Made by a program: the position numbers and the translations under genes
Sequence record: OR999189.1
Length of the DNA stretch: 64,000 nucleotides
Direction: 5' to 3' (one strand)
Source: Enterobacteria phage P922
Shown here: positions 1 to 64,000 of the stretch, piece after piece
How positions within the stretch are numbered: position 1 is the first letter of the stretch
How the letters are laid out: the number at the start of each line of letters is the position of its first letter
The notes under the pieces: generated by a model
Database searches by the model: none
What the model saw: the letters and a program-made list of their open reading frames with translations, nothing else
What the model was told of the DNA's origin: nothing

Positions 1-398
1 CTTTTGCTTATGATGCTAAACACAAAGAAACTCTTCCTTATTGGGATAAATTTCCTTTGATAATTTACCTCGGTTTAGGTAAACATAATTTAATGTATGG
101 ATTGAACTTGCACTATATTCCACCTAAAGCTCGTCAGCAATTTCTAGAAGAGCTTTTAAAGCAATATTCAAATACACCTACTATTACTAATAAAACGAAA
201 TTAAAAATTGATTGGAGTCAAGTGAAAGGATTTAGGGGTGCAGACCAAATGATTAAGGCATATATACCTGGTAATATTATGGGTAGCCTTGTTGAAATCG
301 CCCCGAAAGACTGGGCGAACGTCGTGTTAATGCCACTTCAGCAGTTCGTTTCAAAAGGAAAACGTTTCTCTGCAAACAAAGTCTGGTCAAATATCTAA
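1..398 (+). CDS. gp2-like DNA end protector, C-terminal part (5' end outside window)
   Basis: Open frame runs from window edge (codons from nt 3) to stop at 398; position upstream of gp3/gene 1 as in T4. Confidence 0.4.
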
Positions 399-504
399 TT
401 CTATTATCTTCCATTCTTTTCTATTGTTTGTTCTAATTGGAATTGAATGGAAGGGACTTAGACCCATTATACCACCAACACTTATAAAGCATTATGAGGA
501 ATAT

Positions 505-1035
505 ATGTCGCAAGCACTACAACAAATTTTTAACCAAGCAAATACAACTAACTTTGTAGTATCAATACCGCATAGTAATACTACATCTGCTTTTACTTTA
601 AATGCTCAGTCAGTTCCTATTCCAGGAATTAGGATACCTGTTACTGATACCGTGACTGGGCCGTTTGGACTGGGCCGAGCACAACGTCCAGGTGTTACAT
701 TTGAGTACGACCCACTCATTGTGAGATTTATAGTTGATGAAGAGCTTAAGTCGTGGATAGGAATGTATGAATGGATGCTAGGAACTAGCAACTATCTTAC
801 AGGTGAAAATACTGCCCAAAAAACAGGTCCTGAATACATCACGCTTTACATTTTAGATAATAGTAAAACTGAAATCGTGATGTCAATAAATTTTTATAAG
901 CCTTGGGTTTCTGACTTGTCTGAAGTAGAATTTAGCTACACGGAAGATTCAGACCCAGCTTTAGTATGTACAGCAACGATTCCTTATACGTATTTTCAAG
1001 TAGAAAAAGATGGCAAAATTATAGCAGAAGTTTAA
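505..1035 (+). CDS. gp3-like tail completion/sheath stabilizer (176 aa from ATG 505)
   Basis: ATG at 505 preceded by GAGGA; 176 aa matches T4 gp3 length; sits immediately upstream of gene 1. Confidence 0.5.
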   Translation: MSQALQQIFNQANTTNFVVSIPHSNTTSAFTLNAQSVPIPGIRIPVTDTVTGPFGLGRAQRPGVTFEYDPLIVRFIVDEELKSWIGMYEWMLGTSNYLTGENTAQKTGPEYITLYILDNSKTEIVMSINFYKPWVSDLSEVEFSYTEDSDPALVCTATIPYTYFQVEKDGKIIAEV

Positions 1036-1084
1036 TGCTTCAGTTTCATGTGTTATAATCTTAACTAAATTTGAGGAGAAACAT

Positions 1085-1809
1085 ATGAAACTAATCTTTT
1101 TAAGTGGTGTAAAGCGTAGTGGAAAAGATACTACTGCTGATTTTATCATGAGCAATTATTCTGCGGTTAAATATCAACTTGCTGGTCCTATTAAAGATGC
1201 ATTGGCTTATGCATGGGGTGTATTTGCAGAAAACACTGACTATCCTTGCTTAACTCGTAAAGAGTTTGAAGGAATTGACTATGATCGTGAGACTAATTTA
1301 AATCTGACTAAATCAGAAGTAATCACGATTATGGAACAAGCATTTTGCTATCTTAATAGTAAAAGCCCAATTAAAGGTGTGTGTGTTTTTGAGGACGAAG
1401 GACAAGAATCAGTTGATTCCGTAGCATGTAACAAGATTATTGACGTTATAAATAATATTGAAGATCAATGGTCAGTCCGTCGTCTGATGCAAGCCCTAGG
1501 TACGGATTTGATTGTTAATAACTTCGACCGCATGTATTGGGTAAAATTATTTGCTTTAGATTATCTTGATAAATTTAACTCAGGTTATGATTATTATATC
1601 GTTCCTGATACTCGTCAAGATCATGAAATGGATGCGGCTAGGGCGATGGGTGCTACAGTAATTCATGTAGTTCGTCCTGGTCAAAAATCCAATGATACTC
1701 ATATTACAGAAGCTGGATTGCCAATTCGTGATGGCGATTTAGTAATTACAAACGATGGTTCTCTTGAAGAACTTTTTTCTAAAATTAAAAATACACTAAA
1801 GGTACTATA

Positions 1810-1810
<1 letters not shown>
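1085..1810 (+). CDS. 1: deoxynucleoside monophosphate kinase (gene 1)
   Basis: 241 aa, N-terminal P-loop GVKRSGKDT; matches recalled T4 gp1. Confidence 0.9.
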
Positions 1811-2495
<685 letters not shown>

Positions 2496-2507
2496 TTTCA
2501 CAAAGTT

Positions 2508-2537
2508 GTTTACACGTTGATGAGGTAGTGATACTAT
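2508..2537 (+). promoter_or_regulatory. T4-type early promoter (ipI)
   Basis: -35 GTTTAC 2508-2513, -10 TGaTACTAT; upstream A/T-rich TTCACAAAGTT element. Confidence 0.6.
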
Positions 2538-2567
2538 TACCTTATCAAAATTAATTAGGAAAATAAA

Positions 2568-2855
2568 ATGAAAACATTTAAAGAATTTACTTCTACAGCT
2601 ACCCCGGTTTCTACTATTACCGAAGCTACTCTTACTTCTGAAGTTATTAAAGCAAATAAAGGACGAGAAGGTAAACCAATGATTAGTCTGGTTGATGGCG
2701 AAGAAATCAAAGGTACTGTTTACTTAGGTGATGGGTGGTCTGCTAAAAAGGATGGTGCTACAATCGTTATCTCTCCTGCTGAAGAAACTGCGTTGTTTAA
2801 AGCTAAACACATTTCTGCGGCACATCTCAAGATTATTGCTAAAAATCTTTTGTAA
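2568..2855 (+). CDS. ipI: internal protein I-like (capsid-targeting leader MKTFKEF)
   Basis: 95 aa, N-terminal MKT(F/Y)xEF leader; T4 ipI position after 57B. Confidence 0.65.
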   Translation: MKTFKEFTSTATPVSTITEATLTSEVIKANKGREGKPMISLVDGEEIKGTVYLGDGWSAKKDGATIVISPAEETALFKAKHISAAHLKIIAKNLL

Positions 2856-2873
2856 TAAATAATTCACAAAGTT

Positions 2874-2903
2874 GTTTACATGGGGTTTTAGTTGTGATAC
2901 TAT
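2874..2903 (+). promoter_or_regulatory. T4-type early promoter (near-duplicate of the ipI promoter)
   Basis: GTTTAC 2874-2879, GTGATACTAT -10. Confidence 0.6.
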
Positions 2904-2933
2904 TACCTTATCAAAATTAATTAGGAAAATAAA

Positions 2934-3242
2934 ATGAAAACTTACCAAGAATTTATCAATGAAGCGGCTGCACCAAAGACATTCGTTATTAATACTCAAG
3001 CGAGTCTTGATGATGAGTACGCAGATGCAATTCTGAGGTCACTTGCTAAGAACGGCGTTGAAGTATCTGCATCGGACTTTAAGAAAGGGTCTTCCGAGAT
3101 GTTTATTTCTATAACTAAAGGATCTAAAGCTAAGATTAAATCATCATTCGGAGTTGCTCGTACCGATCAAATCGACAATCATGACTTTAAACAAACTGGT
3201 GCTAAACGGCATAATACGATTGCATCACGCGGAATAAAATAG
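2934..3242 (+). CDS. internal-protein-like with CTS leader MKTYQEFINEA
   Basis: 102 aa; promoter and first codons near-identical to the ipI cassette upstream. Confidence 0.6.
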   Translation: MKTYQEFINEAAAPKTFVINTQASLDDEYADAILRSLAKNGVEVSASDFKKGSSEMFISITKGSKAKIKSSFGVARTDQIDNHDFKQTGAKRHNTIASRGIK

Positions 3243-3253
3243 TTTATAAAACC

Positions 3254-3283
3254 GTTTACTTTTAGATAGGGTAGTGATACTAT
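3254..3283 (+). promoter_or_regulatory. T4-type early promoter
   Basis: GTTTAC ... GTGATACTAT. Confidence 0.55.
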
Positions 3284-3311
3284 TACCCTATCAACTACTG
3301 AGGAGAATAAA

Positions 3312-3497
3312 ATGAAACGTTGTGAATTAATTCGAAATGTTGCTATTGCAATTTCTGCTTCCGCTTTTAGTTTTTCAATGTTTGTTGGATTTATATGTGG
3401 ATTATTGACTACAGCAGAAAATGTTTTTTCACTTGTAGTAGCATTTTTAATTGGTTTAATCGCTATTGTTATGGATAAAATTTCTAAAGGTGAATAA
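3312..3497 (+). CDS. small hydrophobic membrane protein
   Basis: 61 aa ORF, SD GAGGAG upstream, two hydrophobic segments. Confidence 0.4.
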   Translation: MKRCELIRNVAIAISASAFSFSMFVGFICGLLTTAENVFSLVVAFLIGLIAIVMDKISKGE

Positions 3498-3902
3498 ATG
3501 AATATTAACGAATATTATGTTTATGCTGGGGATTATGCAAATCCTTCTCATTTTGAAGGTAATTTAATACCTGATAGAGTTTTTAATACTCCTTTTGAAG
3601 CGTGGAGTTGGGTTGAAAGTAAAAATGGATTTTCTTATCGTTATGTTGAAGTAACTGATTGGAAAGGAACTAAATATCCTAAAGAGCATTATTATGTAGA
3701 CCCATCTAAAGTAAATTTTCTTTTGTTCGCAGGCGATAATTACTATCCTTGCGGTGGATATGATGATTTGATTGCGTATGCTGAAACAGAAGATGAATTA
3801 CGCCAAATTATTGAAGACAATAAATCAAAACGATTTGGCGATAGTTTTGACTGGTGGCAAATCGTAAATGCCCATACACATACTATTGTTGATAAAGGTT
3901 AA
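3498..3902 (+). CDS. hypothetical protein
   Basis: 134 aa ORF, translationally coupled (TAAATG). Confidence 0.5.
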   Translation: MNINEYYVYAGDYANPSHFEGNLIPDRVFNTPFEAWSWVESKNGFSYRYVEVTDWKGTKYPKEHYYVDPSKVNFLLFAGDNYYPCGGYDDLIAYAETEDELRQIIEDNKSKRFGDSFDWWQIVNAHTHTIVDKG

Positions 3903-3904
3903 TA

Positions 3905-4192
3905 ATGATTCTTTATGCGAAAGTATCATCCATTGAAAATGGATATAAATATGATCAAGAAGCAGCTAAAGCCTTGATTGATGATTATGGCATTTTAACA
4001 TGTTTTGAAGTTGAAAAGGTTTACATTGACCGTTCATCTTCTCAAGTTAAATTAGTGAAGGAAGACCGTAAATTTAATACAGTAAATTTTGATTTCTTTA
4101 TTGAAACGGAAAAAGGTCCTCTTGAATATGATATTTTCAAGAATCCTTTGGGTCTTGAATGCATCGTAAATATGTATTATCATAAATGGTAA
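3905..4192 (+). CDS. hypothetical protein
   Basis: 95 aa ORF, coupled start TAATAATG. Confidence 0.45.
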   Translation: MILYAKVSSIENGYKYDQEAAKALIDDYGILTCFEVEKVYIDRSSSQVKLVKEDRKFNTVNFDFFIETEKGPLEYDIFKNPLGLECIVNMYYHKW

Positions 4193-4289
4193 ATATGCTT
4201 TAAGAATTATTTGTTATTATTAACTTATATCGCACTGATTAATACCCTCTATCATCAAGGGTTCTTGTTTGAGAGCCTTTGTTAATAAT

Positions 4290-4362
4290 TGGGAATTAGC
4301 CAAGTTGGTAAGGCACTGGATTTTGATTCCAGGATGCAAAGGTTCGAGTCCTTTATTCCCAG
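4290..4362 (+). tRNA. tRNA-Gln (anticodon UUG)
   Basis: Cloverleaf: acceptor TGGGAAT/ATTCCCA, anticodon loop TTTTGAT, T-arm GGTTCGAGTCC. Confidence 0.85.
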
Positions 4363-4363
4363 C

Positions 4364-4450
4364 GCGAGAATGGTCAAATTGGTAAAGGCACAGCACTTAA
4401 AATGCTGCGGAATGATTTCCTTGTGGGTTCGAGTCCCACTTCTCGCACCA
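4364..4450 (+). tRNA. tRNA-Leu (anticodon UAA), long variable arm, CCA encoded
   Basis: Acceptor GCGAGAA/TTCTCGC, loop CTTAAAA, T-arm GGTTCGAGTCC. Confidence 0.85.
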
Positions 4451-4455
4451 AATTT

Positions 4456-4529
<74 letters not shown>

Positions 4530-4539
4530 ATTTAATTTA

Positions 4540-4612
4540 CTCCGTGTAGCTAGTTTGGTAGAGCGCCTGATTTGGGATCAGGAGGTCCAAGGTTCAAATC
4601 CTTGTATGGAGA
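4540..4612 (+). tRNA. tRNA-Pro (anticodon UGG)
   Basis: Anticodon stem CCTGA/TCAGG with loop TTTGGGA; T-arm GGTTCAAATCC. Confidence 0.75.
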
Positions 4613-4614
4613 CT

Positions 4615-4704
4615 GGAGGCGTGGCAGAGTGGTTTAATGCACCGGTCTTGAAAACCGGCAGTCGCTCCGGCGACTCATAGGTTCAAATCCTATCGCCTCC
4701 GCCA
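4615..4704 (+). tRNA. tRNA-Ser (anticodon UGA), long variable arm
   Basis: Acceptor GGAGGCG/CGCCTCC, loop CTTGAAA, T-arm GGTTCAAATCC, CCA encoded. Confidence 0.85.
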
Positions 4705-4709
4705 GTTTT

Positions 4710-4785
4710 GCTGATTTAGCTCAGTAGGTAGAGCAACTCACTTGTAATGAGAAGGTCGGCGGTTCGATTCCGTTAATCAGCACCA
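4710..4785 (+). tRNA. tRNA-Thr (anticodon UGU)
   Basis: Acceptor GCTGATT/AATCAGC, loop CTTGTAA, T-arm GGTTCGATTCC. Confidence 0.85.
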
Positions 4786-4786
4786 A

Positions 4787-4861
4787 GGCCCTGTAGCTGG
4801 AAGGTTCAAGCAAGCGACTCATAATCGCCAGATGGTGGTTCAATTCCACCCAGGGCCACCA
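4787..4861 (+). tRNA. tRNA-Ile (CAU anticodon, probably lysidine-type) or Met
   Basis: Acceptor GGCCCTG/CAGGGCC, loop CTCATAA, T-arm GGTTCAATTCC. Confidence 0.75.
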
Positions 4862-4870
4862 AATTAATTT

Positions 4871-4957
4871 GGGGAGTTATCCCGTAGAGGTAGCGGTGTG
4901 GACTGTAAATCCATTGTCATTGCGACTCGGGTGGTTCGACTCCATCACTCCCCACCA
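4871..4957 (+). tRNA. tRNA-Tyr (anticodon GUA), long variable arm
   Basis: Acceptor GGGGAGT/ACTCCCC, loop CTGTAAA, T-arm GGTTCGACTCC; not among the eight T4 tRNAs I recall. Confidence 0.75.
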
Positions 4958-4961
4958 ATTT

Positions 4962-5036
4962 GGATGTGTAGCTCAATGGCAGAGCGATCGCCTGTTAAGC
5001 GATTGGTTATAGGTTCGAATCCTATCACGTCCGCCA
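4962..5036 (+). tRNA. tRNA-Asn (anticodon GUU)
   Basis: Anticodon stem ATCGC/GCGAT with loop CTGTTAA; T-arm GGTTCGAATCC. Confidence 0.75.
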
Positions 5037-5040
5037 AATC

Positions 5041-5116
5041 CGAGGCATAGCTCAGAAGGAAGAGCAAGGACCTTCTAAGTCCTAGGTCGTAGGTTCGATC
5101 CCTACTGCCTCGACCA
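5041..5116 (+). tRNA. tRNA-Arg (anticodon UCU)
   Basis: Acceptor CGAGGCA/TGCCTCG, loop CTTCTAA, T-arm GGTTCGATCCC. Confidence 0.85.
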
Positions 5117-5132
5117 ATTAAGTGAGGAAAAT

Positions 5133-5483
5133 ATGAAAGGTAATGTTTATTTAGTAGTTCATGATTTAACATTCTATTTTAATCACAATGACACTGTTAT
5201 TTCTGAACGTGTAATTAATTTACTTTATCAGCATGCAGATTATGTTTATGTCGAAAATGAATACGGTCATTGGCAATTTCTCAAAAATCGTTCATTTGGT
5301 TTAGATGGTTACGAATATTTTGAACGTAAAGATCTTTTAGATAAAATTCCGTTATCTACACAATATCAAAATCACAAGTCTTTATATAAATGCCGCCCAA
5401 TTCGAAATGCTGAATCTGCATATGAAGCGATTGATTTATGGCGTAAACGCCGTGAACAAATTGATGCTTTAAAAGAATATTAA
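5133..5483 (+). CDS. hypothetical protein
   Basis: 116 aa ORF with SD GAGGAAAATATG right after tRNA-Arg. Confidence 0.5.
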   Translation: MKGNVYLVVHDLTFYFNHNDTVISERVINLLYQHADYVYVENEYGHWQFLKNRSFGLDGYEYFERKDLLDKIPLSTQYQNHKSLYKCRPIRNAESAYEAIDLWRKRREQIDALKEY

Positions 5484-5818
5484 GAAACCGGGTCGCTACC
5501 GGTAAGTCGTCGGACTGATGTTCCCTGGAGTATAGTTTCTCCCACAGTTTTACTGTGTTCTGATTCTTTACTATCACAGCAGAAACGGCGCACCGAATTA
5601 TCGATTCGAGGAAATATCTTTGCCGTAAGCCGAGTAGCGTTTTTGACGGAACGTTCGGATATGATCGAGATATGGCCTTTTAAAAATATTGAGTAGCGTC
5701 AACTACTTAATAACCGGGTTCGAATCCCGGCGTTTCGTACAAACACTTGCCTTAGCAGGTGGAACCCCGACAAGGTTGCCGCAAGGCTTAGCCCCGACCG
5801 AAAGGTTGGGGCTTTTTA
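5484..5818 (+). ncRNA. candidate stable small RNA(s), T4 species 1/2 (rnaC/rnaD)-like region with tRNA-like T-arm
   Basis: About 330 nt without a convincing ORF next to the tRNA cluster; hairpins CCGGGTCGCTACCGG and CCGGGTTCGAATCCCGG; ends in GCCCCGACC-GAAA-GGTTGGGGC + T5. Confidence 0.3.
5791..5818 (+). terminator. intrinsic terminator
   Basis: GCCCCGACC-GAAA-GGTTGGGGC hairpin + TTTTT. Confidence 0.6.
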
Positions 5819-5907
5819 GTTTGAATCACATAGAGAATGCTGTTACGGATAATAACAAAGTAATAAATAATTAATAACCAACCGATAAATTATTTCAAGG
5901 ATTTTAA

Positions 5908-6471
5908 ATGAAAACCTATGCCGAATTTTTAACCGAAGCAGCAAAATTACCATCTGAAGCAGATCTTACTAAAGTATTCTTCCAATTAGACCCAAAAGAC
6001 CGTGGCGATTTTCTTAAGTGGAAAGCTAAAGCTATTGAAATGTATAACATCGATAATAGTTCTTTTACGATGAGTCAAGAAAATAAATTCAATAAAGCAT
6101 TTTTCAAAATTTCTAAGAAATTGGCATCAGGCGCTCAGGTTCCTAAATCTGCCTTAGCTACTCCTGAACGTGCACCTGTTAAAATTTCTAAGAATATGTT
6201 TGACACTAAAAAATATGTTAATGCTTTGAATAAAGCTCTTGACGCATTGGATGATGCAAAGAAGGCAGCCCGTGATCTTCAAGACGTGTACACCGATTTT
6301 GATCGTAAAACTAAAGGTTCTATTTCAAATAGCGAACGCAATAGTGTAAGTGTTTATTCTGATAGCCTTGATGTTCTTGGCGATGCGTATACTGAAATTA
6401 AAAATCGTATTAACACTGCATCTAAGCTAAAAGCTGCCGCAGAAGCTATAATAACTAAACTAGATAAATAA
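5908..6471 (+). CDS. internal-protein-like with CTS leader MKTYAEFLTEA
   Basis: 187 aa, Lys/Ala-rich, N-terminal MKTYxEF leader. Confidence 0.55.
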   Translation: MKTYAEFLTEAAKLPSEADLTKVFFQLDPKDRGDFLKWKAKAIEMYNIDNSSFTMSQENKFNKAFFKISKKLASGAQVPKSALATPERAPVKISKNMFDTKKYVNALNKALDALDDAKKAARDLQDVYTDFDRKTKGSISNSERNSVSVYSDSLDVLGDAYTEIKNRINTASKLKAAAEAIITKLDK

Positions 6472-6480
6472 TTTTAAATC

Positions 6481-6506
6481 CCTATCTAAATGATAGGGCT
6501 TTTTGG
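6481..6506 (+). terminator. intrinsic terminator
   Basis: CCCTATC-TAAA-TGATAGGG hairpin + CTTTTT. Confidence 0.55.
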
Positions 6507-6637
6507 TATCTAGGCCTTTCTGGACCTCTCTAGGCATCATTTAGTTTCTACCCTTTATAATATATTATCCTATCCTTTAATTGCCCCTCCCTGCCCTAGA
6601 ATTCTCTAAAACTTTTTAAAAATTTTTTCACAAAACT

Positions 6638-6667
6638 GTTTACACCCTTGTCATTCCATGGTACTAT
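6638..6667 (+). promoter_or_regulatory. T4-type early promoter
   Basis: TTTTTCACAAAACTGTTTACA ... TGGTACTATAC. Confidence 0.6.
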
Positions 6668-6710
6668 ACAACTATCAACTACTGATACAGAAAACAACTT
6701 GGAGAATGAA

Positions 6711-6974
6711 ATGGATAATTACGGCGAACTGTTCAACTTCTTTATGAAATGTGTTTCAGAAGATTTCGGTCGTACAGTGAATGATATTAAAGTTATCGGT
6801 CCTGACTATCCGATGTTTGAAACTTACGCAGTAATGGGTAATGAAGACGGTCAGTGGTATACTGTAAAGGTTGTGATTAACATGTTCACTGCTGAAGGTT
6901 ATGTTAAACTGTCTTCTAAAGTTTACCATGATAACGACGAAATTGCAGAAGAATATTTTAATAATATGAAATAA
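6711..6974 (+). CDS. hypothetical protein (start MDNYGELF)
   Basis: ATG at 6711 after GGAGAATGAA; the listed upstream start at 6648 lies inside the promoter. Confidence 0.5.
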   Translation: MDNYGELFNFFMKCVSEDFGRTVNDIKVIGPDYPMFETYAVMGNEDGQWYTVKVVINMFTAEGYVKLSSKVYHDNDEIAEEYFNNMK

Positions 6975-7029
6975 GTTTACATAGGCTCATGATTGAGATA
7001 TTATGAGCCTATAATTTGAGGAAACTGTT

Positions 7030-7560
7030 ATGTCTCTTTATACCGAACTGAATGAAACTTCCGAAAAATCTTTTGATGGTATTTTATCAATAATGCAAAA
7101 GCAGATATTAGAACAGCTTAGTGAAGCCGCAAGCAACGGACATAAGGCTTGTCGAATCCCAAGCCCACATCGTCGCCTGTATGAACGCCCTCTTATTAAT
7201 TGGCTAGAAAGTGAAGGTCTTACGGTTAAGATTTGTCCTGCCAAATTTGATGTCCCACGCATTCTTAATATTTACTGGGATAAACCGGTTGAGAAACCGA
7301 TTGAGAAAAGTGACCCTTGGGTTGTTAATGTAAAAACATATGATAATGGATGCTCACTTGAGGTGTCTGCTGTAATTAAAGGCACTCACGGTGAAAAATC
7401 GTGGGGTTGGCCTGGTAAAGATAAAGAAATCGTGTTAAGTGTAAAAGCTACTAGTATTAGTACTCCTATAGCTAAAAGCATTATTAATGCTGCTATCGAT
7501 GAAGCTGAACGAATTTGTAAAATTAAAAATAGTTTACATCTCTCAAATAATGGGATATAA
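7030..7560 (+). CDS. hypothetical protein
   Basis: 176 aa ORF, SD GAGGAAACTGTTATG. Confidence 0.5.
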   Translation: MSLYTELNETSEKSFDGILSIMQKQILEQLSEAASNGHKACRIPSPHRRLYERPLINWLESEGLTVKICPAKFDVPRILNIYWDKPVEKPIEKSDPWVVNVKTYDNGCSLEVSAVIKGTHGEKSWGWPGKDKEIVLSVKATSISTPIAKSIINAAIDEAERICKIKNSLHLSNNGI

Positions 7561-7603
7561 TTCTTCCACAGATTTTAAATCTCAATTAACCTAAGGAAAT
7601 ACT

Positions 7604-8197
7604 ATGAACACACTGAAGAAAATTGTTGAGTTTATTCGCACTAAACTTGGTTCTGCTATGGCTAAAAATCTATCTGTTGAAGAACAGTATACTGCTGCAG
7701 CAGCAAAATTACTTGATAAAATTAAAGACCTAAAAACTGCTTCTGTTAAATCTATTAATGAAGAAAAACGTATTCGTGAACTTGTTATCGAAAAGAATCG
7801 ACAAGCCGAATCAAAAGAGCGTGAAATTCGCAAACTTCTTTCCGAAGGTCAAGATGTAACAATGCATGCTAAGCTCGGTTTACTATATCGTCGAACAGCT
7901 GAGCAGTTGACTACTAAAGCTGATGGTTATGCTGAAATGCGAATTGAAATCGCCAAGAAAGTAGTTGAGTTAGATGATGCTCGCCAAGAACTTGCGGTTA
8001 AATTGGAATATATCCGTGAAACTCGTGCGGCAAATGCCCTTGGAATTAGTACTGCCGATGATGTAGTTGAAATTGCAGCGCTAACTAAGGTTGATATTGA
8101 AGATACTCTTGCTCGAGTTGAAACCTTTAACGGTAATATTTCCGGGGTTGAAACTACCTCTGCCGATGTTCAGGAATACATTAATTCTCTGAAATAA
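7604..8197 (+). CDS. all-helical coiled-coil protein, possibly PspA/IM30-like
   Basis: 197 aa, heptad-rich, amphipathic N-terminus; followed by GGGGC-TTCG-GCCCC hairpin. Confidence 0.45.
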
Positions 8198-8201
8198 TGA
8201 T

Positions 8202-8219
8202 AAGGGGCTTCGGCCCCTT
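8202..8219 (+). terminator. UUCG-tetraloop RNA hairpin (terminator or stabiliser)
   Basis: AAGGGGC-TTCG-GCCCCTT; no long T run. Confidence 0.45.
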
Positions 8220-8238
8220 ATACTTGGAGTAAATAGGA

Positions 8239-8853
8239 ATGAAAATGAAAATGCAAAGTGATTTCAATTCAATGTTTGAAGAGTTCCAAAGACAGGTTGA
8301 TGTTCCAGACCAATTACTAAATGCTCTTAAACGTATGGCAGAAGGACGTAATTACTATTGGGGGTCTTCATATGAAACTGATGAAAGTCTTTCTGGAAGA
8401 TTTTCTAGAGGTAAAAAGTCTTTAATACGTCCTGGAATACTCATTAACAGTATTGAATCAATTCATTCATTGACGTGTGATTTTGATGTTGAATTTACTG
8501 ATTTCATTTCTCCTGAATGGACAGTTTGTTATTTAAATGACGATTATGATTATCTTGGCGTTTATAGTTTAAGTGACGCGTGGTTTAGACGTAATTTACA
8601 AAAGTCAAATTTATTTTATATTGATACTACGGTAAAATTTCAGGGAAAGAAATATTTCTTTACTCTTATAGTTGACTCTGAAACAAAATATGAAAATAAG
8701 CGTATTCTTAATAAAAGGAATATCTTGACTATTATTGATGATCTTTTTGATAAATTCGTGGAAAATCCTAATTTTGAAAGCGATTTATTACTAGAAAAAT
8801 TTGTTAAGGAATGTAGAGAATATGTCAAAGCCATCACTATACCTTCCAAGTAA
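8239..8853 (+). CDS. hypothetical protein
   Basis: 204 aa ORF; C-terminal ...KFVKECREYVK junction motif. Confidence 0.5.
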   Translation: MKMKMQSDFNSMFEEFQRQVDVPDQLLNALKRMAEGRNYYWGSSYETDESLSGRFSRGKKSLIRPGILINSIESIHSLTCDFDVEFTDFISPEWTVCYLNDDYDYLGVYSLSDAWFRRNLQKSNLFYIDTTVKFQGKKYFFTLIVDSETKYENKRILNKRNILTIIDDLFDKFVENPNFESDLLLEKFVKECREYVKAITIPSK

Positions 8854-9214
8854 ACCTGTGAAGTATGAACTAAAGCGCCAGATAATTTCTACCGATGTAT
8901 TAATGGGTCCTGTGGTAGCTGTATCATTTGTGATTCTGCTAATTGCTGGAATGGTTATAGACGTTATGACTGATATTGAATCCGGTGTAATATTTGGAGC
9001 AACGCTAATTCTTCCATTAATAATTCCGCTTTTATTAGTACCTGTAAATTGGGTAGGATACTGGTATCAAGGAAGACATTATCGTAAACGCGTACGTGAA
9101 TGGAAAGCTCAGTGTAAAAAGATTAAAAAGGAACACCAGCTTAAACTAGATATGTATGAATTTAACGAAATTATGAAATTTGTTAAGGAATCACGATGCA
9201 AAAGCCAAAACTAA
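8822..9214 (+). CDS. membrane protein (tandem paralog 1)
   Basis: ATG 8822; hydrophobic helices; C-terminal ...MKFVKESRCK motif. Confidence 0.45.
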   Translation: MSKPSLYLPSKPVKYELKRQIISTDVLMGPVVAVSFVILLIAGMVIDVMTDIESGVIFGATLILPLIIPLLLVPVNWVGYWYQGRHYRKRVREWKAQCKKIKKEHQLKLDMYEFNEIMKFVKESRCKSQN

Positions 9215-9558
9215 ATAAAGTCAAATATTCGTTTCTCGAGGCAATGTTAATTCTTGCTGTATCAGTATTTGCAGCTCTTGCGGGTAGTCTTATTGGATTA
9301 ATGATTGACTGTTTTATTTTAAACGTCGATGGTTCAGCAATTATAACAGAGGTTTGGAGTGAACTTCGTTTTACTATAGCAATTTCATTATTTTCATTCT
9401 TTGGCACTATATTATATTTTCATTATGATAATTTTAAAATAAATTGGCAAAGAAAAAAGGATTACAAAATACAATTAAAAGAATATAATAACTACATGTC
9501 TTATATTGAAAATGAATCAATGAAAGAGTTTGTGAGTGATTGTAGGAAAATTAAATGA
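9196..9558 (+). CDS. membrane protein (tandem paralog 2)
   Basis: 120 aa, TM helices, C-terminal ...EFVSDCRKIK. Confidence 0.5.
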   Translation: MQKPKLNKVKYSFLEAMLILAVSVFAALAGSLIGLMIDCFILNVDGSAIITEVWSELRFTIAISLFSFFGTILYFHYDNFKINWQRKKDYKIQLKEYNNYMSYIENESMKEFVSDCRKIK

Positions 9559-10043
9559 TTTTAAAAACTCGCTGGTATGATTTAGATGATGGGGACGATG
9601 GCATTTCAGTTGATGGAGTTGACTGGAGTGGCTGTTCCGAAGATATGAAAAATTTGCTGATTAGGGAGTTTAGAATGGGATATCAACCAGTTAAGCCATC
9701 TACTGCAACAAATGATAAATTCGTGTGTATTCATAATGGTCGCGCTAAATTAACGAACGCTGATTGGTTCACAGATAAAATTATGATTCTGTGGTACATT
9801 ATTAGTTTTCCTGTGACATCATTTGTATTTTGCTTCTTTGGAGAAAGTCCAGTAGGCAGAACGGGAGATTGGATTATTTTAACCATACTTGTTAATATTT
9901 TTACAGCAGCAATATTATCTGGGATATGGTACACGTTCATTGAAATGCCATGGCGGCTACGCAGACAACAAAAGATTTTTGATGAAAAGAAATATACTCA
10001 AAATTTAAATAACTTTATCACTGAATGCAGGAAATTAAAATGA
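9555..10043 (+). CDS. membrane protein (tandem paralog 3)
   Basis: 162 aa, TM helices, C-terminal ...NFITECRKLK. Confidence 0.5.
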   Translation: MILKTRWYDLDDGDDGISVDGVDWSGCSEDMKNLLIREFRMGYQPVKPSTATNDKFVCIHNGRAKLTNADWFTDKIMILWYIISFPVTSFVFCFFGESPVGRTGDWIILTILVNIFTAAILSGIWYTFIEMPWRLRRQQKIFDEKKYTQNLNNFITECRKLK

Positions 10044-10480
10044 AAACATTATCAGCTGGTATTATCTTTATGACAGAAGATAAAGATTTATTTATGGGTC
10101 GGGTTACTGGTTCTCGTAAGCCTGGAATGATGGCACATCGCTGGGATATTCCAAAGGGCCGTGTAGAAAATTCTGATTTAAGCGCATTAGATGCAGCACG
10201 AAGAGAATGTTTAGAAGAGACTGGTTTTAACAATTATAATCCAGATCTTCTAGAAGACCTAGGTGTATTTAAATATTCTAGTAATAAAGACCTACAGTTA
10301 TTTTATTATACGATTCCAGTAGAGCATGAGATGTTTAGAAATTGCTATTGCGAGTCTTATTTTGAAAATAAAGATGGCGTTATGATTCCAGAGATGGATG
10401 CTTTTGCTCTTATTCCTCGTACCCAGTGGCAATATGTGATGGGCCCTTCACTTTACCGAATAATGAACAGCCTCTTTTAA
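10025..10480 (+). CDS. nudE: Nudix hydrolase NudE (e.1)
   Basis: 151 aa; Nudix box GRVENSDLSALDAARRECLEETG; adjacent to lysozyme gene. Confidence 0.8.
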   Translation: MQEIKMKTLSAGIIFMTEDKDLFMGRVTGSRKPGMMAHRWDIPKGRVENSDLSALDAARRECLEETGFNNYNPDLLEDLGVFKYSSNKDLQLFYYTIPVEHEMFRNCYCESYFENKDGVMIPEMDAFALIPRTQWQYVMGPSLYRIMNSLF

Positions 10481-11283
<803 letters not shown>

Positions 11284-11284
11284 T

Positions 11285-11314
11285 GTTTACTTCCTCCAAG
11301 GGTTTTGATACTAT
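11285..11314 (+). promoter_or_regulatory. T4-type early promoter (denV)
   Basis: GTTTAC ... TTGATACTAT. Confidence 0.55.
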
Positions 11315-11341
11315 ACATTCATCAACTACTTGGAGGAAATT

Positions 11342-11755
11342 ATGACCCGTATCAATTTAACACTTGTTTCTGAATTGGCCGACCAACATCTTATGGCTGA
11401 GTATCGTGAATTACCACGCGTATTTGGTGCAGTCCGTAAACATGTTCAAAACGGTAAATGTGTAAAGGATTTTAAAATCTCTCCAACATTTATATTAGGC
11501 ACAGGTCACGTAACATTCTTTTACGACAAACTCGAATTTTTACGTTTACGTCAAATCGAGCTAATCGCTGAATGCTTGAAACGTGGTTTCAAAATCAAGG
11601 ACACGACTGTCCAGGATATTTCCGACATCCCTGCCGAATTTCGTAATAATTATGTCCCGGACGAAGCGTCCATTGCGATAAGTCAAGCACGCTTAGATGA
11701 AAAAATTGCTCAACGTCCTACTTGGTACAAATACTATGGTAAATCAATTTACTAA
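11342..11755 (+). CDS. denV: endonuclease V, pyrimidine dimer DNA glycosylase (DenV)
   Basis: From ATG 11342: [34 protein letters not shown]... matches recalled T4 endo V. Confidence 0.9.
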
Positions 11756-11767
11756 GGAAAAATTAAA

Positions 11768-12022
11768 ATGTATCAAGAATTTATCGCTGAAGCAGATGCC
11801 AAAGGCCCCAAATTTAAAGTTAAAGCTTTCATTGGTGATGCCGAAGATTTTGGCTCATTAAAACGTAATGGGTATTCTTTCTCAGGCGGCAATGGTAAAG
11901 AAATAAACACCTATGCAAAACGTAGTGAAATTGCTTATGTTGTAGTAAGCCCTAAAGTAGATGTTGACGATATTGGATACGATTTTAACAACTTCGGAAT
12001 TATTTCTGGCGGTAAAGCTTAA
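11768..12022 (+). CDS. hypothetical protein with degenerate CTS-like N-terminus (MYQEFIAEA)
   Basis: 84 aa; N-terminus resembles the IP leader lacking KT. Confidence 0.45.
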   Translation: MYQEFIAEADAKGPKFKVKAFIGDAEDFGSLKRNGYSFSGGNGKEINTYAKRSEIAYVVVSPKVDVDDIGYDFNNFGIISGGKA

Positions 12023-12025
12023 ACA

Positions 12026-12055
12026 GTTTACGCTTAAGTATTAATATGGTATAAT
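12026..12055 (+). promoter_or_regulatory. T4-type early promoter
   Basis: GTTTAC ... TGGTATAAT. Confidence 0.6.
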
Positions 12056-12083
12056 TACTCTATCAAAACAAACAAGGAAACAC

Positions 12084-12659
12084 ATGAAAACGTATAAAGA
12101 ATTTATCGCTGAAGCTTCTGTGGAAAAGGCCAAAGGCATTAATAAAGATGAGTGGACTTACCGAGGAAATGGTTTTGACCCTAAAACAGCCCCTATTGAA
12201 CGATACTTAGCTACAAAAGCTTCCGACTTTAAAGCTTTCGCTTGGGAAGGACTTCGCTGGTGTACTGATCTAAATATTGAAGTTGATGGGCTTAAATTTG
12301 GCCATATTCAAGATGTTGTTGCTAGTAACTTGGACGCAGCTTTTGTTAAAGCTGACGGTGACCTTCGTCGCTGGAATTTAAAATTATTCTCTAAACAGAA
12401 AGGCCCAGTGTTTGTGCCTAAAGCTGGTAAATGGGTTATTGATAATAAATTAGCTAAGGCTGTCAACTTCGCCGGTCTTGAATTTGCCAAGCACAAATCG
12501 GCATGGAAAGGTCTTGATGCAATGGCTTTCCGTAAAGAATTCGCCGAGGTTATGACTAAAGGCGGCTTTAAGGCAGAACTAGATACCTCTAAAGGTACGT
12601 TTAAAGACGCTAATGTTCAGTATGCTTACGCCGTTGCTAATGCAGCCCGTGGTAATTAA
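12084..12659 (+). CDS. internal-protein-like with CTS leader MKTYKEFIAEA (IPIII-sized)
   Basis: 191 aa, Lys/Ala-rich, N-terminal leader; own promoter at 12026-12055. Confidence 0.55.
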   Translation: MKTYKEFIAEASVEKAKGINKDEWTYRGNGFDPKTAPIERYLATKASDFKAFAWEGLRWCTDLNIEVDGLKFGHIQDVVASNLDAAFVKADGDLRRWNLKLFSKQKGPVFVPKAGKWVIDNKLAKAVNFAGLEFAKHKSAWKGLDAMAFRKEFAEVMTKGGFKAELDTSKGTFKDANVQYAYAVANAARGN

Positions 12660-12836
12660 TAAGGCCGATACTTAGGCCTATTTACATTCAAATAACATGG
12701 GAACAAGCTGGACCTCATGATTCTATGAGAGATTCCCGCCAACCTGTAATAAGGTCGAGCCCAAGTGCGGTAATGGGTAAATACAGAAATGGACAATTCA
12801 TGCGCCATGGAATGGCCCAAATTTAGAGAGAATAAA

Positions 12837-13379
12837 ATGAGAACATTTTTAACTGGTCCTTATCTATCCCTGATGAATGCTTTTACACACCATTCTGATG
12901 CTAGAGTAGAAGAAATTTGTAATAGTGGATTTTATGTACCTGATTCGTCGCATTTATTTAAAGAATATTGTACACTTCGTTTAGATGGTGGCAGACAATC
13001 TGGTAAATCAACTGCAGTAACTAATTTTGCCGCTAATTGGTTGTATGACGGTGGAACAGTTATTGTTCTTTCTAATACTTCAGCTTACGCTAAAATTTCT
13101 GCGGGCCACATTAAAAAAGAATTTTCGCGTTATTCTAGCGATGATATTCGATTCCGCTTATTTACTGATTCTGTGCGCAGTTTTATTGGGAATAAAGGAA
13201 GCAAGTTCAGAGGTTTATCGCTTTCGCGGATTTTGTATATAATCGATGAGCCTGTTAAATCTCCTGATATGGATAAAATTTACGATATTCATATTGAAAC
13301 TGTGCACCACTGTTGCAATAGTAAATGCTGCATTGGCGGTATTACTCGTCCGCAGTTTTTCGTAATTGGGATGCAATGA
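12837..13379 (+). CDS. P-loop NTPase-like protein
   Basis: ATG 12837 after GAGAGAATAAA; Walker A GGRQSGKST. Confidence 0.5.
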   Translation: MRTFLTGPYLSLMNAFTHHSDARVEEICNSGFYVPDSSHLFKEYCTLRLDGGRQSGKSTAVTNFAANWLYDGGTVIVLSNTSAYAKISAGHIKKEFSRYSSDDIRFRLFTDSVRSFIGNKGSKFRGLSLSRILYIIDEPVKSPDMDKIYDIHIETVHHCCNSKCCIGGITRPQFFVIGMQ

Positions 13380-13705
13380 TGACAGATACGCAACTTTTCG
13401 AATATCTTTATTTTTCGCCAAAAACTATTAAAAATAAATTGGTGAATCATTTTGAAATTTTGGCAAATAACAACGTCTTGAGCGAATTTTATCCCAAGCA
13501 ATACAAATTACAAAAAGGTGTATTCAAAGGATGCAGAGTTTTGTGCACTGCTCCTAATGCAAGATTAATGAATAAAATTCCATATTTTACCATGGAATTT
13601 ATTGATGGACCTTTTAAAGGACTAATCACCCAAAGTTTAATGGCATATGATTCTGAGCCATTTTTAATTAAAGAACAATCTTGGATAAATTTATTTTCTA
13701 ATTGA
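13376..13705 (+). CDS. hypothetical protein (coupled to upstream gene via ATGATGA overlap)
   Basis: 109 aa ORF, start overlaps the preceding stop. Confidence 0.45.
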
Positions 13706-13713
13706 GAGGTTAT

Positions 13714-14076
13714 ATGAAAGCATACCAAATTCTTGAAGGCACACATAAAGGTACTATTTATTTTGAAGATGGTATTCAAGCACGAATTATTGTTTCTAAA
13801 ACCTTTAAAGAGGATTCTTTTGTAGACCCAGAAATTTTCTATGGTTTGCATGCCCGTGAAATTGAAATTGAAACACAACCTACAGTTAAAATCGAGGGTG
13901 GTCAACACCTGAACGTTAACGTTCTGCGTCGTGAAACTCTGGAAGATGCAGTTAAGCATCCGGAAAAATATCCGCAGCTGACCATCCGTGTATCCGGTTA
14001 TGCAGTTCGCTTTAACTCTCTGACTCCGGAACAGCAGCGCGACGTTATCGCTCGTACCTTTACTGAGAGTTTGTAA
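13714..14076 (+). CDS. autonomous glycyl radical cofactor GrcA/YfiD-like protein
   Basis: C-terminus ...[63 protein letters not shown] with RVSGY glycine-radical motif. Confidence 0.85.
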
Positions 14077-14297
14077 TGGCAAAGATAATTATTGAAGGTT
14101 CTAAAGATGTGCTAAATGCTTTCGCCGAGTGGTTTAGTAATTCAGGCGAACAGCAATTTAATGAAGCATGGAACATGGGTGATATTAGTGGAATTTATCC
14201 TACGACAGAAATTTCTGTTCAGGGATATGGCATTCATGAACCTATTCGTTTAGTTGAATATGATTTGGGTACTGGTGAGGAAGTAAAATATGATTGA
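14076..14297 (+). CDS. hypothetical small protein
   Basis: 73 aa ORF, coupled start. Confidence 0.4.
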   Translation: MAKIIIEGSKDVLNAFAEWFSNSGEQQFNEAWNMGDISGIYPTTEISVQGYGIHEPIRLVEYDLGTGEEVKYD

Positions 14298-14556
14298 AGA
14301 TATTAAGGGTTATAAGCCACATACTGAAGAGAAAATCGGTAAAGTGAATGCTATCAAAGATGCTGAAGTTCGTTTAGGACTTATCTTTGACGCTTTATAC
14401 GATGAATTCTGGGAAGCACTAGATAATTGCGAAGACTACGAATTCGCAAAGAATTATGCTGAAAGCCTCGATCAGCTAACTATTGCTAAAACGAAACTCA
14501 AAGAAGCCAGTATGTGGGCTTGTCGTGCTGTGTTCCAACCAGAGGAAAAATATTAA
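14290..14556 (+). CDS. hypothetical small helical protein (vs.4/Acb2 candidate by position only)
   Basis: 88 aa ORF in the regB-denV interval. Confidence 0.4.
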
Positions 14557-14834
14557 TGGCTCAATTAAGCGCAGGGTTTGGTTATGAGTATTATACTGCC
14601 CCTCGTCGTGTATCTGTTGCTCCTAAGAAAATTCAAAGTCTTGATGACTTCCAGGAAGTAGTCCGCAAAGCTTTCCAGGACTATGCACGTTATCTTAAAG
14701 AAGATTCACAGGACTGTCTCGAAGAAGATGAAATTGCTTACTATGAGCAGCGTCTTGAACAGCTTAAAAACCTACATGAGGTTCGTGCAGAAGTTACAAA
14801 GTCTATGAATAAATTGATTAGATTTAAAGAATAA
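14556..14834 (+). CDS. hypothetical small helical protein
   Basis: ATG 14556 overlapping upstream stop (TAATG). Confidence 0.45.
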
Positions 14835-14837
14835 TTG

Positions 14838-14867
14838 TTTACTTTTCCTCTTGACTGTGGTATAATT
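14838..14867 (+). promoter_or_regulatory. T4-type early promoter (regB)
   Basis: GTTTAC ... TGTGGTATAAT. Confidence 0.6.
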
Positions 14868-14893
14868 TTTCTATCAGTTAAGAGGAGAATAAC

Positions 14894-15355
14894 ATGACTA
14901 TCAACACAGAAGTTTTTATCCGTCGAAATAAGCTCCGTCGTCACTTTGAGTCGGAGTTTCGTCAAATTAACAATGAGATTCGTGAGGCATCAAAAGCAGC
15001 AGGGGTCTCATCGTTTCATCTAAAATATTCTCAGCATCTTCTTGATCGTGCAATTCAACGGGAGATTGATGAGACATATGTTTTTGAATTATTCCACAAA
15101 ATAAAAGACCATGTTTTAGAAGTTAATGAATTCCTGAGTATGCCTCCGCGTCCTGACATTGACGAGGATTTTATTGATGGGGTTGAATATCGTCCTGGGC
15201 GTTTAGAAATCACAGATGGAAATCTTTGGCTTGGATTTACAGTTTGTAAACCTAATGCGAAGTTCAAAGACCCGTCGCTTCAGTGCAGGATGGCAATTAT
15301 TAACAGTCGTCGTTTACCAGGAAAGGCTTCTAAAGCAGTAATTAAAACTCAATGA
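14894..15355 (+). CDS. regB: RegB site-specific endoribonuclease
   Basis: 153 aa; matches recalled T4 RegB length and N-terminus MTINTEVF... Confidence 0.8.
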   Translation: MTINTEVFIRRNKLRRHFESEFRQINNEIREASKAAGVSSFHLKYSQHLLDRAIQREIDETYVFELFHKIKDHVLEVNEFLSMPPRPDIDEDFIDGVEYRPGRLEITDGNLWLGFTVCKPNAKFKDPSLQCRMAIINSRRLPGKASKAVIKTQ

Positions 15356-15362
15356 GGTAAGC

Positions 15363-15908
15363 ATGAGAAAAGCACTACTCGCTGGTCTATTGGCCATTTC
15401 AATGATGGCACATAGCTCCGAGCATACTTTCAGTAATGTCCAACTCGATAACATGCGTTACGCATATCAATTCGGGGAACAATTTTCTAAGGATGGAAAA
15501 TATAAAACACACAAAAATATCCACAAGAGTGGATTAGGTCATATAATGGCTGCTATTTTATGGCAAGAAAGCTCTGCCGGAGTTAATTTAAAATCTAAAC
15601 CAAAGCATCATGCCTATGGAATGTTCCAAAATTATTTGCCGACCATGCGAGCAAGAGTTAAGGAACTTGGTTATAATATGACCGATGCTGAAATAAAAAG
15701 AATGTTGAATAAACGGTCCAATTCAGCTTCCTGGGCGTACATTGAACTTTCTTATTGGTTAAATATACATAAGGGCGATATAAGAAAGGCAATATCCTCT
15801 TATAATTCGGGATGGAATGTTAAAGCAGGTTCTAAATATGCTTCTGAAGTCCTAGAAAAGGCTAACTACCTTAAAAATAATAAACTGTTGGAAATAGTAA
15901 ATGACTAA
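15363..15908 (+). CDS. secreted lytic transglycosylase-like protein (SLT domain)
   Basis: Signal peptide; WQESSAGV ... AYGMFQ motifs of lytic transglycosylases. Confidence 0.65.
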   Translation: MRKALLAGLLAISMMAHSSEHTFSNVQLDNMRYAYQFGEQFSKDGKYKTHKNIHKSGLGHIMAAILWQESSAGVNLKSKPKHHAYGMFQNYLPTMRARVKELGYNMTDAEIKRMLNKRSNSASWAYIELSYWLNIHKGDIRKAISSYNSGWNVKAGSKYASEVLEKANYLKNNKLLEIVND

Positions 15909-16242
15909 AATTTTGGTTTTATGTGTAGGATTAATTTCATTTTCTGCGTTAGCAAATACATCATACACTGAAATTAGAGAGTATGTAAACCGTACTGCCG
16001 CGGATTATTGTGGGAAAAATAAAGCATGCCAAGCTGAATTTGCGCAGAAATTAATATATGCATATAAAGACGGAGAAAGAGATAAATCAAGCAGATATAA
16101 AAATGATACTTTATTAAAACGATATGCTAAAAAGTGGAATACCTTAGAATGTTCAGTTGCGGAGGAGAAAGATAAAGCCGCTTGTCATTCAATGGTTGAC
16201 CGTTTGGTAGATTCTTATAATCGAGGATTGAGTACTAGATGA
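15901..16242 (+). CDS. secreted Cys-containing small protein
   Basis: 113 aa with N-terminal signal peptide. Confidence 0.45.
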   Translation: MTKILVLCVGLISFSALANTSYTEIREYVNRTAADYCGKNKACQAEFAQKLIYAYKDGERDKSSRYKNDTLLKRYAKKWNTLECSVAEEKDKAACHSMVDRLVDSYNRGLSTR

Positions 16243-16718
16243 TTGTAAAATATATCAAGGGCGATATTGTCGCCCTATTTCTTCAAGGTAATATTATTGC
16301 GCACGGATGCAACTGCTTCCACACAATGGGCTCTGGTGTAGCGGGTCAATTAGCAAGAGCCTATCCCAAAATTTTAGAAATAGATAAAACCACTACCGAA
16401 TACGGTTCTCGTGATAAATTAGGCGATATGTCTATTGTTTTTAAGCATAGTCCTACGGGATTTGGTATATGCTATAACCTGTATACGCAATACGAACCGG
16501 GTCCTAATCTTGATTATGGTGCTTTAGTAAATTGCATGATAGAATTAAATCTACAGGCAGAAACCCTTTTGTTTAAACCAGTAATTTACATTCCACGCAT
16601 AGGTTGTGGTATTGCTGGCGGTGATTGGGATAAGGTTTCTAAATTAATCGACATGTTTACTCCTGATATTGATTTAATAGTGGTGGATTATGAAAGCACA
16701 TTACCCACATCCGTTTGA
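16239..16718 (+). CDS. macrodomain protein (ADP-ribose binding/processing fold)
   Basis: N-terminal IAHGCNCFHTMGSGVAGQLA resembles the macrodomain N-x(6)-G-x-G-V-x-G motif; 159 aa. Confidence 0.6.
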   Translation: MIVKYIKGDIVALFLQGNIIAHGCNCFHTMGSGVAGQLARAYPKILEIDKTTTEYGSRDKLGDMSIVFKHSPTGFGICYNLYTQYEPGPNLDYGALVNCMIELNLQAETLLFKPVIYIPRIGCGIAGGDWDKVSKLIDMFTPDIDLIVVDYESTLPTSV

Positions 16719-16902
16719 CCCTAAAAATAAAGTGGAAATTATTCGTCAATGGGAACGCATTTGCCGTACTAAATGCCCAATTAATAGTCTACATGATGTA
16801 GATAAAGACTACATCGGAACATTCGTTGAATATACCTTTATTGATAAGAAAGGTCGTAAACAACATGTAGAAGAATATTGCTTAAAGGTTACATGGTTAT
16901 GA
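16690..16902 (+). CDS. hypothetical small protein
   Basis: 70 aa ORF. Confidence 0.4.
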   Translation: MKAHYPHPFDPKNKVEIIRQWERICRTKCPINSLHDVDKDYIGTFVEYTFIDKKGRKQHVEEYCLKVTWL

Positions 16903-17084
16903 GTTTAAGTAAAGAACAAAAAGACAGACTGTTTTCTCTTATTCACGAAGTTATGGATAAAAATAGTGAATTGGAAAAAGTTTGCGATGAATGCGGTCCT
17001 TTTAATACCGACGAATACGAAGAACTGTGTAAAGATTTCGACGATAAAGAACAAGAACTTATTGATTATATAAATTCCTTATGA
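16878..17084 (+). CDS. hypothetical small acidic protein
   Basis: 68 aa ORF. Confidence 0.4.
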   Translation: MLKGYMVMSLSKEQKDRLFSLIHEVMDKNSELEKVCDECGPFNTDEYEELCKDFDDKEQELIDYINSL

Positions 17085-17269
17085 TTACTCGCGAACAAAA
17101 GAATGAAATACGATTTTTAATCAGCGAAATTACTAGTTTAGAACGAGATTTATCTTTTGAATTGGCTTCGGATTATGGAGATGCTGAAACATACTACGAA
17201 TTAGTAAAATCTATCGATAAAGCTGAAAATGATTTAGAAACATATTTAGAAAATTTAACTAAGGACTAA
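17081..17269 (+). CDS. hypothetical small acidic protein
   Basis: 62 aa ORF. Confidence 0.4.
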   Translation: MITREQKNEIRFLISEITSLERDLSFELASDYGDAETYYELVKSIDKAENDLETYLENLTKD

Positions 17270-17270
17270 G

Positions 17271-17852
17271 ATGGCGAGTTTAATTTTTACTTATGCAGCA
17301 ATGAATGCTGGAAAATCTGCTTCTCTTTTGACTGCTGCACATAATTATAAAGAACGTGGAATGAGTGTATTAGTTCTTAAACCTGCTATTGATACTCGCG
17401 ATTCTGTCTGTGAAGTCGTTTCTCGCATTGGAATTAAACAGGAAGCGAATATTATTACGGATGATATGGATATTTTTGAGTTCTATAAATGGGCTGAAGC
17501 ACAAAAAGATATTCATTGTGTATTTGTAGATGAAGCACAGTTTTTAAAAACTGAACAGGTGCATCAATTAAGCCGAATTGTCGATACATATAATGTTCCT
17601 GTTATGGCTTATGGTCTAAGGACTGATTTCGCCGGAAAATTATTTGAAGGTTCTAAAGAACTTTTGGCGATTGCGGATAAACTTATTGAACTAAAGGCAG
17701 TTTGTCATTGCGGTAAAAAAGCGATTATGACAGCTCGATTAATGGAAGATGGAACACCAGTTAAAGAAGGTAATCAAATCTGTATTGGTGATGAAATTTA
17801 TGTTTCTTTGTGTAGAAAACATTGGAACGAATTAACTAAAAAGCTCGGTTAG
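17271..17852 (+). CDS. tk: thymidine kinase
   Basis: 193 aa; AMNAGKS P-loop and C-terminal Cys cluster typical of TK. Confidence 0.95.
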   Translation: MASLIFTYAAMNAGKSASLLTAAHNYKERGMSVLVLKPAIDTRDSVCEVVSRIGIKQEANIITDDMDIFEFYKWAEAQKDIHCVFVDEAQFLKTEQVHQLSRIVDTYNVPVMAYGLRTDFAGKLFEGSKELLAIADKLIELKAVCHCGKKAIMTARLMEDGTPVKEGNQICIGDEIYVSLCRKHWNELTKKLG

Positions 17853-17861
17853 TGCAAAAGT

Positions 17862-17869
17862 TATAAATA
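17862..17869 (+). promoter_or_regulatory. T4 late-promoter box TATAAATA
   Basis: Exact TATAAATA 26 nt upstream of ATG 17895. Confidence 0.45.
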
Positions 17870-17894
17870 GGTTTATCTAACTAAAGGGGTATAT

Positions 17895-18107
17895 ATGCTA
17901 CAATTAACTGAAAAGCAACTTCGCAATCTTACTGTGCTTCAATTAGATGAAATTCGTAGGGAAGTTGGAAATATCATTTCAGCTTTGCGTCGAGAAGTAT
18001 CACTCAACCAATCTCCGGCAGACTATACTAGATTGCGAAATTTTGAAAAATACCTTGATAAAGTTAAGGCCGTGCATCGGCATAAAGTAAATACAGGACA
18101 AAAATGA
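17895..18107 (+). CDS. hypothetical protein (rI.1 position)
   Basis: 70 aa ORF, SD AAAGGGG. Confidence 0.45.
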
Positions 18108-18119
18108 TAGGAGGCCTTT

Positions 18120-18413
18120 ATGGCCTTAAAAGCAGCGGCACTTTTTGCCATGCTAGGATTGTCATTTGTTTTATCTCCATCGATTGAAGCGAATGTCGAT
18201 CCTCATTTTGATAAATTTATGGAATCTGGTATTAGGCACGTTTATACACTTTTTGAAAATAAAAGCGTAGAATCGTCTGAACAATTCTATAGTTTTATGA
18301 GAACGACCTATAAAAATGACCCGTGCTCTTCTGATTTTGAATGTATAGAGCGAGGCGCGGAGATGGCACAATCATACGCTAGAATTATGAACATTAAATT
18401 GGAGACTGAATGA
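18120..18413 (+). CDS. rI: lysis inhibition regulator rI (secreted/membrane anchored)
   Basis: 97 aa, N-terminal signal anchor; size and position of T4 rI next to tk. Confidence 0.75.
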   Translation: MALKAAALFAMLGLSFVLSPSIEANVDPHFDKFMESGIRHVYTLFENKSVESSEQFYSFMRTTYKNDPCSSDFECIERGAEMAQSYARIMNIKLETE

Positions 18414-18796
18414 AATTCAGCGACTTTTCACAAAGTGGAAAACCTTCAAAGGCAGATGAATACTTAGGTTTATTAATGGCTGCGCAAGCTTATTTTCATT
18501 CTGCGCATTTTGAAACTAAAAGTTATGCTAGACACAAAGCATACGATTTTATTTTCTCTGAGTTGCCAGATTTGATTGACAAATTTGGTGAGCAGTATTT
18601 GGGGTATTCTGGTAGAAAATACACACCTTCAATTCCAGATGCTAGTAAACTTCCTACCGACACAATTAAAATGATTGATCGTATACTAGACCAATCTAAC
18701 AGCATTTACAAAGAAATGCCTCCAGCCATTCAAAGCACGATAGATGATATTACTGGAATGTTTTATCAAAGTAAGTATCTTCTTTCCCTCGAATAA
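18410..18796 (+). CDS. hypothetical protein (rI.-1 position)
   Basis: 128 aa ORF ending at a hairpin terminator. Confidence 0.5.
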
Positions 18797-18800
18797 CATT

Positions 18801-18824
18801 AGTCTCCTTCGGGAGACTTTTTTC
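18801..18824 (+). terminator. intrinsic terminator
   Basis: AGTCTCC-TTCG-GGAGACT + TTTTTT. Confidence 0.7.
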
Positions 18825-18833
18825 ATTTTACCG

Positions 18834-18863
18834 GTTTACTTTCCATTTGAGCTGTGATACTAT
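18834..18863 (+). promoter_or_regulatory. T4-type early promoter
   Basis: GTTTAC ... TGTGATACTAT, immediately after terminator hairpin. Confidence 0.6.
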
Positions 18864-18891
18864 ACAACCATCGGATAAAGAGGAGAACATC

Positions 18892-19080
18892 ATGAAAATT
18901 GAAGCACTTAATCAAGAAGGAAATATCTACGTCATCATTAATGGTGATTTTTTCGTCGACATGGATGAAGTTACTAGTGAAGAACTTGAAGAACTTCTTA
19001 AGAAACGTTATGATATGTGTGATGAAGCTGCAACTCACATGGCGTGTGCAATATTCTCTCTTTCATATGTGGTGGAATAA
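18892..19080 (+). CDS. hypothetical small acidic protein
   Basis: ATG 18892 after AAAGAGGAGAACATC. Confidence 0.4.
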
Positions 19081-19283
19081 TGATTAGTATCGAACAAGCA
19101 GATAAAATTAAAGAATTGGTAGCTTTAATTCGCAAAGCAGATGGGGAACTTAGTGACTTTGGTTGGTTTTCGTCAGGTATTGCAAATAAAGGTATTGAAG
19201 AATTTGAAGCTAAAGTTGATAATGCTGTAGAAGCTTTAGATATGTTTCTTGATGAAATTATCGATCATAATACGAGAGTTTAA
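19080..19283 (+). CDS. hypothetical small protein
   Basis: ATG 19080 ([13 protein letters not shown]...). Confidence 0.4.
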   Translation: MISIEQADKIKELVALIRKADGELSDFGWFSSGIANKGIEEFEAKVDNAVEALDMFLDEIIDHNTRV

Positions 19284-19285
19284 GT

Positions 19286-19480
19286 ATGCTGACACACGAA
19301 CAGTTTGAAAAAATCATTAAATTAGTACGTGATGTTGAAATAGATTCATATCAATTAGCAGTTGAGCATTGTGAAGGATATTCATACGACGGTATAGAAG
19401 CAGCTAAAAGAGATTTGGATAAATCCAAAGCTAAGTTAGTTCAATATCTTGAAATGATTAGGTGGAATAATGAAAACTGA
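19286..19480 (+). CDS. hypothetical small protein
   Basis: 64 aa ORF. Confidence 0.4.
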   Translation: MLTHEQFEKIIKLVRDVEIDSYQLAVEHCEGYSYDGIEAAKRDLDKSKAKLVQYLEMIRWNNEN

Positions 19481-19634
19481 AAAGCAGATGTTTTTAATGA
19501 AGCTAATTGAAGAATATGCTAATGCAGTTTCTGACTATGAGTATTCTTCTCGTGAAAGAGGTACAGCTTTCGCAAAGGAAGAAATGAAAATTATGGTTGA
19601 TGCTCACACAAAGCTTCAGAATTTTATTGAAAAC
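19470..19634 (+). CDS. hypothetical small protein (below the ORF-track length cutoff)
   Basis: ATG 19470 after GGTGGAATA; 54 codons. Confidence 0.3.
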
Positions 19635-19636
19635 GT

Positions 19637-19666
19637 CATTTAACGGTTTACAAGTTGGCAAGGTTA
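19637..19666 (+). promoter_or_regulatory. T4-type early promoter (nucleotidyltransferase operon)
   Basis: GTTTAC ... TGGTATAGT. Confidence 0.55.
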
Positions 19667-19810
19667 TGGTATAGTAATCTTGTCAACTGCTAAGGAGAAG
19701 AGAATGAAAGTTTTGTTTGTTGTGTATGTGATGATTCAATATAATTACCCAATGTTTACTTATAATCTGGTGAACAACATTATTGATATTATTCAAAGGA
19801 GTATGTAATT

Positions 19811-20368
19811 GTGAGTGAGTCGAAGAGAATCAATATGAAACGATTAGTACTAGAAGTTAGTTCACTTTTTGGTGAATTGGCTATAGAAAAAGTAAATAAT
19901 ATGTATCGTTTGACGCAAGAAGACGATATGCTATATTTTACGCCTAGCGAAATTATTCATTTAACCCAAATTGAAAAACCTTACACTGATAAAATTGTAA
20001 GCATTAATGATGAGCATAAAATTCATTTCTATTCTTTATGCCCAGGATTTAACATTGAAAGCGAGTCAATATGCTTATCAATTAATAATTGGGATAATTT
20101 TATAACTAAAATTAAATATTTTTATTATTCTAACGAAAGAAAACATGGTTTAAAATGGTTTAAAAATTGCAATGCTATTATTACTAACGATTGCAATCAG
20201 AATGATGAAACTCTTTTAAATGTATCAAAATGTTATGAAGAGGGAGATGTCTTAACTATTCGTCAAATTGATGATTTTCGATCACATATTGTCACATTTA
20301 CCAAAGACGAAGCTATTGCGCTAAAGACTTATCTTGATTCTGTCATTCCAACTATGATTTCAAAGTGA
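19811..20368 (+). CDS. hypothetical protein, paralog of the next gene
   Basis: GTG start after AAAGGAG; shares GFNIE(S/D)E and C-terminal EA-A-K-YL-V-P-M motifs with 20375-20896. Confidence 0.5.
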   Translation: MSESKRINMKRLVLEVSSLFGELAIEKVNNMYRLTQEDDMLYFTPSEIIHLTQIEKPYTDKIVSINDEHKIHFYSLCPGFNIESESICLSINNWDNFITKIKYFYYSNERKHGLKWFKNCNAIITNDCNQNDETLLNVSKCYEEGDVLTIRQIDDFRSHIVTFTKDEAIALKTYLDSVIPTMISK

Positions 20369-20374
20369 GGAAAT

Positions 20375-20896
20375 ATGTTTATTTCAAGTGAAAGCGGTTT
20401 AATTCGTGTTGAATTTAAAAATGACATCTTCCTTATTCAAGGAGATGATATTATTAAAATGAGTTATGACGAAATCAAGAAAATTTGTCATATTCTTGAA
20501 AGTCGTGGAAAAGGAAATGCTACTATCGATATAGGTGATTTATGGGTGACACTTTATGAAGTATCCGAAGGATTTAACATTGAAGATGAAAACAACATCT
20601 TAGCTATTGATAAAAGAAGTGATTTGTTTGATGTGTTAAAAGTTTATGAACAGTCAAACGGTGGAAGAAAAGCTGCATTGATTTATCAAAAACCACATTC
20701 ATGTGGAACTGCTTCAATCATTTCAAATATTGAAGATGAAACTGATACTTATATGTGTGTTTTAAAAGCTGGTGGTGACCGTCATCCGGATTTTATTTCT
20801 ATTCGTCAAAACAATGGAGAAATTTCATTATCAAAATCAGAAGCTGAAGCTATGATTAAGTATTTAACAACTGTTACACCTTCAATGAAAGGATAA
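20375..20896 (+). CDS. hypothetical protein, paralog of 19811-20368
   Basis: 173 aa; shared motifs with the preceding gene. Confidence 0.5.
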   Translation: MFISSESGLIRVEFKNDIFLIQGDDIIKMSYDEIKKICHILESRGKGNATIDIGDLWVTLYEVSEGFNIEDENNILAIDKRSDLFDVLKVYEQSNGGRKAALIYQKPHSCGTASIISNIEDETDTYMCVLKAGGDRHPDFISIRQNNGEISLSKSEAEAMIKYLTTVTPSMKG

Positions 20897-20898
20897 TT

Positions 20899-21360
20899 AT
20901 GATTATTAATGAAAGCTCTTGGCACTATAAATTATTCAAAATGTTTAATGATGAATGGAAACGACCTAAGACACTGTGTGCATACTTTTGGTCTATTGTT
21001 ATCCCTACATTTTTCGTTTCTTTTTTCGGATGTACTATACTCGCAGGTCTAACTATTATCTGTGCAGAAATCATGCAGAAATGGTTTATTTATGGTAGTT
21101 TATGGACTCTTATTCCATCAGCATTTATACTTGCTATTTTGCTTGTTTTACTTATTATTGGTTCATTTGTTATTCCTGCACAACTACATGAAAAATATAA
21201 AGATTATAAATGGAAAAAGGATTATGCTTTACATGTAGAAAATATTGATAGGGCGTATAAAGGTTTACCTCCTATTCAACCCAAGAAATCTATTATCGTC
21301 GAATTTTTAAAAACGCGTAAAGCTAAAGTATGTCCTGTTATTGAATATAAGGCTGAATGA
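20899..21360 (+). CDS. membrane protein (two TM helices)
   Basis: 153 aa with long hydrophobic segments. Confidence 0.5.
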   Translation: MIINESSWHYKLFKMFNDEWKRPKTLCAYFWSIVIPTFFVSFFGCTILAGLTIICAEIMQKWFIYGSLWTLIPSAFILAILLVLLIIGSFVIPAQLHEKYKDYKWKKDYALHVENIDRAYKGLPPIQPKKSIIVEFLKTRKAKVCPVIEYKAE

Positions 21361-22370
21361 TGAAAACAGTAATGAAAAGCTATTTCGGTAGTCATCTTTA
21401 TGGAACTTCTACTCCAGAATCTGATGTAGATTTTAAAGAAATCTTTGTTCCTCCTGCTCGTGATATTCTTATCGGAAATGTTAAAGAGCATATGAGTAAA
21501 AACACTAACAACACATCATCTAAAAACACTAAAGATGATATTGACCATGAACTATACAGTCTTAAGTATTTCTTTAAATTAGCAGCAGATGGTGAAACTG
21601 TAGCATTGGATATGCTTCACACTCCACCTGAGCTAGTGGTTAAATCTGATTTGCCTGATGTATGGAAGTTTATTCAAGACAATCGTTCTCGTTTTTATAC
21701 GACTAACATGAAATCCTATTTAGGATATGTCCGCAAGCAAGCTTCTAAATATGGTGTTAAGGGTTCTCGTTTGGCTGCATTACGTGATGTATTGAAAGTA
21801 GTTAATCAAATCCCCGATCAGTGGGTTGATTACCGAGAAGATGGAACACAAGGACAACGTCGTACTAAAGTTGAAGATATTAAGCATCGTCTTCCAGAGA
21901 ACGAATTCTGCGAATGGGTATTCCATAATCATGAGAAAACAGGCCCACAGACGTTCTACACAGTGTTGGGTCGTAAATATCAGACAACGCTTTCTCTTAT
22001 TGAGCTTAAGCAGTCACTGAACAAATTAGATGCTGAATACGGTGAACGTGCTCGTAAGGCCGAAGCCAATGAAGGTATTGACTGGAAAGCTCTGAGTCAT
22101 GCTTGCCGTGGTGGACTCCAACTATTGGAAATTTACAAAACTGGTGACTTGGTTTATCCACTCCAAGATGCTCCATTTATTCTCGACGTGAAGTTGGGTA
22201 AACATCCATTTAAAACGGTTCAAGAGTTTTTGGAAGATGTGGTCGATCAAGTAGAAGCAGCATCTACTGAAGCTTCTAAGAACGGTATGCAGCAAAAAGT
22301 AGACATGGGTTTTTGGGATGACTTCCTTGAGAGGGTTTATCTTGAAAACCACCGAAGTTATTATAAATGA
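21360..22370 (+). CDS. pol-beta superfamily nucleotidyltransferase-like protein
   Basis: N-terminal YFGSHLYGTSTPESDVDF fits the hG[GS]x(9-13)DxD nucleotidyltransferase signature; ends at a strong terminator. Confidence 0.6.
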   Translation: MKTVMKSYFGSHLYGTSTPESDVDFKEIFVPPARDILIGNVKEHMSKNTNNTSSKNTKDDIDHELYSLKYFFKLAADGETVALDMLHTPPELVVKSDLPDVWKFIQDNRSRFYTTNMKSYLGYVRKQASKYGVKGSRLAALRDVLKVVNQIPDQWVDYREDGTQGQRRTKVEDIKHRLPENEFCEWVFHNHEKTGPQTFYTVLGRKYQTTLSLIELKQSLNKLDAEYGERARKAEANEGIDWKALSHACRGGLQLLEIYKTGDLVYPLQDAPFILDVKLGKHPFKTVQEFLEDVVDQVEAASTEASKNGMQQKVDMGFWDDFLERVYLENHRSYYK

Positions 22371-22372
22371 TA

Positions 22373-22398
22373 GGGAGCCTTCGGGCTCCCTTTTTTAT
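22373..22398 (+). terminator. intrinsic terminator
   Basis: GGGAGCC-TTCG-GGCTCCC + TTTTTT. Confidence 0.7.
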
Positions 22399-22420
22399 TT
22401 CAAAAATTTTTCACAAAATT

Positions 22421-22450
22421 GTTTACAAGCATAAAGCTTTATGGTACTAT
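22421..22450 (+). promoter_or_regulatory. T4-type early promoter
   Basis: TTTTTCACAAAATTGTTTACA ... TGGTACTATAC. Confidence 0.6.
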
Positions 22451-22633
22451 ACAACTATCAAAACAAACACTTAAACGGAAAAACAAAATGAAAATTACAC
22501 CAATTGAAGTAAAAAAGTTGATTGACACAGAAGAAATTTCAGAGTGTTTTGAAAGTTTCTTAGAAGATGCAACTGAAGATAATGCAGTTTATCTCGCTCA
22601 GAAAATTATCGAAACTTATTTGGAGAAGAATCA

Positions 22634-22897
22634 ATGACAGTTTACGTAGATGTTTTAATGAATCATGGATGGAAACTTCGCGGTCATCCAACTAAAAATT
22701 GTCATATGTTCACTGATGGAGATATTGAAGAGCTTCATGAAATGGCAGAAGCAATAGGAATGAAACGTTCTTGGTTTCAAGATAAACGCATTAAACATTA
22801 TGACTTACACGCTCGGCGACGCCAAAAAGCTATAGAACTTGGCGCCGTAGAAGTATCTCGTCGCGAAGCAGTAAAAATTTGGCAAACATTAAAATAA
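22634..22897 (+). CDS. hypothetical protein
   Basis: 87 aa ORF. Confidence 0.45.
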   Translation: MTVYVDVLMNHGWKLRGHPTKNCHMFTDGDIEELHEMAEAIGMKRSWFQDKRIKHYDLHARRRQKAIELGAVEVSRREAVKIWQTLK

Positions 22898-22900
22898 ATT

Positions 22901-22930
22901 GTTTACAGCAGGGTAGTAGTGTGATACTAT
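22901..22930 (+). promoter_or_regulatory. T4-type early promoter (AAA+ gene)
   Basis: GTTTAC ... GTGATACTAT. Confidence 0.55.
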
Positions 22931-22966
22931 TACCCTATCAAAACAAATGTAAAATTGGAGAATAAA

Positions 22967-23935
22967 ATGAAAACTGTAACTATCAATAAGGGTATCTACT
23001 TCGGTAAAGAAATCTCTGGAACTTTTGAGCTCTTAGGTGAATGGTTCCCAGATAATGCTCCGGTAGATGCACAAGGAGATGGTAAAGTTTTTGTTGAAAT
23101 TGACGGTAAGCGTCGCGGTGTTTGGGTTTACAAATCAGACATTTCATATGATGGTGTAAAAGTTGAAGAAGTTAAAGAATCATATGAAGATATGAAAACC
23201 CGCATTAATAAAAGATTTAATGTTATGGGAATGATGACGAATGGTATTATTAACGGAAATATTCGTTCATTAATTATCTCTGGTGCGGCGGGTATTGGTA
23301 AAACGTATTCTTTAGATAAAGCTTTGAATAAAGCAAATGATAATGGATACATTGAATATAAAAGCATTAATGGTAAAATCTCTGGTATCGGTCTTTATGA
23401 ACAGCTTTGGAATAATCGTGAAGAGAATTCTGTCCTTTTGATTGATGATGTGGATGTTTTCTCTGATATGGACATTCTTAATCTTCTGAAAGCTGCTCTG
23501 GACACTGGAGAGACCCGTAAAGTCTGCTGGAGCACCGCATCTTCTTACTTAGAAGAAAAAGGCATTGAGCGTGAGTTTGAATTTAAAGGAACGATTGTTT
23601 TTATCACAAACGTTGACATTGACCGCGAATTAGACCGTGGTACTAAACTTGCTCCACATTTACAAGCATTAGTGTCCCGCTCGGTTTATTTGGATTTGGG
23701 TGTTCACACTAATGAAGAAATTATGGTCAGGGTTGAAGATGTTATTCTTTCAACTGACATGATGCAAAAGCGCGGTCTTTCTGATGAAGAAACTTATAAA
23801 GCATTATCATGGATGAAAGTTAATGTTAATCGTTTACGCAATGTTTCACTGCGTACTGCTCTTTATCTTGCTGACTTTATTATGACCGACAAAAACGGTT
23901 GGGAAGAAATTGCTGAGGTTACTCTTCTGAAATAA
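22967..23935 (+). CDS. AAA+-type ATPase
   Basis: Walker A SGAAGIGKT and Walker B VLLIDDVD; ATG 22967 after GGAGAATAAA. Confidence 0.65.
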   Translation: MKTVTINKGIYFGKEISGTFELLGEWFPDNAPVDAQGDGKVFVEIDGKRRGVWVYKSDISYDGVKVEEVKESYEDMKTRINKRFNVMGMMTNGIINGNIRSLIISGAAGIGKTYSLDKALNKANDNGYIEYKSINGKISGIGLYEQLWNNREENSVLLIDDVDVFSDMDILNLLKAALDTGETRKVCWSTASSYLEEKGIEREFEFKGTIVFITNVDIDRELDRGTKLAPHLQALVSRSVYLDLGVHTNEEIMVRVEDVILSTDMMQKRGLSDEETYKALSWMKVNVNRLRNVSLRTALYLADFIMTDKNGWEEIAEVTLLK

Positions 23936-24024
23936 TTCATAAGAGGACTTCTATGACAAAAAGGCAGTTCAGAAATAGATTATATGGACTGCCATTAAAA
24001 AGATAACTAGAATTAAACTGGTGA

Positions 24025-24339
24025 ATGGAGGTAATGATGTTATACTCAAAGGCTCGTGAAATTTACGAAACTAAAATTAAAGAAGCAGTATTTAAGTTCG
24101 CAACGACAATGCGATGGACAAATGACTGGGAGTATTCAAAAAATCATAAGAAGCCCATGGTGACAAGAAAGGCTCATATGTTAGTGTTAATAGACCGTGA
24201 GCAGATTAAAGCCCGAGAAGCCCTCCAGAATCATAAAAAGGCTGCCTTTGAATGGTTTATGGATAACACTGCTCCTGAGACTAAGAAAGCAGTGAGCGCA
24301 TGGTTCAGTGGAAAAAATTGTGAAAGAAGTTTCTTTTAG
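24025..24339 (+). CDS. hypothetical protein
   Basis: 104 aa ORF. Confidence 0.45.
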   Translation: MEVMMLYSKAREIYETKIKEAVFKFATTMRWTNDWEYSKNHKKPMVTRKAHMLVLIDREQIKAREALQNHKKAAFEWFMDNTAPETKKAVSAWFSGKNCERSFF

Positions 24340-24341
24340 TG

Positions 24342-24372
24342 GTTTACAAGACTGTTCCTCTGTGGTACTATA
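24342..24372 (+). promoter_or_regulatory. T4-type early promoter
   Basis: GTTTAC ... TGTGGTACTATAC. Confidence 0.6.
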
Positions 24373-24399
24373 CAACTATCAACTACGGAGGAACACAAA

Positions 24400-24927
24400 A
24401 TGAACGCTAAAGATATTTTCAACCTGGTAAATTACAACGATGGTAAATTTAAATCTGAAGCGCAAAGCAAGTTCTTTAACGACATCTCAATCGGAGGTGA
24501 AATCACTGTTGATGGAGGACAAATTTACAAATCCCGTTGGAATTGGATCGTTATTATTGATGAGATCGGTATTGTAGAAATTTACAAGAATACGAATAAA
24601 AATCGTACATTACACTGGTCTCGTGATACTAACGAACAGTACAAAAAGGATAAAGCATCTAAAATGTCTCGTGTAACTCAAGAAGATATTGAGTTCATCA
24701 AGAAAGATATTTTAATGTATGATAACTTAATTGCTGAAGAGCAAGCTGTTATTGATAAATTTGACGAGATTAAAGCTTCTCGTGAAATTCCTGATTTTAT
24801 GAAAGAATCAGTAAATGAACGATACTCTCTCATTTCAGAGCGTATTGAAACTTACAAAAAGCAAAGAGCTGAACGCCAAAATACTCTTCGGAAGTTTGAA
24901 GAACGGTTAAAGACGGTACTCGCATAA
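24400..24927 (+). CDS. hypothetical protein
   Basis: 175 aa ORF after promoter and SD GGAGGAACAC. Confidence 0.5.
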   Translation: MNAKDIFNLVNYNDGKFKSEAQSKFFNDISIGGEITVDGGQIYKSRWNWIVIIDEIGIVEIYKNTNKNRTLHWSRDTNEQYKKDKASKMSRVTQEDIEFIKKDILMYDNLIAEEQAVIDKFDEIKASREIPDFMKESVNERYSLISERIETYKKQRAERQNTLRKFEERLKTVLA

Positions 24928-24982
24928 CCGCTTTATACCAAGGATGGTATAATGGTTCTAAGCCCTTTTAATTGAGATTATT

Positions 24983-25390
24983 ATGAAACGGTTGATAATT
25001 AAAAGATTGAATTTATTGATATGTTGTTTATGTATAGTAGTTGCATATGGTTATTACGCAATTAATGATTATATGCATTATAAAGATTATGATGTTACTG
25101 TAGTTAATACTATTACAGGAACTCAAGGAAAAGGGTCTAGTTTATCGTTTATTGCCGTATATGAACTCAAAGACGGTTATAGATTTAGTGAATATATTTC
25201 CCCAGAGATGTATTCTTCAATAGAAAAAGGTGATAATATTACTGTAAGTTTACGTCCTTTCGACGTAAAACAGACACTGTTTGATAATATTGTTTGGTTC
25301 TTTGGGATGGTATTAGTTCAATCCGTGTGTGGCGCTTATGTAGTTTGTTCAATCATATTCTGTGTATTTAGTAAAATTGAAATTGAGTGA
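24983..25390 (+). CDS. membrane protein
   Basis: 135 aa with N- and C-terminal TM helices. Confidence 0.5.
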   Translation: MKRLIIKRLNLLICCLCIVVAYGYYAINDYMHYKDYDVTVVNTITGTQGKGSSLSFIAVYELKDGYRFSEYISPEMYSSIEKGDNITVSLRPFDVKQTLFDNIVWFFGMVLVQSVCGAYVVCSIIFCVFSKIEIE

Positions 25391-25397
25391 GGAAAAT

Positions 25398-26288
25398 ATG
25401 TCAGTAGTAATTAATAATGTCAATGCAGTAATTAAATCTTTAGTTAATAAAAAAATGATGAATGAATGGACTGTACTTCGTCGTGGAGAGCCAGATAAAT
25501 TTTTTCATAGATTTAACCCAACTTTGGATTTGAATGTTATTGATAAAGATGTTCATGCCGAAATTTTAGATAAGTTTAAAGTTGATATTGGATTTGGATT
25601 AGAAAAACATTTGCAGCGAACAAGCGGATCTGGAATGAGTTTATCTAATCGCATTATGAAAGCCCTTAATAAAATTGGAGCATTGTCTCGTATTAACGCG
25701 AGTGAAATCCTTCGTAATTATAATAAAGGATATGACCTTTATGGTCGACTGATGCCAAAATTATCATTCGATCAAATGATAGCGGATTTGTGGGAAAATC
25801 AAAGACGATTATTAGCATTAGGCGCTCGATTAGCTAAAGGTTTAGATAAACAAATGATTTTTAAGACCAATAATACAGAAGACCTTAAATGCTTTAAATT
25901 TAGTATTCGTGGAGATGATTATTACATCAGAGCTCACTCTACAGATTATGCTAATATGGGGCATCATCTCTGTTTAGCTTTTGAAGTTTTAAAAGAAGCT
26001 GGAACATTAGAATATACGTCTGGTGCTAAATGCCCTATTGGTTCAAGTTGTATTTTAATTTATCGCCCGGATGAATCCAGTTCAACTAAATTGCCTACAA
26101 AACCTGTACCGGTTCGTAGTAACGAAAAACATTCTGAACAAATTGATTATTTTAATAAGCAGATTGAAGAGCTGAATATTTCTATTCAACAATATGATGA
26201 TGAAATTTTCAGACTATCTGGATTGAGTAGTAAAGCTAAATCTGAGCGTGAAAAGTTAATTAAAATTGTTGATTTACTTAAATCTTAA
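25398..26288 (+). CDS. paralog-array protein A (globular domain + Pro-rich linker + C-terminal coiled coil)
   Basis: ATG 25398 after TGAGGAAAAT; C-terminal heptad helix ...QIEELNISIQQYDDEIFRL... Confidence 0.5.
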   Translation: MSVVINNVNAVIKSLVNKKMMNEWTVLRRGEPDKFFHRFNPTLDLNVIDKDVHAEILDKFKVDIGFGLEKHLQRTSGSGMSLSNRIMKALNKIGALSRINASEILRNYNKGYDLYGRLMPKLSFDQMIADLWENQRRLLALGARLAKGLDKQMIFKTNNTEDLKCFKFSIRGDDYYIRAHSTDYANMGHHLCLAFEVLKEAGTLEYTSGAKCPIGSSCILIYRPDESSSTKLPTKPVPVRSNEKHSEQIDYFNKQIEELNISIQQYDDEIFRLSGLSSKAKSEREKLIKIVDLLKS

Positions 26289-26296
26289 GGAACACC

Positions 26297-27325
26297 ATGA
26301 AAACTCGTTCTCAAATTGAAGATATGGTTCGTAATGCCAGTTATACTCGTGATGTTATGACATTTTTGTGTGAAAATAATTTAGACCCTGATAAAGTTAA
26401 TCGTGTTATTCATCACTTTAAGTATACGAATAGCAGTGAATGGGTGCGTAATTTTAGTAAAGCGGGATATATTACACAAATGACTGCTCGTGAGCAACTC
26501 ACCGATTTCTGTAAAACTATTGATTATAAAAATCCTTTATTTGTTCAAGGCGTTGGTCAAAGTAAGGTCGATTTATCATCTGGATTTTTCAATCCAAATC
26601 ATTATCGTATTGAATGGAGATTTATTGCTCTGTTCCGTAGACAATTAAAGCAAATTTTATCAACTGCGAGTCGATTAAAAGGTTCTGATATTAACTTAAA
26701 GAACCTGAAATTTGATGGTTATACTCTTCAGATGGAAGTAAGACCATTAAAAGAAAATAATAGAACTGCACGAATTAGCTTTAAACCTAATACAAAAAAT
26801 TCTCTTTCAATTTGCGAATGCCTTAAATCGCAGTTGACAGAAGCATTTAAGTATATGGATGTTGTTGCCGCTGTTCAGTCTAAGATTTTACCTCATTTTG
26901 AGCGAAATTGGGAACATACAACAACGTATGAACTTGATATGATCGTTTCATTTAAATACGATTTTTTGAGAAAGGACGAAGTCACGCAAGAGAAAAAGCA
27001 AGAAGTGCAAGATAACTTAAATTTAAATTTATCTAATTACTCATCAAACGATCCTAAATTTTGGATGTATAGTTCAGGTAATAAGGATGCATGGAAATTC
27101 AATAAAGTGAATTTTCTTCCTGTTGAAAATCCGAGTCTTAAACCTGTTGAAAAATGGCATGCAGATGCGATTGAGAAGTCTATCAAGGCAGTAGATGATG
27201 AACTCGTTAAAGCAACTAATGAAGTGCTAGAAGCTGAAAAGATGCTAGAAAAAGCTCAAGAAAAAGTCAAAAATCTTACGAAGCAACGTTCTAAACTGAA
27301 CAATGCACTAAATGCACTAAACTAG
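26297..27325 (+). CDS. paralog-array protein B
   Basis: 342 aa; MKTR N-terminus; C-terminal coiled coil ...EVLEAEKMLEKAQEKVKNLTKQRSKLNNALNALN. Confidence 0.55.
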   Translation: MKTRSQIEDMVRNASYTRDVMTFLCENNLDPDKVNRVIHHFKYTNSSEWVRNFSKAGYITQMTAREQLTDFCKTIDYKNPLFVQGVGQSKVDLSSGFFNPNHYRIEWRFIALFRRQLKQILSTASRLKGSDINLKNLKFDGYTLQMEVRPLKENNRTARISFKPNTKNSLSICECLKSQLTEAFKYMDVVAAVQSKILPHFERNWEHTTTYELDMIVSFKYDFLRKDEVTQEKKQEVQDNLNLNLSNYSSNDPKFWMYSSGNKDAWKFNKVNFLPVENPSLKPVEKWHADAIEKSIKAVDDELVKATNEVLEAEKMLEKAQEKVKNLTKQRSKLNNALNALN

Positions 27326-27354
27326 TTTACTTTGCCACAAGGATGTGGTATAAT
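27325..27354 (+). promoter_or_regulatory. T4-type early promoter inside the paralog array (before paralog C)
   Basis: GTTTAC ... TGTGGTATAAT. Confidence 0.6.
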
Positions 27355-27382
27355 GTTCTTACTTTCTACTGAGGAGATTAAT

Positions 27383-28384
27383 ATGACTCGTAACGAATAT
27401 ATCAAATCATTCAATAGCGTTATTGATGATAAAGTTAAACCTATGTCTAGTCAGAATAGTGTTCTTTCTATTATCAATCAATGGCTCAATAATATTGATG
27501 TAAGCATTGTTTCTTCCAACAGATTTATTCACGAAGTTCGTGAAATTTCTAGTCGTACAGATAAAGATGACATTAAGAAAACCTTTAAAGGGTCTCGTCT
27601 TCTTTCATACTTAGTCAACAGAGATATTCTTGGTAAATTTGGGAAAGAAATTAAACGAACTAAAGATGTAGTAGGATATAATTGGTTCGGTGATGTTAAT
27701 TCTTATCATCTTAATAATAAAGAAGACCCTGAGAATATTTTTACTCGTCGTTGGATTAGTAATTTCAGACTTTTCAAAGGACAAATTCTAAAATCAGCTT
27801 CTAAATTATGTTATGGCGATTATCGTCAAATTCATCCTTTGGCTTCTGATATGATTATCGTAAAAGAATATGAACTTGATAAAAATAAAGTAGCTATTTT
27901 TGTGAATTATGGATTTTTTACACCAGACGCTAACCAAAAGAATATTAATAAATTTTTCTCAATTGCTAGCACTATAACTTATCAATTAGAGGCGGCTTTG
28001 GGCTGTATGGAAACCGTAAAAAGTATTCATACTTATCCTTTTAAAAATATGTGCGGTTGGGAAGGATATAAAATTATAATTAGCCTCCGTGAAGTGAAAC
28101 GTACGTACTCACCGACTGATAAAGAAATTTACCAACAAAAATGTGATGAAATTGTGAATACTCCTAAAGAAGAAACTACCCTTGAAGAACTAATGGAATG
28201 TCTTGACGATTCGCCTGAACCGATAGAAATTCGTCCAGAAGTTATTGCACTAGAAAAAGCTTATAAAGAAGTTCTAGAAATTTCTAATAAAGCGCAGAAA
28301 GATTATGAGAAGGCTAAAAGGATTTGGGAAGAATCTGTTAATCGCCTTGATCGTTTGGAACAAGCTTTACAGTTAATTAAGTAA
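27383..28384 (+). CDS. paralog-array protein C
   Basis: ATG 27383 after GAGGAGATTAAT; C-terminal coiled coil ...KAQKDYEKAKRIWEESVNRLDRLEQALQLIK. Confidence 0.55.
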   Translation: MTRNEYIKSFNSVIDDKVKPMSSQNSVLSIINQWLNNIDVSIVSSNRFIHEVREISSRTDKDDIKKTFKGSRLLSYLVNRDILGKFGKEIKRTKDVVGYNWFGDVNSYHLNNKEDPENIFTRRWISNFRLFKGQILKSASKLCYGDYRQIHPLASDMIIVKEYELDKNKVAIFVNYGFFTPDANQKNINKFFSIASTITYQLEAALGCMETVKSIHTYPFKNMCGWEGYKIIISLREVKRTYSPTDKEIYQQKCDEIVNTPKEETTLEELMECLDDSPEPIEIRPEVIALEKAYKEVLEISNKAQKDYEKAKRIWEESVNRLDRLEQALQLIK

Positions 28385-28436
28385 TTTAAAGCCAAGGATG
28401 GCTCGGAGTATAAATCATTAACCAAGTGAGAAGAAC

Positions 28437-29363
28437 ATGAAAACTCGTAAACATTATATTGATTATTTTGACAGTCTTATTACTAAACATCGTAATTATC
28501 AGATAGGACATAGAGCAGTAATCAATAATATTCTTCGTGATTTTTTAGACTATATTGGATGGGAAAACCATATTTGTAAAGATACACAAAATGCGTATTC
28601 ACATTCTCTTGGTTCTTTGCTAGAGTGGTTCAAACGTTCCCGATTACTATCTTCTGTGATAGCTGTTAATAATGTTAAAAAATTTATGTATCCAAGCTAC
28701 ATTGAGACTAATGTATCAAATGCTAATGTTGTTACATTTAATATTATTAATGACGTGAAAAGAACTTATTTAGAAGAATGGTTTTCTAAAAATAGTAAAG
28801 AAAAATTTGCTAGTGAGTTTTCACATGAATTTAATAATAATGTGAATATGCTTTTTAAGCATTCTCGTAGACTGTTTTGTCATGGCGATGACCGTACTAT
28901 TAATGTAAATGTAAAAGATTGGGTTACGGCTAAATTTATTCCATCATCACAGAATGGACCATTTGAATTGTCAATTATTGTTTGTGCTCCGCATGAAATA
29001 TATAAAAATCTTCCATATATGAAACCGCGTGAAGCTAATAAACATAATAAAACGATTCGTTCTTTGACTTATAATCTTCGTACGTTATTGTCTAAAATGG
29101 ACGTAGTTGAATCCTTTGATGATAATACGAATTATGGTCTTTCACTGTTTGAAACTAAAGTTGTTATTAAGTTAAAGGACCCTAGTAAATTTAAACCTAC
29201 ACCAAAGCCCAATCATGGGAATGATACTATGAAAGAAGAACGCGAATATCTCAGTGCCCGTTTGATTGAAGTTGAAAAACAGATTGAAGAGCATACTAAA
29301 GTTATTAAGGCTTTAACCGCCAAAGCAAATGGTTTACGTGATGCTATTGAGGTACTGAAATGA
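28437..29363 (+). CDS. paralog-array protein D
   Basis: 308 aa; MKTR N-terminus; C-terminal coiled coil ...[33 protein letters not shown]. Confidence 0.55.
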   Translation: MKTRKHYIDYFDSLITKHRNYQIGHRAVINNILRDFLDYIGWENHICKDTQNAYSHSLGSLLEWFKRSRLLSSVIAVNNVKKFMYPSYIETNVSNANVVTFNIINDVKRTYLEEWFSKNSKEKFASEFSHEFNNNVNMLFKHSRRLFCHGDDRTINVNVKDWVTAKFIPSSQNGPFELSIIVCAPHEIYKNLPYMKPREANKHNKTIRSLTYNLRTLLSKMDVVESFDDNTNYGLSLFETKVVIKLKDPSKFKPTPKPNHGNDTMKEEREYLSARLIEVEKQIEEHTKVIKALTAKANGLRDAIEVLK

Positions 29364-29677
29364 AAAAGCGTTTATTAGAAGATATTGCAGCTTCAAGTAA
29401 TTCCAGTCTAATTAAAATTATTATGGCTGGTGAAGAAGACGATCTAGAAATGCGTGGAAAGATTCATGGTTGTGACGATCTAGACTTTAAACCTCCAGCT
29501 TGGGATGCCATTATGGTTATGGTTGAACGTCGCGAAAGGGCTTCTAAAAACGTTCCTAATTGTCCTGAATGCGGTACTGAACAGGTTCAATTAGTCCATT
29601 GGCAGACTAGTAATCTTCGTTATAAATGCCGTCATTGCAAACACCGATTTAACCGAGAAGAAAATGACAAAGCGTAA
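29360..29677 (+). CDS. small zinc-ribbon protein
   Basis: 105 aa; CPECG ... CRHCKH Cys pairs. Confidence 0.5.
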
Positions 29678-29906
29678 AGAATATATGGAGACTGCTGAAA
29701 AGGCAGTCCGTGAATTAGCAATAGCGTATTATAATGAACACGGTAAATTTCCTGATAGATACAGCGTGCTTAAATCTGCTTTAACTCGTTCATATAAAAA
29801 TATGCTATCAGAAGTAAGTGATATTATATACAAACATAAAGAACAAACAGGTCAAAGTCTTGATTACGACGAGACTTTTAAACAAGTACTAGGAATTAAG
29901 GAATAA
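29664..29906 (+). CDS. hypothetical protein
   Basis: 80 aa ORF. Confidence 0.45.
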
Positions 29907-29907
29907 T

Positions 29908-30171
29908 ATGTTTAAAGTATATGGCTATGATAGCAACATCCACAAATGTGTGTATTGCGATAATGCAAAACGTCTTTTGACTGTGAAGAAACAGCCGTTT
30001 GAATTTATCAACATTATGCCGGAAAAAGGTGTTTTTGATGACGAGAAAATTGCTGAGCTTCTGACGAAACTAAGTCGTGATACTCAAATCGGATTGACGA
30101 TGCCACAAGTATTTGCTCCTGATGGAAGTCATATTGGTGGATTTGACCAATTGCGGGAATACTTTAAATGA
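29908..30171 (+). CDS. nrdC: thioredoxin/glutaredoxin NrdC
   Basis: 87 aa; CVYC redox motif; MFKVYGYDSNIHKCVYCDNAKRLL matches recalled T4 thioredoxin. Confidence 0.9.
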   Translation: MFKVYGYDSNIHKCVYCDNAKRLLTVKKQPFEFINIMPEKGVFDDEKIAELLTKLSRDTQIGLTMPQVFAPDGSHIGGFDQLREYFK

Positions 30172-30476
30172 TAGAATTAAATGAACAGACTATTTTTCTA
30201 GGCGATGGCACAGAAGACGAACTGGAATATAAACTATATGAATATATGGTTTGGTTAGCTAAAGCAGAAGGTATAGACTTTGTTGTGGCTAACCCGTATG
30301 GCGAGAACACGGTTGTAATCGGTGGTACTGCTTATGAAGTCCAATGGCAATACGTTGGGCTTGAATCTGAAGAATTTGAAGAAGATGAGCATGGTGATTG
30401 GCATCCAGTGGGTCCTTGGTATTGGGAAAACGGTGAACCTGATTTTGAAGTGTCGAGTTGGTGGTGTGATAAATGA
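30168..30476 (+). CDS. hypothetical acidic protein
   Basis: 102 aa ORF. Confidence 0.45.
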   Translation: MIELNEQTIFLGDGTEDELEYKLYEYMVWLAKAEGIDFVVANPYGENTVVIGGTAYEVQWQYVGLESEEFEEDEHGDWHPVGPWYWENGEPDFEVSSWWCDK

Positions 30477-30793
30477 CTATTGAAAATAAATTAGATGTTG
30501 ATGCAGTTCTGAGTGAAATCATTGAAGACCATGATGCATTTTCAGAAAATTATGATTTTGATTTTTCAGACTATCTTAAACCTGTCGAAATAGAAGACTG
30601 GGTACAAGATGGCAAATGTCAATATCGGCAGTGTGTTTATTTTAGCCCAAAACATAATGTACATGTTTCCGTAAATGAATGCCGTTCAGGTTCTTACCAT
30701 TCTGACTGGTATTATGCAGTTCCGACTGTTGAATTAGTCGAGCCCCGTGAACGTGTAGTAACTCAGACAATACGAGAATGGATTACGCTATAA
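30473..30793 (+). CDS. hypothetical protein
   Basis: 106 aa ORF. Confidence 0.45.
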   Translation: MTIENKLDVDAVLSEIIEDHDAFSENYDFDFSDYLKPVEIEDWVQDGKCQYRQCVYFSPKHNVHVSVNECRSGSYHSDWYYAVPTVELVEPRERVVTQTIREWITL

Positions 30794-30916
30794 AACCTTG
30801 GTGGGCGGCTAGATGGGAAACAGTAGAGCCAGAGCCGGAAGAACCGGTTTACACTGATGAAGAAACAGTATATAATGAACCTACGATAAATGACTTAATT
30901 GATATGGAGATGGGAC

Positions 30917-31363
30917 ATGATTACAGTAGATAAGTGGTTTAGAATTAATCGTGCTGATAAAGGGCTATGTAATTATTGGCCAGAACTTAGTGCAGGTACT
31001 GTCTTTAAAGTTCGTGAACTCGCAAAAGAATGCGAAGATGATATAGAACCTGATACTGGAATTATTGAAATTGAACTTTCTGATGGAAAGATTATTAACA
31101 TCTATGATAAGCCAATTACGTATTGGTGCTTGTGGAATACTGAATCAGTAGAAAATGGCGAGATTGAAGAAGTTGTAGAACGAGTTGATCAAGCTATTCA
31201 TAAACCTAAAGCCGCTTTTCAAGGTGAACGCATTTCATATGCATTAGCTAAATTAGCTGCGCAAGAAAACAACGATGGCTATGAAGGAAATTTGATGCAA
31301 GCTGCGGCAGAATATATTGAATGGCTTGAAACTCAAATTTCTTTTTCTGACCGAGCATTTTAA
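30917..31363 (+). CDS. hypothetical protein (possibly Pin-like by position)
   Basis: ATG 30917 after GGAGATGGGAC; 148 aa. Confidence 0.4.
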   Translation: MITVDKWFRINRADKGLCNYWPELSAGTVFKVRELAKECEDDIEPDTGIIEIELSDGKIINIYDKPITYWCLWNTESVENGEIEEVVERVDQAIHKPKAAFQGERISYALAKLAAQENNDGYEGNLMQAAAEYIEWLETQISFSDRAF

Positions 31364-31540
31364 TGAAAACTGAATTGGTTTATACTGAAAAGTTAAATGG
31401 TGGTAAGGTTTGGAAACTTTTTATTAAAGGAAGTCCTACCGACTCTAATATGACCACTTGTGTAGGAACTTATTCTCGTCCTACTAAAAAGATGATTCGG
31501 CAATATAAGCGATTGCATCGAATGTTTTACAATACTTGAA
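31364..31540 (+). CDS. hypothetical small protein (below the ORF-track cutoff)
   Basis: ATG 31364 overlapping upstream stop (TAATG); 58 codons. Confidence 0.3.
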
Positions 31541-31580
31541 AATAATAAATACCCTTATCTATTTAAGGTAAGGGTTTATT

Positions 31581-32054
31581 ATGTTATTGACTGGCAAATT
31601 ATATAAAGAAGAAAAACAGAAATTTTATGATGCACAAAACGGTAAATGCTTAATTTGCCAACGAGAATTAAATCCTGATGTTCAAGCTAATCACCTTGAC
31701 CATGACCATGAATTAAATGGACCGAAAGCAGGAAAGGTACGTGGATTGCTTTGTAATCTCTGCAATGCTGCAGAAGGTCAAATGAAACATAAATTTAATC
31801 GTTCTGGTTTAAAGGGACAAGGTGTTGATTATCTTGAATGGTTAGAAAATTTACTTACTTATTTAAAATCCGATTACACCCAAAATAATATTCACCCTAA
31901 CTTTGTTGGAGATAAATCAAAGGAATTTTCTCGTTTAGGAAAAGAGGAAATGATGGCTGAGATGCTTCAAAGAGGATTTGAATATAATGAATCTGACACT
32001 AAAACACAATTAATAGCTTCATTTAAGAAGCAGCTTAGAAAGAGTTTAAAATGA
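31581..32054 (+). CDS. 49: recombination endonuclease VII (gp49, Holliday junction resolvase)
   Basis: 157 aa; MLLTGKLYKEEKQKFYDAQNGKCLICQREL... matches recalled T4 endo VII. Confidence 0.95.
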   Translation: MLLTGKLYKEEKQKFYDAQNGKCLICQRELNPDVQANHLDHDHELNGPKAGKVRGLLCNLCNAAEGQMKHKFNRSGLKGQGVDYLEWLENLLTYLKSDYTQNNIHPNFVGDKSKEFSRLGKEEMMAEMLQRGFEYNESDTKTQLIASFKKQLRKSLK

Positions 32055-33868
32055 CAATTGAAAAAGAAATTGAAGGATTGATTCATAAAACTAATAAAGA
32101 CCTTTTAAACGAGAATGCTAATAAAGATTCTCGTGTTTTTCCAACTCAACGGGACCTTATGGCTGGTATTGTGTCTAAACACATTGCCAAAAATATGGTC
32201 CCGTCTTTTATTATGAAAGCGCATGAAAGCGGAATTATCCATTTCCACGATATTGATTATTCCCCTGCTCTTCCATTTACTAATTGTTGTTTAGTAGATT
32301 TAAAAGGAATGCTTGAAAACGGATTTAAGCTCGGCAATGCACAGATTGAAACTCCTAAATCAATCGGCGTTGCTACTGCAATTATGGCACAAATTACTGC
32401 ACAGGTTGCTTCCCATCAATACGGTGGAACGACTTTTGCGAATGTAGATAAAATCCTTTCTCCTTATGTTAAACGCACCTATGCAAAACATATTGAAGAC
32501 GCGGAAAAATGGCAAATCACTGATGCGTTGAATTATGCCCAATCTAAAACAGAAAAAGACGTATACGATGCATTCCAAGCTTATGAATATGAAGTAAATA
32601 CTCTCTTTAGTTCAAACGGACAAACGCCTTTTGTAACAATTACATTTGGTACGGGAACTGACTGGACTGAACGAATGATTCAGAAAGCAATTCTGAAAAA
32701 TCGTATTAAAGGTCTTGGTCGTGATGGGATAACTCCTATTTTCCCTAAGCTTGTTATGTTCGTTGAAGAAGGTGTTAATCTTTATAAAGACGATCCGAAC
32801 TATGATATTAAGCAGCTTGCTCTAGAGTGTGCAAGCAAAAGAATGTATCCTGACATCATTTCGGCTAAGAACAATAAAGCTATCACCGGTTCATCTATTC
32901 CTGTTTCTCCAATGGGTTGTCGTAGTTTCTTGGGCGTATGGAAAGATTCGACTGGTAATGAAATTCTTGATGGACGTAATAATCTTGGTGTTGTAACACT
33001 AAATCTTCCTCGTATTGCGTTAGATTCTTATATTGGAACACAGTTCAATGAACAGAAATTTGCCGAATTGTTCAATGAACGAATGGATTTATGTTTTGAA
33101 GCATTGATGTGTAGAATTAGTTCCTTAAAAGGAGTTAAAGCTACTGTTGCTCCTATTCTTTACCAAGAAGGCGCATTCGGGGTTCGTCTTAAACCTGATG
33201 ACGATATAATTGAGTTATTTAAAAACGGTAGAAGTTCAGTGTCCTTAGGATACATTGGTATTCACGAATTGAATATTCTTGTCGGTCGTGATATTGGACA
33301 AGAAATTTTAACTAAAATGAATGCTCATCTTAAGCAGTGGACTGAAAGAACCGGTTTTGCTTTTAGTTTGTATTCTACACCTGCTGAAAACCTGTGCTAT
33401 CGCTTCTGTAAACTTGATACCGAAAAATATGGAAGTGTAAAGGATGTTACTGATAAAGGCTGGTACACTAACAGTTTCCACGTTTCAGTAGAAGAAAATA
33501 TTACTCCGTTTGAAAAGATTTCTCGCGAAGCCCCATATCATTTCATTGCGACAGGTGGTCACATTTCTTATGTTGAACTTCCTGATATGAAAAATAACCT
33601 AAAGGGTCTTGAGGCTGTATGGGATTATGCTGCACAACATTTAGATTATTTTGGTGTTAATATGCCAGTAGATAAATGTTTTACATGTGGAAGTACCCAT
33701 GAAATGACTCCTACTGAAAACGGATTTGTTTGTTCTATTTGTGGAGAAACTGATCCTAAAAAGATGAACACAATAAGAAGAACTTGTGGTTATTTGGGAA
33801 ATCCGAATGAACGCGGATTTAATCTCGGCAAAAATAAAGAAATCATGCATAGGGTTAAACACCAATGA
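32051..33868 (+). CDS. nrdD: anaerobic ribonucleoside-triphosphate reductase NrdD (uninterrupted, no intron)
   Basis: 605 aa; C-terminal Cys cluster; contiguous reading frame. Confidence 0.95.
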   Translation: MTIEKEIEGLIHKTNKDLLNENANKDSRVFPTQRDLMAGIVSKHIAKNMVPSFIMKAHESGIIHFHDIDYSPALPFTNCCLVDLKGMLENGFKLGNAQIETPKSIGVATAIMAQITAQVASHQYGGTTFANVDKILSPYVKRTYAKHIEDAEKWQITDALNYAQSKTEKDVYDAFQAYEYEVNTLFSSNGQTPFVTITFGTGTDWTERMIQKAILKNRIKGLGRDGITPIFPKLVMFVEEGVNLYKDDPNYDIKQLALECASKRMYPDIISAKNNKAITGSSIPVSPMGCRSFLGVWKDSTGNEILDGRNNLGVVTLNLPRIALDSYIGTQFNEQKFAELFNERMDLCFEALMCRISSLKGVKATVAPILYQEGAFGVRLKPDDDIIELFKNGRSSVSLGYIGIHELNILVGRDIGQEILTKMNAHLKQWTERTGFAFSLYSTPAENLCYRFCKLDTEKYGSVKDVTDKGWYTNSFHVSVEENITPFEKISREAPYHFIATGGHISYVELPDMKNNLKGLEAVWDYAAQHLDYFGVNMPVDKCFTCGSTHEMTPTENGFVCSICGETDPKKMNTIRRTCGYLGNPNERGFNLGKNKEIMHRVKHQ

Positions 33869-34335
33869 ATTACGATAGATTTTATCCCTGCGATTTTGTA
33901 AATGGCCCTGGATGCAGGGTCGTTCTTTTCGTTACGGGGTGTTTGCATAAATGTGAAGGGTGTTATAATAAATCAACATGGAATGCTAGAAATGGCGTTC
34001 CATTCACTGGTGAAACACTAGAACAATTAATTGAATGTTTGAATAATGATTATATAGAAGGATTAACTATAACTGGAGGAGACCCTCTTTATCCTGATAA
34101 CCGAGATGATGTTCATTGCATTGTTCAAACGGTAAAAAATCTTTATCCGAATAAAAGCATTTGGTTGTGGACAGGATATAAGTTTGAAGATATTAAACAA
34201 CTAGAAATGCTTAAATATGTTGATGTTATTATTGATGGGAAGTATGAGAAAAATCTTCCGACCAAAAAGCTGTGGCGAGGTTCAGATAATCAGCGGCTTT
34301 GGTCAAATACCGATGGGGTGTGGAAACATGATTAA
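33865..34335 (+). CDS. nrdG: anaerobic RNR activating radical-SAM protein NrdG
   Basis: 156 aa; CxxxCxxC (CLHKCEGC) radical-SAM cluster motif. Confidence 0.9.
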   Translation: MNYDRFYPCDFVNGPGCRVVLFVTGCLHKCEGCYNKSTWNARNGVPFTGETLEQLIECLNNDYIEGLTITGGDPLYPDNRDDVHCIVQTVKNLYPNKSIWLWTGYKFEDIKQLEMLKYVDVIIDGKYEKNLPTKKLWRGSDNQRLWSNTDGVWKHD

Positions 34336-34449
34336 ACTGAATTATATTATTGATACTATAAATGATATGGTTTTTCATTTTGGTCCAGAATTTTATTCGC
34401 AGTATAGTTTAGTACTTATCAATGCTTGGTTAATAAATTAAGGGTAAAT

Positions 34450-34665
34450 ATGTATAAATTTCGTAAAGGTTTAGCTGATTTTCTTACAACTGTGACGTTC
34501 TTTTTGTTTATGGCAGTTGGTGCTATTTTTCTTATTCCTTTTATTGCTATATTTTTCGTGATTAGTTTGATTTCTCCAGAAAAAGGCTTATCTTCTAGCG
34601 AGTTCAATGAGCGTCTGGATAAAATTACTAACAAACTGAATTCTGTTCTTGACAAAAAGGCTTAA
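34450..34665 (+). CDS. small membrane protein
   Basis: ATG 34450; hydrophobic core FFLFMAVGAIFLIPFIAIFFVISLI. Confidence 0.45.
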   Translation: MYKFRKGLADFLTTVTFFLFMAVGAIFLIPFIAIFFVISLISPEKGLSSSEFNERLDKITNKLNSVLDKKA

Positions 34666-34667
34666 TT

Positions 34668-34979
34668 ATGATTAGTTTTGAGCGGTATGTGGTAGAGAGT
34701 TGGAAGGGTTTTGATATGTTCGGTAATGACTATTATTTCTATGAATGTAGTCTAAATCCTAGTTTTTGGGCTGGACGAGAACGAGAACTCGAAGAAATTA
34801 ATAACCGTGCTGAATTGTTAGGTGAATTACCTACGGTTTATTTTACCTTTGATGCATCTGGATTTGTTATCCAGGTTTATTTTCCTGAAGAAAATTCTGG
34901 CGATGATTCTGTTAACCCGCCATACTGGGCTTATCAAGGAATTATTTCTCGTGGAACAAAACTCGAACTTAAAGAATAA
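34668..34979 (+). CDS. hypothetical protein
   Basis: 103 aa ORF. Confidence 0.45.
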   Translation: MISFERYVVESWKGFDMFGNDYYFYECSLNPSFWAGRERELEEINNRAELLGELPTVYFTFDASGFVIQVYFPEENSGDDSVNPPYWAYQGIISRGTKLELKE

Positions 34980-35274
34980 GATTGAAGTCTATGGAATTCC
35001 AGATGAAGTAGGTCGTTGTCCTGGATGTCAATCAGTTACAAAACTTCTAAAGGAGCTCAATGCTCCTTTTACTTTCTATAAAGTTCTTACAAATAATGGT
35101 AAGATTGAGTATGATCGTCCACTGATTGTATCTCTTGCTAAACGCGCTGGATTCACATCTCTTAACATTCGTTATCCAGTCATTTTCATCAATGATTCTA
35201 GACAAAAGAACATTAAACACTTCAAAGAAACTCTCATTTCACTTGGATATGATAGAGATATCATAGAAGACTAA
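34951..35274 (+). CDS. glutaredoxin-like (NrdH-like) protein, start codon uncertain
   Basis: GRCPGCQS redox motif from about 34981; no in-frame ATG after the upstream stop, GTG at 34951 is the nearest candidate. Confidence 0.4.
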   Translation: MEQNSNLKNKIEVYGIPDEVGRCPGCQSVTKLLKELNAPFTFYKVLTNNGKIEYDRPLIVSLAKRAGFTSLNIRYPVIFINDSRQKNIKHFKETLISLGYDRDIIED

Positions 35275-35276
35275 GA

Positions 35277-35297
35277 CGGGCCCTCTGGGCCTTTCTT
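35277..35297 (+). terminator. putative terminator hairpin
   Basis: GGGCCC-TCT-GGGCC + TTTCTTTCTC. Confidence 0.45.
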
Positions 35298-35370
35298 TCT
35301 CACATTCTGTATATTACCATTCTAACTATCATTCACTTCTTATCATTCCCTAAAATAATTTCACAAAGTT

Positions 35371-35400
35371 GTTTACAACAAGTTCAAACTGTGGTATTAT
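35371..35400 (+). promoter_or_regulatory. T4-type early promoter
   Basis: ATTTCACAAAGTTGTTTACA ... TGTGGTATTAT. Confidence 0.6.
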
Positions 35401-35430
35401 TAACATATGAATTGCCTTTGAGGATTTGAT

Positions 35431-35613
35431 ATGGTTGTGGTTGATAAAGAGATTAAAAAGGGGCAATATTATTTTATTAATGGTAATGTTGTTCGTGTTA
35501 CTTATGTAAACGGTTTTGAAGTTTATTATCTTATACTCAAGTTACATAAACAGATGATTTGTGATCGTGCTGTATTTAGTTCAGTTGCTAAGGAAATTAA
35601 ACTCCATGGGTAA
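35431..35613 (+). CDS. hypothetical small protein
   Basis: 60 aa ORF. Confidence 0.4.
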   Translation: MVVVDKEIKKGQYYFINGNVVRVTYVNGFEVYYLILKLHKQMICDRAVFSSVAKEIKLHG

Positions 35614-35899
35614 AACGTATCGTCGTAAAGATTTAAAAGTACGTGATTATGACTATTTCGGAAAGCGTAAAGCTCCTGATGGTGTAAGTCATAAAGATAT
35701 GGTTGAAAACATTTTTCGCTCTGATAAATGGCGTAGAATGAAAGGAATTGATTCAGAAGTTAAAGATGAGTTAAATCGTCAATTACGTAGTGAAGTAAGA
35801 AAGTTGAAAAAATCAGTTTACATTGATGACGATTTTGATTATAATACTTCTCAACGAGTTGCTAAGCGTAAATCAAACGAGTGCTATCGTTACAGCTGA
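35609..35899 (+). CDS. hypothetical basic protein
   Basis: ATG 35609 (MGKTYRRKDLK...); Lys/Arg-rich. Confidence 0.4.
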   Translation, partial: GKTYRRKDLKVRDYDYFGKRKAPDGVSHKDMVENIFRSDKWRRMKGIDSEVKDELNRQLRSEVRKLKKSVYIDDDFDYNTSQRVAKRKSNECYRYS

Positions 35900-36038
35900 G
35901 GAAAATATGAATATCAAACGCATGCTTTTTAAACAAGGATTATACACTTTAAATGTTGCTCCAAAAGGCGATACGACCAAGTGGTCAGTAAATGACTGGA
36001 TTAAATTCATTGATGAAAACGGTAACTGGAAAATTTAA

Positions 36039-36239
36039 ATGAATCCTGAATCTAAATTATCACAACGAATTGCCGAAGCTCGTCGTCAGTTCTTTGAAAA
36101 TATGATAGCCCAAGGTATTGATGACGAAGTTTTTCTGAACTGGTTTTGGAATCACAAATATTCAAAATGCGCAGGAGCAATATTAATATCAGCTGCAATG
36201 ATGTACGAAGGCTGGAAGGGTGCCAAACGGTTTAGCTAA
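36039..36239 (+). CDS. hypothetical small protein
   Basis: 66 aa ORF ending at a hairpin terminator. Confidence 0.4.
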   Translation: MNPESKLSQRIAEARRQFFENMIAQGIDDEVFLNWFWNHKYSKCAGAILISAAMMYEGWKGAKRFS

Positions 36240-36256
36240 GGGCTTCGGCCCTTTTT
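36239..36256 (+). terminator. intrinsic terminator
   Basis: AGGGC-TTCG-GCCCT + TTTTT. Confidence 0.6.
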
Positions 36257-36291
36257 GGATAATAAAATTTTAACGCAATTGAGGATAATGT

Positions 36292-36618
36292 ATGACTATT
36301 CAAATTAAAAACGCCATCAATTCTTATGCATATGATAAAGTAGTTTCTTTGCTAGAAAAAGGCGATATTGTAACTCCTCAAATTTTGGATAAATGGGAAA
36401 AAGAGCTTCATCAGACGATGAAACAGAATGATCAGAAAATTGGACGCAATACTATCCGTGAATTGTTGGTTCAATATATCCTGTCAGAATTTGATGTTAA
36501 AGCTTTTGGTGTAGAATCTAAAGCTTATCAAAAACATGAAATTTCCGATAAAACTATTCGTCGTATGAAAAATCAACGCAAGAAAAAATTTGCTGACCTG
36601 AAAATTACTAAGGCATAA
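36292..36618 (+). CDS. hypothetical protein
   Basis: 108 aa ORF. Confidence 0.45.
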   Translation: MTIQIKNAINSYAYDKVVSLLEKGDIVTPQILDKWEKELHQTMKQNDQKIGRNTIRELLVQYILSEFDVKAFGVESKAYQKHEISDKTIRRMKNQRKKKFADLKITKA

Positions 36619-36620
36619 TT

Positions 36621-36836
36621 ATGAACGAAGCTCTTATTAACGATTTACGTCTTGCCGGATATGAAGTAAATATAAACGGCGTTGGTTTAACTCAAATTGA
36701 AGGAAATGGATTCATCCTTGAGTATGAATTTAGCCAATGGTGGTTATATGCCAATTACGGTAAACTGATTGAATATGTTGACCAATTTGATTCACTAGAT
36801 GCAGCTCTTGAAGCGGCTAAGTTGATGAATGCATGA
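36621..36836 (+). CDS. hypothetical small protein
   Basis: 71 aa ORF. Confidence 0.4.
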   Translation: MNEALINDLRLAGYEVNINGVGLTQIEGNGFILEYEFSQWWLYANYGKLIEYVDQFDSLDAALEAAKLMNA

Positions 36837-37102
36837 AATTTATTAATATTTCTATTACTATTGAAAATTATGGAATTTTCTATGTTGACCAATATATGAA
36901 AATTTCATTTTTCCCAAATAAGACTGGTGTTGGATATTGGGAAAGCCATGTTTCTGAATTAAATGAAAGTGAATATGTTAGCACACATGAAAAGTTTTTA
37001 GACTTTTTATATCATGCTGATTTAACTAGTCATTACATAGATATTCATGAATTTAAAAAGATGATGGAGAAAGTGTTCCAAGCATACTGTTTACTTAGAT
37101 AA
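36833..37102 (+). CDS. hypothetical small protein
   Basis: 89 aa ORF. Confidence 0.4.
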   Translation: MKFINISITIENYGIFYVDQYMKISFFPNKTGVGYWESHVSELNESEYVSTHEKFLDFLYHADLTSHYIDIHEFKKMMEKVFQAYCLLR

Positions 37103-37182
37103 CTGATTCATCCTCTATGCTTTAAGATAGATCTTCAAATATTATGATATAATAGATCTATGAATTGAGCTAAGAGGTGAAA

Positions 37183-37740
37183 ATGTCAGAAACTAAGCCT
37201 AAATATAATTACGTAAACAATAAAGAGCTTTTACAAGCTATTATTGATTGGAAAACAGAATTAGCAAATAATAAAGACCCAAATAAAGTAGTTCGTCAGA
37301 ATGATACTATCGGATTAGCCATTATGCTTATTGCAGAAGGCTTATCTAAACGTTTCAACTTTTCAGGATACACCCAATCCTGGAAACAAGAAATGATTGC
37401 AGATGGTATAGAAGCTTCTATTAAGGGGCTTCATAATTTTGACGAAACGAAATATAAAAACCCACATGCATATATAACTCAAGCTTGTTTTAATGCATTC
37501 GTCCAACGTATTAAAAAAGAACGTAAGGAAGTTGCAAAGAAATATAGTTACTTCGTTCACAATGTCTATGACAGTCGTGACGACGATATGGTTGCGTTAG
37601 TAGATGAAACTTTTATTCAAGACATCTACGATAAAATGACGCATTACGAAGAATCAACCTATAGAACACCGGGGGCTGAAAAGAAAAGTGTTGTAGACGA
37701 TTCTCCTAGTTTGGATTTTTTATATGAGGCTAACGATTAA
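37183..37740 (+). CDS. 55: late-transcription sigma factor gp55
   Basis: 185 aa from ATG 37183: [24 protein letters not shown]... matches recalled T4 gp55. Confidence 0.9.
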
Positions 37741-37942
37741 CCTCTCCGGATTCTTGGAAGAAATACCTGAAGTTGAAGCTATTCCCTATTTACTTAAAAT
37801 GTATCTCAGGGAAGTTTTAGCTCTTGACATTGATATTGATCCAGAAAATCCGTATGATACCGCTTTTAAATCTAATGGTGTAGAATTAAACTATCGGTAT
37901 CATTTAACAGATGATGATTTTTATTTTATATTAGAGAAATAA
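37724..37942 (+). CDS. hypothetical small protein
   Basis: 72 aa ORF. Confidence 0.4.
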
Positions 37943-37943
37943 T

Positions 37944-38261
37944 ATGACTGATAAACCCGAAATTAATGATGAAGTGGAAAAGCTTATTTCTTCTATTGAA
38001 GAAAAGAACCGTCTTGAAGCAGAAAGAAAAGCAAATAAGTTATTGTCTAAAAATAAACGCGAACTGAACCGTCTTTATAAACACGCTCAGATTGCAGCTG
38101 AAAACAATAATTTTGCTCAATACGAATATGCTATCAAGAAAAGTCGGGATATTCTAAAACAGCCATATAACGATGAACTTATTAGTATTCTTTGGAAGAC
38201 TACTAGATCGCAGATTGAGGATATGATTGATGCTTACACACGTAAAATTCAAGCGTCTTAA
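37944..38261 (+). CDS. hypothetical helical protein
   Basis: 105 aa ORF. Confidence 0.45.
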   Translation: MTDKPEINDEVEKLISSIEEKNRLEAERKANKLLSKNKRELNRLYKHAQIAAENNNFAQYEYAIKKSRDILKQPYNDELISILWKTTRSQIEDMIDAYTRKIQAS

Positions 38262-38433
38262 AATTAATGCAGGATTTACTGAATCTTTGAATGGTCATCT
38301 TTGCGTGAAAATTTCTGAAAAAGAATACCATGATAGTTCAATCAAAGAAGTTAATCCTCCTATTGTAAGAGCAGACCCTAATATGAAAGTGTGGGTTGAT
38401 TCTTATCAAGTCAAAAAATGGTGGCAACTGTGA
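38227..38433 (+). CDS. hypothetical small protein
   Basis: 68 aa ORF. Confidence 0.35.
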   Translation: MMLTHVKFKRLKINAGFTESLNGHLCVKISEKEYHDSSIKEVNPPIVRADPNMKVWVDSYQVKKWWQL

Positions 38434-38609
38434 AAGATGAACACCAGACTTCTGAAATAGATTATAATAAAATTCGTTCCTCTAAAGTAGAAATGATGAG
38501 ACGCTTTAAAGAGGCTCATGATAAAGCTAAAGCAGAAGGAACTATAACGTATAAGCGCATAAAATTTAGAAGCTCTAATGAGCCTCTGTATGGTGTATTA
38601 TGCGGATAG
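38418..38609 (+). CDS. hypothetical small protein
   Basis: 63 aa ORF followed by hairpin. Confidence 0.4.
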   Translation: MVATVKDEHQTSEIDYNKIRSSKVEMMRRFKEAHDKAKAEGTITYKRIKFRSSNEPLYGVLCG

Positions 38610-38623
38610 GAGCTTCGGCTCCT
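38608..38623 (+). terminator. UUCG-tetraloop hairpin
   Basis: AGGAGC-TTCG-GCTCCT. Confidence 0.45.
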
Positions 38624-38675
38624 ATATTGCTTTATAAATTTTTGGTAAAATAAACCAAAACAATGAGGACATTAA

Positions 38676-39878
38676 ATGAAAGTATGTATTTTTATGGCTC
38701 GAGGTCTTGAAGGTTGTGGTGTAACTAAATTTTCTCTTGAGCAGCGTGATTGGTTTATTAAAAATGGTCATGAAGTAACTTTGGTTTATGCTAAAGATAA
38801 ATCATTTACTCGTAATTGCGCGCATGATTATAAGTCATTTTCAATTCCGGTTTTATTGGCAAAAGAATACGATAAAACGCTTAAGCTGGTAAATGATTGT
38901 GATATTCTAGTTATCAATTCAGTTCCTGCTACTTCAGTCGAAGAAGACACAATTAATAACTATAAAAAAATTATTGATAACATTAAACCTTCGGTTCGTG
39001 TTGTAGTTTATCAGCATGACCATTCTTCTCTTTCTTTGCGTCGAAATTTGGGATTAGAAGAAACTGTTCGTCGAGCTGATGTTATTTTTAGCCATTCTGA
39101 TAATGGTGACTTTAATAAAGTTTTGATGAAAGAATGGTATCCGGAAACTGTTTCTTTGTTTGATGATATTGAAGAAGCACCGACCGTATATAACTTTCAG
39201 CCTCCTATGGATATTGCGAAGGTTCGATCAACCTACTGGAAAGATGTTTCTGAAATTAACATGAATATCAACCGTTGGATTGGTCGTACTACTACATGGA
39301 AAGGCTTTTATCAGATGTTTGATTTTCATGAAAAACATCTTAAACCTGCAGGACTAAGTACTATTATGGAAGGTCTGGAACGTTCTCCAGCATTTATTCC
39401 TATTAAAGAAAAAGGAATTCCATACGAGTATTATCGTCTTCATCAAGTAGACCAAATTAAAATTGCTCCTAATTTGCCAACGCAAATTCTCGACCGTTAT
39501 GTAAATAGCGAAATGCTTGAACGCATGAGTAAATCCGGATTTGGTTATCAGCTGAGTAAATTAGATAAAAAATATCTACAGCGTTCTTTAGAATATACTC
39601 ATCTCGAGCTTGGTGCATGCGGAACAATTCCAGTATTTTGGAAATCTACTGGCGAAAATTTAAAATTCCGTGTTGATAATACTCCGTTAATTTCTCATGA
39701 TAGCGGTATCGTTTGGTTTGATGAAAATGACATGGAATCAACATTTGAACGTATTAAAGAACTGTCATCTGACCGAGCTCTTTATGACCGTGAGCGAGAA
39801 AAAGCGTATGAATTTTTGTATCAACATCAAGATTCAAGCTTCTGCTTTAAAGAACAGTTTGACATTATTACAAAATAA
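38676..39878 (+). CDS. agt: DNA alpha-glucosyltransferase (HMC glucosylation)
   Basis: 400 aa; matches recalled T4 alpha-gt length and N-terminus. Confidence 0.85.
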   Translation: MKVCIFMARGLEGCGVTKFSLEQRDWFIKNGHEVTLVYAKDKSFTRNCAHDYKSFSIPVLLAKEYDKTLKLVNDCDILVINSVPATSVEEDTINNYKKIIDNIKPSVRVVVYQHDHSSLSLRRNLGLEETVRRADVIFSHSDNGDFNKVLMKEWYPETVSLFDDIEEAPTVYNFQPPMDIAKVRSTYWKDVSEINMNINRWIGRTTTWKGFYQMFDFHEKHLKPAGLSTIMEGLERSPAFIPIKEKGIPYEYYRLHQVDQIKIAPNLPTQILDRYVNSEMLERMSKSGFGYQLSKLDKKYLQRSLEYTHLELGACGTIPVFWKSTGENLKFRVDNTPLISHDSGIVWFDENDMESTFERIKELSSDRALYDREREKAYEFLYQHQDSSFCFKEQFDIITK

Positions 39879-39900
39879 AGGGCTTCGGCCCTTTAGCTTT
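39878..39900 (+). terminator. UUCG-tetraloop hairpin / terminator
   Basis: AAGGGC-TTCG-GCCCTT + TAGCTTT. Confidence 0.5.
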
Positions 39901-40054
39901 ATACGGAGTTTGATATAATGATATTTCTTGGATATGTGATACTTTTTCTTGCATTTTATCTATTCACTAGAGCATGTTGGATTGGATTCTTTAGCACTCC
40001 AGATGGATTTATTTCAATAATTTTATTTTGCATTTCAATGACGGTTCTTGATAT

Positions 40055-40678
40055 ATGAAAAAATATATAACTTATTTAACAATATATAGTGGAGATAAAC
40101 TTCCTCCTTTTTATATTGGATCTACATCTTTAGACAGGCATTTAGCCGGATATCATGGATCAGTTTTATCTAAAAAGTATAAGAAAATTTATAATGAAGA
40201 ACTTTCAAATAACCCACATTTATTTGATTCATGCATTTTAGATGAATTTGATACGCGCGAAGAAGCTATTAAATGCGAGCTATATTATCAACGTTTGCAT
40301 GATGCGGTTAAAAATCCATTGTTCTTTAATATGTCATATGCTGCTCCAAAAGGTTCATTTGGAAGAGATATTAAAGGACAAAATCATCCATTATATGGTT
40401 CTCATAATTGTAAAGGAAACATACATTCACATGACCCATTAACAGGAAAATCTGCCTTTTTACCATATATTCCAGAAGGTTATGTAAAAGGAAGGTCAAA
40501 TAAATTTAAAGCTTCATCACATAATAAAGGTAAAAAATGGTATAATAATGGAGTTAAGCAAATGTTATGTCATGAACCTCCTGGTCCTGAATGGACAAAA
40601 GGAAAAATTAAAGAACTAGTTTCAAAAGCAGCTAAATTAGGATGGAAAAGATACCATGAAAATATTAAACTTGGGTGA
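40055..40678 (+). CDS. GIY-YIG homing endonuclease (Seg-like, free-standing)
   Basis: N-terminal YITYLTIYSGDKLPPFYIGST and downstream R...E...N residues (REEAIKCELYYQ) of the GIY-YIG module; basic C-terminal DNA-binding region. Confidence 0.65.
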   Translation: MKKYITYLTIYSGDKLPPFYIGSTSLDRHLAGYHGSVLSKKYKKIYNEELSNNPHLFDSCILDEFDTREEAIKCELYYQRLHDAVKNPLFFNMSYAAPKGSFGRDIKGQNHPLYGSHNCKGNIHSHDPLTGKSAFLPYIPEGYVKGRSNKFKASSHNKGKKWYNNGVKQMLCHEPPGPEWTKGKIKELVSKAAKLGWKRYHENIKLG

Positions 40679-41675
40679 TTGGCATTTAGGCGTTAAAGCT
40701 GATGATGAATGGATTCGCGGTATTCAAATTGATGGAATTAAACAAGCGATAGAATATTCTAAGAAAAATGGAATTACTGTATGGATTCAATACGGTGATA
40801 TTTTTGATGTACGAAAAGCGATCACGCATAAAACTATGGAGTTTGCTCGTGAAATAGTTCAAATGCTTGATGACGTTGGAATCACATTACATACTATTGT
40901 AGGAAATCACGATCTCCACTATAAAAATGTAATGCATCCAAATGCTTCTACTGAGCTTTTGGCTAAATATCCTAATGTTAAAGTATATGATAAGCCTACT
41001 ACAGTAGATTTTGACGGATGTTTAATTGATTTAATTCCTTGGATGTGTGAAGAAAATACTGGTGAAATTCTTGAGCACATCAAAACTTCATCTGCTTCTT
41101 TTTGCGTCGGTCACTGGGAACTGAATGGATTTTATTTTTATAAAGGAATGAAATCTCACGGTCTTGAACCTGATTTCCTTAAGACTTATAAAGAGGTGTG
41201 GTCTGGTCACTTCCATACTATCTCTGAGGCTGCTAACGTCAGATATATTGGGACACCATGGACACTAACTGCAGGTGACGAGAATGACCCTCGTGGGTTC
41301 TGGATGTTTGATACAGAAACAGAACGAATGGAATTTATTCCAAACAACACTACCTGGCATCGTAGAATTCATTATCCATTTAAAGGAAAAATTGACTATA
41401 AAGATTTTACAAATCTATCAGTACGTGTTATAGTAACTGAAGTAGACAAAAATCTAACGAAGTTCGAATCTGAACTAGAAAAAGTTGTGCATTCATTACG
41501 AGTTGTGTCAAAGATTGATAACTCTGTCGAGTCAGATGACAGTGAAGAAGTTGAAGTTCAATCTCTTCAGACGTTGATGGAAGAATACATTAATGCAATT
41601 CCAGACATCACTGATTCTGACCGTGAAGCACTTATTCAATATGCAAATCAGTTATATGTAGAGGCAACACAATGA
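40656..41675 (+). CDS. 47: recombination nuclease subunit gp47 (Mre11/SbcD-like)
   Basis: 339 aa; phosphoesterase motifs DWHLG, GDIFD, GNHD. Confidence 0.9.
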   Translation: MKILNLGDWHLGVKADDEWIRGIQIDGIKQAIEYSKKNGITVWIQYGDIFDVRKAITHKTMEFAREIVQMLDDVGITLHTIVGNHDLHYKNVMHPNASTELLAKYPNVKVYDKPTTVDFDGCLIDLIPWMCEENTGEILEHIKTSSASFCVGHWELNGFYFYKGMKSHGLEPDFLKTYKEVWSGHFHTISEAANVRYIGTPWTLTAGDENDPRGFWMFDTETERMEFIPNNTTWHRRIHYPFKGKIDYKDFTNLSVRVIVTEVDKNLTKFESELEKVVHSLRVVSKIDNSVESDDSEEVEVQSLQTLMEEYINAIPDITDSDREALIQYANQLYVEATQ

Positions 41676-41935
41676 CTTTTGATGAATTTAAAAATGTTAT
41701 GATGAGTCAGCATTTTGAATGCGAAGTAAAAGATGATATTGGGCATAAAGAAATTATTGAATATTGGTTTGAACCGCTAGAGGTTGAAGATAATTGTATT
41801 AAAAAGGTCACGGTCTGCACTGACTGGGCTGTATCTTTTAACTTCAACATTTTAGATAATGACACACCTAAATCATTGCGAGATATGGCCGTATCTTGTA
41901 TTAAGGATGCATACTGTGAAGTTTTCGACATTTGA
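41672..41935 (+). CDS. hypothetical protein
   Basis: 87 aa ORF. Confidence 0.4.
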   Translation: MTFDEFKNVMMSQHFECEVKDDIGHKEIIEYWFEPLEVEDNCIKKVTVCTDWAVSFNFNILDNDTPKSLRDMAVSCIKDAYCEVFDI

Positions 41936-42122
41936 CATTAATGATGAATTCATAGCAAACATTGATTATACCGAAGAAGATTCTAGATATGTTGGAATAA
42001 TTTATATTACATCAAAAACAGCACAAGGCGTTGTTTGCATGGCTGAATTTGATGAATACTTTTTAGATTATGATGATATGATAGAATGGTCTAAAAGATA
42101 CATTAAAAGGAATCTTTTGTGA
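41907..42122 (+). CDS. hypothetical protein
   Basis: ATG 41907 after AAGG; 71 aa. Confidence 0.35.
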   Translation: MHTVKFSTFDINDEFIANIDYTEEDSRYVGIIYITSKTAQGVVCMAEFDEYFLDYDDMIEWSKRYIKRNLL

Positions 42123-43801
42123 AGAATTTTAAACTAAACCGAGTTAGGTATCAAAATATAATGTCAGTAGGTGGAAATCCTATTGACATTCAATTAGATA
42201 AGGTTCAAAAAACTCTTATTACTGGACGAAATGGCGGTGGTAAGTCTACTATGTTAGAAGCCATCACATTTGGGCTTTTTGGCAAGCCATTTCGTGATGT
42301 AAAGAAAGGTCAATTAATAAACAGCACAAATAAGAAAGAACTTTTAGTTGAACTGTGGATGGAATATGATGAGAAAAAGTACTATATCAAAAGAGGACAA
42401 AAACCGAATGTTTTTGAAATCACCGTTAACGGTACACGTCTTAATGAATCTGCCAGCAGTAAAGATTTCCAAGCAGAATTTGAACAGCTTATCGGAATGT
42501 CATATGCCAGTTTCAAACAGATCGTCGTACTCGGCACGGCTGGATATACCCCTTTTATGGGCCTATCCACTCCTGCAAGAAGAAAACTCGTCGAAGACCT
42601 GCTCGAGGTAGGAACATTAGCTGAAATGGATAAGCTTAATAAAGCACTAATACGTGAATTAAATTCACAGAACCAAGTGCTTGATGTTAAAAAAGATAGT
42701 ATTATCCAGCAAATTAAAATATATAATGATAACGTTGAACGCCAGAAAAAATTAACTGGTGATAACCTTACTCGTCTGCAGAATATGTACGATGATTTGG
42801 CAAAAGAAGCTAGAACGCTAAAATCGGAAATAGAAGAAGCTAATGAAAGATTAGTTAATATTGTTTTGGATGAAGACCCGACTGATGCATTTAATAAAAT
42901 CGGTCAAGAAGCATTTTTAATTAAATCAAAAATTGACTCGTATAATAAAGTCATTAATATGTATCACGAAGGTGGATTATGTCCAACCTGTTTGTCACAA
43001 TTAAGTTCCGGTGATAAAGTTGTTTCTAAAATTAAAGATAAAGTTTCTGAATGTACGCATTCATTTGAACAGCTTTCAACACATCGTGATAATTTAAAAG
43101 TTCTTGTTGATGAATACCGAGATAATATTAAAACCCAGCAGACGTTGGCAAATGATATTCGCAATAAAAAGCAATCCTTAATCACGACGGTAGATAAAGC
43201 TAAAAAGGTTAAAGCGGCTATAGAAAAAGCATCATCTGAGTTTATTGACCATGCTGATGAAATAGCACTGCTTCAAGAAGAACTTGATAAAATTGTTAAG
43301 ACAAAAACTAATTTAGTAATGGAAAAATACCACAGAGGAATTTTGACTGACATGCTCAAAGATTCTGGTATTAAAGGCGCTATTATTAAAAAGTACATTC
43401 CATTATTTAATAAGCAGATTAACCATTATCTTAAAATAATGGAAGCGGATTATGTGTTTACATTAGATGAAGAATTTAATGAGACAATTAAATCCCGTGG
43501 TCGTGAAGATTTTAGTTATGCTTCATTTAGTCAAGGTGAAAAAGCACGAATTGATATTGCTCTTTTATTTACTTGGCGTGATATTGCTGAAAAAGTTTCA
43601 GGTGTTAAAATAAACACACTAATTCTTGATGAAGTTTTTGATTCAGCAACCGATGTTGAAGGTGTAAAAGCTATTTCAACTATTTTAGATAGTTTAAAAA
43701 ATACTAATGTTTTTGTTATTTCACATAGAGACCACGACCCGCAAGCATATGGTCAGCATCTTCAAATGAAGAAAGTTGGTCGATTTACTGTAATGGTTTA
43801 A
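42119..43801 (+). CDS. 46: recombination ATPase gp46 (Rad50/SbcC-like)
   Basis: 560 aa; Walker A GRNGGGKST, coiled coil with CPTC zinc hook, C-terminal ATPase motifs; GTG start. Confidence 0.9.
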   Translation: MKNFKLNRVRYQNIMSVGGNPIDIQLDKVQKTLITGRNGGGKSTMLEAITFGLFGKPFRDVKKGQLINSTNKKELLVELWMEYDEKKYYIKRGQKPNVFEITVNGTRLNESASSKDFQAEFEQLIGMSYASFKQIVVLGTAGYTPFMGLSTPARRKLVEDLLEVGTLAEMDKLNKALIRELNSQNQVLDVKKDSIIQQIKIYNDNVERQKKLTGDNLTRLQNMYDDLAKEARTLKSEIEEANERLVNIVLDEDPTDAFNKIGQEAFLIKSKIDSYNKVINMYHEGGLCPTCLSQLSSGDKVVSKIKDKVSECTHSFEQLSTHRDNLKVLVDEYRDNIKTQQTLANDIRNKKQSLITTVDKAKKVKAAIEKASSEFIDHADEIALLQEELDKIVKTKTNLVMEKYHRGILTDMLKDSGIKGAIIKKYIPLFNKQINHYLKIMEADYVFTLDEEFNETIKSRGREDFSYASFSQGEKARIDIALLFTWRDIAEKVSGVKINTLILDEVFDSATDVEGVKAISTILDSLKNTNVFVISHRDHDPQAYGQHLQMKKVGRFTVMV

Positions 43802-43856
43802 TTTATAAGAGATTATGCTTTAATTTATTAGAGTATAATCTCTATGGAGGAAAAAC

Positions 43857-44045
43857 ATGGAATATTCAACTGGACAGCATCTATTAACTATTCCCGAAAT
43901 AAAACGATATATTCTGAGAAATAATTTTTCTAATGAAGAGCATATAGTTACTGAATCTATGCTTAAGAATGCATTTAAATCAGAATATACGAAAATAATG
44001 TCCAACAGAAATGAAGCTTGGACTGTTACTGATTATTATGACTAA
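43857..44045 (+). CDS. hypothetical small protein
   Basis: 62 aa ORF. Confidence 0.4.
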   Translation: MEYSTGQHLLTIPEIKRYILRNNFSNEEHIVTESMLKNAFKSEYTKIMSNRNEAWTVTDYYD

Positions 44046-44054
44046 AGGTGTATT

Positions 44055-44444
44055 ATGACTAAAATTACTGTGAATTATAGTGTTGATGTAAAAGATATTC
44101 AGCCAAAACACGTGCGTTCTGAATCAAATCCACAAAACCAAAATAAAATTCGTCGAGCATGGGTTTTGTCTCTTTCTGATAACGCGATGGAAGTTATTCA
44201 GAGCAAAATTAAATCTGCACCTGCTCGTCATGCGTATTATGAAGCTATCGATCGTGAAGTGAGTGATAAATGGATTGAACTAATGCGCAAACATACGTCA
44301 GAATCTCTAAATGCTGGTGCTAAATTTATTATGACTTCATGTGGTGAACGCCTTGAAGACGATTATTGTGGTAATGCAGATGAACGTCTAATTGTTGCTG
44401 CTCAAATTGTTGCGGAAACAATTGCTGCTGATTTTAATCGTTAA
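44055..44444 (+). CDS. rpbA: RNA polymerase binding protein RpbA-like
   Basis: 129 aa, T4 RpbA size, directly upstream of gene 45. Confidence 0.55.
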
Positions 44445-44499
44445 TTGCTTTATTAAATTAGTTATAAAATTAAATCTCATTTGAATTGAAGGAAATTAC

Positions 44500-45186
44500 A
44501 TGAAACTGTCTAAAGATACTACTGCTCTGCTTAAAAATTTCGCTACTATTAACTCTGGTATTATGCTTAAATCCGGTCAATTTATTATGACTCGCGCGGT
44601 TAATGGTACAACTTATGCGGAAGCAAATATTTCTGACACTATTGATTTTGATGTAGCAATTTACGATTTGAACGGTTTTCTCGGTATTCTGTCTCTAGTT
44701 AATGATGATGCAGAAATTTCCCAGTCAGAAGATGGTAATATTAAAATTGCTGATGCTCGTTCAACAATTTTTTGGCCAGCAGCCGATCCGAGTACAGTAG
44801 TTGCTCCTAATAAACCAATTCCATTCCCGGTAGCATCTGTTGTTACTGAAATTAAAGCTGAAGACCTTCAACAGCTGTTGCGTGTATCTCGTGGTCTGCA
44901 GATTGATACAATTGCTATCACAGTAAAAGAAGGTAAAATCGTAATTAACGGTTTTAATAAAGTAGAAGATTCTGCTTTGACCCGTGTTAAATATTCTTTG
45001 ACTCTTGGTGATTATGATGGCGAAAATACATTTAATTTCATTATCAATATGGCAAATATGAAAATGCAACCAGGAAATTATAAACTTCTGCTCTGGGCAA
45101 AAGGTAAACAAGGTGCTGCTAAATTTGAAGGTGAACACGCGAATTATGTAGTAGCTCTTGAAGCTGATTCTACCCACGACTTTTAA
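44500..45186 (+). CDS. 45: sliding clamp gp45
   Basis: 228 aa; MKLSKDTTALLKNFATINSGIMLKSGQFIMTRAVNGT... matches recalled T4 gp45. Confidence 0.95.
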   Translation: MKLSKDTTALLKNFATINSGIMLKSGQFIMTRAVNGTTYAEANISDTIDFDVAIYDLNGFLGILSLVNDDAEISQSEDGNIKIADARSTIFWPAADPSTVVAPNKPIPFPVASVVTEIKAEDLQQLLRVSRGLQIDTIAITVKEGKIVINGFNKVEDSALTRVKYSLTLGDYDGENTFNFIINMANMKMQPGNYKLLLWAKGKQGAAKFEGEHANYVVALEADSTHDF

Positions 45187-45187
45187 T

Positions 45188-45206
45188 AAAGGGCTTCGGC
45201 CCTTTA
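45188..45206 (+). terminator. UUCG-tetraloop hairpin / terminator after gene 45
   Basis: AAAGGGC-TTCG-GCCCTTT. Confidence 0.5.
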
Positions 45207-45237
45207 TAATTTACACTAAAACTTGAATGAGGAAATT

Positions 45238-46197
45238 ATGATTACTGTAAATGAAAAAGAACACATTCTTGAACAGAAATATCGTCCATCTACTATCGAT
45301 GAATGTATTCTTCCCGCCTTTGATAAAGAAACCTTTAAATCTATTACAAGTAAAGGTAAGATTCCACATATTATTCTTCATTCTCCTTCTCCAGGAACAG
45401 GTAAAACAACCGTAGCAAAAGCATTGTGTCATGATGTAAATGCTGATATGATGTTTGTGAATGGGTCAGATTGTAAAATTGATTTCGTTCGTGGTCCTTT
45501 GACTAATTTTGCTAGTGCAGCTTCATTTGATGGTCGTCAAAAAGTAATCGTCATTGATGAATTTGACCGTTCAGGATTAGCAGAGTCTCAGCGACATCTT
45601 CGTTCCTTTATGGAAGCTTATAGTTCAAACTGTAGTATTATTATTACTGCTAACAATATTGATGGTATTATTAAACCGCTTCAGTCACGCTGCCGAGTTA
45701 TTACGTTCGGTCAACCGACCGATGAAGATAAAATTGAAATGATGAAGCAGATGATTCGTCGATTGACTGAAATCTGTAAGCGTGAAGGAATTGCTATAGC
45801 TGATATGAAAGTTGTAGCAGCTTTGGTTAAAAAGAATTTTCCTGATTTTCGTAAAACTATCGGCGAGCTCGATAGTTATTCATCTAAAGGTGTTTTGGAT
45901 GCTGGTATTTTATCACTGGTTACTAACGATCGTGGTGCTATTGATGATGTTCTTGAGTCTCTCAAAAATAAAGATGTTAAACAACTCAGAGCTTTAGCAC
46001 CAAAATATGCGGCTGATTATTCGTGGTTCGTAGGTAAACTTGCCGAAGAAATTTATACACGCGTAACTCCGCAAAGTATTATTCGTATGTATGAAATTGT
46101 TGGTGAAAATAACCAGTATCATGGAATTGCGGCTAATACTGAATTACATTTAGCATATCTTTTCATTCAATTGGCATGCGAAATGCAGTGGAAGTGA
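45238..46197 (+). CDS. 44: clamp loader large subunit gp44
   Basis: From ATG 45238: [23 protein letters not shown]...; Walker [11 protein letters not shown]. Confidence 0.95.
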
Positions 46198-46198
46198 T

Positions 46199-46762
46199 AT
46201 GAGCTTATTTGAAGATGATATTCAATTAAACGAGCATCAAGTTGCTTGGTATTCAAAAGATTGGACAGCTGTCCAATCTGCTGCTGATTCTTTTAAAGAA
46301 AAAGCTGAAAATGAGTTTTTTGAAATAATTGGAGCTATTAATAATAAAACTAAATGCTCTATTGCTCAAAAAGATTATTCAAAATACATGGTTGAGAATG
46401 CATTATCACAATTTCCGGAGTGCATGCCAGCTGTATATGCTATGAATTTAATTGGATCAGGTTTAAGCGATGAAGCCCATTTTAATTATCTGATGGCTGC
46501 TGTTCCTCGTGGTAAAAGATATGGTAAATGGGCAAAACTGGTTGAAGATTCTACCGAAGTATTGATTATTAAGTTACTTGCTAAGCGGTATCAAGTTAAT
46601 ACAAATGATGCAATTAACTATAAATCAATTCTTACTAAAAATGGAAAACTTCCTTTAGTATTAAAAGAACTAAAAGGTTTAGTCACGGATGATTTTTTGA
46701 AAGAAGTGACTAAGAATGTAAAAGAACAGAAACAACTCAAAAAACTAGCATTGGAATGGTAA
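46199..46762 (+). CDS. 62: clamp loader small subunit gp62
   Basis: 187 aa, coupled to gene 44 (TGATATG). Confidence 0.9.
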
Positions 46763-46763
46763 A

Positions 46764-47132
46764 ATGATTGAAATTACTCTTAAAAAACCTGAAGATTTTC
46801 TGAAAGTTAAAGAAACCTTGACTCGCATGGGAATTGCTAATAATAAAGATAAAGTTCTGTATCAATCCTGTCATATTCTCCAGAAAAAAGGACTATACTA
46901 TATCGTCCATTTTAAAGAAATGCTTCGTATGGATGGTCGCCAGGTTGAAATGACAGAAGAAGATGAAGTTCGTCGTGATTCGATTGCATGGCTGTTAGAA
47001 GATTGGGGACTGATTGAAATCGTTCCTGGTCAAAGAACTTTTATGAAAGATTTAACCAATAACTTCCGAGTTATTTCTTTTAAACAAAAACATGAATGGA
47101 AACTCGTTCCAAAATATACGATTGGTAATTAA
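46764..47132 (+). CDS. regA: translational repressor RegA
   Basis: 122 aa; MIEITLKKPEDFLKVKETLTRMGIANNKDKVLYQSCHILQKKG... matches recalled T4 RegA. Confidence 0.9.
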   Translation: MIEITLKKPEDFLKVKETLTRMGIANNKDKVLYQSCHILQKKGLYYIVHFKEMLRMDGRQVEMTEEDEVRRDSIAWLLEDWGLIEIVPGQRTFMKDLTNNFRVISFKQKHEWKLVPKYTIGN

Positions 47133-47133
47133 T

Positions 47134-47355
47134 ATGACTGCTATAACCCCACAAGAATACATGGCGTCTCTTAAAGAAAAATATAATCTTTCTGCAACAG
47201 AAACACTTTTTGATTTACCAGAAAATCTCCAACTAAAATTTCAGGTAGAATTTCAAAAATTAGTTCACCCAGAACAAAAACACTTTACCGCAGTGGTTAA
47301 GTCAATTAATGCAGATGGATTGACAATTTTTCACCGACAAATGGTATTAATTTAA
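47134..47355 (+). CDS. hypothetical small protein
   Basis: ATG 47134 (MTAITPQEY...); ends before a hairpin terminator. Confidence 0.4.
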   Translation: MTAITPQEYMASLKEKYNLSATETLFDLPENLQLKFQVEFQKLVHPEQKHFTAVVKSINADGLTIFHRQMVLI

Positions 47356-47357
47356 GC

Positions 47358-47379
47358 AAGGGGCTTCGGCCCCTTATTT
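47358..47379 (+). terminator. UUCG-tetraloop hairpin / terminator before gene 43
   Basis: AAGGGGC-TTCG-GCCCCTT + ATTTGG. Confidence 0.5.
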
Positions 47380-47433
47380 GGAGTATAATATATCAAGAGC
47401 CTAATAACTCGGGCTATAAACTAAGGAATATCT

Positions 47434-50130
47434 ATGAAAGAATTTTATATCTCTATCGAAACAGTCGGAAATAATATTGTTGAGCGTTATATTGATGAAA
47501 ACGGAAAGGAACGTACTCGTGAAGTAGAATATCTTCCGACTATGTTTAGGCATTGTAAGGAAGAGTCAAAGTACAAAGACATTTACGGTAAAAATTGCGC
47601 TCCTCAAAAATTTCCATCAATGAAAGATGCACGAGATTGGATGAAACGAATGGAAGACATCGGTCTCGAAGCTCTTGGTATGAACGATTTTAAACTCGCT
47701 TATATCAGTGATACATATGGTTCAGAAATTGTTTATGACCGAAAATTTGTTCGTGTAGCTAACTGCGACATTGAGGTTACTGGTGATAAATTTCCTGACC
47801 CAATGAAAGCAGAATATGAAATTGATGCTATCACTCATTATGATTCAATTGACGACCGTTTTTACGTCTTTGATTTGTTGAATTCAATGTACGGTTCAGT
47901 ATCAAAATGGGATGCAAAGTTAGCTGCTAAGCTTGACTGTGAAGGTGGTGATGAAGTTCCTCAAGAAATTCTTGACCGAGTAATTTATATGCCATTCGAT
48001 AATGAGCGTGATATGCTCATGGAATATATTAATCTCTGGGAACAGAAACGACCTGCTATTTTTACTGGTTGGAATATTGAGGGATTTGACGTTCCGTATA
48101 TCATGAATCGTGTTAAAATGGTTCTCGGTGAACGCAGTATGAAACGTTTCTCTCCAATCGGTCGAGTAAAATCTAAATTAATTCAAAATATGTACGGTAG
48201 CAAAGAAATTTATTCTATTGATGGCGTATCTATTCTTGATTATTTAGATTTGTACAAGAAATTCGCATTTACTAATTTGCCATCGTTCTCTTTGGAATCA
48301 GTTGCTCAACATGAAACCAAAAAAGGTAAATTACCGTACGATGGTCCTATTAATAAACTTCGTGAGACTAATCATCAACGATACATTAGTTATAACATTA
48401 TTGACGTAGAATCAGTTCAAGCAATTGATAAAATTCGTGGGTTTATCGATCTAGTTTTAAGTATGTCTTATTACGCTAAAATGCCTTTTTCTGGTGTAAT
48501 GAGTCCTATTAAAACTTGGGATGCTATTATTTTTAACTCACTGAAAGGTGAACATAAGGTTATTCCTCAACAAGGTTCGCACGTTAAACAGAGTTTTCCA
48601 GGTGCATTTGTGTTTGAACCTAAACCGATTGCTCGTCGATACATTATGAGTTTTGACTTGACGTCTCTGTATCCTAGCATTATTCGTCAGGTTAACATTA
48701 GTCCTGAGACTATTCGTGGGCAGTTTAAAGTTCATCCAATTCATGAATATATCGCAGGAACAGCTCCTAAGCCAAGTGATGAATATTCTTGTTCTCCGAA
48801 TGGATGGATGTATGATAAGCATCAAGAAGGTATCATTCCAAAGGAAATCGCTAAAGTATTTTTCCAACGTAAAGATTGGAAAAAGAAAATGTTCGCTGAA
48901 GAAATGAATGCCGAAGCTATTAAAAAGATTATTATGAAAGGTGCAGGGTCTTGTTCAACTAAACCAGAAGTTGAACGATATGTTAAGTTCAATGATGATT
49001 TCTTAAATGAACTATCAAATTATACTGAATCTGTTCTTAATAGTCTGATCGAAGAATGCGAAAAAGCTGCTACACTTGCTAACACAAATCAGCTGAACCG
49101 TAAAATTCTTATTAACAGTCTTTATGGTGCTCTTGGTAATATTCATTTCCGTTACTATGATTTGCGAAATGCTACTGCTATCACAATTTTCGGTCAAGTT
49201 GGTATTCAGTGGATTGCTCGTAAAATTAATGAGTATCTAAATAAAGTGTGTGGAACTGATGGTGAAGATTTCATCGCCGCGGGTGATACTGATTCGGTAT
49301 ATGTTTGTGTAGATAAAGTTATTGAAAAAGTAGGTCTTGACCGCTTTAAAGAACAAAATGATTTAGTTGAATTCATGAATCAGTTTGGTAAGAAAAAGAT
49401 GGAACCTATGATTGATGTTGCATATCGTGAGTTATGTGATTATATGAATAACCGCGAGCATCTGATGCATATGGACCGTGAAGCTATTTCTTGCCCTCCG
49501 CTTGGTTCAAAGGGCGTTGGTGGATTTTGGAAAGCGAAAAAACGTTATGCTCTGAACGTTTATGATATGGAAGATAAGCGATTTGCTGAACCACATCTAA
49601 AAATCATGGGTATGGAAACTCAGCAGAGTTCAACACCAAAAGCAGTACAAGAAGCTCTCGAAGAAAGTATTCGTCGTATTCTTCAGGAAGGCGAAGAGTC
49701 TGTCCAAGAATACTATAAGAACTTTGAGAAAGAATACCGTCAACTTGACTATAAAGTTATTGCTGAAGTAAAAACCGCGAACGATATAGCGAAATATGAT
49801 GATAAAGGTTGGCCAGGGTTTAAATGCCCGTTCCATATTCGTGGTGTACTAACTTATCGTCGAGCTGTTAGTGGTTTAGGTGTAGCTCCAATTTTGGATG
49901 GAAATAAGGTAATGGTTCTTCCATTACGTGAGGGAAATCCATTTGGTGACAAGTGTATTGCTTGGCCGTCGGGCACAGAACTTCCAAAAGAAATTCGTTC
50001 TGATGTACTGTCTTGGATTGACTACTCAACTTTGTTCCAAAAATCGTTTGTTAAACCGCTTGCGGGCATGTGTGAATCGGCAGGTATGGACTATGAGGAA
50101 AAAGCTTCGTTAGACTTCCTGTTTGGCTGA
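47434..50130 (+). CDS. 43: DNA polymerase gp43 (family B)
   Basis: 898 aa; exonuclease and polymerase motifs (YGDTDS at GDTDSVYV). Confidence 0.95.
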   Translation: MKEFYISIETVGNNIVERYIDENGKERTREVEYLPTMFRHCKEESKYKDIYGKNCAPQKFPSMKDARDWMKRMEDIGLEALGMNDFKLAYISDTYGSEIVYDRKFVRVANCDIEVTGDKFPDPMKAEYEIDAITHYDSIDDRFYVFDLLNSMYGSVSKWDAKLAAKLDCEGGDEVPQEILDRVIYMPFDNERDMLMEYINLWEQKRPAIFTGWNIEGFDVPYIMNRVKMVLGERSMKRFSPIGRVKSKLIQNMYGSKEIYSIDGVSILDYLDLYKKFAFTNLPSFSLESVAQHETKKGKLPYDGPINKLRETNHQRYISYNIIDVESVQAIDKIRGFIDLVLSMSYYAKMPFSGVMSPIKTWDAIIFNSLKGEHKVIPQQGSHVKQSFPGAFVFEPKPIARRYIMSFDLTSLYPSIIRQVNISPETIRGQFKVHPIHEYIAGTAPKPSDEYSCSPNGWMYDKHQEGIIPKEIAKVFFQRKDWKKKMFAEEMNAEAIKKIIMKGAGSCSTKPEVERYVKFNDDFLNELSNYTESVLNSLIEECEKAATLANTNQLNRKILINSLYGALGNIHFRYYDLRNATAITIFGQVGIQWIARKINEYLNKVCGTDGEDFIAAGDTDSVYVCVDKVIEKVGLDRFKEQNDLVEFMNQFGKKKMEPMIDVAYRELCDYMNNREHLMHMDREAISCPPLGSKGVGGFWKAKKRYALNVYDMEDKRFAEPHLKIMGMETQQSSTPKAVQEALEESIRRILQEGEESVQEYYKNFEKEYRQLDYKVIAEVKTANDIAKYDDKGWPGFKCPFHIRGVLTYRRAVSGLGVAPILDGNKVMVLPLREGNPFGDKCIAWPSGTELPKEIRSDVLSWIDYSTLFQKSFVKPLAGMCESAGMDYEEKASLDFLFG

Positions 50131-50142
50131 TAGAATAAATCT

Positions 50143-50165
50143 AGGGACCTCCGGGTCCCTTTTTC
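50143..50165 (+). terminator. intrinsic terminator after gene 43
   Basis: AGGGACC-TCCG-GGTCCCT + TTTTTC. Confidence 0.65.
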
Positions 50166-50247
50166 ATACAAGTAATATAAATCTATACTTAGGAAAAATA
50201 GATGATTCTGGACCTCTGGAATTCATTAAAAAATTTTTCACAAAACT

Positions 50248-50278
50248 GTTTACATCCCGGTTCCTTTGTGGTACTATA
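50248..50278 (+). promoter_or_regulatory. T4-type early promoter
   Basis: TTTTTCACAAAACTGTTTACA ... TGTGGTACTATAC. Confidence 0.6.
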
Positions 50279-50311
50279 CAACTATCAACTGATGCGGATT
50301 TGGAGAATGAA

Positions 50312-50692
50312 ATGAAAATCGCTATTTTGGTTATTGCATTGGGTCTTACTGGTTGTGTAGCTCAAGGACCAGTAGTAAATCAGTCTGATGTAGGAAAAAT
50401 TGTAAACTGTTCAAGCAAATTTTATAATCCTAACGTCAAGTGTTATAAAGAGGCTCCAAAACAGACAGTAGAACAAATGCAGGCGAATTTTGACGAAGCT
50501 ATTCGTCCAGATGAATCTGCACAAGCATATCGTAATTCAGATGTGATTACGCGTGAAGAAAAAATTGAAAACTACTGTGCTGAACTTTGGGCAAATTGGG
50601 CTAATAATTACCAATGGCGTACTGGTAAAAATGCTCCGATGGAGTATGTAGTAAATTCTTATAATTCATGTGTAAAAAATTTGACTAAGTGA
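50312..50692 (+). CDS. lipoprotein (signal peptide with lipobox LTGC)
   Basis: ATG 50312 after GGAGAATGAA; MKIAILVIALGLTGCVAQ. Confidence 0.5.
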   Translation: MKIAILVIALGLTGCVAQGPVVNQSDVGKIVNCSSKFYNPNVKCYKEAPKQTVEQMQANFDEAIRPDESAQAYRNSDVITREEKIENYCAELWANWANNYQWRTGKNAPMEYVVNSYNSCVKNLTK

Positions 50693-50699
50693 GGAAAAC

Positions 50700-50951
50700 A
50701 TGGAAACTTTAGTAGCAGGTTCAATTTTTATGGTTTTAGTTTCAGGCGTGTTGGCTATTATTATATACATGCTTCCGTGGTTCATCGCCTTGATGCGTGG
50801 GTCAAAATCGACAGTAGGAATCTTTTTCACGTCTTTACTGTTTAACTGGTCAATTATTGGTTGGTTTATTACCTTTATTTGGTCAATTGCGGGTGAAACT
50901 AAAAAATCTGTACAGCAAAATCAAGTAATTATCATCAGAGAGAAGGAATGA
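50700..50951 (+). CDS. imm: superinfection immunity membrane protein Imm
   Basis: 83 aa with two TM helices; T4 Imm size, between genes 43 and 42. Confidence 0.8.
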   Translation: METLVAGSIFMVLVSGVLAIIIYMLPWFIALMRGSKSTVGIFFTSLLFNWSIIGWFITFIWSIAGETKKSVQQNQVIIIREKE

Positions 50952-51097
50952 AAAGCAAAATTTTAGCAGTATTGCTTTTAATCTTGATGATTATAATAAG
51001 TATATACTATAGCGTAACAGTTCCTTGTATGATTCCAACGCTTATTATAGGGTGGAGTTTATTACTGTTACAAGTTAAATATGAATGCATCAATTGA
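50948..51097 (+). CDS. small hydrophobic membrane peptide (below the ORF-track cutoff)
   Basis: ATG overlapping the imm stop (ATGA); 49 aa. Confidence 0.3.
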   Translation: MKSKILAVLLLILMIIISIYYSVTVPCMIPTLIIGWSLLLLQVKYECIN

Positions 51098-51104
51098 GGT
51101 TTAA

Positions 51105-51845
51105 ATGATTAACGATTATATGACAGTTGAAGAAATCCGTCTTGATTTGGGTCTTGCATTAAAGGAAAAAGATTTCGTAATTGATAAAACCGGTGTTAAA
51201 ACTATTGAAATTATTGGTGCATCATTTGTAGCAGATGAACCTTTTATTTTTGGCGCTCTTAATGATGAATACATTCAGCGTGAACTTGAATGGTATAAGT
51301 CTCAAAGTTTGTTTGTTAAAGATATTCCAGGTGAAACACCAAAGATTTGGCAGCAGGTAGCATCTTCTAAAGGCGAAATTAACTCGAATTATGGTTGGGC
51401 CATCTGGTCAGAAGATAACTATGCCCAATATGATATGTGTTTAGCTGAACTTGGTCAAAATCCTGATTCTCGACGTGGTATCATGATTTATACTCGTCCA
51501 TCCATGCAGTTTGACTACAATAAAGATGGCATGTCAGATTTCATGTGTACGAATACAGTACAGTATCTGATTCGTGATAAGAAAGTCAATGCAGTAGTAA
51601 GCATGCGTTCAAATGACGTGGTCTTCGGATTCCGTAATGATTATGCATGGCAAAAATACGTACTAGATAAATTAGTATCTGATTTGAATGCAGGTGATTC
51701 AATTCGTCAGTATAAAGCAGGTTCCATTATATGGAATGTCGGAAGCCTTCATGTGTATTCCCGTCATTTTTATTTGGTTGACCATTGGTGGAAAACTGGC
51801 GAAACTCATATTGCGAAAAAAGATTATAACGGTGAGTGGAAATGA
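51105..51845 (+). CDS. 42: dCMP hydroxymethylase gp42
   Basis: 246 aa; near-identical to recalled T4 gp42. Confidence 0.95.
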   Translation: MINDYMTVEEIRLDLGLALKEKDFVIDKTGVKTIEIIGASFVADEPFIFGALNDEYIQRELEWYKSQSLFVKDIPGETPKIWQQVASSKGEINSNYGWAIWSEDNYAQYDMCLAELGQNPDSRRGIMIYTRPSMQFDYNKDGMSDFMCTNTVQYLIRDKKVNAVVSMRSNDVVFGFRNDYAWQKYVLDKLVSDLNAGDSIRQYKAGSIIWNVGSLHVYSRHFYLVDHWWKTGETHIAKKDYNGEWK

Positions 51846-52684
51846 TTCAATTCGTAATTCCAAGTTATCAACGCGTAGGGGCAGTTTCTGCCCTTGATAT
51901 GTTTCCATCTGATTATGAACCTCATATTGTAGTACGTAAACACGAAGAAAAAGCTTATTATGATGCTTATGGGTCTAGAGCTAAAATTATAACTATTCCT
52001 GATGATGTTAATGGAATTGCTGGTACTCGTAAAGCAATTACTGATATGTATGCAGGCCAACGAATCTGGATGATTGATGATGATACTACTATTCGTATGA
52101 GTTCAATGCGAAAGAAAGATGATCGTCGTTGCGTAGATAAAATTAATCAATTAACTCGTGAACAGTTCTATGAATTGATTCAATACGTTGAAGATGCCAT
52201 GGATTGTGGGTATTATCACGGTCATGCTCGTCTACCTATTTTTAAAATTACTTCATCTTGGGGTAATTATCGTGAAAATTCATATGGATTCACGAATACC
52301 TGGTATGACCTCGGAAAACTTACAACAGAACAAATTGGGTATGGAAAAATTGATTTATGCGAAGATATGTATGCATTTCTCAATTTAATTAATCAAGGTT
52401 ATCCGCATTTGGCCTTGTTCAAATATCTGGTTGTATCTGGAAAAGCACAAGCTCCAGGCGGATGTAGCTCAATTCGTAGTAATTCTAAACATAATAGAGC
52501 TCTTGAGCAAATCAATAGAGAGTTTCCAGAGCAAGCTCGTTGGAAAACATCGAATATTGAAAAGAGAAAATCGTTGGGTGAAGAAGACGAGCCATTAAAG
52601 GTTCTTCGCATGTGTGTTTCGCGCAAAGAAAAATCAGAAGCGTTTCATAAGTTTAATGCTATTCATCCAATAGCAGTTGATTAA
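51836..52684 (+). CDS. GT-A fold (GT2-like) glycosyltransferase at the T4 beta-gt position
   Basis: 282 aa; VIPSYQR start and IWMIDDDTTI (DxD) motif; differs from the 351 aa T4 beta-gt I recall. Confidence 0.55.
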   Translation: MEMIQFVIPSYQRVGAVSALDMFPSDYEPHIVVRKHEEKAYYDAYGSRAKIITIPDDVNGIAGTRKAITDMYAGQRIWMIDDDTTIRMSSMRKKDDRRCVDKINQLTREQFYELIQYVEDAMDCGYYHGHARLPIFKITSSWGNYRENSYGFTNTWYDLGKLTTEQIGYGKIDLCEDMYAFLNLINQGYPHLALFKYLVVSGKAQAPGGCSSIRSNSKHNRALEQINREFPEQARWKTSNIEKRKSLGEEDEPLKVLRMCVSRKEKSEAFHKFNAIHPIAVD

Positions 52685-52761
52685 TGCCTAAATTTATTGT
52701 GTTATAATTACTCTATCTTTAACCAGTGAGGAAAATATAATGATGCCTATGGAAAAAATGA

Positions 52762-53943
52762 ATGTCTATTGCAGATTTAAAATCCCGTTTGATTAAAGCT
52801 TCCACTTCTAAAATGACTGCTGAACTGACTACATCTAAATTCTTTAATGAAAAGGATGTAATCCGTACAAAAATCCCAATGCTTAATATCGCTATTTCCG
52901 GTGCGATTGATGGTGGAATGCAGTCTGGTTTAACCATTTTTGCAGGTCCTTCTAAACACTTTAAATCAAATATGTCTTTGACTATGGTTGCGGCGTATTT
53001 GAACAAATATCCTGACGCGGTATGTTTATTCTATGATAGCGAATTTGGTATTACTCCAGCTTATTTGCGATCCATGGGAGTTGACCCGGAACGAGTAATT
53101 CATACACCAATTCAGTCAGTTGAACAGCTGAAAATTGATATGGTGAATCAGCTTGAAGCTATTGAGCGCGGTGAAAAAGTTATTGTATTCATCGACTCAA
53201 TCGGTAATATGGCTTCTAAGAAAGAAACGGAAGATGCCTTGAATGAAAAATCTGTGGCAGATATGACTCGTGCTAAATCACTGAAGTCATTATTCCGTAT
53301 TGTTACTCCTTATTTTAGTATTAAAAACATTCCATGTGTTGCGGTTAACCATACAATTGAAACAATTGAAATGTTTAGTAAAACCGTGATGACAGGTGGT
53401 ACAGGCGTAATGTATTCGGCTGATACTGTATTCATTATCGGTAAGCGCCAGATTAAAGATGGTTCTGATCTTCAGGGGTATCAATTTGTTCTAAATGTAG
53501 AAAAATCTCGTACTGTTAAAGAAAAAAGTAAATTCTTTATTGATGTTAAATTTGACGGTGGTATCGATCCTTATTCTGGATTGTTAGATATGGCTCTTGA
53601 ATTAGGATTTGTAGTAAAACCTAAAAATGGTTGGTATGCTCGTGAATTTCTTGACGAAGAAACCGGTGAGATGATTCGCGAAGAAAAATCTTGGCGTGCA
53701 AAAGATACCAATTGCACTACATTCTGGGGTCCTTTATTTAAGCATCAACCATTCCGAGATGCTATTAAACGTGCTTATCAGTTAGGTGCTATTGATAGTA
53801 ATGAAATTGTTGAAGCTGAAGTCGATGAATTGATTAACTCAAAGGTTGAAAAATTTAAATCTCCAGAAAGTAAAAGTAAATCAGCAGCTGATTTAGAAAC
53901 TGACCTAGATCAGTTAAGTGATATGGAAGAATTTAATGAATAA
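52762..53943 (+). CDS. uvsX: RecA-like recombinase UvsX
   Basis: 393 aa; Walker A GPSKHFKS; matches recalled T4 UvsX. Confidence 0.95.
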   Translation: MSIADLKSRLIKASTSKMTAELTTSKFFNEKDVIRTKIPMLNIAISGAIDGGMQSGLTIFAGPSKHFKSNMSLTMVAAYLNKYPDAVCLFYDSEFGITPAYLRSMGVDPERVIHTPIQSVEQLKIDMVNQLEAIERGEKVIVFIDSIGNMASKKETEDALNEKSVADMTRAKSLKSLFRIVTPYFSIKNIPCVAVNHTIETIEMFSKTVMTGGTGVMYSADTVFIIGKRQIKDGSDLQGYQFVLNVEKSRTVKEKSKFFIDVKFDGGIDPYSGLLDMALELGFVVKPKNGWYAREFLDEETGEMIREEKSWRAKDTNCTTFWGPLFKHQPFRDAIKRAYQLGAIDSNEIVEAEVDELINSKVEKFKSPESKSKSAADLETDLDQLSDMEEFNE

Positions 53944-54280
53944 AGATGATTTAGATTTAGATCTAGAGACTATCGATGAATCCCCCTCTTCGGAGGGGGA
54001 AGAAGAAAGAAAAGAACGTCTTTTTAATGAATCTCTTAAGATAATTAAATCTGCTATGGAAAATGTTATCCAGGAGATTGTTATTAAACTAGAAGACGGT
54101 TCTACACACATTGTGTATGTGACAAAATTAAATTGGGTTGATGGAAAAGTCGTAATGGACTTTGCTGTTCTTGACCAAGAAAGAAAAGCTGAATTAGCTC
54201 CTCATGTAGAAAAATGTATTACAATGCAACTACAAGATGCATTTAATAAAAGGTCAAAGAAAAAATTTAAATTCTTTTAA
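53936..54280 (+). CDS. 40: gp40-like head assembly protein
   Basis: ATG 53936 overlapping uvsX stop; acidic N-terminus; position between uvsX and 41. Confidence 0.5.
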   Translation: MNKDDLDLDLETIDESPSSEGEEERKERLFNESLKIIKSAMENVIQEIVIKLEDGSTHIVYVTKLNWVDGKVVMDFAVLDQERKAELAPHVEKCITMQLQDAFNKRSKKKFKFF

Positions 54281-54289
54281 GGAGTAAGT

Positions 54290-55717
54290 GTGGTAGAAAT
54301 TATTCTTTCTCATCTCATATTTGATCAAGCTTATTTTTCAAAAGTTTGGCCATATATGGATTCAGAATATTTTGAAAGTGGTCCAGCTAAAAATACATTC
54401 AAATTAATTAAATCTCATGTCAATGAGTACCATAGCGTTCCATCTATTAATGCGTTAAATGTTGCATTAGAAAATAGTTCATTTACTGAAACAGAATATT
54501 CTGGTGTAAAAACACTTATTTCGAAACTAACCGATTCTCCGGAAGACCATAGCTGGTTAGTAAAAGAAACAGAAAAATATGTTCAGCAAAGGGCGATGTT
54601 TAACGCCACATCTAAAATAATTGAAATTCAAACTAATGCTGAGCTTCCTCCGGAAAAACGAAATAAGAAAATGCCAGATGTAGGTGCTATTCCTGACATC
54701 ATGCGTCAAGCATTATCAATTTCATTTGATAGCTACGTTGGTCATGATTGGATGGATGACTACGAAGCACGTTGGCTATCTTATATGAATAAAGCTCGTA
54801 AGGTTCCATTTAAACTCAAAATTCTAAATAAAATTACTAAAGGTGGAGCTGAGACTGGAACACTGAACGTTTTAATGGCTGGTGTTAACGTTGGTAAGTC
54901 ATTAGGTCTGTGTTCATTGGCAGCAGATTATTTACAGCTCGGTCATAATGTTCTTTACATTTCAATGGAAATGGCAGAAGAAGTCTGTGCTAAGCGTATT
55001 GATGCTAATATGCTTGATGTTTCTCTTGATGACATTGATGATGGGCATATTTCTTACGCTGAGTATAAAGGAAAAATGGAAAAATGGCGTGAGAAATCTA
55101 CTCTCGGTCGTTTAATCGTTAAACAGTATCCTACTGGTGGAGCAGACGCTAATACATTTCGATCGCTTTTAAACGAATTAAAGCTCAAGAAGAATTTTGT
55201 TCCAACAATCATTATTGTTGACTATCTAGGTATTTGTAAATCTTGCCGCATCAGAGTTTATTCAGAAAATAGTTACACAACTGTTAAAGCTATCGCAGAG
55301 GAATTGCGTGCTCTGGCTGTTGAAACCGAAACTGTTCTTTGGACTGCAGCGCAGGTTGGTAAGCAAGCTTGGGATTCTTCTGATGTTAACATGAGCGATA
55401 TTGCAGAATCTGCCGGTCTTCCAGCAACAGCCGATTTTATGCTTGCGGTCATTGAAACCGAGGAGTTAGCAGCGGCTGAACAACAACTCATTAAGCAAAT
55501 CAAATCACGATATGGTGATAAGAATAAATGGAATAAGTTTTTGATGGGTGTTCAAAAAGGAAATCAGAAATGGGTAGAAATTGAACAAGATTCTACTCCA
55601 ACTGAAGTGAACGAAGTAGCAGGTTCACAGCAGATTCAGGCTGAACAGAACCGCTATCAAAGAAATGAATCGGCTCGAGCTCAGTTAGATGCTTTAGCAA
55701 ACGAATTAAAATTTTAG
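54290..55717 (+). CDS. 41: replicative DNA helicase gp41 (DnaB-like)
   Basis: 475 aa, GTG start; Walker A GVNVGKS; matches recalled T4 gp41. Confidence 0.95.
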   Translation: MVEIILSHLIFDQAYFSKVWPYMDSEYFESGPAKNTFKLIKSHVNEYHSVPSINALNVALENSSFTETEYSGVKTLISKLTDSPEDHSWLVKETEKYVQQRAMFNATSKIIEIQTNAELPPEKRNKKMPDVGAIPDIMRQALSISFDSYVGHDWMDDYEARWLSYMNKARKVPFKLKILNKITKGGAETGTLNVLMAGVNVGKSLGLCSLAADYLQLGHNVLYISMEMAEEVCAKRIDANMLDVSLDDIDDGHISYAEYKGKMEKWREKSTLGRLIVKQYPTGGADANTFRSLLNELKLKKNFVPTIIIVDYLGICKSCRIRVYSENSYTTVKAIAEELRALAVETETVLWTAAQVGKQAWDSSDVNMSDIAESAGLPATADFMLAVIETEELAAAEQQLIKQIKSRYGDKNKWNKFLMGVQKGNQKWVEIEQDSTPTEVNEVAGSQQIQAEQNRYQRNESARAQLDALANELKF

Positions 55718-55746
55718 TTTACAAGCTGACAAGACTATGGTATAGT
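55717..55746 (+). promoter_or_regulatory. T4-type early promoter (dmd)
   Basis: GTTTAC ... TGGTATAGT. Confidence 0.55.
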
Positions 55747-55775
55747 AGTCTTGTTGGTTAAATGAGGAGATTGTT

Positions 55776-55958
55776 ATGGAATTGGTAAAGGTAGTTTTTA
55801 TGGGGTGGTTTAAGAATGAAAGCATGTTTACTAAAGAAATCACAATGATGAAAGATGACGTTCAATGGGCTACTACTCAATATGCTGAAGTTAATAAAGC
55901 ATTAGTTAAAGCTTTCATTGATGACAAGAAAGTATGCGAAGTGGATTGCCGAGGATAA
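55776..55958 (+). CDS. dmd: Dmd-like antitoxin (anti-RnlA/LsoA), 60 aa
   Basis: 60 aa ORF immediately after gene 41, T4 dmd size and position; sequence match from memory only. Confidence 0.5.
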   Translation: MELVKVVFMGWFKNESMFTKEITMMKDDVQWATTQYAEVNKALVKAFIDDKKVCEVDCRG

Positions 55959-55959
55959 T

Positions 55960-56202
55960 ATGCACATTGTTTTATTTAAACCTACTCCGTATAATGTCAG
56001 GAAAAATACTCAATTCAAAGCACTTGTTGCAGATACGTGGGAATTGGTGTTAGATATTCCAGCAGAAGAAAGTCCTCCATTTGGTCGAGTGGAATTTATT
56101 AAGTTTGCTGTGCGCCCTACGAAGCGACAGATTCGCCAATGCAAAAGATACTTTCGTAAAATCGTCAAGTTAGAGAAACAGTTATTGATGCTAGTAAAAT
56201 AG
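55960..56202 (+). CDS. hypothetical basic protein
   Basis: ATG 55960 after GAGGATAAT. Confidence 0.4.
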   Translation: MHIVLFKPTPYNVRKNTQFKALVADTWELVLDIPAEESPPFGRVEFIKFAVRPTKRQIRQCKRYFRKIVKLEKQLLMLVK

Positions 56203-56204
56203 TA

Positions 56205-56234
56205 GTTTACAAGCTGATAGAGTTGTGTTATAGT
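56205..56234 (+). promoter_or_regulatory. T4-type early promoter
   Basis: GTTTAC ... TGTGTTATAGT. Confidence 0.5.
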
Positions 56235-56265
56235 AATTCTATCAGCTAATCGCGGAGAAAAGAAA

Positions 56266-56520
56266 ATGATGCTAGTTAATAGAGAATATCAGTTTAAATC
56301 AGAAGAACATTTGGAAAAATTCGCAAGTGGTTGTGAACTGAATAGACGCACAGCTAAAGTCATAGGATTAAAACCCTTTACAGTTCTAGATTGTGAAGTT
56401 TCTAAATTCCGCAGAGGGTGTTCTATTAGCGGTCATGCTCTGGTTGATGGGAACACATTTTTCTTTGTTTTTAGCGTCAGAGAACTTTTATTGATTAACG
56501 AACTTGAGGAAATAAAATAG
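56266..56520 (+). CDS. hypothetical protein
   Basis: 84 aa ORF. Confidence 0.4.
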   Translation: MMLVNREYQFKSEEHLEKFASGCELNRRTAKVIGLKPFTVLDCEVSKFRRGCSISGHALVDGNTFFFVFSVRELLLINELEEIK

Positions 56521-56550
56521 TTTACTTTTGTTGGAAATTGAGATACTATT
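56520..56550 (+). promoter_or_regulatory. T4-type early promoter (sp)
   Basis: GTTTAC ... GAGATACTAT. Confidence 0.5.
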
Positions 56551-56578
56551 ATAAACATAAACTACTGAGGAGATTATC

Positions 56579-56872
56579 ATGAAAAAATTTGTTTTTGCTG
56601 CAATTTTTGCTTTGGCTTCTTGTACTGCTCAGCCTGCTATGGCAGGTTATGATAAAGATTTGTGCGAATGGTCTATGACTGCAGATCAGACTGAGGTTGA
56701 AACTCAGATTGAAGCAGATATTATGAATATCGTTGAGCGTGATCGCCCTGAAATGAAAGCTGAAGTACAAAAACAGCTTAAATCTGGTGGTGTAATGCAG
56801 TATAATTATGTTCTGTATTGCGATAAAAACTTCAATAATAAAAATATCATCGCTGAAGTGGTAGGTGAATAA
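56579..56872 (+). CDS. sp: Spackle-like periplasmic protein (sp)
   Basis: 97 aa with signal peptide; T4 Sp size and position. Confidence 0.5.
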   Translation: MKKFVFAAIFALASCTAQPAMAGYDKDLCEWSMTADQTEVETQIEADIMNIVERDRPEMKAEVQKQLKSGGVMQYNYVLYCDKNFNNKNIIAEVVGE

Positions 56873-57498
56873 TGCTTTATCAAATGCACAAGTGCAAAGA
56901 CACGTACAAATATAAAGGTGCCCAGTGTTATATCATTAATCGTGAAAACGCAGGTCCAGGTCATTCGCATCAATCGCGGTTTGTATTCGTTAAAAACAAC
57001 GAAATTATAGCAGTTGCTAATTACATGCTTGCGACTAGTGATGTTAATCCGGTGCCTTTCACATATTATAATCTAATGGACTTGGCGTACGATTATAATT
57101 GGTTTAATCATGATAATTTGGCTCATATTGAAGGCGTAGGATTTGACATCTCTTATTCTAGTTACTCGTTGTGTCCTATGAGCCGAGCTCATAAAGAGCC
57201 TGAATATTTTTCATTTCGTCGGCGTGTAGACTTTGAACGCAGCACAGAGTATATCGGTGGAATCTTTGTTAAAGATAATCGAATTACTCGCATTATTTAT
57301 CCTTTGGGCTGTGGTCAAAAAGATATTGATGTTGATTTAGACTTTACTGAAAACATCATTAATCATATTGCTTCTGTGTATTTTGATATTGATCATAAAA
57401 TTGTAATATGTGGATATGAATTACCATCAGAAAAACAGTCTAAAGTGAATGTTTCTATTGATGACCAAATTTTTAATGCTTTTATGAATAGAGGTTAA
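56872..57498 (+). CDS. hypothetical protein (61.2 position)
   Basis: 208 aa ORF. Confidence 0.5.
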   Translation: MLYQMHKCKDTYKYKGAQCYIINRENAGPGHSHQSRFVFVKNNEIIAVANYMLATSDVNPVPFTYYNLMDLAYDYNWFNHDNLAHIEGVGFDISYSSYSLCPMSRAHKEPEYFSFRRRVDFERSTEYIGGIFVKDNRITRIIYPLGCGQKDIDVDLDFTENIINHIASVYFDIDHKIVICGYELPSEKQSKVNVSIDDQIFNAFMNRG

Positions 57499-57499
57499 T

Positions 57500-57664
57500 A
57501 TGAAAACATATAAAGAATTTATCAAAGAAGATATGGTCGCTGGAGATTCAGGTGGTAATCCTGAAAATATCTCTATTGGAACAACGTCAGGTGCTGTAGT
57601 AAATAAAGGTCCTGAACAGATTCCTAAAAAGAAAAAAGAGGAATCTAAAGAAAAAGAAGAGTAA
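57500..57664 (+). CDS. small protein with internal-protein-type leader MKTYKEFIKED (below the ORF-track cutoff)
   Basis: ATG 57500 after GAGGTTAAT; 54 aa, Lys/Glu-rich tail. Confidence 0.4.
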   Translation: MKTYKEFIKEDMVAGDSGGNPENISIGTTSGAVVNKGPEQIPKKKKEESKEKEE

Positions 57665-57666
57665 AA

Positions 57667-58695
57667 ATGTCATCAATACCTTGGATTGATAATGAGTTTG
57701 CATATCGTGCGTTAGCTCATTTACCTAAATTCACACAAGTAAATAATAGTTCAACTTTTAAATTACGGTTTAGATGCCCTGTTTGTGGAGATTCAAAAAC
57801 CGATCAAAATAAAGCCCGTGGATGGTATTATGGTGATAACAATGAAGGAAATATTCACTGTTATAACTGTAACTATCATGCGCCAATCGGAATATATTTA
57901 AAGGAGTTTGAACCTGATTTATATCGTGAGTATATCTTTGAAATAAGAAAAGAAAAAGGTAAAAGTCGTCCAGTAGAAAAACCTAAAGAACTTCCTAAAC
58001 AACCTGAGAAGAAAATAATTAAATCTCTTCCGTCATGCATTAGATTAGATAAACTGGCGGAAGACCATCCAATTATAAAATACGTAAAAGCTCGCTGTAT
58101 TCCAAAGGATAAATGGAAATATCTTTGGTTTACAACCGAATGGCCTAAATTGGTTAATAGTATAGCACCGGGAACATATAAAAAGGAAATATCTGAGCCT
58201 CGTCTTGTTATTCCAATTTATAATGCTAATGGAAAAGCTGAGTCTTTTCAAGGACGTGCATTAAAGAAAGATGCTCCTCAAAAATATATCACCATCAAAG
58301 CTTATCCTGAGGCAACAAAAATCTATGGTGTTGAACGAGTTAAAGATGGTGATGTATATGTTTTAGAAGGACCTATAGATTCACTTTTTATTGAAAATGG
58401 TATAGCTATTACAGGTGGTCAATTAGACCTAGAAATTGTTCCATTTAAAGATAGACGTGTGTGGGTTTTAGATAATGAACCTCGTCATCCTGATACTATT
58501 AAACGAATGACTAAATTAGTTGATGCAGGAGAAAGGGTTATGTTTTGGGACAAATCTCCCTGGAAATCAAAAGATGTTAATGATATGATTAGAAAGGAAG
58601 GTGCAACCCCTGAACAAATTATGGAATATATGAAAAATAATATTGCGCAGGGGTTGATGGCTAAAATGCGGCTATCTAAATATGCTAAGATTTAA
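57667..58695 (+). CDS. 61: DNA primase gp61
   Basis: 342 aa; zinc-binding CPVCGD ... CYNC and TOPRIM-like core. Confidence 0.9.
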   Translation: MSSIPWIDNEFAYRALAHLPKFTQVNNSSTFKLRFRCPVCGDSKTDQNKARGWYYGDNNEGNIHCYNCNYHAPIGIYLKEFEPDLYREYIFEIRKEKGKSRPVEKPKELPKQPEKKIIKSLPSCIRLDKLAEDHPIIKYVKARCIPKDKWKYLWFTTEWPKLVNSIAPGTYKKEISEPRLVIPIYNANGKAESFQGRALKKDAPQKYITIKAYPEATKIYGVERVKDGDVYVLEGPIDSLFIENGIAITGGQLDLEIVPFKDRRVWVLDNEPRHPDTIKRMTKLVDAGERVMFWDKSPWKSKDVNDMIRKEGATPEQIMEYMKNNIAQGLMAKMRLSKYAKI

Positions 58696-58892
58696 ATTAA
58701 CCCAACTAAAGCAAATGCTAAATCTACGAATGTATCGAGAGTAATTACTGGAATATTAACGCCATGAGCAATAGCAATTGGTGATAAAACAAAATTCCAG
58801 AGTAAAATTCCTATCATAGCAGAAATAGTAAAAGCTATACGTTTTTTATTACCTTTTATGGCATTAACAAGTGCCATTAATTTTTGTACCAT
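58692..58892 (-). CDS. small two-TM membrane protein, only convincing minus-strand gene in the window
   Basis: Minus-strand ATG preceded by AAGGAGGACAT; 66 aa hydrophobic. Confidence 0.5.
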   Translation of the reverse strand: MVQKLMALVNAIKGNKKRIAFTISAMIGILLWNFVLSPIAIAHGVNIPVITLDTFVDLAFALVGLI

Positions 58893-58963
58893 ATGTCCTC
58901 CTTATTGCTTTATATATTTATTGTATAATTAATCTACTAACCCATGAATTGAAAGGAAAAATA

Positions 58964-59482
58964 ATGGCTTACTTTAATGAATGTTCGCAACTGATCGAAG
59001 GCGCTGATAAAGCTCAAAATGAATACTGGGATATTCTCGGTGACGAAAAAGACCCACTGCAAGTTATGCTTGATATGCAGAAATCTTTGCAGGTTCGTTT
59101 AGCTAAAGATAAACCTGAATATAACCGTCATCCTGATGATTTGGCTACTGCAGGTGAAGTTGTTGATTGGCTGCGTAATCAGAAAGATTATATTGACGAT
59201 GAATTCCGTGAACTTCTGACTTCTCTTGGTGGTATGAGCAATGGTGAAAAAGATGCATCTGCTGTATGGAAGCCTTGGAAGTCGCAGCATGGTGAACGTC
59301 GTGAAACTCTGATTACTGATTTGTCTCCACAAGACCAGTTGGAAATTAAATTCGAAATGATTGATATTCTTCATTTCGTTCTGAACATGTTCCAAGGTCT
59401 CGGCCTTACTGCTGAAGAAATCTTTAAACTTTATTATCTGAAGAATGCTGAAAACTTCGCTCGTCAAGACCGAGGTTATTAA
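58964..59482 (+). CDS. 56: dCTPase/dUTPase gp56
   Basis: ATG 58964 (MAYFNECSQLIEGADKAQNEYWDILG...); MazG-like; T4 gp56 size. Confidence 0.85.
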   Translation: MAYFNECSQLIEGADKAQNEYWDILGDEKDPLQVMLDMQKSLQVRLAKDKPEYNRHPDDLATAGEVVDWLRNQKDYIDDEFRELLTSLGGMSNGEKDASAVWKPWKSQHGERRETLITDLSPQDQLEIKFEMIDILHFVLNMFQGLGLTAEEIFKLYYLKNAENFARQDRGY

Positions 59483-59517
59483 ATATAAACGACGGCTTAA
59501 AAGCTGTGAGAATTTAT

Positions 59518-59525
59518 TATAAATA
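59518..59525 (+). promoter_or_regulatory. T4 late-promoter box TATAAATA upstream of soc
   Basis: Exact TATAAATA about 30 nt before ATG 59556. Confidence 0.55.
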
Positions 59526-59555
59526 GTCATGTAATTTAAATAAAAGGAGAATTAC

Positions 59556-59801
59556 ATGGCTAGTACTCGCGGTTATGTTAATATTAAAACATTTGAGCAG
59601 AAATTAGATGGAAATAAGAAAATTGAAGGAAAAGAAATTTCTGTAGCTTTCCCTCTTTATTCTGACGTTCACAAAATTTCTGGTGCTCATTACCAGATAT
59701 TCCCTTCAGAAAAAGCAGCATATACTACTGTATACGAAGAAAATCAACGTGATGCATGGATTGCTGCAAACGAAGATTTGTGGAAAGTAACTGGTGGTTA
59801 A
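59556..59801 (+). CDS. soc: small outer capsid protein Soc
   Basis: 81 aa; MASTRGYVNIKTFEQKLDGNKKIEGKEISVAFPLY... matches recalled T4 Soc. Confidence 0.85.
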   Translation: MASTRGYVNIKTFEQKLDGNKKIEGKEISVAFPLYSDVHKISGAHYQIFPSEKAAYTTVYEENQRDAWIAANEDLWKVTGG

Positions 59802-59807
59802 TAATTC

Positions 59808-59834
59808 AAGGACTCCTTCGGGAGTCCTTTTTTC
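59808..59834 (+). terminator. intrinsic terminator after soc
   Basis: AAGGACTCC-TTCG-GGAGTCCTT + TTTTTC. Confidence 0.7.
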
Positions 59835-59843
59835 ATTTTACTG

Positions 59844-59873
59844 GTTTACTTTCCAAAATGAGTATGGTATAAT
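59844..59873 (+). promoter_or_regulatory. T4-type early promoter
   Basis: GTTTAC ... TATGGTATAAT, after terminator hairpin. Confidence 0.6.
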
Positions 59874-59899
59874 AAAATTATCTTATAGAGGAGAGCACT

Positions 59900-60106
59900 A
59901 TGTTAAATCGTTGGATTAAACCAAATGAAGATTTAGATATTATCATTTCACGACATGTAATGAAGAAATATGAACTACAGCCATGGTCTACAGAAGTTGT
60001 TGTACATTCATTTATGATGTACGCAGATGGTTCTGTCGAATTTAATGCAGAGATTCGATATGATTATGGTGAGAAGCAAGTTGAATTCAAGAGAGGCTTT
60101 TTGTAA
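59900..60106 (+). CDS. hypothetical small protein
   Basis: 68 aa ORF after promoter 59844-59873. Confidence 0.4.
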   Translation: MLNRWIKPNEDLDIIISRHVMKKYELQPWSTEVVVHSFMMYADGSVEFNAEIRYDYGEKQVEFKRGFL

Positions 60107-60444
60107 TGTTTATCTTTAATTGGTTTAAAAGTTTCTTTACGGATTTTTTCTCTACAACTCCCGGAGAAGGTGTAGTTCCTATTTCAAATGACTACCTTCC
60201 TTTAACTGTAGTTGAATATGTTTATATGGGAGATGGAACAGTAGAAGCAGTTACTATGACTTATGAAGAAGCCCAAGAATATTATAAAAATCCTTGGCGC
60301 TGGTCAACACCTACATCATCTAATACGCAGAATACACAGTCTAGTTCTGATTCATATGACACTAATGTTCCTGTTCATGTATGGGCAGGCGATTCGTGTG
60401 GAAGTTCTTGTGATTCTAGTTGTTCATCTACATCTTGTGATTGA
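60106..60444 (+). CDS. hypothetical protein with Ser/Cys-rich C-terminal tail
   Basis: 112 aa; tail ...[18 protein letters not shown]. Confidence 0.4.
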
Positions 60445-60938
60445 GGAAAATTATGGAAGCGATTTTGTTTGAAATGTATATTAGCAGTAATAGTTTGTCG
60501 TTTGCTAAAGACGTTCCAATTACCGTAGCAGTAATGATTGATAAGGGTTATTGTGACCCAATGTATCTCGTAGAAAATTTCGTTTCAATGCCAGTTCCAG
60601 AAGATGCTGAAATAAAACTTAAAAAGATTGGTATTATTGAAACTGTGCCAAATATTCCGTTTAGAGCAATTGAAGCATTTACTAAATCAGAATACATTAA
60701 TGTTAGCGCAGAACAATATAATGATAAACCTTTATCTTTTTATTCGTATGATTCAGTATATAGTTGGAAAATAGATAAAGGAAATAAATTTATAATTGCG
60801 AGTGAAGATGCTTTATCATACTTTATTTCTTCTATATGGAATAGTTTACATCCAAATTTGCTAAAAATTCATGAATTTGATGATGCTCCTACTGTTGTTT
60901 TAGGTAAAACAAATGAAAGTTCTGAAGAAAATGCTTGA
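60441..60938 (+). CDS. hypothetical protein
   Basis: 165 aa ORF. Confidence 0.45.
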
Positions 60939-61116
60939 ATGGTTCAGTAGACCAAACTCAATGTATATTGACGATGGTTGGGTTGAACAAGCAAATAAAG
61001 AAATGCAGAACGAATCAGAAGAATGGATGAAATCAATGATTGCTGCTGAGAAAGAAAAGAAATTAGAACGCTCAGCGCTTAAATTGATGAGAGACATCTA
61101 TGGGGATAAATCGTGA
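60913..61116 (+). CDS. hypothetical small protein
   Basis: 67 aa ORF. Confidence 0.35.
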
Positions 61117-61269
61117 ACAGAGATATGACGTTAGAAGAGGCTAAAGCTAAAGCAAATGAAGCAATGGATTTGCTTCTTAAAATTGGCAGTAAAATGATGG
61201 AAGAAAATGAGAAATACATTCAGGAAAACAAAATTCCTGACGGCCCATTAGTAGGCAAGAGGAAATCAC

Positions 61270-61752
61270 ATGATTGAAGTAGCAAAACATTATTCAATAG
61301 AATTTATGTCTAAAGAAGGTAAATCAGTAAATACACTTGATAAAAAGTGCTCATTAATTATTCCTTTAGCAGAAAATCCGGATATTTTAATTAAAGATAT
61401 AAAAGAAAGAAAATATCCAGAAAATGTTATTCTAATTATAAAGCATACTGAAGATATTTTGCAGAATACTGATTCACCGTTTTCTTCTTCTGAAGCTTTA
61501 ACTATTAAAGGATATAAAAGAGCTCATGAATATGGTCTTTTTGACCTGTTTGAAGATGATAACGTTAAATTAGCACTTAATTTAGCAGGTCAACTTTCTA
61601 AAAGTAAAACATTCATTATTGAAGATATTAAAGATATAAATGCATTTGTTAAGATGGTCTGGGCTCATTTTGATGTTGGACTACGCTGGAGAATGTCCGA
61701 AGAAGAAAGAAAAATTATTGAAGCTAATCGTTATTTTGGTTTTTATCGCTAG
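61270..61752 (+). CDS. hypothetical protein
   Basis: 160 aa ORF. Confidence 0.45.
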
Positions 61753-61760
61753 GAATTAAT

Positions 61761-61943
61761 ATGGATTTATTTGAGATGTTAGAAGATAATCATTCTACGA
61801 ATATCCAGAATGATTCTAGTGATTATAAGAAAGAGTACCGTATAGTATTACAGAATTATGGAATTGAAGCCCCAGATGCTCTTCTAGAAGAACTAGCTTC
61901 ATACCATCTTGACCCTCCGCCCTGGGCTCCCTGGGCAAAATAA
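61761..61943 (+). CDS. hypothetical small acidic protein
   Basis: 60 aa ORF. Confidence 0.35.
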   Translation: MDLFEMLEDNHSTNIQNDSSDYKKEYRIVLQNYGIEAPDALLEELASYHLDPPPWAPWAK

Positions 61944-61954
61944 TTCAAAAAGTT

Positions 61955-61984
61955 GTTTACTTTCCTTCCTAACAATGATATGAT
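61955..61984 (+). promoter_or_regulatory. T4-type early promoter (modB)
   Basis: AAAGTTGTTTAC ... TGATATGAT. Confidence 0.5.
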
Positions 61985-62010
61985 AGCTTCTGAAGTATAT
62001 GGAGGCTATC

Positions 62011-62634
62011 ATGATTATTAATCTTGCAGATGTTGAACAGTTATCTATAAAAGCTGAAAGTGTTGATTTTCAATATGATATGTATAAAAAGGTCTGTGAA
62101 AAATTTACTGATTTTGAACAGTCAGTTCTTTGGCAATGTATGGAAGCCAAAAAGAATGAAGCTCTTCATCGGCAGTTGAATAAAATCATTAAAAAGCATT
62201 TAACTAAATCACCTTATCAGCTATATCGTGGTATATCAAAATCGACAAAAGAGCTCATTAAAGATTTACAAGTCGGAGAAGTGTTTTCAACGAACAGGGT
62301 AGATTCATTTACTACTAGTTTGCATACAGCGTGTTCTTTTTCTTATGCTGAATATTTTACTGAAACAATACTTCGCTTAAAAACTGATAAAGCTTTTAAT
62401 TACTCTGACCATATCAGCGATATTATACTTTCTTCTCCTAATACTGAGTTTAAGTATACATATGAAGATACTGATGGATTAGATTCAGAACGTACTGATA
62501 ACTTAATGATGATTGTGCGTGAACAAGAATGGATGATTCCAATTGGAAAGTATAAAATAACTTCTATTTCAAAAGAAAAATTACACGATTCATTTGGAAC
62601 ATTTAAAGTGTATGATATTGAGGTAGTTGAATGA
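62011..62634 (+). CDS. modB: ADP-ribosyltransferase ModB
   Basis: ATG 62011 after GGAGG gives 207 aa; R-S-ExE motifs (YRG, FSTN, EQEWMIP). Confidence 0.75.
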   Translation: MIINLADVEQLSIKAESVDFQYDMYKKVCEKFTDFEQSVLWQCMEAKKNEALHRQLNKIIKKHLTKSPYQLYRGISKSTKELIKDLQVGEVFSTNRVDSFTTSLHTACSFSYAEYFTETILRLKTDKAFNYSDHISDIILSSPNTEFKYTYEDTDGLDSERTDNLMMIVREQEWMIPIGKYKITSISKEKLHDSFGTFKVYDIEVVE

Positions 62635-63233
62635 AATATTCAGCAATGCAATTAAAAGATTTTAAAATCAAATCAATGGATGCATCGGTGCGTGCTTCTA
62701 TTCGTGAAGAATTACTTTCTGAAGGATTTAATTTATCCGAAATTGAACTTTTAATTCATTGTATTACTAATAAGCCAGACGACCACTCTTGGTTAAATGA
62801 AATAATCAAATCTCGTTTGGTTCCAAACGATAAACCTCTTTGGAGAGGTGTTCCAGTTGAGACTAAGCAGGCGTTAAATCAAGGAATTGATATTATTACA
62901 TTTGATAAAGTAGTATCAGCTTCATATGATAAAAATATAGCTCTACATTTTGCTTCTGGATTAGAATACAACACACAAGTTATTTTTGAATTCAAAGCTC
63001 CTATGGTATTTAATTTCCAGGAATATGCTATAAAAGCTCTACGTTGTAAAGAATATAGTCCAAGTTTTAAGTTTCCGGATAGTCATCGCTATCGTAATAT
63101 GGAATTAGTTTCAGATGAACAAGAAGTAATGATACCAGCTGGAAGTGTATTTAGAATTGCGGATAGATATGAGTATAAAAAGCATTCAACATACACTATC
63201 TATACTCTTGATTTTGAAGGATTTAATCTATAA
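62631..63233 (+). CDS. modA: ADP-ribosyltransferase ModA
   Basis: 200 aa; R-S-ExE motifs (LWRG, VSAS, EQEVMIP). Confidence 0.75.
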   Translation: MKYSAMQLKDFKIKSMDASVRASIREELLSEGFNLSEIELLIHCITNKPDDHSWLNEIIKSRLVPNDKPLWRGVPVETKQALNQGIDIITFDKVVSASYDKNIALHFASGLEYNTQVIFEFKAPMVFNFQEYAIKALRCKEYSPSFKFPDSHRYRNMELVSDEQEVMIPAGSVFRIADRYEYKKHSTYTIYTLDFEGFNL

Positions 63234-63288
63234 TGGAAGGACTTAGATTCATTATACCATGAAAGTTTTAAAGCATTTTTCATAAAGT

Positions 63289-63320
63289 TGTTTACAAGCT
63301 GAAGTAAAAATGATATAGTA
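63289..63320 (+). promoter_or_regulatory. T4-type early promoter
   Basis: AAAGTTGTTTACA ... TGATATAGT. Confidence 0.5.
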
Positions 63321-63348
63321 TAAGTAGTTAACCGTCCGTGAGAAAAAT

Positions 63349-64000
63349 ATGAAACTGTCTAAAAATCAAATTCGTAAAATTACACGTCGTCTAGAGCATA
63401 CTCAGGCATCTGCAAAAAGACGTTCTAAAGATTTTAACTTAGACTTCAATTACATTAAGAACATTTTAGATCAAAAAGTTTGTGCTTACTCGGGAGAACC
63501 TTTTGATAATCGTATTGAAGGAGAGAAATTATCATTAGAACGTTTTGATAATAACGTTGGATACATTAAAGGGAATGTTATTGCAGTAAAGAAAAAGTAT
63601 AATACATTTCGTTCTGATTATACTTTAGAAGAGTTGATTGAAAAGCGTGATTTATTTGCTTTGCGAATTGGTCGTTCATCTGCGAAAAAAGTTCATAAAC
63701 TAAATTTAGATGAAAAGAAATGGGCTAAAATCAAAAAGACTTATAATCAAATTAAAGCTATACAGAAAAAACGTGAAAACCGAATTGAGCACATTTCTCA
63801 GCTTTCTAAATCAAAACAAACTTCTGACGTTAAGCTAACGATTATAGCACTCAAAGCTCGTATTGATGGTTCTCGTATAGCAGAAGGCGCTGAAGTTGTT
63901 AAATTGAACGTTCTTCTTAAAGGCTCTGATTGGAAAACTGTGAAAAAGTTGTCAGAAGCAGAAATGCAATATGATATGTGTGATAAAATTATTCAGGGTG
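63349..64000 (+). CDS. Srd-position protein, 3' end outside window; contains a degenerate HNH-like segment
   Basis: ATG 63349 after promoter; open to window end; CAYSGEPF ... FDNNVGYIKGNVIAV. Confidence 0.4.
   Translation, partial: MKLSKNQIRKITRRLEHTQASAKRRSKDFNLDFNYIKNILDQKVCAYSGEPFDNRIEGEKLSLERFDNNVGYIKGNVIAVKKKYNTFRSDYTLEELIEKRDLFALRIGRSSAKKVHKLNLDEKKWAKIKKTYNQIKAIQKKRENRIEHISQLSKSKQTSDVKLTIIALKARIDGSRIAEGAEVVKLNVLLKGSDWKTVKKLSEAEMQYDMCDKIIQG

Follow-up and report, generated by a model that had tools for sequence, protein, structure and literature searches.

Phage P922 carries, within the 64,000 nucleotides that we analysed (the window), a short run of genes that ends in a gene for a nucleotidyltransferase. 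This raises the question of what such an enzyme may do for the phage, and whether the genes in front of it take part. By its sequence the run is the mobD.2–mobD.1–nrdC.11 early gene block of a T4-like phage (Tequatrovirus) and an ordinary gene set; Shigella phage CT01 is 97.6% identical at the DNA level, and 707 phage records match. A promoter is followed by five closely packed genes, encoding the MobD.2 peptide, two Y05I/MobD.1 paralogs, a membrane protein and NrdC.11, and then by a terminator (Table 1). A preliminary description of this DNA had recognised the same promoter, five genes and terminator, and all of them are present, with slightly corrected coordinates. The NrdC.11 enzyme is already known and long annotated, and in terms of annotation the block adds nothing new.

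Table 1. Features of the nrdC.11 gene block, in positions of the window
Feature	Position	Strand	Details
Upstream T4-type early promoter	18835..18863	+	motif match
T4-type early promoter	19647..19675	+	TTTACA 19647-19652, 17-nt spacer, TATAGT 19670-19675, extended TG
mobD.2 ortholog, 34 aa	19704..19808 (34 codons + stop)	+	91% identical to T4 MobD.2; phrog_3515 E 6.5e-22
mobD.1 / Y05I paralog a, 185 aa	19811..20368	+	GTG start; alternative ATG 19835
Y05I paralog b, 173 aa	20375..20896	+	no counterpart in T4; modelled as three beta4-alpha units of PUR/Whirly-like fold
Membrane protein, 153 aa	20899..21360	+	phrog_944 'membrane protein' E 1.1e-48; not in T4
nrdC.11 ortholog, RlaP-family pol-beta nucleotidyltransferase, 337 aa	21357..22370	+	PF10127, phrog_388
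Intrinsic terminator	22372..22397 (hairpin 22372-22391)	+	AGGGAGCC-TTCG-GGCTCCCT, then T-run

Host RNA polymerase would transcribe the block from the T4-type early promoter and stop at the intrinsic terminator. The intergenic gaps of 2, 6, 2 and -4/-1 nt are consistent with a single transcript, and the co-oriented, close genes between an early promoter and an intrinsic terminator have, as far as sequence can tell, the layout of a T4 early transcription unit. The promoter had been placed at 19637-19666; it does exist, but at other coordinates. Motifs of the T4 early type occur 20 times on the plus strand of the window and once on the minus strand, against a mean of 0.33 in mononucleotide shuffles, and close relatives keep an early promoter upstream of mobD.2. 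The strong terminator described at 22373-22398 was found as well, its hairpin having an 8-bp stem with 6 G-C pairs and a TTCG loop. Related phages have terminators at the same site after nrdC.11, in some of them with a different stem sequence. The idea that one promoter drives the unit probably does not hold. No plus-strand terminator was found between 18818 and 22372, hence none between the upstream early promoter and position 19647, so that this promoter probably reads through and the unit is probably also transcribed from upstream. The late promoter motif TATAAATA does not occur in the unit (6 in the whole window versus 10 expected), and a simple pattern for MotA boxes and middle promoters gave no match in 19000-23000. 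A sigma-70-like site at 19910-19937 falls within a coding sequence and does not have the T4 early motif; we took it as a chance match.

What kind of enzyme is NrdC.11? It is 97% identical over 336 residues to T4 NrdC.11 (NP_049709, annotated in RefSeq as a nucleotidyltransferase), which we take to be UniProt Y05H_BPT4, and the T4 ortholog stands in the same place before nrdC.10 with the same terminator. The start annotated in T4 corresponds to the second ATG, which gives 336 aa at 21360-22370. The protein scores 44.2 bits against the Pfam RlaP family PF10127 (cut-off 23, E 2.6e-11), covering profile positions 23-142 of 249, and matches the phrog_388 'nucleotidyltransferase' family with E 1e-136. 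It contains YFGSHLYGTSTPESDVDF and carries the pol-beta signature, with hG[GS], DxD and a third conserved acidic residue. When aligned by hhalign with 11 canonical RlaPs of 250 aa (94.4% probability, E 9.4e-8), its D22, D24 and D62 are paired with the invariant D39, D41 and D72 of these proteins, and its GS with S26-G27. G10, S11, D22, D24 and D62 are invariant in all 52 of the 52 NrdC.11 homologs compared (34-54% identity), and D84 is nearly so. The structure model has a pLDDT of 94.4, and its fold matches are led by nucleotidyltransferases. Sequence profiles and the predicted fold thus confirm NrdC.11 as a pol-beta-superfamily nucleotidyltransferase of a divergent RlaP subfamily. The assignment of the 337-aa protein to this superfamily in the preliminary description is borne out, as the fold is not a different one and the GS and DxD residues are kept in orthologs. 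Nucleotidyltransferase homology of nrdC.11 had been published in 2006 (PMC1524935). There is no second RlaP in the window.

NrdC.11 shares with PfRlaP and PaRlaP (both PF10127) the pol-beta core with aligned GS, DxD and third Asp. Its model has an N-terminal nucleotidyltransferase domain followed by a helical C-terminal part, whose last helices span residues 316-335, an order that would correspond to that of RlaP. In the PfRlaP crystal structure the C-terminal helical domain and the N-domain form a cleft, and the last helix packs back on the N-domain (PMC12776372). NrdC.11 differs from both proteins in being about 85 residues longer and in having an extra beta-rich insert. Sequence similarity to RlaP is confined to the first ~90-135 residues, the hhalign alignment stops at the catalytic core, and the C-terminal two thirds, including the insert at ~150-210, show no sequence alignment with canonical RlaP. 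The substrate or product of NrdC.11 could therefore differ. When NrdC.11 was searched by sequence against the solved structures in the PDB, nothing matched at E<=1, and PfRlaP was not among the matches of two fold searches. A K-x3-[YH]-x2-R pattern can be seen in the C-terminal helices of both NrdC.11 and RlaP when it is read off the two consensus sequences, as opposed to an alignment.

Several activities are known from this superfamily, and the preliminary description had named CD-NTases, MNT/AbiEii toxins and nucleotide-modifying enzymes as users of the fold. A part for NrdC.11 in making or intercepting nucleotide signals seems scarcely credible, whether it is seen as CD-NTase-like or as a factor against CBASS, Pycsar or Thoeris. 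No model of PADLOC-DB v2.0.0, which covers defence-system proteins, matches it at E<=1, no CD-NTase family is among its Pfam matches, it has no effector-like neighbour, and its relatives adjoin RNA repair genes instead of effectors or sensors. PADLOC-DB had no match for the other four proteins of the block either, and NCBIfam gave no match above threshold. We also consider protein or small-molecule nucleotidylation by NrdC.11 very unlikely, whether in the manner of MntA antitoxins, which AMPylate HEPN toxins, or of aminoglycoside nucleotidyltransferases. Its fold matches do include kanamycin, lincosamide and aminoglycoside nucleotidyltransferases, and there are faint matches to NTP_transf_2 and MntA, but the latter stay under the curated cut-offs (13.5 versus 21 bits and 13.2 versus 60 bits, respectively) and nrdC.11 has neither a HEPN nor a toxin gene beside it and no HEPN gene in its unit, which speaks against an MNT/AbiEii identity. 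Hailong HalB and the kanamycin/aminoglycoside nucleotidyltransferases (PDB 9dbh, 1kny and 6un8) are only 9-15% identical to NrdC.11 with low TM-scores of 0.24-0.29, share no profile membership with it, and have other substrates and gene contexts. Bacterial RlaPs, moreover, did not label E. coli proteins (PMC12776372), and the neighbourhoods of NrdC.11 relatives are again those of RNA repair.

These neighbourhoods were investigated in 80 cellular loci with homologs of 32-54% identity, many of them from metagenome bins, so that prophage or viral contigs may be among them. Within 5 kb of the homolog we found RtcB in 10 of the 80 loci, a Pnkp-type kinase-phosphatase-ligase in 8, RtcA in 2 and Ro60/TROVE in 2; 18 loci have RtcB, Pnkp, RtcA or TROVE. 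Links to RtcB, RtcA and Pnkp genes are also known for the canonical RlaP family. On one viral contig, a 43%-identical homolog adjoins an ATP-dependent ligase and RtcB.

Going by the family members that have been characterised, we think that NrdC.11 of this early block rather probably acts in RNA repair and puts back nucleotides that tRNAs have lost to nucleases, so that ligation can follow. Such a role before ligation was predicted earlier (PMC7824862). PfRlaP and PaRlaP add 1-2 NMP to RNA 3'-OH, do not take DNA or protein as substrates and prefer Mn2+, and T4 NrdC.11 is named as a member of the family, in cluster 5 of the authors' network (PMC12776372, a 2025 preprint). It is from these enzymes that we infer an RNA substrate and the number of nucleotides. 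D22, D24 and D62 would hold two metal ions, like other pol-beta enzymes, and NrdC.11 would extend RNA 3'-OH ends by one or two untemplated nucleotides. Its role against nucleases can be proposed in the same way: nucleotides that anticodon nucleases such as RloC trim off host tRNAs would be restored by NrdC.11, after which the phage Pnkp and RNA ligase 1 would be able to join the ends into a usable tRNA. The family evidence in this way replaces the earlier suggestion of a nucleotide signal or a nucleotidylated host factor with RNA 3'-end addition.

In T4, rnlA is annotated for tRNA repair with PseT. RnlA and NrdC.11 have near-identical genus-level distributions among phage records, a comparison that is confounded by the common descent of these T4-like phages. 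Under laboratory conditions T4 tolerates a deletion of the nrdC.11-mobD.3 region (PMC9825161), so any role of NrdC.11 would be a conditional one. Unlike in the RlaP-family neighbourhoods, nrdC.11 in this phage is not beside a ligase; neither the unit nor its vicinity has a ligase or kinase gene, and T4 rnlA is ~80 kb away. This lack of linkage would also fit an enzyme of the same class that treats RNA 3' ends for another purpose, such as rebuilding the CCA end of damaged tRNAs or tailing host or phage RNA so as to alter its stability. In favour of such a purpose, bacterial RlaPs show little NTP specificity and label a large number of E. coli RNAs, full-length tRNA and rRNA among them (PMC12776372). 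We regard it as unlikely, since the relatives are linked specifically to the sealing and end-healing enzymes RtcB, Pnkp and RtcA, and since RlaP in vitro favours the 3' end of a broken anticodon loop over the acceptor 3' end (PMC12776372).

Even if NrdC.11 acts in RNA repair, it may not do so in the same way as RlaP. A canonical RlaP lies within 5 kb in 25 of the 80 cellular loci, directly downstream in about 23 of them. The bacterial NrdC.11-type enzymes are thus often found beside canonical RlaP and not as its replacement, which argues against an equivalence of the two. This frequent pairing near Pnkp or RtcB, together with the distinct C-terminal two thirds and the beta insert, raises the question whether the NrdC.11 subfamily has a separate activity, for example a specific or guided restoration of tRNA nucleotides. 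Y05I might then present the RNA, and the block would be a counter to tRNA-trimming nucleases. We see a small chance for this scenario.

Do the four upstream genes contribute to the function of the enzyme? The first of them is preceded by a GGAG ribosome-binding site and encodes the 34-codon hydrophobic peptide that had been described at 19703-19807. The peptide is present, although its coordinates had to be corrected and it is hydrophobic only in its first ~14 residues. The next two genes had been described as paralogs with shared motifs. We agree, as the BLASTP alignment of the two proteins shows 29% identity (E 4e-11) and both the GFNIE(S/D)E and the C-terminal EA.A..YL..V.P.M motifs are present. 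Paralog a is 88% identical to T4 MobD.1 and matches the Pfam families T4_y05I_N (E 9.5e-41) and T4_y05I_C (E 6.6e-21). The T4_y05I domains (PF24449 and PF24448) are above threshold in both proteins, with 138.9 and 74.9 bits in paralog a and 110.1 and 83.3 bits in paralog b. The window holds no further Y05I copy. The fourth gene had been described as encoding a two-TM protein, and its hydropathy profile does show two long hydrophobic stretches, at residues 25-60 and 62-98, followed by a basic C-terminal tail.

In the literature we found no paper on the function of Y05I or MobD.1. The predicted Y05I structure, which was built with database homologs, consists of three repeated beta-beta-beta-beta-alpha units with a PUR/Whirly-like fold and resembles Pur-alpha, MRP1/2 and Whirly proteins; the pLDDT of 54-82 in the C-terminal third gives only moderate confidence there. 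Folds of this class bind single-stranded nucleic acids, and going by the model the Y05I paralogs look like putative single-stranded nucleic-acid binders. They differ from the PUR repeat, Whirly, MRP1-MRP2 and PC4 class in having no sequence similarity to it, in carrying three units in one chain and in being limited to T4-like enterobacterial phages.

The tight packing of the five genes between one promoter and one terminator could suggest that they form one module, in which Y05I and the membrane protein recruit the enzyme or regulate it. Loci with an NrdC.11 of as little as ~60-65% identity still have the order Y05I, membrane protein, NrdC.11, and a Y05I fold that, in the model, is like the ssRNA/DNA binders Pur-alpha, MRP1/2 and Whirly would suit an RNA-acting enzyme. 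We find such a module improbable all the same. T4-like genomes are broadly syntenic, which makes a conserved order weak evidence for coupling. Upstream of nrdC.11, T4 carries the mobD HNH homing endonuclease where this phage and ~430 other phage records have the second Y05I paralog and the membrane protein. One natural phage locus, with an NrdC.11 that is 95% identical, is without mobD.2, both Y05I genes and the membrane protein. In Klebsiella/Enterobacter-type loci the membrane protein and NrdC.11 are separated by 1-2 other genes (a conserved ORF of ~175 aa and sometimes one of ~75 aa), and by tblastn the partners are absent from Aeromonas-type loci, RB43-like loci and all 80 of the 80 cellular loci. 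The phage records themselves number 1565 for NrdC.11, 910 for the membrane protein and 472 for Y05I paralog b. A closer association is that of a Y05I C-terminal unit with the membrane protein directly after it. Judging from these comparisons, the four upstream genes appear to be co-transcribed neighbours that are not tied to NrdC.11 as obligate partners, and the earlier proposal of the membrane protein and the paralogs as partners of the enzyme cannot be upheld.

T4 provided the first known RNA repair system, in which Pnkp and RNA ligase 1 act against the PrrC anticodon nuclease. RloC-type nucleases also remove a nucleotide, a loss against which resealing by itself should fail. An RlaP-type enzyme in ~1500 sequenced T4-like phages is an obvious candidate for the missing nucleotide-restoring step, and this has already been published as a prediction. 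Our analysis shifts the hypothesis for this locus from signalling or toxin-like enzymes to RNA repair. It also suggests that the neighbouring genes are dispensable to NrdC.11, and that the Y05I paralogs, from their predicted fold, look like single-stranded nucleic-acid binders. If it is true in vivo, the restoration of nucleotides by NrdC.11 would complete a classic story of the arms race between host and phage.

The enzyme at the end of the unit, NrdC.11, is a nucleotidyltransferase of the pol-beta superfamily, as the preliminary description had correctly assigned it. It is 97% identical to T4 NrdC.11, scores 44.2 bits against the Pfam family RlaP (PF10127; threshold 23) and matches phrog_388 'nucleotidyltransferase' with an E-value of 1e-136. 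Its family comprises 3422 cluster representatives in a library-wide HMMER search (E<=1e-3). Aligning 52 of them (34-54% identity) shows no variation at G10, S11, D22, D24 and D62, nor at R230, K243, H247 and R250 of the C-terminal helices, and D84 is almost invariant. Compared profile to profile, NrdC.11 and canonical 250-aa RlaPs align with 94.4% probability across the catalytic core, the three aspartates of both being in register. A different fold, or loss of the GS/DxD residues in orthologs, had been named beforehand as contrary outcomes, and both results favoured a nucleotidyltransferase.

The finding is real but already known, since a 2006 paper already noted that nrdC.11 is homologous to nucleotidyltransferases (PMC1524935), RefSeq annotates the T4 gene as a nucleotidyltransferase, the families exist in Pfam and PHROGs, a December 2025 preprint by Carruthers, Fatma and Huang lists T4 NrdC.11 as an RlaP family member in cluster 5 (PMC12776372), and the gene arrangement is common among Tequatroviruses. 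A nucleotide search with 19600-22450 shows 97.6% identity to Shigella phage CT01 and matches 707 phage records, nearly all of them T4-like phages of Escherichia, Shigella or Yersinia. The window's + strand corresponds to the minus strand in T4 coordinates, and the unit covers T4 mobD.2, mobD.1 and nrdC.11. Deposited genomes often misname these genes, NrdC.11 appearing in GenBank as 'thioredoxin' or 'HNH homing endonuclease' and MobD.1 as 'molybdopterin-guanine dinucleotide biosynthesis protein MobD' or 'thymidine kinase'.

It had been suggested that the enzyme might have a signalling or toxin-like role. No PADLOC-DB v2.0.0 defence-system model matches NrdC.11, it scores below the cut-offs of the NTP_transf_2 and MntA profiles, and the gene context of its relatives points instead to RNA repair; such roles are not supported. 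The viral contig L031 has a 43%-identical homolog with genes for an ATP-dependent ligase and RtcB behind it. Among 80 bacterial and archaeal loci with homologs of 32-54% identity, the 5 kb flanks contain RtcB in 10, a Pnkp-type kinase-phosphatase-ligase in 8, and RtcA and Ro60/TROVE in 2 each. A canonical RlaP of ~250 aa lies within 5 kb in 25 of the 80, about 23 times directly downstream on the same strand, often with Pnkp or RtcB upstream (two-nucleotidyltransferase loci include L038, L053, L063, L070, L083, L085, L087, L092, L100, L107 and L109). That the two types often stand side by side in bacteria suggests that they do different jobs. Sequence similarity between them ends after the catalytic core, and NrdC.11 is ~85 residues longer, with a predicted beta-rich insert.

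The characterised bacterial members PfRlaP and PaRlaP prefer Mn2+ and extend the 3'-OH ends of RNA by one or two nucleotides, leave DNA and protein unmodified, and can partly restore aminoacylation of a tRNA lacking one anticodon-loop nucleotide (PMC12776372). An earlier proposal, applied to phages, is that RlaP puts back nucleotides removed by RloC-like nucleases before ligation (PMC7824862). T4 RNA ligase 1 is annotated as a tRNA repair enzyme together with PseT, and at genus level the distribution of RnlA among phage records is almost identical to that of NrdC.11, an agreement confounded by common descent.

The genes of the unit are closely packed, with gaps of 2, 6 and 2 nt, an overlap between the last two and a Shine-Dalgarno-like sequence ahead of each. 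The promoter, open reading frames, membrane protein and strong terminator of the preliminary description were all recovered, some with slightly shifted coordinates (see table); its single driving promoter is an over-simplification. The stricter T4-early pattern (TTTAC[AT], spacer, TGnTAnnnT) matches 20 times on the + strand of the whole window and once on the - strand, against a shuffled-sequence mean of 0.33, and the unit promoter is one of these 20, with neighbouring matches at 18835 and 22422. Since the + strand has terminators only at 18801 and 22372 in the interval 17-25 kb, transcription from 18835 probably carries on into the unit. Many of the early motifs have tcacaaa(g/a)(t/c)tgTTTAC as a common upstream sequence. 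Relatives have hairpins at the same position after nrdC.11, in some with a different stem sequence.

Features of the unit, its surroundings and the Aeromonas-type loci
Feature	Coordinates	Strand	Basis or remark
Three tandem DUF7438 paralogs	19080-19283, 19286-19480, 19470-19643		profile match
Early promoter hexamers	19647-19652 and 19670-19675	+	first placed about ten bases further left
34-codon ORF (mobD.2)	19704-19808	+	ORF scan; first placed one base off
Y05I paralog a (mobD.1), 185 aa	19811-20368	+	ORF scan; GTG start
Y05I paralog b, 173 aa	20375-20896	+	ORF scan
Membrane protein, 153 aa	20899-21360	+	ORF scan; two long hydrophobic stretches
nrdC.11	21357-22370	+	337 aa; 336 aa from ATG of T4 annotation
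Terminator	22372-22397	+	hairpin scan; 8-bp stem, TTCG loop, T-run
Separate early promoter	22422-22450	+	T4-early motif; drives the two genes that follow
49-aa ORF	22488-22637		ORF scan; downstream of 22422-22450 promoter
DUF4031 protein	22634-22897		profile match; downstream of 22422-22450 promoter
NrdC.10 ortholog	22955-23935		only sub-threshold AAA and STAND-type NTPase matches, e.g. nSTAND3, AAA_16
352-aa NUDIX protein	L026 4376-5434; L027 4776-5834; L029 4007-5065		locus ORFs

The idea that the membrane protein and the paralogs are partners of the enzyme is not supported, and the evidence goes against an obligatory coupling. In T4 the mobD HNH endonuclease occupies the place of Y05I_b and the membrane gene. 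The natural T4-like genome L005 (IMGVR_UViG_2974742932_000001, 5817-7011) lacks the unit promoter, mobD.2, the Y05I pair and the membrane gene, and there a mobD.3-like ORF directly abuts nrdC.11. NrdC.11 is present in 1565 phage records, against 910 with the membrane protein and 472 with Y05I_b (~430 at >80% identity). In Klebsiella/Enterobacter-type phages the membrane gene and nrdC.11 are separated by one or two further genes, a conserved ORF of ~175 aa and sometimes one of ~75 aa. In L018-L023 and L028 an unannotated protein of 136-184 aa is encoded there. In Aeromonas-type loci the neighbours are quite different, with neither Y05I nor the membrane gene in L026, L027 and L029. These loci encode a 352-aa protein one or two ORFs ahead of nrdC.11; it has a NUDIX domain at the C-terminus, and its N-terminal GRFxxxHxGH motif looks like that of an NMN-adenylyltransferase. 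A steadier pairing is that of a Y05I C-terminal unit followed directly by the membrane gene; in the Klebsiella/Enterobacter-type loci L018, L019 and L020 the position ahead of the membrane gene is taken by a one-unit protein of 65-75 aa whose only match is to the Y05I C-terminal domain.

The two Y05I proteins are indeed paralogs, with a BLASTP E-value of 4e-11 and both Pfam domains, T4_y05I_N and T4_y05I_C, in common. The family is narrow, all 38 of its clusters coming from T4-like phages. The Y05I_b model (pLDDT 78.8 overall, 80-93 in the N-terminal two thirds) is predicted to consist of three beta4-alpha units. The 179-aa protein P0281 matches paralog a in its N-terminal half and paralog b in its C-terminal half, and by this pattern looks like a recombination between tandem paralogs with the intervening sequence deleted.

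The three tandem proteins that match Pfam DUF7438 correspond to T4 mobD.4, mobD.3 and mobD.2a; in T4 a frameshift splits the last of these. The 49-aa ORF and the DUF4031 gene form an insert (22422-22897) between nrdC.11 and nrdC.10 that T4 and UFV13 do not have and that L014 and L022 carry at other positions. T4 can lose the nrdC.11-mobD.3 region under laboratory conditions (PMC9825161). The role of NrdC.11 within the phage is testable and of moderate interest.

Follow-up and report, generated by a model that had tools for sequence, protein, structure and literature searches.

Four consecutive open reading frames lie on the plus strand of a 64,000-nucleotide stretch of Enterobacteria phage P922 (OR999189.1; the window), and an earlier note on this DNA took them for divergent paralogues with a common C-terminal coiled coil and guessed at a role in anti-defence. 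The locus raises the question whether the four are copies of one gene and, if so, what the copies may do.

Identity of the array

The window belongs to a Tequatrovirus with 99.9% DNA identity to phage EcNP1. Annotations in PP01 and other phages, as well as synteny with T4, identify the four ORFs as the T4-type early genes nrdC.6, nrdC.5, nrdC.4 and nrdC.3 (Table 1), so that the nrdC.x identity which had been left as a possibility is confirmed, along with the claimed coordinates and strand. The layout is common to all four: the N-terminal domain is joined by a Pro-containing linker to a C-terminal amphipathic helix. The four quoted linker strings (PTKPVPV, PVENPSLKPVEK, SPEPIEIRPEV and KPTPKPNHG) were all located in array ORFs, and the two proteins said to start with MKTR are those of nrdC.5 and nrdC.3, while nrdC.4 starts with MTR. 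The true NrdC is an 87-aa protein encoded at 29908-30171.

T4 is the best-studied phage, and nrdC.3-nrdC.6 make up about 4 kb, or 2.4%, of its genome, with labels that still read “hypothetical” or, wrongly, “thioredoxin”. The window proteins are close to those of T4, with 97.3% identity for NrdC.6, the most conserved member of the array, and 95.6% for NrdC.5, which has the same position. In nrdC.3, two allele classes occur among Tequatroviruses (at least 90% versus about 61% identity).

Table 1. Genes and sequence features of the nrdC.6-nrdC.3 array (positions in the window)
Feature	Position	Strand	Details
nrdC.6	25398..26288	+	296 aa; plausible Shine-Dalgarno
nrdC.6 family			phrog_2257, E 9e-152, full-length; all homologues labelled Pfam PF26899 (precomputed annotation)
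nrdC.6 motif B	25797..25853	+	aa 134-152, NQRRLLALGARLAKGLDKQ; best-conserved core helix
nrdC.6 C-terminal helix-break-helix	26124..26285	+	aa 243-296
nrdC.5	26297..27325	+	342 aa; plausible Shine-Dalgarno
nrdC.5 C-terminal long amphipathic helix	27143..27319	+	aa 283-341
Sigma-70/T4-early-type promoter-like site	27326..27354	+	between nrdC.5 and nrdC.4; GTTTACTTTGCCACAAGGATGTGGTATAAT
nrdC.4	27383..28384	+	333 aa; plausible Shine-Dalgarno
nrdC.4 C-terminal helix	28241..28381	+	about aa 287-333, ...WEESVNRLDRLEQALQLIK; heptad windows 287-317
nrdC.3	28437..29363	+	308 aa; plausible Shine-Dalgarno
nrdC.3 C-terminal helix	29223..29360	+	about aa 263-308; heptad run 263-308

Common ancestry of the four genes

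Pfam and PHROGs split the array genes over three separate families. nrdC.4 and nrdC.3 share PHROG 1435 (full-length, E 3e-165 and 1e-100, respectively), and nrdC.5 belongs to PHROG 2351 and matches Pfam DUF7235 (PF23882) over residues 1-342 (E 1.2e-129, 432.6 bits, cut-off 30); Pfam PF26897 is known for nrdC.4 from precomputed labels on homologues only. Likewise, BLASTP among the four proteins matched nrdC.4 to nrdC.3 (24.5% over 269 aa, E 1.7e-6) and found no match between nrdC.6, nrdC.5 and nrdC.4/3.

Alignment of family profiles with hhalign gave probabilities of 99% for nrdC.4 versus nrdC.3 and 96-98% for nrdC.5 versus nrdC.4 plus nrdC.3 (E 8e-9 to 4e-12), with nrdC.6 borderline as long as intermediates were left out (29-46% global, about 6% local). 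Once intermediates were added, the full-length probabilities reached 97-98.5% between the nrdC.6 and nrdC.5 groups, 95-98% for nrdC.6-nrdC.4/3 and 98-99% for nrdC.5-nrdC.4/3, and the corresponding values for the N-domains alone were 94-95%, 87-95% and 96-98%; there is some circularity in the nrdC.6 link, because the intermediates came from an exhaustive search with a merged four-family profile. In block-shuffle controls z was 7-16 (7-10 for the nrdC.6 links), and no shuffle reached the observed score. JD18 gp070, which is absent from every profile, matches all three group HMMs (36, 23 and 18 bits). One MAFFT alignment of the four families places motifs A, B and C, the Pro linker and the terminal helix in the same order throughout; the counterparts of nrdC.6 motif B, which has invariant columns within the nrdC.6 family, are RRQLKQILSTASRLKGS in nrdC.5, FKGQILKSASKLCYGD in nrdC.4 and NMLFKHSRRLFCHGD in nrdC.3 according to MAFFT and hhalign.

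The AlphaFold2 model of nrdC.6 (pLDDT 77, pTM 0.65) found by Foldseek the single-copy homologue of Enterobacter phage IME523 (E 7e-7) and proteins of about 300-335 aa from T4-like phages of Pectobacterium, Klebsiella, Citrobacter, Yersinia and Acinetobacter, but the T4 NrdC.3/4/5 models were absent from its BFVD matches. The whole nrdC.5 model (pLDDT 43) is without usable structure. Because only the nrdC.6 model was usable, a single fold for the four N-domains is suggested by the profiles together with that one model. The four genes share a common ancestor, and the claim of diverged paralogues was borne out by profile alignment: judged from sequence, paralogy is clear for nrdC.4/nrdC.3, remote yet significant for nrdC.5, and visible for nrdC.6 only via the intermediates and the Foldseek link.

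Conserved core, variable N-terminal segment and linker

Among Tequatroviruses, it is the N-terminal ~60 residues and the linker that vary, with hardly any change in the central core (about aa 60-180), so the description of the heads as rapidly diverging has to be qualified. Gene-wide dN/dS is raised for nrdC.5, nrdC.4 and nrdC.3 (0.13-0.33) relative to the comparison genes nrdC.10, nrdC and endoVII (0-0.05); none exceeds 1, and nrdC.6 has a low value of 0.03-0.09. nrdC.6 evolves slowly, unlike a typical arms-race gene.

Across the four families only L83, A205 and P280 are nearly invariant, and no polar residue is conserved in the MAFFT alignment. No Pfam functional domain, NCBIfam or PDB match was found for the array proteins, the nrdC.6 model had no significant fold match among solved structures, and the PADLOC defence HMMs gave only a chance-level BrxC match in the nrdC.4 tail (E 0.0097, 11.9 bits). 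The lack of a conserved polar residue and of a functional-domain match would favour a binding scaffold over an enzyme.

These results bear on two other views of the array. That the four are unrelated ORFs of similar size which gained helical tails independently, making the paralogue array illusory, would agree with the missing BLASTP matches and the three Pfam/PHROG families, but it is very improbable and largely refuted by profile probabilities of 95-99%, N-domain-only scores 7-16 standard deviations over block shuffles, the collinear motifs, single-copy homologues which match all three profiles and the structural match of the nrdC.6 model to the IME523 homologue. We give practically no credence to their being thioredoxin-like proteins or proteins of nucleotide metabolism, as the product name “thioredoxin” in many GenBank records would have it, because this label follows the locus name nrdC.x; there is no thioredoxin/glutaredoxin match in Pfam or NCBIfam for any of the four, nor does the nrdC.6 model resemble any solved structure significantly.

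C-terminal helices

AlphaFold2 predicts two helices in the nrdC.6 tail (243-272 and 278-295, pLDDT 83-89) and one 59-residue helix in that of nrdC.5 (pLDDT 72-92). On a crude, home-made heptad a/d score, compared with whole-protein shuffles, nrdC.6, nrdC.5 and nrdC.4 have their maximum in the C-terminal tail, and the nrdC.3 tail is one of two regions scoring at least 0.6 in a protein with its maximum at aa 198. The score was reached by none of 300 shuffles for nrdC.5 (0.9) and nrdC.3 and by 2% for nrdC.4; nrdC.6 is marginal (7%). The helices are confidently predicted; that of nrdC.6 is broken.

The tail is in each lineage the best-conserved part between genera. In nrdC.6 it is 61-67% identical between genera versus 30-39% for the N-domain, in nrdC.4 62-64% versus 41-51%, and in nrdC.3 68-75% between alleles or genera versus 56-60%. 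Tail identity between orthologues of different genera is thereby 61-75% for these three genes and 28-40% for nrdC.5, whose tail is still above its own N-domain, compared with 13-23% between paralogues when end-anchored; the nrdC.4 figures in the tail-identity comparison are unreliable, as the window nrdC.4 tail was mis-anchored. The four tails have a common architecture and an L-x-x-(A/V)-(I/L/V)-x-x-L-K-like ending, with little sequence in common.

Copy number across T4-like phages

The superfamily is very small: 29 representatives were recovered from 1.84 billion proteins. A count of copies across T4-like genera gave a series of one, three and four: the four phages examined from Kanagawa-, Marfa-, Jiaoda- and Tegunavirus have a single copy, Dhaka-/Gaprivervirus and JK45 have three, and Tequatrovirus has four; nrdC.6 is kept in most multi-copy genera. 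The single-copy homologues (IME523 gp085, Klebsiella phage EI gp079, JD18 gp070 and fHe-Yen9-01 gp94), all uncharacterised, resemble the array in superfamily, size, C-terminal helix and place upstream of nrdC.2/nrdC, but differ in being one copy rather than four and in having 14-27% identity. Array genes are dispensable, and the viable natural isolates ACG-C40, Pinarejo and Manna have them lost or fused; Manna carries an in-frame nrdC.6-nrdC.4 chimera. The genes themselves are known, whereas the searched literature contained neither the superfamily link nor the copy-number history.

A possible counter-defence family

Dsr1 is a SIR2-type NADase, and another SIR2 NADase, DSR2, is inhibited by direct binding of DSAD1. 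This protein of phage SPbeta is a functional analogue only, in that a phage protein disarms a defence-associated sirtuin; its target is DSR2 instead of Dsr1, it comes from another phage lineage, direct binding would have to be assumed for NrdC.5, and a search of PDB chains including DSR2-DSAD1 complexes gave no match at E up to 1. When T4 nrdC.5 is expressed, a deletion mutant can again plate on cells with the Dsr1 of ECOR17 (Srikant, Guegler and Laub 2022; PMC9391042), a phenotype from one plasmid complementation experiment with the T4 allele, from which the window allele departs in about 4% of its residues. The anti-defence guess is therefore borne out for one member, and nrdC.5 is the only gene within the array with an experimental phenotype. 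NrdC.5 was published as a lone uncharacterised early gene (PMC9391042); the second array gene is its orthologue and the other three are remote paralogues. Neither that paper nor any other found describes how it relates to nrdC.6, nrdC.4 and nrdC.3, the architecture that the four share or their single-copy ancestor.

For nrdC.3, nrdC.4 and nrdC.6 the searched literature held nothing for or against an anti-defence role, and as paralogues of a gene already published against Dsr1 they are good, concrete candidates for similar roles. The array adjoins T4 anti-defence genes on both sides: nrdC.1 inhibits Septu (bioRxiv 10.1101/2025.11.20.689424) and gp49.2 inhibits OLD (PMC13096335), which makes the region an anti-defence island. 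Like the T4 anti-defence islands, the array consists of small-to-medium non-essential early genes, each of which may act against a different host system. The T4 “anti-TA island” is dmd/tifA/adfA. The inhibitors of such islands are mutually unrelated, unlike these four adjacent tandem paralogues of about 300-340 aa each.

On balance, we slightly favour the explanation that the genes, tandem duplicates of one ancestral T4-like accessory gene, most likely act in counter-defence by direct protein binding. A single gene just upstream of nrdC.2/nrdC was duplicated in tandem, giving the three or four copies of the phages listed above, which would be a clean case of a counter-defence gene growing in this way. 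Each protein begins with a variable, helical N-terminal stretch of about 60 aa and continues with a conserved core (motif A, motif B and a beta-hairpin/helix/beta-hairpin module), a variable Pro-containing linker and a lineage-specific C-terminal amphipathic helix. NrdC.5 would neutralise Dsr1 by binding it directly, and its paralogues may target other host immune proteins, with specificity presumably in the N-terminal segment and linker. The C-terminal helix would homo-oligomerise, its divergence between paralogues preventing cross-assembly.

The earlier note instead had the coiled coil dock all four proteins onto one partner, with the variable heads giving specificity. The similar last turn in all four, (K/R)-x-x-(K/R)-L-x-x-(A/V)-(I/L/V)-x-x-L-K, and C-terminal profiles which align end to end (nrdC.6-nrdC.5 91%, nrdC.5-nrdC.4/3 93%) speak for it, but the nrdC.6-nrdC.4/3 similarity is insignificant (8-12%), coiled coils are prone to compositional convergence, and tails that are best conserved within each lineage yet so dissimilar between paralogues indicate lineage-specific constraints, which speak against a single common ligand and agree better with self-association. 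A common partner is thus improbable, and self-association is the likelier role of the tail as far as its sequence tells. Rather unlikely, though far less so, is that the family performs another early non-essential host-takeover task, e.g., modulating a host complex or metabolism, with an indirect anti-Dsr1 effect; nrdC.5 could then remove or mask a Dsr1-activating signal, and its paralogues would have no dedicated role in immune inhibition. Dsr1 was still called “poorly characterized” in 2026 (PMC13464706), and the strong purifying selection on the widely kept nrdC.6 and the nearly invariant core would suit such a task. Against it stand the run of experimentally shown anti-defence genes around the array, the deletions and fusions in viable isolates, the absence of conserved catalytic-type residues and a copy number which follows phage genus and therefore host group.

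Within the favoured counter-defence explanation, we tentatively consider a bolder version possible, in which the superfamily is a readily recombining modular platform: hypervariable N-terminal helices and linker on a core of unseen fold would pick the immune target, nrdC.5 taking Dsr1 and nrdC.3, nrdC.4 and nrdC.6 each another E. coli defence system, while the coiled-coil tails, specific to each lineage, would block cross-assembly; unequal recombination between the copies, as in the Manna chimera, would make new combinations. As the N-domain has no solved relative, its structure would also inform the poorly understood Dsr1 system.

Promoter-like site within the array

An early promoter had been placed inside the array. 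The site found there (TTTACT, 17 nt, TG-TATAAT) agrees with the consensus at 10 of 12 positions, has an extended -10 TG and is within the region's top three, but the promoter scan as a whole showed no enrichment over shuffles. With 99% conservation in T4, HY01 and KMB42, it may be functional. The other nrdC.4 ATG (27353) falls within its -10 element, and a GAGGAG Shine-Dalgarno lies 6 nt 5' of the ATG at 27383.

Identity and annotation of the array

The 4.1-kb stretch carrying the four genes shares 99.9% identity with Escherichia phages EcNP1 and Nami; nearly 500 further phage records, most of which are T4-like with few exceptions, match it at 90-98% identity. In records retaining T4 nomenclature the four ORFs are named nrdC.6, nrdC.5, nrdC.4 and nrdC.3, and T4 itself and KMB42 show the identical gene order nrdC.6-nrdC.5-nrdC.4-nrdC.3. 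The caveat of the earlier note that they might correspond to T4 nrdC.x ORFs is thus correct, as the record names, the gene order and the separate, genuine NrdC demonstrate. Its ORF coordinates and lengths also match ours, the start codons agree, each ORF has a plausible Shine-Dalgarno sequence, and the four Pro-containing linker strings which it gave are all found in the proteins. The four genes are therefore long-known T4 ORFs.

“Thioredoxin”, a frequent GenBank product name for these ORFs, was rejected, as none of the four proteins has a thioredoxin domain in Pfam or NCBIfam; the label is inherited from the locus name. Sequence searches of the four proteins with Pfam, NCBIfam, PADLOC and the PDB gave no functional domain, and the weak matches to DUF4164, DUF3905, SEC10/PgrA and BrxC were all below cut-off and all within helical regions. 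Near-identical T4-type proteins (P0053, P0192, P0198 and others from the homology searches) are assigned to assemblies of Enterococcus faecalis, Bacillus cereus, Salmonella and E. coli, in part on contigs of ~166-171 kb, and probably represent phage contamination of bacterial assemblies, not genuine host genes.

Features of the array and its surroundings in P922, with the motifs shared by the array proteins
Feature	Position (nt)	Length (aa)	Signature or remark
nrdC.10	22955-23935	326	weak P-loop NTPase matches
nrdC.6	25398-26288	296	array gene, + strand
nrdC.5	26297-27325	342	array gene, + strand
nrdC.4	27383-28384	333	array gene, + strand
nrdC.3	28437-29363	308	array gene, + strand
nrdC.2	29360-29677	105	C-terminal four-cysteine zinc-ribbon signature CPEC...CRHC
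nrdC.1	29664-29906		orthologue of T4 Septu inhibitor
nrdC	29908-30171	87	genuine NrdC glutaredoxin
49.x genes	~30168-31540		downstream of nrdC
endonuclease VII	31581-32054
Motif A			F-K-x-S-R-L-L-S... (nrdC.4); G-A-L-S-R-x-N-A... (nrdC.6); MAFFT
Motif B			...L-x-x-A-S-(K/R)-L-x-x-G-D; MAFFT
Linker			P-x-P-(V/I); MAFFT

Common ancestry of the four genes

The paralogy claimed by the earlier note was borne out by alignment, for nrdC.6 once intermediate sequences were added. BLASTP within the array linked nrdC.4 and nrdC.3 as the sole pair (24.5% over 269 aa, E 1.7e-6), which PHROGs already places in one family. First-pass hhalign with shallow family alignments left nrdC.6 unlinked to the other three. 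When the alignments were enriched by Dhakavirus, Gaprivervirus and JK45 orthologues, hhalign gave 99% for nrdC.4 and nrdC.3 and 96-98% for nrdC.5 against nrdC.4 plus nrdC.3 (E 8e-9 to 4e-12); nrdC.6 was borderline against the others, and its global collinear score at this stage exceeded those of all 40 block-shuffled controls. In a MAFFT alignment of the four families, motif A, motif B, a beta-hairpin/helix/beta-hairpin module, the linker and the terminal helix are collinear.

The family is small, as an exhaustive HMMER search with the merged four-family profile retrieved only 29 representatives (E ≤1e-3) among 1.84 billion cluster representatives, and within the 64-kb window only the four array ORFs matched the family profiles. 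Among the intermediates, P0238 and P0240 match the profiles of nrdC.6 and nrdC.5, P0242 and P0245 those of nrdC.5, nrdC.6 and nrdC.4/3, and P0234 combines an nrdC.4-like N-domain with an nrdC.5-like tail. With each intermediate assigned to its best-matching group, hhalign was repeated and connected nrdC.6 to nrdC.5 at 97-98.5% and to nrdC.4/3 at 95-98%; the N-domains alone reached 87-95%, 7-10 sd above block shuffles. JD18 gp070, which is absent from every profile, matches all three group HMMs. The AlphaFold2 model of nrdC.6 was usable (pLDDT 77, pTM 0.65), and a Foldseek search with it against BFVD found the IME523 homologue (E 7e-7) as well as proteins of ~300-335 aa from further T4-like phages, some of which infect Acinetobacter.

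Since the profile scores with intermediates and two independent lines, JD18 gp070 and Foldseek, agree, we accept a single superfamily, with high confidence for nrdC.5, nrdC.4 and nrdC.3 and with good but not complete confidence for nrdC.6. No account of these four genes as one superfamily of common modular design was found in the literature searched. The searches run against solved structures gave no match to the globular domain.

Copy number and evolution across T4-like phages

A single member occurs in Kanagawavirus (IME523), Marfavirus (EI), Jiaodavirus (JD18) and Tegunavirus (fHe-Yen9-01), in all four genera at the same position directly upstream of an nrdC.2-like gene and nrdC. The number is three in Dhakavirus, Gaprivervirus and JK45 and four in Tequatrovirus. 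The four genes descend from a single-copy gene of T4-like phages, a descent likewise not found in the literature searched. A gene in the nrdC.2-equivalent position follows a family member in every genus examined, its homology being based partly on record annotations only; nrdC.2 itself matches several zinc-ribbon families weakly. The loci of Kanagawavirus, Marfavirus and Jiaodavirus each contain a conserved ~257-262 aa ORF a short distance upstream of their family member (L009 4250-5020, L010 4269-5042 and L011 4932-5720, respectively), which does not match the superfamily HMMs at E ≤1e-3.

Each array gene is present in 550-740 phage records. Orthologues from different genera share 22-27% (nrdC.5), 31-51% (nrdC.6) or 43-52% (nrdC.4) identity. 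Within Tequatrovirus, dN/dS is 0.13-0.33 for nrdC.5, nrdC.4 and nrdC.3, 0.03-0.09 for nrdC.6 and 0-0.05 for nrdC.10, nrdC and endonuclease VII; gene-wide positive selection was not detected (dN/dS <1). The “rapidly diverging heads” suggested earlier apply in part: within this genus variation clusters in the linker and the N-terminal ~60 residues, but the core (~aa 60-180) hardly varies.

The alleles of nrdC.3 fall into two clearly distinct classes, with ≥90% (139 records) and ~61% identity (358 records at 60-80%), in Tequatroviruses which are otherwise ~90-98% identical, and the HY01 allele has a dS of ~1.3. Two such classes in close relatives suggest allele replacement by recombination. A 313-aa BFVD match from fHe-Yen9-01 was rejected as an nrdC.3 allele, this phage belonging to Tegunavirus and having just one member, which is nrdC.6-like.

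Natural isolates show the array to be unstable. In the Tequatrovirus ACG-C40, a deletion (L001 6802-7213) starts at codon ~71 of nrdC.5 and extends up to the last ~69 codons of nrdC.3, leaving nrdC.6 as the sole intact array gene, and all that remains in Pinarejo is the final 47 codons of nrdC.6 (L014 4001-4141). Salmonella phage Manna has lost nrdC.5 and most of nrdC.4 and encodes an in-frame 345-aa chimera (L013 3215-4252) of nrdC.6 (1-~269) and nrdC.4 (251-333), joined at ~21 nt of microhomology (...YDDEI / ...CDEI). Two further proteins could be either real recombinants or assembly artefacts: P0056, a hybrid ORF of nrdC.5 aa 146-274 and an nrdC.3-type C-terminal half, and P0058 (Shigella phage Sf25, 378 aa), an nrdC.6 protein in which ~80 residues are duplicated internally.

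C-terminal tails

The C-terminal helix described earlier is supported by structure prediction for nrdC.5 and nrdC.6. For nrdC.5, AlphaFold2 predicts one confident helix of 59 residues (aa 283-341, pLDDT 72-92), the only confident part of a model with an overall pLDDT of 43 built from the family's own alignment (29 sequences, mostly >85% identical) and left out of the fold search. The nrdC.6 tail is predicted as helix-break-helix (243-272 and 278-295). A simple heptad a/d score peaks within the tail for nrdC.6, nrdC.5 and nrdC.4; for nrdC.3 the maximum is at aa 198, and two regions score ≥0.6, one of them the tail (263-308). Measured against shuffled controls, nrdC.5, nrdC.3 and nrdC.4 score higher, nrdC.6 only marginally so.

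Between genera, the C-terminal helix is better conserved than the N-domain in each lineage, with identities of 61-67% versus 30-39% for nrdC.6, 28-40% versus 16-23% for nrdC.5, 62-64% versus 41-51% for nrdC.4 and 68-75% versus 56-60% for nrdC.3. End-anchored tails of different paralogues share only 13-23% identity, the nrdC.4 values being unreliable because the window's nrdC.4 tail was mis-anchored. Together, this indicates that the tail is functionally important and lineage-specific. The earlier proposal of a shared tail binding a common partner does not agree with such divergence between paralogues, which is not the pattern of one docking site; judged from sequence, the tail may instead be a self-association module that diverged between paralogues.

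Anti-defense function and neighborhood

The phenotype of nrdC.5 is already published: a large deletion in an evolved T4 clone went with loss of plating on ECOR17 and on MG1655 with ECOR17 dsr1, and expressing T4 nrdC.5 let a deletion mutant plate again on cells with Dsr1 (Srikant, Guegler, Laub, eLife 2022, PMC9391042). Dsr1 is a SIR2-type NADase, still termed “poorly characterized” in August 2026 (PMC13464706). The window NrdC.5 is 95.6% identical to that of T4. The anti-defense role suggested for the whole array thus holds for nrdC.5, the only member tested (T4 allele, Dsr1); the literature searched contained no mechanistic follow-up on nrdC.5 and nothing on nrdC.3, nrdC.4 or nrdC.6. The superfamily link makes these three concrete, testable counter-defense candidates, which is useful, if not startling.

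T4 nrdC.1 was recently reported to inhibit Septu (bioRxiv 10.1101/2025.11.20.689424) and T6 gp49.2, encoded in the same neighborhood, to inhibit OLD (PMC13096335). These neighbors place the array inside an anti-defense island, and the whole nrdC.11-to-49 interval looks like one. The matches of nrdC.10 to nSTAND3, AAA_16, AAA_14 and AAA_22 are all below cut-offs, and the gene is under very strong purifying selection (dN/dS 0.01-0.05).

Promoter-like element and nrdC.4 start

A promoter-like element at 27326-27354 (GTTTAC...TG-TATAAT) is among the three best sigma-70 matches across 8 kb, with 99% conservation between it and its counterparts in T4, HY01 and KMB42. Many records give nrdC.4 as 343 aa (ATG 27353), which is probably wrong judging by the local sequence: that ATG falls within the -10 of the promoter-like element, which favors ATG 27383, itself preceded by a strong GAGGAG Shine-Dalgarno.

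Follow-up and report, generated by a model that had tools for sequence, protein, structure and literature searches.

A predicted free-standing Seg-like GIY-YIG homing endonuclease at the 5′ end of gene 47 in a T4-type phage

We analysed a stretch of 64,000 nucleotides from Enterobacteria phage P922 (sequence record OR999189.1; hereafter the window), which corresponds to the reverse complement of phage T4 from ~76.4 kb to ~11.1 kb. It matches T4 at 90–98% identity in most aligned blocks and is therefore part of a Tequatrovirus genome. All features described below are on its + strand. Positions 40055–40678 hold an open reading frame (ORF) of 207 amino acids, from ATG to TGA, in which the peptides quoted in a first-pass annotation are present according to the ORF listing. 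Its left flank is gene 47.1 (39918–40058), which encodes a 46-residue predicted membrane protein (phrog_6693, 1.5e-31) that is 100% identical to T4 47.1, and a-gt (38676–39878; Pfam AGT, 5e-236) is the neighbour further upstream. The right flank is gene 47 (40656–41675), the presumed target gene of the encoded endonuclease, with a Metallophos match and a PHROG assignment as SbcD-like subunit, i.e., a nuclease subunit of the Mre11/SbcD type; beyond it, on the same strand, follow 46.2, 46.1, and gene 46. The ORF overlaps 47.1 by 4 nt (ATGA) at its 5′ end and runs 23 nt into gene 47 at its 3′ end (40656–40678), its final residues HENIKLG and stop codon falling on gene 47 codons 1–8; across the gene 47 start, the endonuclease frame reads …W K R Y H E N I K L G stop. 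The phosphoesterase motif I (GDWHLG) of gene 47 is encoded 18 nt from the insertion point. The first-pass annotation had placed the ORF between alpha-gt and gene 47, overlapping the start of the latter; the overlap and the position upstream of gene 47 hold, but 47.1 intervenes and the ORF is not directly beside a-gt. The ORF is confirmed as a genuine gene rather than a chance reading frame because 174 database proteins match it at E ≤ 1e-3, its dN/dS is low (0.03–0.12, see below), and its AlphaFold2 model is confident.

The arrangement in T4 (NC_000866) is simpler: 47.1 overlaps gene 47 directly, as …GATATATGAAAATTTTAAATTTAGGTGATTGG, with no gene between them, in line with the suspicion of the first-pass annotation that T4 has no homing endonuclease at this position. 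Alignment of the window with T4 gives identical flanks and a single clean gap of 601 bp with ATGAAAA at either edge. In this pairwise alignment, the left copy of the 7-bp direct repeat (40055–40061) is the gene 47 start of T4, and the right copy (40656–40662) is the gene 47 start in the present genome, inside the 3′ end of the endonuclease ORF; the start codon and upstream region of T4 gene 47 are now taken over by that ORF. Recombination between the two ATGAAAA copies would regenerate the empty site. All eight carrier sequences inspected share the same boundaries of the insert. On either side, 47.1 and 47 remain intact and colinear with their T4 counterparts, the ORF is free-standing and outside any intron or intein, and the insert has a G+C content of 30.1% versus 34–36% in the flanks.

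The catalytic set of GIY-YIG nucleases consists of the tyrosine of GIY, the tyrosine of YIG, a basic residue (Arg27 in I-TevI), a glutamate (Glu75), and an asparagine (Asn90). The predicted counterparts here are Tyr7, Tyr20 (YIG being residues 20–22), Arg28, Glu75, and Asn92, so that, judging from alignment, the conserved GIY-YIG catalytic residues are present. Among 117 relatives, E75 and N92 are invariant and Y7, Y20, I21, and G22 are kept in at least 90%; position 28, Arg in the window ORF, is Lys in most other members of the clade. The invariant E74 and N90 of the Seg proteins are the aligned counterparts of E75 and N92. Profile-to-profile comparison (hhalign) of the 117-sequence family alignment with an alignment of T4 SegA–G gave a probability of 97.7% (E = 1.8e-12, 89 columns, residues 2–99). 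The Pfam GIY-YIG model (PF01541) matched residues 4–84 with 19.8 bits (E = 9.8e-4), below its gathering cut-off of 22.6; this is a limit of the model's sensitivity and no structural criterion, and one relative (P0065) has a precomputed PF01541 match. PHROGs returned phrog_10820 (2.3e-93; named “HNH endonuclease”) and, more weakly, phrog_314 (“homing endonuclease”), and a search of NCBIfam with the ORF protein gave zero matches. The AlphaFold2 model (mean pLDDT 87.5, and 93–98 across the first 90 residues) has a three-stranded sheet with flanking helices and carries GIY and YIG on the first hairpin, as in the GIY-YIG fold. The only credible Foldseek matches were three chains of the I-TevI catalytic domain, which ranked top in both fold searches. 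Sequence searches of the PDB with the single protein or the 117-sequence profile gave nothing relevant, the link to I-TevI coming from the fold searches only, and a comparison by hhalign between the family profile and the I-TevI sequence by itself picked up just a weak NUMOD3-like stretch (probability 23%); a profile match required the Seg alignment. We assign residues 1–100 (40055–40354) to a GIY-YIG nuclease domain because of the profile matches, the fold matches, and the conserved residues. The N-terminal domain “as in T4 Seg endonucleases” of the first-pass annotation is thereby borne out, although the profile search proposed there falls short in Pfam and succeeds against SegA–G.

The basic region that the same annotation saw after the nuclease domain is equally real: residues 101–207 have a pI of 9.9, with 20 K+R versus 7 D+E. 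They contain two copies of one SegE-like “PEGxVKG” module, written out as SHNCKGNIHSHDPLTGKSAFLPYIPEGYVKGR and SHNKGKKWYNNGVKQMLCHEPPGPEWTKGK, each predicted to form a beta-hairpin, with a terminal helix after them. The first module (residues 116–151, SHNCKGNIHSHDPLTGKSAFLPYIPEGYVKGRSNKF; 40400–40507), which presumably binds DNA, has predicted strands at residues 123–126 and 133–136 and aligns with the “...PGELVPEGFVKG” module of SegE; its “PEGW/YxKGR” motif is also found in SegB, the final motif of which is PEGWFKGR, and H124, P128, P140, G142, G146, and R147 are invariant in the clade. The second module (residues 155–188, SHNKGKKWYNNGVKQMLCHEPPGPEWTKGKIKEL; 40517–40618), a repeat of the first, has predicted strands at residues 161–164 and 169–172 and aligns with “GTFWVNNG...PDGFIKGR” of SegE; N157, K158, and G183 never vary in the clade, and W162, Y163, and G166 hardly do. 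PDB and Pfam searches yielded no counterpart of the C-terminal half.

T4 SegE is the nearest known protein in architecture. Pairwise BLASTP gives 28% identity over residues 20–192, including both C-terminal modules (1e-5), and both proteins consist of a GIY-YIG domain with “GY(x)GS” followed by two “xNNG…P(E/D)G(F/W/Y)xKG(R/K)” modules. Both genes are free-standing and directly 5′ of a gene for DNA metabolism, which for SegE is uvsW; the window ORF differs in its presumed target, gene 47, and in its 23-nt overlap with the downstream gene. SegE is said, in work of Kadyrov and colleagues from 1997, to cleave the allele that lacks the endonuclease, close to the uvsW start, and to drive non-reciprocal exchange. 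The nearest T4 nuclease domain is that of SegG, encoded between genes 59 and 32 (BLASTP, 28% over 109 residues, 1e-6), which shares the “K(T/L)PP(Y/F)YIGS” hairpin but has an unrelated C-terminal region and targets gene 32. I-TevI (PDB 1LN0, 1MK0) is intron-encoded, in contrast to the free-standing ORF, its DNA-binding region (zinc finger, NUMOD3 helix, and helix-turn-helix) is absent here, and its sequence similarity to the family is undetectable by profile-to-sequence comparison. A literature search returned no paper naming or characterising an endonuclease at the 47.1/47 junction, and Edgell et al. 2010 make no mention of one. We regard the gene as an uncharacterised new addition to the well-known Seg class, the members of which mediate intronless homing and marker exclusion (PMC2330249, PMC2988022).

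Sets of seg-like genes are very unequal among relatives of T4 (PMC2993671, Table 5), and the present gene is no exception. A query spanning the insert was covered to at least 80% in 68 phage records; the insert alone had matches of at least 95% identity in 68 records, and the right junction was fully covered in 68. The uninterrupted T4-type junction was fully covered in 465 records; T4, T2, RB14, RB3, RB27, RB55, and RB59 lack the gene. The gene is thus carried by about 13% (roughly one in eight) of T4-type records and lacking from ~87% of Tequatrovirus records, both counts (68 and 465) being inflated by GenBank/RefSeq duplicates. Public records name the protein variously “hypothetical protein”, “homing endonuclease”, “putative homing endonuclease”, or, wrongly, “HNH endonuclease”.

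Relatives with 61–81% identity to the window protein lie directly 5′ of gene 47 in five other genera of Tevenvirinae: in Salmonella phage SEA1 (Gelderlandvirus, 81%), Serratia phage LC53 (Winklervirus, 71%), Klebsiella phage KP185 (Jiaodavirus, 68%), Escherichia phage AV114 (Mosigvirus, 65%), and Escherichia phage QL01 (Dhakavirus, 61%). This placement is independent of whether a-gt or 47.1 is upstream, and in three of these genera the ORF runs into the start of gene 47. For the same pairs gp47 identities are 69–76%, the endonuclease being about equally diverged, with SEA1 as the exception (81% for the endonuclease versus 73% for gp47). Such divergence between genera is compatible with long residence and losses, together with some horizontal movement. 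Among five Tequatrovirus alleles, pairwise dN/dS is 0.03–0.12 with dS up to 0.18, and dN/dS is 0.07 against the SEA1 orthologue; the gene is therefore under purifying selection over its whole length. The first-pass annotation suspected a recent mobile insertion and proposed to compare the junction across T-even genomes. The comparison shows a gene that is absent from many relatives, so that the presence in all of them that would have spoken against the annotation is not seen, and the element is mobile or sporadic. A recent insertion is not supported, since the dS values and the shared junction in five further genera mean that the element has long been established at this site.

Most members of the clade, including metagenomic ones, end in …(H/N)-E-N…, which corresponds to ATGAAAAT at the gene 47 start when translated in the frame of the endonuclease. 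Conserved coding sequence is often recognised by known homing endonucleases, and the conserved element beside the insertion point here is the gene 47 start, MKIL(N/H)xGDWHLG, in which GDWHLG is the phosphoesterase motif I. The nuclease subfamily extends beyond this junction. YenMTG1_009 of Yersinia phage TG1 and gp108 of Escherichia phage Bp7 belong to it (identity over residues 1–126: Bp7, 60%; TG1, 45%) and are likewise free-standing and overlap the downstream gene, but they are inserted at a different site, before topoisomerase gene 39/60, just upstream of the gene for the topoisomerase II large subunit, and have NUMOD3 (PF07460) tails instead of SegE-like modules. A scan of IMG/VR with a degenerate pattern found 130 loci with the nuclease domain, with two copies on some contigs; their neighbours, identified by tblastx against T4, included 47, 39, 43, 30, nrdA/61, 17, 19/20, 23, and rnh, gene 30 being present as fragments on both sides of the nuclease-domain ORF. 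A single nuclease domain with exchangeable DNA-binding tails and essential genes as neighbours is a known pattern among GIY-YIG homing endonucleases (PMC2988022; PMC10448857).

We looked for polymorphism linked to the insert in an alignment of five carrier and ten non-carrier Tequatrovirus loci that extended from 500 nt left of the junction to 700 nt beyond it on the right. The 15 loci have 149 variable columns, mostly mosaic, and only nucleotides 9, 10, 15, and 18 of gene 47 (40664–40673) co-vary with the insert; none does so on the 47.1 side. The four substitutions are synonymous for gp47 and lie 8–17 nt from the insertion point. Codons 3–6 read ATT TTA AAT TTA in non-carriers (the T4 type), ATA TTA AAC TTG in the window, and ATA CTA AAC TTG in the seven other carriers inspected. 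All sampled carrier records are within three mismatches of the insert-type right junction, and records without the insert have mostly 90–95% identity over the first 60 nt of gene 47, with most sampled rows at 91.7%. Insert-type codons without the insert occur in five of 438 full-length empty-site records, which come from four phages (BCPEco_001, BCPSen_003, Ec_YwIITB1, and SHFML-26); RB14 follows as the next closest empty-site record, with three mismatches, and an artificial “empty site with the window's codons” matched no record at 99% or more.

The four linked sites are a candidate recognition or immunity determinant or, alternatively, a candidate minimal co-conversion tract, and both readings, protection and co-conversion, fit the homing-endonuclease model. 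The confinement of the linkage to the right flank speaks for a target on the side of gene 47. As the substitutions lie within the ORF's own overlapping 3′ end, they could also be donor sequence that hitch-hiked with the insert and has no part in immunity. A deletion between the ATGAAAA copies would produce just such empty genomes with insert-type codons as the four found here; alternatively, these are pre-insertion or resistant alleles. In the QL01 lineage, codons 3–6 differ from those of insert-less relatives at five of 12 nt. In an insert-less IMG/VR genome (L019), the first 48 nt of gene 47 equal those of the carrier SEA1; protective substitutions are therefore not general.

Upstream signals bear on how the gene may be expressed. 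A G+C-rich hairpin with a CTTCGG loop (39876–39895) comes just after the stop codon of a-gt. T4 has the identical hairpin, which lies outside the insert; a scan for terminator-like structures flags it on the − strand only, and the record of phage SA20RB labels it a rho-independent terminator. Next to it is a motif resembling T4 middle promoters (GCTT-N14-TATAAT, 39896–39919), which occurs 11 times in the window versus 1.19 expected, nine times on the + strand; the depositors of phages Lutter and SA20RB marked a promoter at this position. The −10 element of the motif overlaps the start codon of 47.1, so the endonuclease would be the first complete ORF on such a transcript. A generic sigma-70 promoter scan was uninformative (9 sites versus 8.0 expected). 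Some T4 endonuclease genes have sequestered ribosome-binding sites; RNA folding of the two translation start regions here found no structure beyond shuffled controls (z-scores +0.8) and hence gives no evidence for such sequestration.

Taken together, we consider it probable (about 0.8) that the ORF is a free-standing gene for a functional homing endonuclease of the Seg-like GIY-YIG type. The anatomy of the ORF, its fold and family, the insertion boundaries, the distribution, the linked polymorphisms, the purifying selection, and the shared junction in other genera are observed; its cleavage activity, target position, homing, and expression pattern are inferred. The target is probably the 5′ end of gene 47. 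When a carrier and a gene-less phage infect the same cell, the enzyme would bind and cut the endonuclease-less allele at or near this 5′ end, and the phage recombination machinery would repair the break with the donor genome as template, so that the recipient would receive a copy of the 601-bp gene along with the first ~18 nt of donor gene 47. The carrier allele would probably be protected by its interrupted site, by the four synonymous changes in codons 3–6, or by both. On arrival, the insert would have taken the original gene 47 start, with its ATGA overlap with 47.1, and put the start codon of gene 47 into its own 3′ end; it would be transcribed together with 47 and 46, by early read-through and from the middle-promoter-like site. 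Gp47, with gp46, may itself process breaks made by homing endonucleases (PMC2988022).

The gene could instead be ancestral to Tevenvirinae at this junction and have been lost repeatedly via the ATGAAAA repeats, its patchiness reflecting deletion and not ongoing homing. The same position in six genera and an endonuclease divergence close to that of gp47 agree with such a history, as do the 7-bp repeats, which would permit precise excision, and the four empty-site phages, whose insert-type codons are exactly what deletion would leave. However, the ~87% of Tequatrovirus records without the gene nearly all have different codons 3–6, which requires allele replacement beyond deletion; the flanking polymorphisms are mosaic save for four adjacent sites, the SEA1 endonuclease is closer to that of the window than its gp47 is, and the nuclease-domain family is found at many other loci. 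Repeated loss as the whole explanation is therefore unlikely, and it is in part complementary to homing because the known cycle of homing endonucleases includes both gain through homing and loss.

Strong purifying selection would also be expected of a domesticated nuclease or DNA-binding protein with a role beneficial to the phage, such as exclusion of competitors, local stimulation of recombination or amplification, or regulation of genes 47 and 46 expression, and retained for that role and not as a selfish element. Gene 47 translation could depend on the ORF, the 3′ end of which contains the gene 47 start codon, and similar roles have precedents, since T2 markers are excluded by the Seg enzymes of T4 (PMC2988022) and SegB promotes amplification of anti-defence loci (PMC13096335). 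Yet most close relatives do without the gene, neither start site has a predicted regulatory RNA structure, and marker exclusion is homing seen at the population level. We think domestication quite unlikely and retain a homing endonuclease as the preferred reading.

An A6-to-A7 frameshift interrupts the gene in three records (ESh16, ESh36, and ZCEC15). Together with the embedding of the gene 47 start in the ORF, these alleles might suggest an inactive, decaying remnant kept only as carrier of the gene 47 translation start region. This is very improbable: the window ORF is intact with all conserved catalytic positions, dN/dS is low across its whole length, and the frameshifts are in a homopolymer run, two of the three in UNVERIFIED records, and may be sequencing errors. 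The apparently internally deleted copy in Shigella phage KNP5/KNP1 proved to be 99 consecutive N in a record marked UNVERIFIED and not a decayed gene. Finally, an HNH endonuclease, as many GenBank/RefSeq records and the strongly matching PHROG 10820 have it, is almost certainly wrong, for Pfam finds no HNH family at E ≤ 1, fold and profile matches are to GIY-YIG, and some relatives have been deposited by others as “GIY-YIG homing endonuclease”; PHROG 10820 is misnamed.

The homing endonuclease at 47.1/47 may be part of something wider. We tentatively envisage a gene-47-specific Seg lineage, kept at this junction in at least six Tevenvirinae genera, that would recognise the conserved coding sequence around motif I (MKIL..GDWHLG). 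Its 3′ end, fused across the gene 47 start codon, would couple translation of gp47, an essential recombination nuclease, to the selfish element and make simple loss costly, and the same domain, re-tailed with other DNA-binding modules, would give endonucleases aimed at 39, 43, 30, 61, 17, and 20 in environmental T4-like phages; this is possible, but as a whole it is doubtful.

Our current understanding of homing endonucleases is left unchanged by these results. The T-even Seg set gains a defined member with an exact insertion point and a 10-nt candidate target or immunity determinant, and collections already contain natural alleles of the sensitive, the carrier, and the “empty but insert-type” kind. 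For this family, the name “HNH endonuclease”, although it has spread widely, is wrong, and the family offers a clean case of one nuclease domain joined to different DNA-binding tails at different essential genes.

We compared the window (1-64000) with the corresponding span of T4 (11.1-76.5 kb) for homing endonuclease content. No homologue of the T4 seg, mob, or I-Tev genes was detected in window 1-64000 (tblastn, E <= 1e-3), whereas the same span of T4 carries seven such genes (segF, segA, mobB, mobC, I-TevII with the nrdD intron, mobD, and segB). At each of these seven positions the window shows a clean gap or a replacement, and the only homing-endonuclease-like gene found within it is the ORF at 40055. 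The protein encoded at 40055-40678 belongs to PHROG 10820, a family that bears the name "HNH endonuclease". Numerous sequence records in GenBank and RefSeq, several of the NC_0549xx series among them, have taken over this name. An HNH identity was ruled out for this protein, its domain being GIY-YIG both by profile and by fold.

The number of presumed DNA-binding modules differs among members of the gene-47-associated clade, because the longer members have an additional C-terminal segment. Many clade proteins exceed that of the window by 60-100 residues in this way (L044 of Escherichia phage AV114, 2489-3292, and proteins P0005, P0013, P0015-P0018, and P0020-P0024), and some of the longer ones hold further "KKxWxNDG…GR" modules. 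In three records carrying the insert before gene 47, the GGT-AAAAAA-TGG run (window ~40529-40534) has A7 for A6: Shigella phage ESh36 (L049, 601-1225), vB_Eco_ZCEC15 (L050, 601-1202), and ESh16. The frame is thereby shifted past residue ~161 and the second C-terminal module is lost. The A7 run reflects either decay of the allele or a sequencing error in the homopolymer, and two of these records are marked UNVERIFIED.

The same nuclease domain is also visible next to the DNA ligase gene. In seven environmental T4-like contigs from IMG/VR (L061, L065, L066, L068, L069, L070, and L074), an ORF with this domain is flanked on both sides by tblastx matches to T4 gene 30, the upstream flank matching T4 at ~126.8-127.2 kb and the downstream flank at ~126.1-126.3 kb. 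Judged from these flanks, the endonuclease gene may split or interrupt the ligase gene in these contigs. Several close relatives have another ORF, of 284 aa, between 46.1 and gene 46 (SHFML-26, L036, 4018-4872; L034, 4018-4872; Lutter, L038, and PhiZZ23, L039, both 4720-5574), which is annotated as a homing endonuclease in SHFML-26 and PhiZZ23. This insert is absent from the window, where 46.1 leads directly into gene 46 at 42119.

The window as a whole contains 11 matches to the T4 middle-promoter pattern GCTT-N13-15-TATAAT, against 1.2 expected. Nine of the 11 matches lie on the + strand, along which early and middle transcription runs in this segment (e.g., 1037, 12032, 13220, 24930, 31964, 39896, 43817, 50974, and 58907).

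Five + strand ORFs of unknown-function PHROG families occupy segments without a T4 match by blastn: 5133-5483, whose segment stands where T4 has segB among the tRNA genes, 5908-6471, 7030-7560, 22634-22897 (Pfam DUF4031), and 34668-34979. At the T4 mobD position are two ORFs (20375-21360, +), one of 173 aa encoding a putative transcription factor that resembles y05I (Pfam T4_y05I_N, T4_y05I_C) and one of 153 aa encoding a predicted membrane protein (PHROG 944). In place of T4 beta-gt plus segA (1941 bp in T4, 946 bp in the window) stands a 282-aa ORF (51836-52684, +) that matches PHROG 842, "beta-glucosyl-HMC-alpha-glucosyltransferase" (7e-89), and Pfam TAGT (1.8e-9). The presence of this ORF together with a-gt indicates that DNA glucosylation would be of the T2/T6 type, not the T4 type.

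Follow-up and report, generated by a model that had tools for sequence, protein, structure and literature searches.

Enterobacteria phage P922 very probably encodes an intact T2/T6-type beta-glucosyl-HMC-alpha-glucosyltransferase between gene 42 and uvsX

Phage T4 carries beta-gt between gene 42 and uvsX, and the earlier note on Enterobacteria phage P922 (sequence record OR999189.1) had described a different, GT-A type glycosyltransferase in the same slot. The locus raises the question of which enzyme is encoded there and which sugar pattern it would give to the phage DNA. We examined a stretch of 64,000 nucleotides of this record (hereafter the window). The length of 351 aa given for T4 beta-gt was confirmed; the description of the T4 slot was right about beta-gt and left out segA, which adjoins it there.

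Locus and reading frame

The ORF list gives an 849-nt open frame at 51836 to 52684 on the plus strand, 282 aa counted from a GTG, between gene 42 and uvsX, exactly as had been described. The features of the locus are as follows.

51105..51845, plus strand: gene 42, dCMP hydroxymethylase (PF00303, E = 1.2e-15; named gene 42 in homologous records)
51836..51841, plus strand: GTG-GAA extension of the 282-aa version, probably untranslated as part of ba-gt
51842..51845, plus strand: ATGA, in which the start codon of ba-gt overlaps the TGA stop of gene 42, read directly from the sequence
51842..52684, plus strand: coding sequence of ba-gt (ggt, TAGT), 280 aa and a TAA stop, based on the ORF, PHROG 842, PF20691 and phage SF2-1
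52685..52761, plus strand: spacer of 77 nt between ba-gt and uvsX, without T4 homology; T4 has segA here
52762..53943, plus strand: uvsX recombinase (PF21134/PF00154), the downstream neighbour of ba-gt

We confirmed that the ORF is real and far above chance, because a frame of this length stays open in DNA of 35% GC and has hundreds of conserved full-length homologs. From the sequence context, its start is likely the ATG at 51842 (280 aa) rather than the GTG at 51836 (282 aa). The ATG is the CDS start in the near-identical annotated records of SF2-1, T2, CP, EL, and LH2, and GGTGAG sits 5 to 6 nt 5' of it; when the sequence was read, no Shine-Dalgarno-like sequence was found ahead of the GTG, and bases 51836 to 51841 code, in another frame, for C-terminal residues of gp42. 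The 282 aa reported earlier thus describe the ORF but probably not the protein, and the two codons added by the GTG start are simply the product of the longest mechanical ORF.

Gene 42, the upstream partner transcribed in the same direction, makes the 5hmC precursor, and the ATGA overlap suggests that gene 42 and ba-gt may be translationally coupled. The order gene 42, ba-gt, uvsX is also found in T2, T6, CP, EL, Geo, and RB32. The spacer holds TGCCTA (52685–52690) followed after 12 nt by TATAAT (52703–52708), which we take to resemble a T4 middle (MotA-type) promoter. The sigma-70 scan of 50900 to 53000, which returned 12 promoter-like sites against 10.3 expected, did not flag this pair, and a terminator scan of the same interval returned one terminator-like hairpin against 0.9 expected; this hairpin (51876–51896) lies inside the ba-gt coding sequence and is probably due to chance.

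Identity of the protein

The ORF very probably encodes the beta-glucosyl-HMC-alpha-glucosyltransferase of T2 and T6 (ba-gt, ggt, or g-gt; TET-associated glycosyltransferase, TAGT, PF20691) as an intact ortholog. The protein scored 38.3 bits against PF20691 (gathering score 27.5), with residues 5 to 209 on profile positions 2 to 205 of 205, and matched PHROG 842, beta-glucosyl-HMC-alpha-glucosyltransferase, over its full length (E = 7e-89; profile positions 3 to 269 of 270). At the nucleotide level, the gene is 100% identical to that of Shigella phage SF2-1, which bears the name of this enzyme. The alignment to the T2 and T6 proteins proposed in the earlier note gave about 97% amino acid identity to both (97.5% to T2 AP018813 by tblastn), with differences at 6 of 280 residues from T2 and 8 of 280 from T6; the protein of the Durham phage CP differs at 5. 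Family, length of 280 aa, slot, and alpha-GT partner are all shared with T2 and T6. Three conservative substitutions (T23S, E33K, and R92K) are private to the window protein against five compared phages, and none lies at a conserved column.

No family was matched in a scan of the protein against NCBIfam, and the Pfam scan gave no match to PF00535 (Glycos_transf_2) at E ≤ 1, which argues for TAGT as a sister family and not a member of GT2. The T6 TAGT has likewise been placed as sister to GT2 and modelled as GT-A (PMC13216743). The TAGT family has many and diverse members, which form 342 clusters at 50% identity. TAGTs of T4-like phages of Klebsiella, Enterobacter, Salmonella, and Serratia have the same length as the window protein and are more diverged from it (47–65% identical); their genes adjoin dCMP hydroxymethylase in the records listed.

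Predicted fold and conserved residues

An AlphaFold2 model of the protein (pLDDT 81.3, pTM 0.83), with low-confidence loops at residues 132 to 149 and 202 to 206, predicts a GT-A fold with a single Rossmann-like domain, as does the AF3 model that has been published for the T6 TAGT (PMC13216743). The best 50 Foldseek matches in the PDB were GT-A glycosyltransferases, mostly recognised GT2 enzymes, and included RmlT (8bz4), TarP (6h4m), TarS (5tz8), K4CP (2z86), WrtF (9omm), and AvpGT (9jn3), with best figures of probability 1.00, E about 2.5e-6, and TM about 0.5. The model and these matches bear out the GT-A/GT2-like fold suggested earlier. TarP, TarS, RmlT, and K4CP, which are bacterial inverting GT2 enzymes, resembled the model with probability 1.00, E of ~1e-5 to 1e-6, and TM of ~0.4 to 0.5. 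Like it, they have a nucleotide-binding strand at the N-terminus, a motif of the DxD type, and an acidic residue within an ED-like motif. However, their sequence identity to the window protein is only 10 to 15%, so that the resemblance is structural, and their acceptors are teichoic acid or polysaccharide instead of a sugar on a DNA base. A PDB search with the protein sequence gave only chance matches (E of at least 0.76) and no solved structure of the family; the residue roles proposed here therefore rest on the model and on analogy.

51872..51874, plus strand: Arg11 codon CGC, invariant in 70 of 70 sequences of alignment A2, intact in the window, His in T2
52076..52084, plus strand: DDD (DxD-type) motif, Asp79–81, (GAT)3, codons 79 to 81 of the 280-aa protein
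52364..52366, plus strand: Asp175 of the 'CED' motif, invariant in alignments A1 and A2, candidate catalytic base

The DDD motif, already pointed out in the earlier note, is conserved: it is invariant in alignment A1 (10 homologs), and in alignment A2 (70 sequences) it has an invariant D80 between D79 and D81, each conserved at 90% or more. R11, D80, D175, and G207 are invariant across the 70 family members of A2, down to ~20% identity. The window protein keeps Q10, R11, DDD79–81, D175, and G206/G207 in an uninterrupted frame. By analogy with the inverting GT2 enzymes, its structural relatives, Asp175 is likely to be the catalytic base.

The classical laboratory stocks of the T-even phages T2 and T6 each carry their own ba-gt lesion, and the examined field isolates carry none. 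R11H occurs in T2 alone, at the family-invariant Arg, with codon CAT where its neighbour RB32 has CGT; the T6 sequence MH550421 has an amber at codon 10, and T6 AP018814 has lost one Asp of the DDD motif. The window gene, by contrast, keeps Arg11 and has neither the amber codon nor the DDD-to-DD deletion of the two sequenced T6 stocks. The lesions in laboratory stocks against clean field isolates hint that phages grown on laboratory hosts may do without the second glucosylation or pay a cost for it. A scan of IMG/VR gave only five near-identical loci, too few for allele frequencies, all with R11 and DDD intact. The original sequencing paper is reportedly that of Winkler and Rueger, from 1993; a literature search found no prior report of T2 R11H or of a hypomorphic T2 ba-gt, and earlier priority is possible.

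DNA sugar pathway and predicted modification

38676..39878, plus strand: alpha-gt, DNA alpha-glucosyltransferase (PF11440, E = 5e-236; PHROG 2888, E = 9e-222)

The alpha-gt that had been noted at these positions is present, and it differs from the alpha-gt of CP and T2 by 4 to 5 aa. In the proposed pathway, gp42 would make 5-hydroxymethyl-dCMP, which the phage polymerase would insert in place of C, and alpha-GT would add an alpha-linked glucose to 5hmC in duplex DNA, thereby forming the acceptor of ba-gt. The latter would transfer a second glucose from UDP-glucose to the 6-OH of the first in beta-1,6 linkage, giving gentiobiosyl-5hmC. We infer that ba-gt acts as a metal-dependent, GT2-like inverting transferase of the GT-A type, in which the N-terminal IPSYxR (with Arg11) and DDD79–81 would bind UDP-glucose and a divalent cation and Asp175 would serve as the base. 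In T6, the second glucose shields the DNA in vitro from two enzymes that act on alpha-glucosyl-5hmC, the glycosylase Brig1 and the glucosidase BapA. T6 delta-ba-gt loses gentiobiosyl-5hmC, and Brig1 then acts on its DNA in vitro (PMC11078745); BapA did not deglucosylate T6 DNA but acted on T6 delta-g-gt DNA (bioRxiv 10.64898/2026.02.25.707755). Publications already cover the gene and its fold, the synteny with T4 beta-gt, and gentiobiosyl-5hmC as the product, the T6 deletion mutant included.

From its gene content, which includes no beta-GT, the phage is predicted to have 5hmC, alpha-glucosyl-5hmC, and gentiobiosyl-5hmC in its DNA and no beta-glucosyl-5hmC. In Durham Tequatrovirus phages with alpha-GT and TAGT, HPLC/MS detected alpha-glucosyl- and gentiobiosyl-5hmC and no beta-glucosyl-5hmC (PMC13390438). 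The T2/T6-like sugar pattern suggested in the earlier note is a prediction that follows from the literature (PMC11078745, PMC13390438, PMC13216743), but the term masks a large gap, since gentiobiosyl-5hmC is reported at about 5% in T2 and about 72% in T6. CP DNA has about one-third 5hmC and about two-thirds gentiobiosyl-5hmC (PMC13390438), and an intermediate 1:2:2 ratio has been reported for EL and Geo. For the window phage, a T6/CP-like composition, with some two-thirds gentiobiosyl-5hmC and one-third bare 5hmC, would be expected, because no conserved residue is changed and the nearest phage with characterised DNA chemistry is rich in gentiobiosyl-5hmC. Such proportions are not reliably readable from sequence, given that T2 (~5%) and CP (~67%) contrast in gentiobiosylation despite near-identical genes, with three residues differing in ba-gt and three in alpha-gt. 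The alpha-gt alleles were considered as the source of the sugar ratio and rejected: they form two groups, ~35 aa apart, with T2 and CP in one and T6 and EL/Geo in the other, and these groups do not track the reported ratios.

R11H affects one of the four invariant TAGT residues and could therefore underlie the low gentiobiosylation of T2. That this single change in the T2 lineage caused the difference, known for 60 years, between ~5% in T2 and ~70% in T6-like phages is a tentative and somewhat doubtful explanation, albeit one that offers a cheap and testable account of the T2/T6 difference. If true, the ba-gt genotype would predict the sugar pattern, and intact R11 and DDD, as in the window, would mean gentiobiosyl-rich DNA; the identity of the window gene is the same either way.

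The lesions in T2 and T6, together with gentiobiosyl contents from 5% to 72% reported among phages with nearly identical genes, would also accommodate an inactive or strongly attenuated enzyme in the window phage, a state that T2 and the sequenced T6 stocks may show, and T2-like DNA with mostly alpha-glucosyl-5hmC. We consider this very improbable, as the frame is unbroken, Q10, R11, DDD, D175, and G206/G207 are all intact, and the closest allele is that of CP, whose DNA is about two-thirds gentiobiosylated (PMC13390438). It is highly improbable that the window TAGT uses another donor sugar or another acceptor than the T2/T6 enzyme. The diversity of the family (the 342 clusters), the many phages that have a solitary TAGT of unknown specificity or a TAGT paired with beta-GT (PMC13216743), and the three private substitutions speak for a different specificity, whereas only 5 to 8 of 280 residues differ from T2, T6, and CP, none at a conserved column, the needed alpha-GT partner is present, and phages with equally similar proteins have been chemically shown to carry gentiobiosyl-5hmC (PMC13390438).

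With alpha-GT, an intact ba-gt, and no beta-GT, gentiobiosyl-rich DNA thus remains the predicted state of the window phage. Recent studies report that DNA of this kind is protected in vitro from excision by Brig1 and deglucosylation by BapA and is still cleaved by GmrSD/BrxU-type enzymes, and that a gentiobiosyl phage is Brig1-sensitive in vivo before the second glucose arrives. These properties are relevant to the choice of Tequatrovirus phages for therapy where the host has modification-dependent defences. For the window itself they carry little weight: ba-gt is a textbook part of T-even hypermodification and is mostly well named in GenBank.

Distribution and history of the slot

The ba-gt layout was found in 479 phage records, most of which carry the ba-gt name, and T4-type beta-gt in 29. 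Most sequenced Tequatrovirus phages have ba-gt here, with T4 as the exception, and the gene looks unusual in this slot only because T4 served as the reference.

The reading of the window protein as an ordinary or diverged ortholog of T4 beta-gt (GT-B, PF09198) that beta-glucosylates bare 5hmC, which the earlier note had named as contrary to its proposal, can be rejected with near certainty: only the position speaks for it, since T4 beta-gt also lies between gene 42 and uvsX, besides the swapping of the names ba-gt and beta-gt in some GenBank records, whereas the alignment showed no relation (best blastp E = 3.4, over 8 residues), PF09198 matched T4 beta-gt at E = 9e-98 and the window protein not at all at E ≤ 1, the model is single-domain GT-A and not two-domain GT-B, and nucleotide homology to T4 ends at 51827 and restarts at 52774. 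By tblastn, T4 beta-gt was absent from the whole 64-kb window (E ≤ 10), and no copy of beta-gt or segA was found elsewhere in it. T4 beta-gt (PDB 1JG7) is like ba-gt in lying downstream of gene 42 in the 5hmC hypermodification pathway, in using UDP-glucose, and in forming a beta linkage to sugars or bases of the phage DNA. The two are nevertheless unrelated in sequence and fold (GT-B against GT-A), and their acceptors are bare 5hmC and alpha-glucosyl-5hmC, respectively.

52662..52686, plus strand: last 8 codons and stop of ba-gt, 25 nt, 24 of 25 identical in T4 directly upstream of segA

This 25-nt island is the sole T4 homology between 51827 and 52774 (blastn E = 9e-6 and 5e-7), and the junction sequences of the window, LH2, and T4 were set side by side at it. 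Intermediate phages with the order 42, ba-gt, segA, uvsX exist, and in nine segA-bearing ba-gt records the match to T4 begins precisely at the island. From this comparison, the 25 nt upstream of segA in T4 are a scar of the ba-gt 3' end; the scar and the ba-gt–segA intermediates together give a concrete history for the beta-gt swap in T4. The window uvsX is the segA-less allele, with the N-terminus MSIADLK as against MSDLK in T4 and LH2, and is about 88% identical in nucleotides to uvsX of those two phages.

Identity of the glucosyltransferase gene between gene 42 and uvsX

The open frame between gene 42 and uvsX had been reported in an earlier note as encoding a 282-aa GT-A fold glycosyltransferase at 51836-52684. 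The frame is present as described (plus strand, GTG start), but 282 aa is only the longest mechanical ORF. The protein most likely has 280 amino acid residues, because the CDS begins at ATG 51842 in the near-identical annotated records of SF2-1, T2, CP, EL, LH2, and RB32, this ATG (51842-51844) overlaps the TGA stop of gene 42 (51843-51845), and it is preceded, at 5-6 nt, by GGTGAG. The genes concerned are listed below.

Glucosyltransferase genes and neighbors of ba-gt
38676-39878: alpha-gt (PF11440, E = 5e-236)
51105-51845: gene 42, dCMP hydroxymethylase (PF00303, thymidylate-synthase family), upstream neighbor of ba-gt
51842-52684, plus strand: ba-gt, beta-glucosyl-HMC-alpha-glucosyltransferase
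52762-53943: uvsX (PF21134 and PF00154), downstream neighbor of ba-gt

PHROG 842 (beta-glucosyl-HMC-alpha-glucosyltransferase) aligns to the protein over its whole length with an E-value of 7e-89, and the protein scores 38.3 bits against Pfam PF20691, TET-associated glycosyltransferase (TAGT; gathering score 27.5). It differs from the T2 enzyme at 6 of 280 residues, from that of T6 at 8, and from that of Durham phage CP at 5, and its gene is 100% identical in DNA sequence to that of Shigella phage SF2-1. These alignments and matches indicate that the slot holds the T2/T6 enzyme. Altogether, 479 phage records match ba-gt, most of them under the same enzyme name; remoter homologs (47-65% identity) adjoin dCMP hydroxymethylase in T4-like phages of Klebsiella, Enterobacter, Salmonella, and Serratia, and 342 family clusters were found at E ≤ 0.001 among 1.84 billion representative proteins searched. 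An ordinary ortholog of T4 beta-gt, which is the 351-aa slot enzyme of T4 as noted earlier (PF09198, E = 9e-98), was ruled out: the window protein showed no similarity to it (best blastp E = 3.4), and tblastn of T4 beta-gt over the whole 64-kb window gave no match at E ≤ 10. Nucleotide homology to T4 breaks off close to the gene 42 end, at 51827, and restarts close to the uvsX start, at 52774. One terminator-like hairpin (51876-51896, plus strand, 9-bp stem with 5 GC pairs) lies within the 5′ end of the ba-gt CDS; it is probably due to chance, since shuffles of the scanned region gave an expectation of 0.9.

The observation in the earlier note is thus confirmed and its interpretation supported; the gene identity and arrangement are correct but already known. 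The position of TAGT has been stated outright to be syntenic with T4 beta-GT (PMC13390438), and alpha-GT plus TAGT is the common pairing, T4's alpha-GT plus beta-GT being the rare one (PMC13216743). Record counts agree with this rarity: T4-type beta-gt occurs in 29 phage records (25 full length, most T4 stocks) versus 479 with ba-gt. The presence of ba-gt in the slot therefore appears unusual only if T4 is taken as the reference. The T4 scar with its intermediates, the T2 substitution R11H, and the lesions in T6 stocks, described below, are minor but testable additions.

Predicted fold and conserved residues

Published modelling of the T6 TAGT gave a GT-A fold that is sister to GT2 (PMC13216743). 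Our AlphaFold2 model of the window protein, built on a 10-sequence alignment, had a mean pLDDT of 81.3 and a pTM of 0.83, with disordered loops at 132-149 and 202-206. The top 50 Foldseek matches in the PDB were all GT-A glycosyltransferases, mostly recognized GT2 enzymes, including RmlT, TarP, TarS, chondroitin polymerase K4CP, WrtF, and AvpGT (probability 1.00, E ~2.5e-6 to 1e-4, TM ~0.4-0.5, sequence identity 10-15%). The DDD motif is Asp79-81, encoded by GAT GAT GAT at 52076-52084. In an alignment of 70 sequences, down to ~20% identity, only R11, D80, D175, and G207 were invariant, and I6, P7, R63, D79, D81, G186, G206, R212, and P229 were at least 90% conserved; the window protein retains all of these residues. 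The GT2-like start and DxD motif proposed from the sequence hold, given the structural matches and the conserved residues. The known beta linkage is consistent, by established glycosyltransferase mechanism, with an inverting GT-A enzyme using UDP-alpha-glucose.

Alleles and predicted sugar pattern

T2 and T6 are without beta-GT, and their alpha-GT and ba-gt enzymes make beta-1,6-glucosyl-alpha-glucosyl (gentiobiosyl) 5hmC; T2 DNA carries ~70% alpha-glucosyl, 5% gentiobiosyl, and ~25% bare 5hmC, and T6 DNA ~3%, 72%, and ~25%, respectively (PMC11078745, PMC6024577). A "T2/T6-like" pattern therefore spans two very different sugar patterns. In ten Tequatrovirus isolates that have both alpha-GT and TAGT, HPLC/MS detected 5hmC and its alpha-glucosyl and gentiobiosyl forms but no beta-glucosyl form (PMC13390438). 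Without ba-gt, the glucosylated form in T6 is alpha-glucosyl-5hmC only, and Brig1, a glycosylase, can degrade the DNA in vitro (PMC11078745); the deletion also turns T6 DNA into a substrate of the BapA glucosidase (bioRxiv 10.64898/2026.02.25.707755).

The alpha-gt gene reported earlier is indeed present in the window. Its alleles form two groups ~35 aa apart, window, CP, and T2 versus T6, EL, and Geo, which track neither the ba-gt alleles nor the reported sugar ratios; this discordance between alleles implies recombination between the two glucosyltransferase loci. T2 differs from gentiobiosyl-rich CP only at R11H, A30V, and P251S in ba-gt and at three residues in alpha-gt. Codon 11 is CAT (His) in T2 and CGT (Arg) in RB32, the nearest neighbor checked; the exact T2 sequence with CAT occurs in eight T2-lineage records only (seven labelled T2, plus SV76), and the window (51872-51874) and all other phages checked encode Arg. 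Because R11 is one of four family-invariant residues and T2 and CP differ so little, R11H may plausibly cause the low gentiobiosylation of T2 (5% versus ~70% in T6-like phages). No prior report of this explanation was found in a literature search of incomplete coverage.

Two independent T6 genome records also carry ba-gt lesions, each a different one, which may reflect either mutation of laboratory stocks or errors in sequencing. In MH550421, codon 10 is an amber TAG (comparison locus L004, 7951-7953, minus strand), and the 261-aa "ggt" is annotated as starting at the internal Met20; in AP018814, an in-frame deletion has removed one GAT of the (GAT)3 encoding DDD (locus L010, ~1264-1269). The window gene has neither of these lesions nor R11H, its closest allele among the five phages compared is that of CP, and its private substitutions T23S, E33K, and R92K all fall at variable columns. 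On the absence of the T2 and T6 lesions and the closeness to CP, we predict with moderate confidence that the phage DNA contains ~2/3 gentiobiosyl-5hmC and ~1/3 5hmC.

History of the slot

In T4, beta-gt is followed by ~137 nt and then segA, a GIY-YIG homing endonuclease gene (PF01541) located between beta-gt and uvsX, whose product cuts within uvsX (PMC2988022). The 25 nt that immediately precede segA in T4 are identical at 24 of 25 positions to window 52662-52686, which comprises the last eight ba-gt codons and the stop codon (E = 9e-6 and 5e-7; T4 locus L003, 2863-2887; LH2 locus L018, 1801-1825). Nine records, including ESh36, LH2, Manna, PD112, and CE1, match the T4 segA segment from exactly this stretch onward, and their upstream gene is ba-gt. 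In LH2, the full-length ba-gt product differs from that of the window at 3 aa, and SegA is identical in amino acid sequence to that of T4.

States of the slot between gene 42 and uvsX
Window type: 42, ba-gt, 77-nt spacer, uvsX
LH2 type (at least nine phage records): 42, ba-gt, segA, uvsX
T4 type: 42, beta-gt, ba-gt scar, segA, uvsX

Since a 3′ scar of ba-gt remains upstream of segA, the sequences suggest a derived origin for the T4 arrangement: in a genome already carrying segA, beta-gt would have taken the place of ba-gt except for its last 25 nt. segA was not found anywhere in the window. The alleles of uvsX differ according to whether segA is present: UvsX begins with MSDLK in T4 and LH2 and with MSIADLK, two codons longer, in the window (52762-52790), whose uvsX has ~88% nucleotide identity to that of T4 and LH2. 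Such co-variation would be expected from SegA-driven co-conversion of flanking sequence.

The ba-gt locus is a mobile-element hotspot in relatives. In HY03, an additional ORF of 642 nt separates gene 42 from ba-gt (locus L017, 1337-1978), and a homing endonuclease gene splits uvsX into two annotated pieces (2895-5380); a "site-specific intron-like DNA endonuclease" is annotated next to ba-gt in JK23 and WL-3. None of these elements is present in the window.

Annotation errors and a neighboring gene

GenBank label errors at ba-gt and beta-gt could mislead. The T4-type beta-gt of RB55, RB59, and 236Ecol005PP is labelled "beta-glucosyl-HMC-alpha-glucosyl-transferase," and the ba-gt of phage teqskov "putative beta-glucosyltransferase." Many product names in the T2 record AP018813 are wrong, such as "N-acetylmuramoyl-L-alanine amidase" for alpha-gt and "major capsid protein" for the gp41 helicase. 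In the window, the mechanical ORF at 50123-50692 (plus strand, TTG start, 189 aa) probably contains a real gene of 126 aa at ~50312-50692, upstream of imm (50700-50951). Its product begins MKIAILVIALGLTGC, a lipoprotein-type signal with Cys, and is the counterpart of the "immunity protein"/Imm.1 in SF2-1 and T6.
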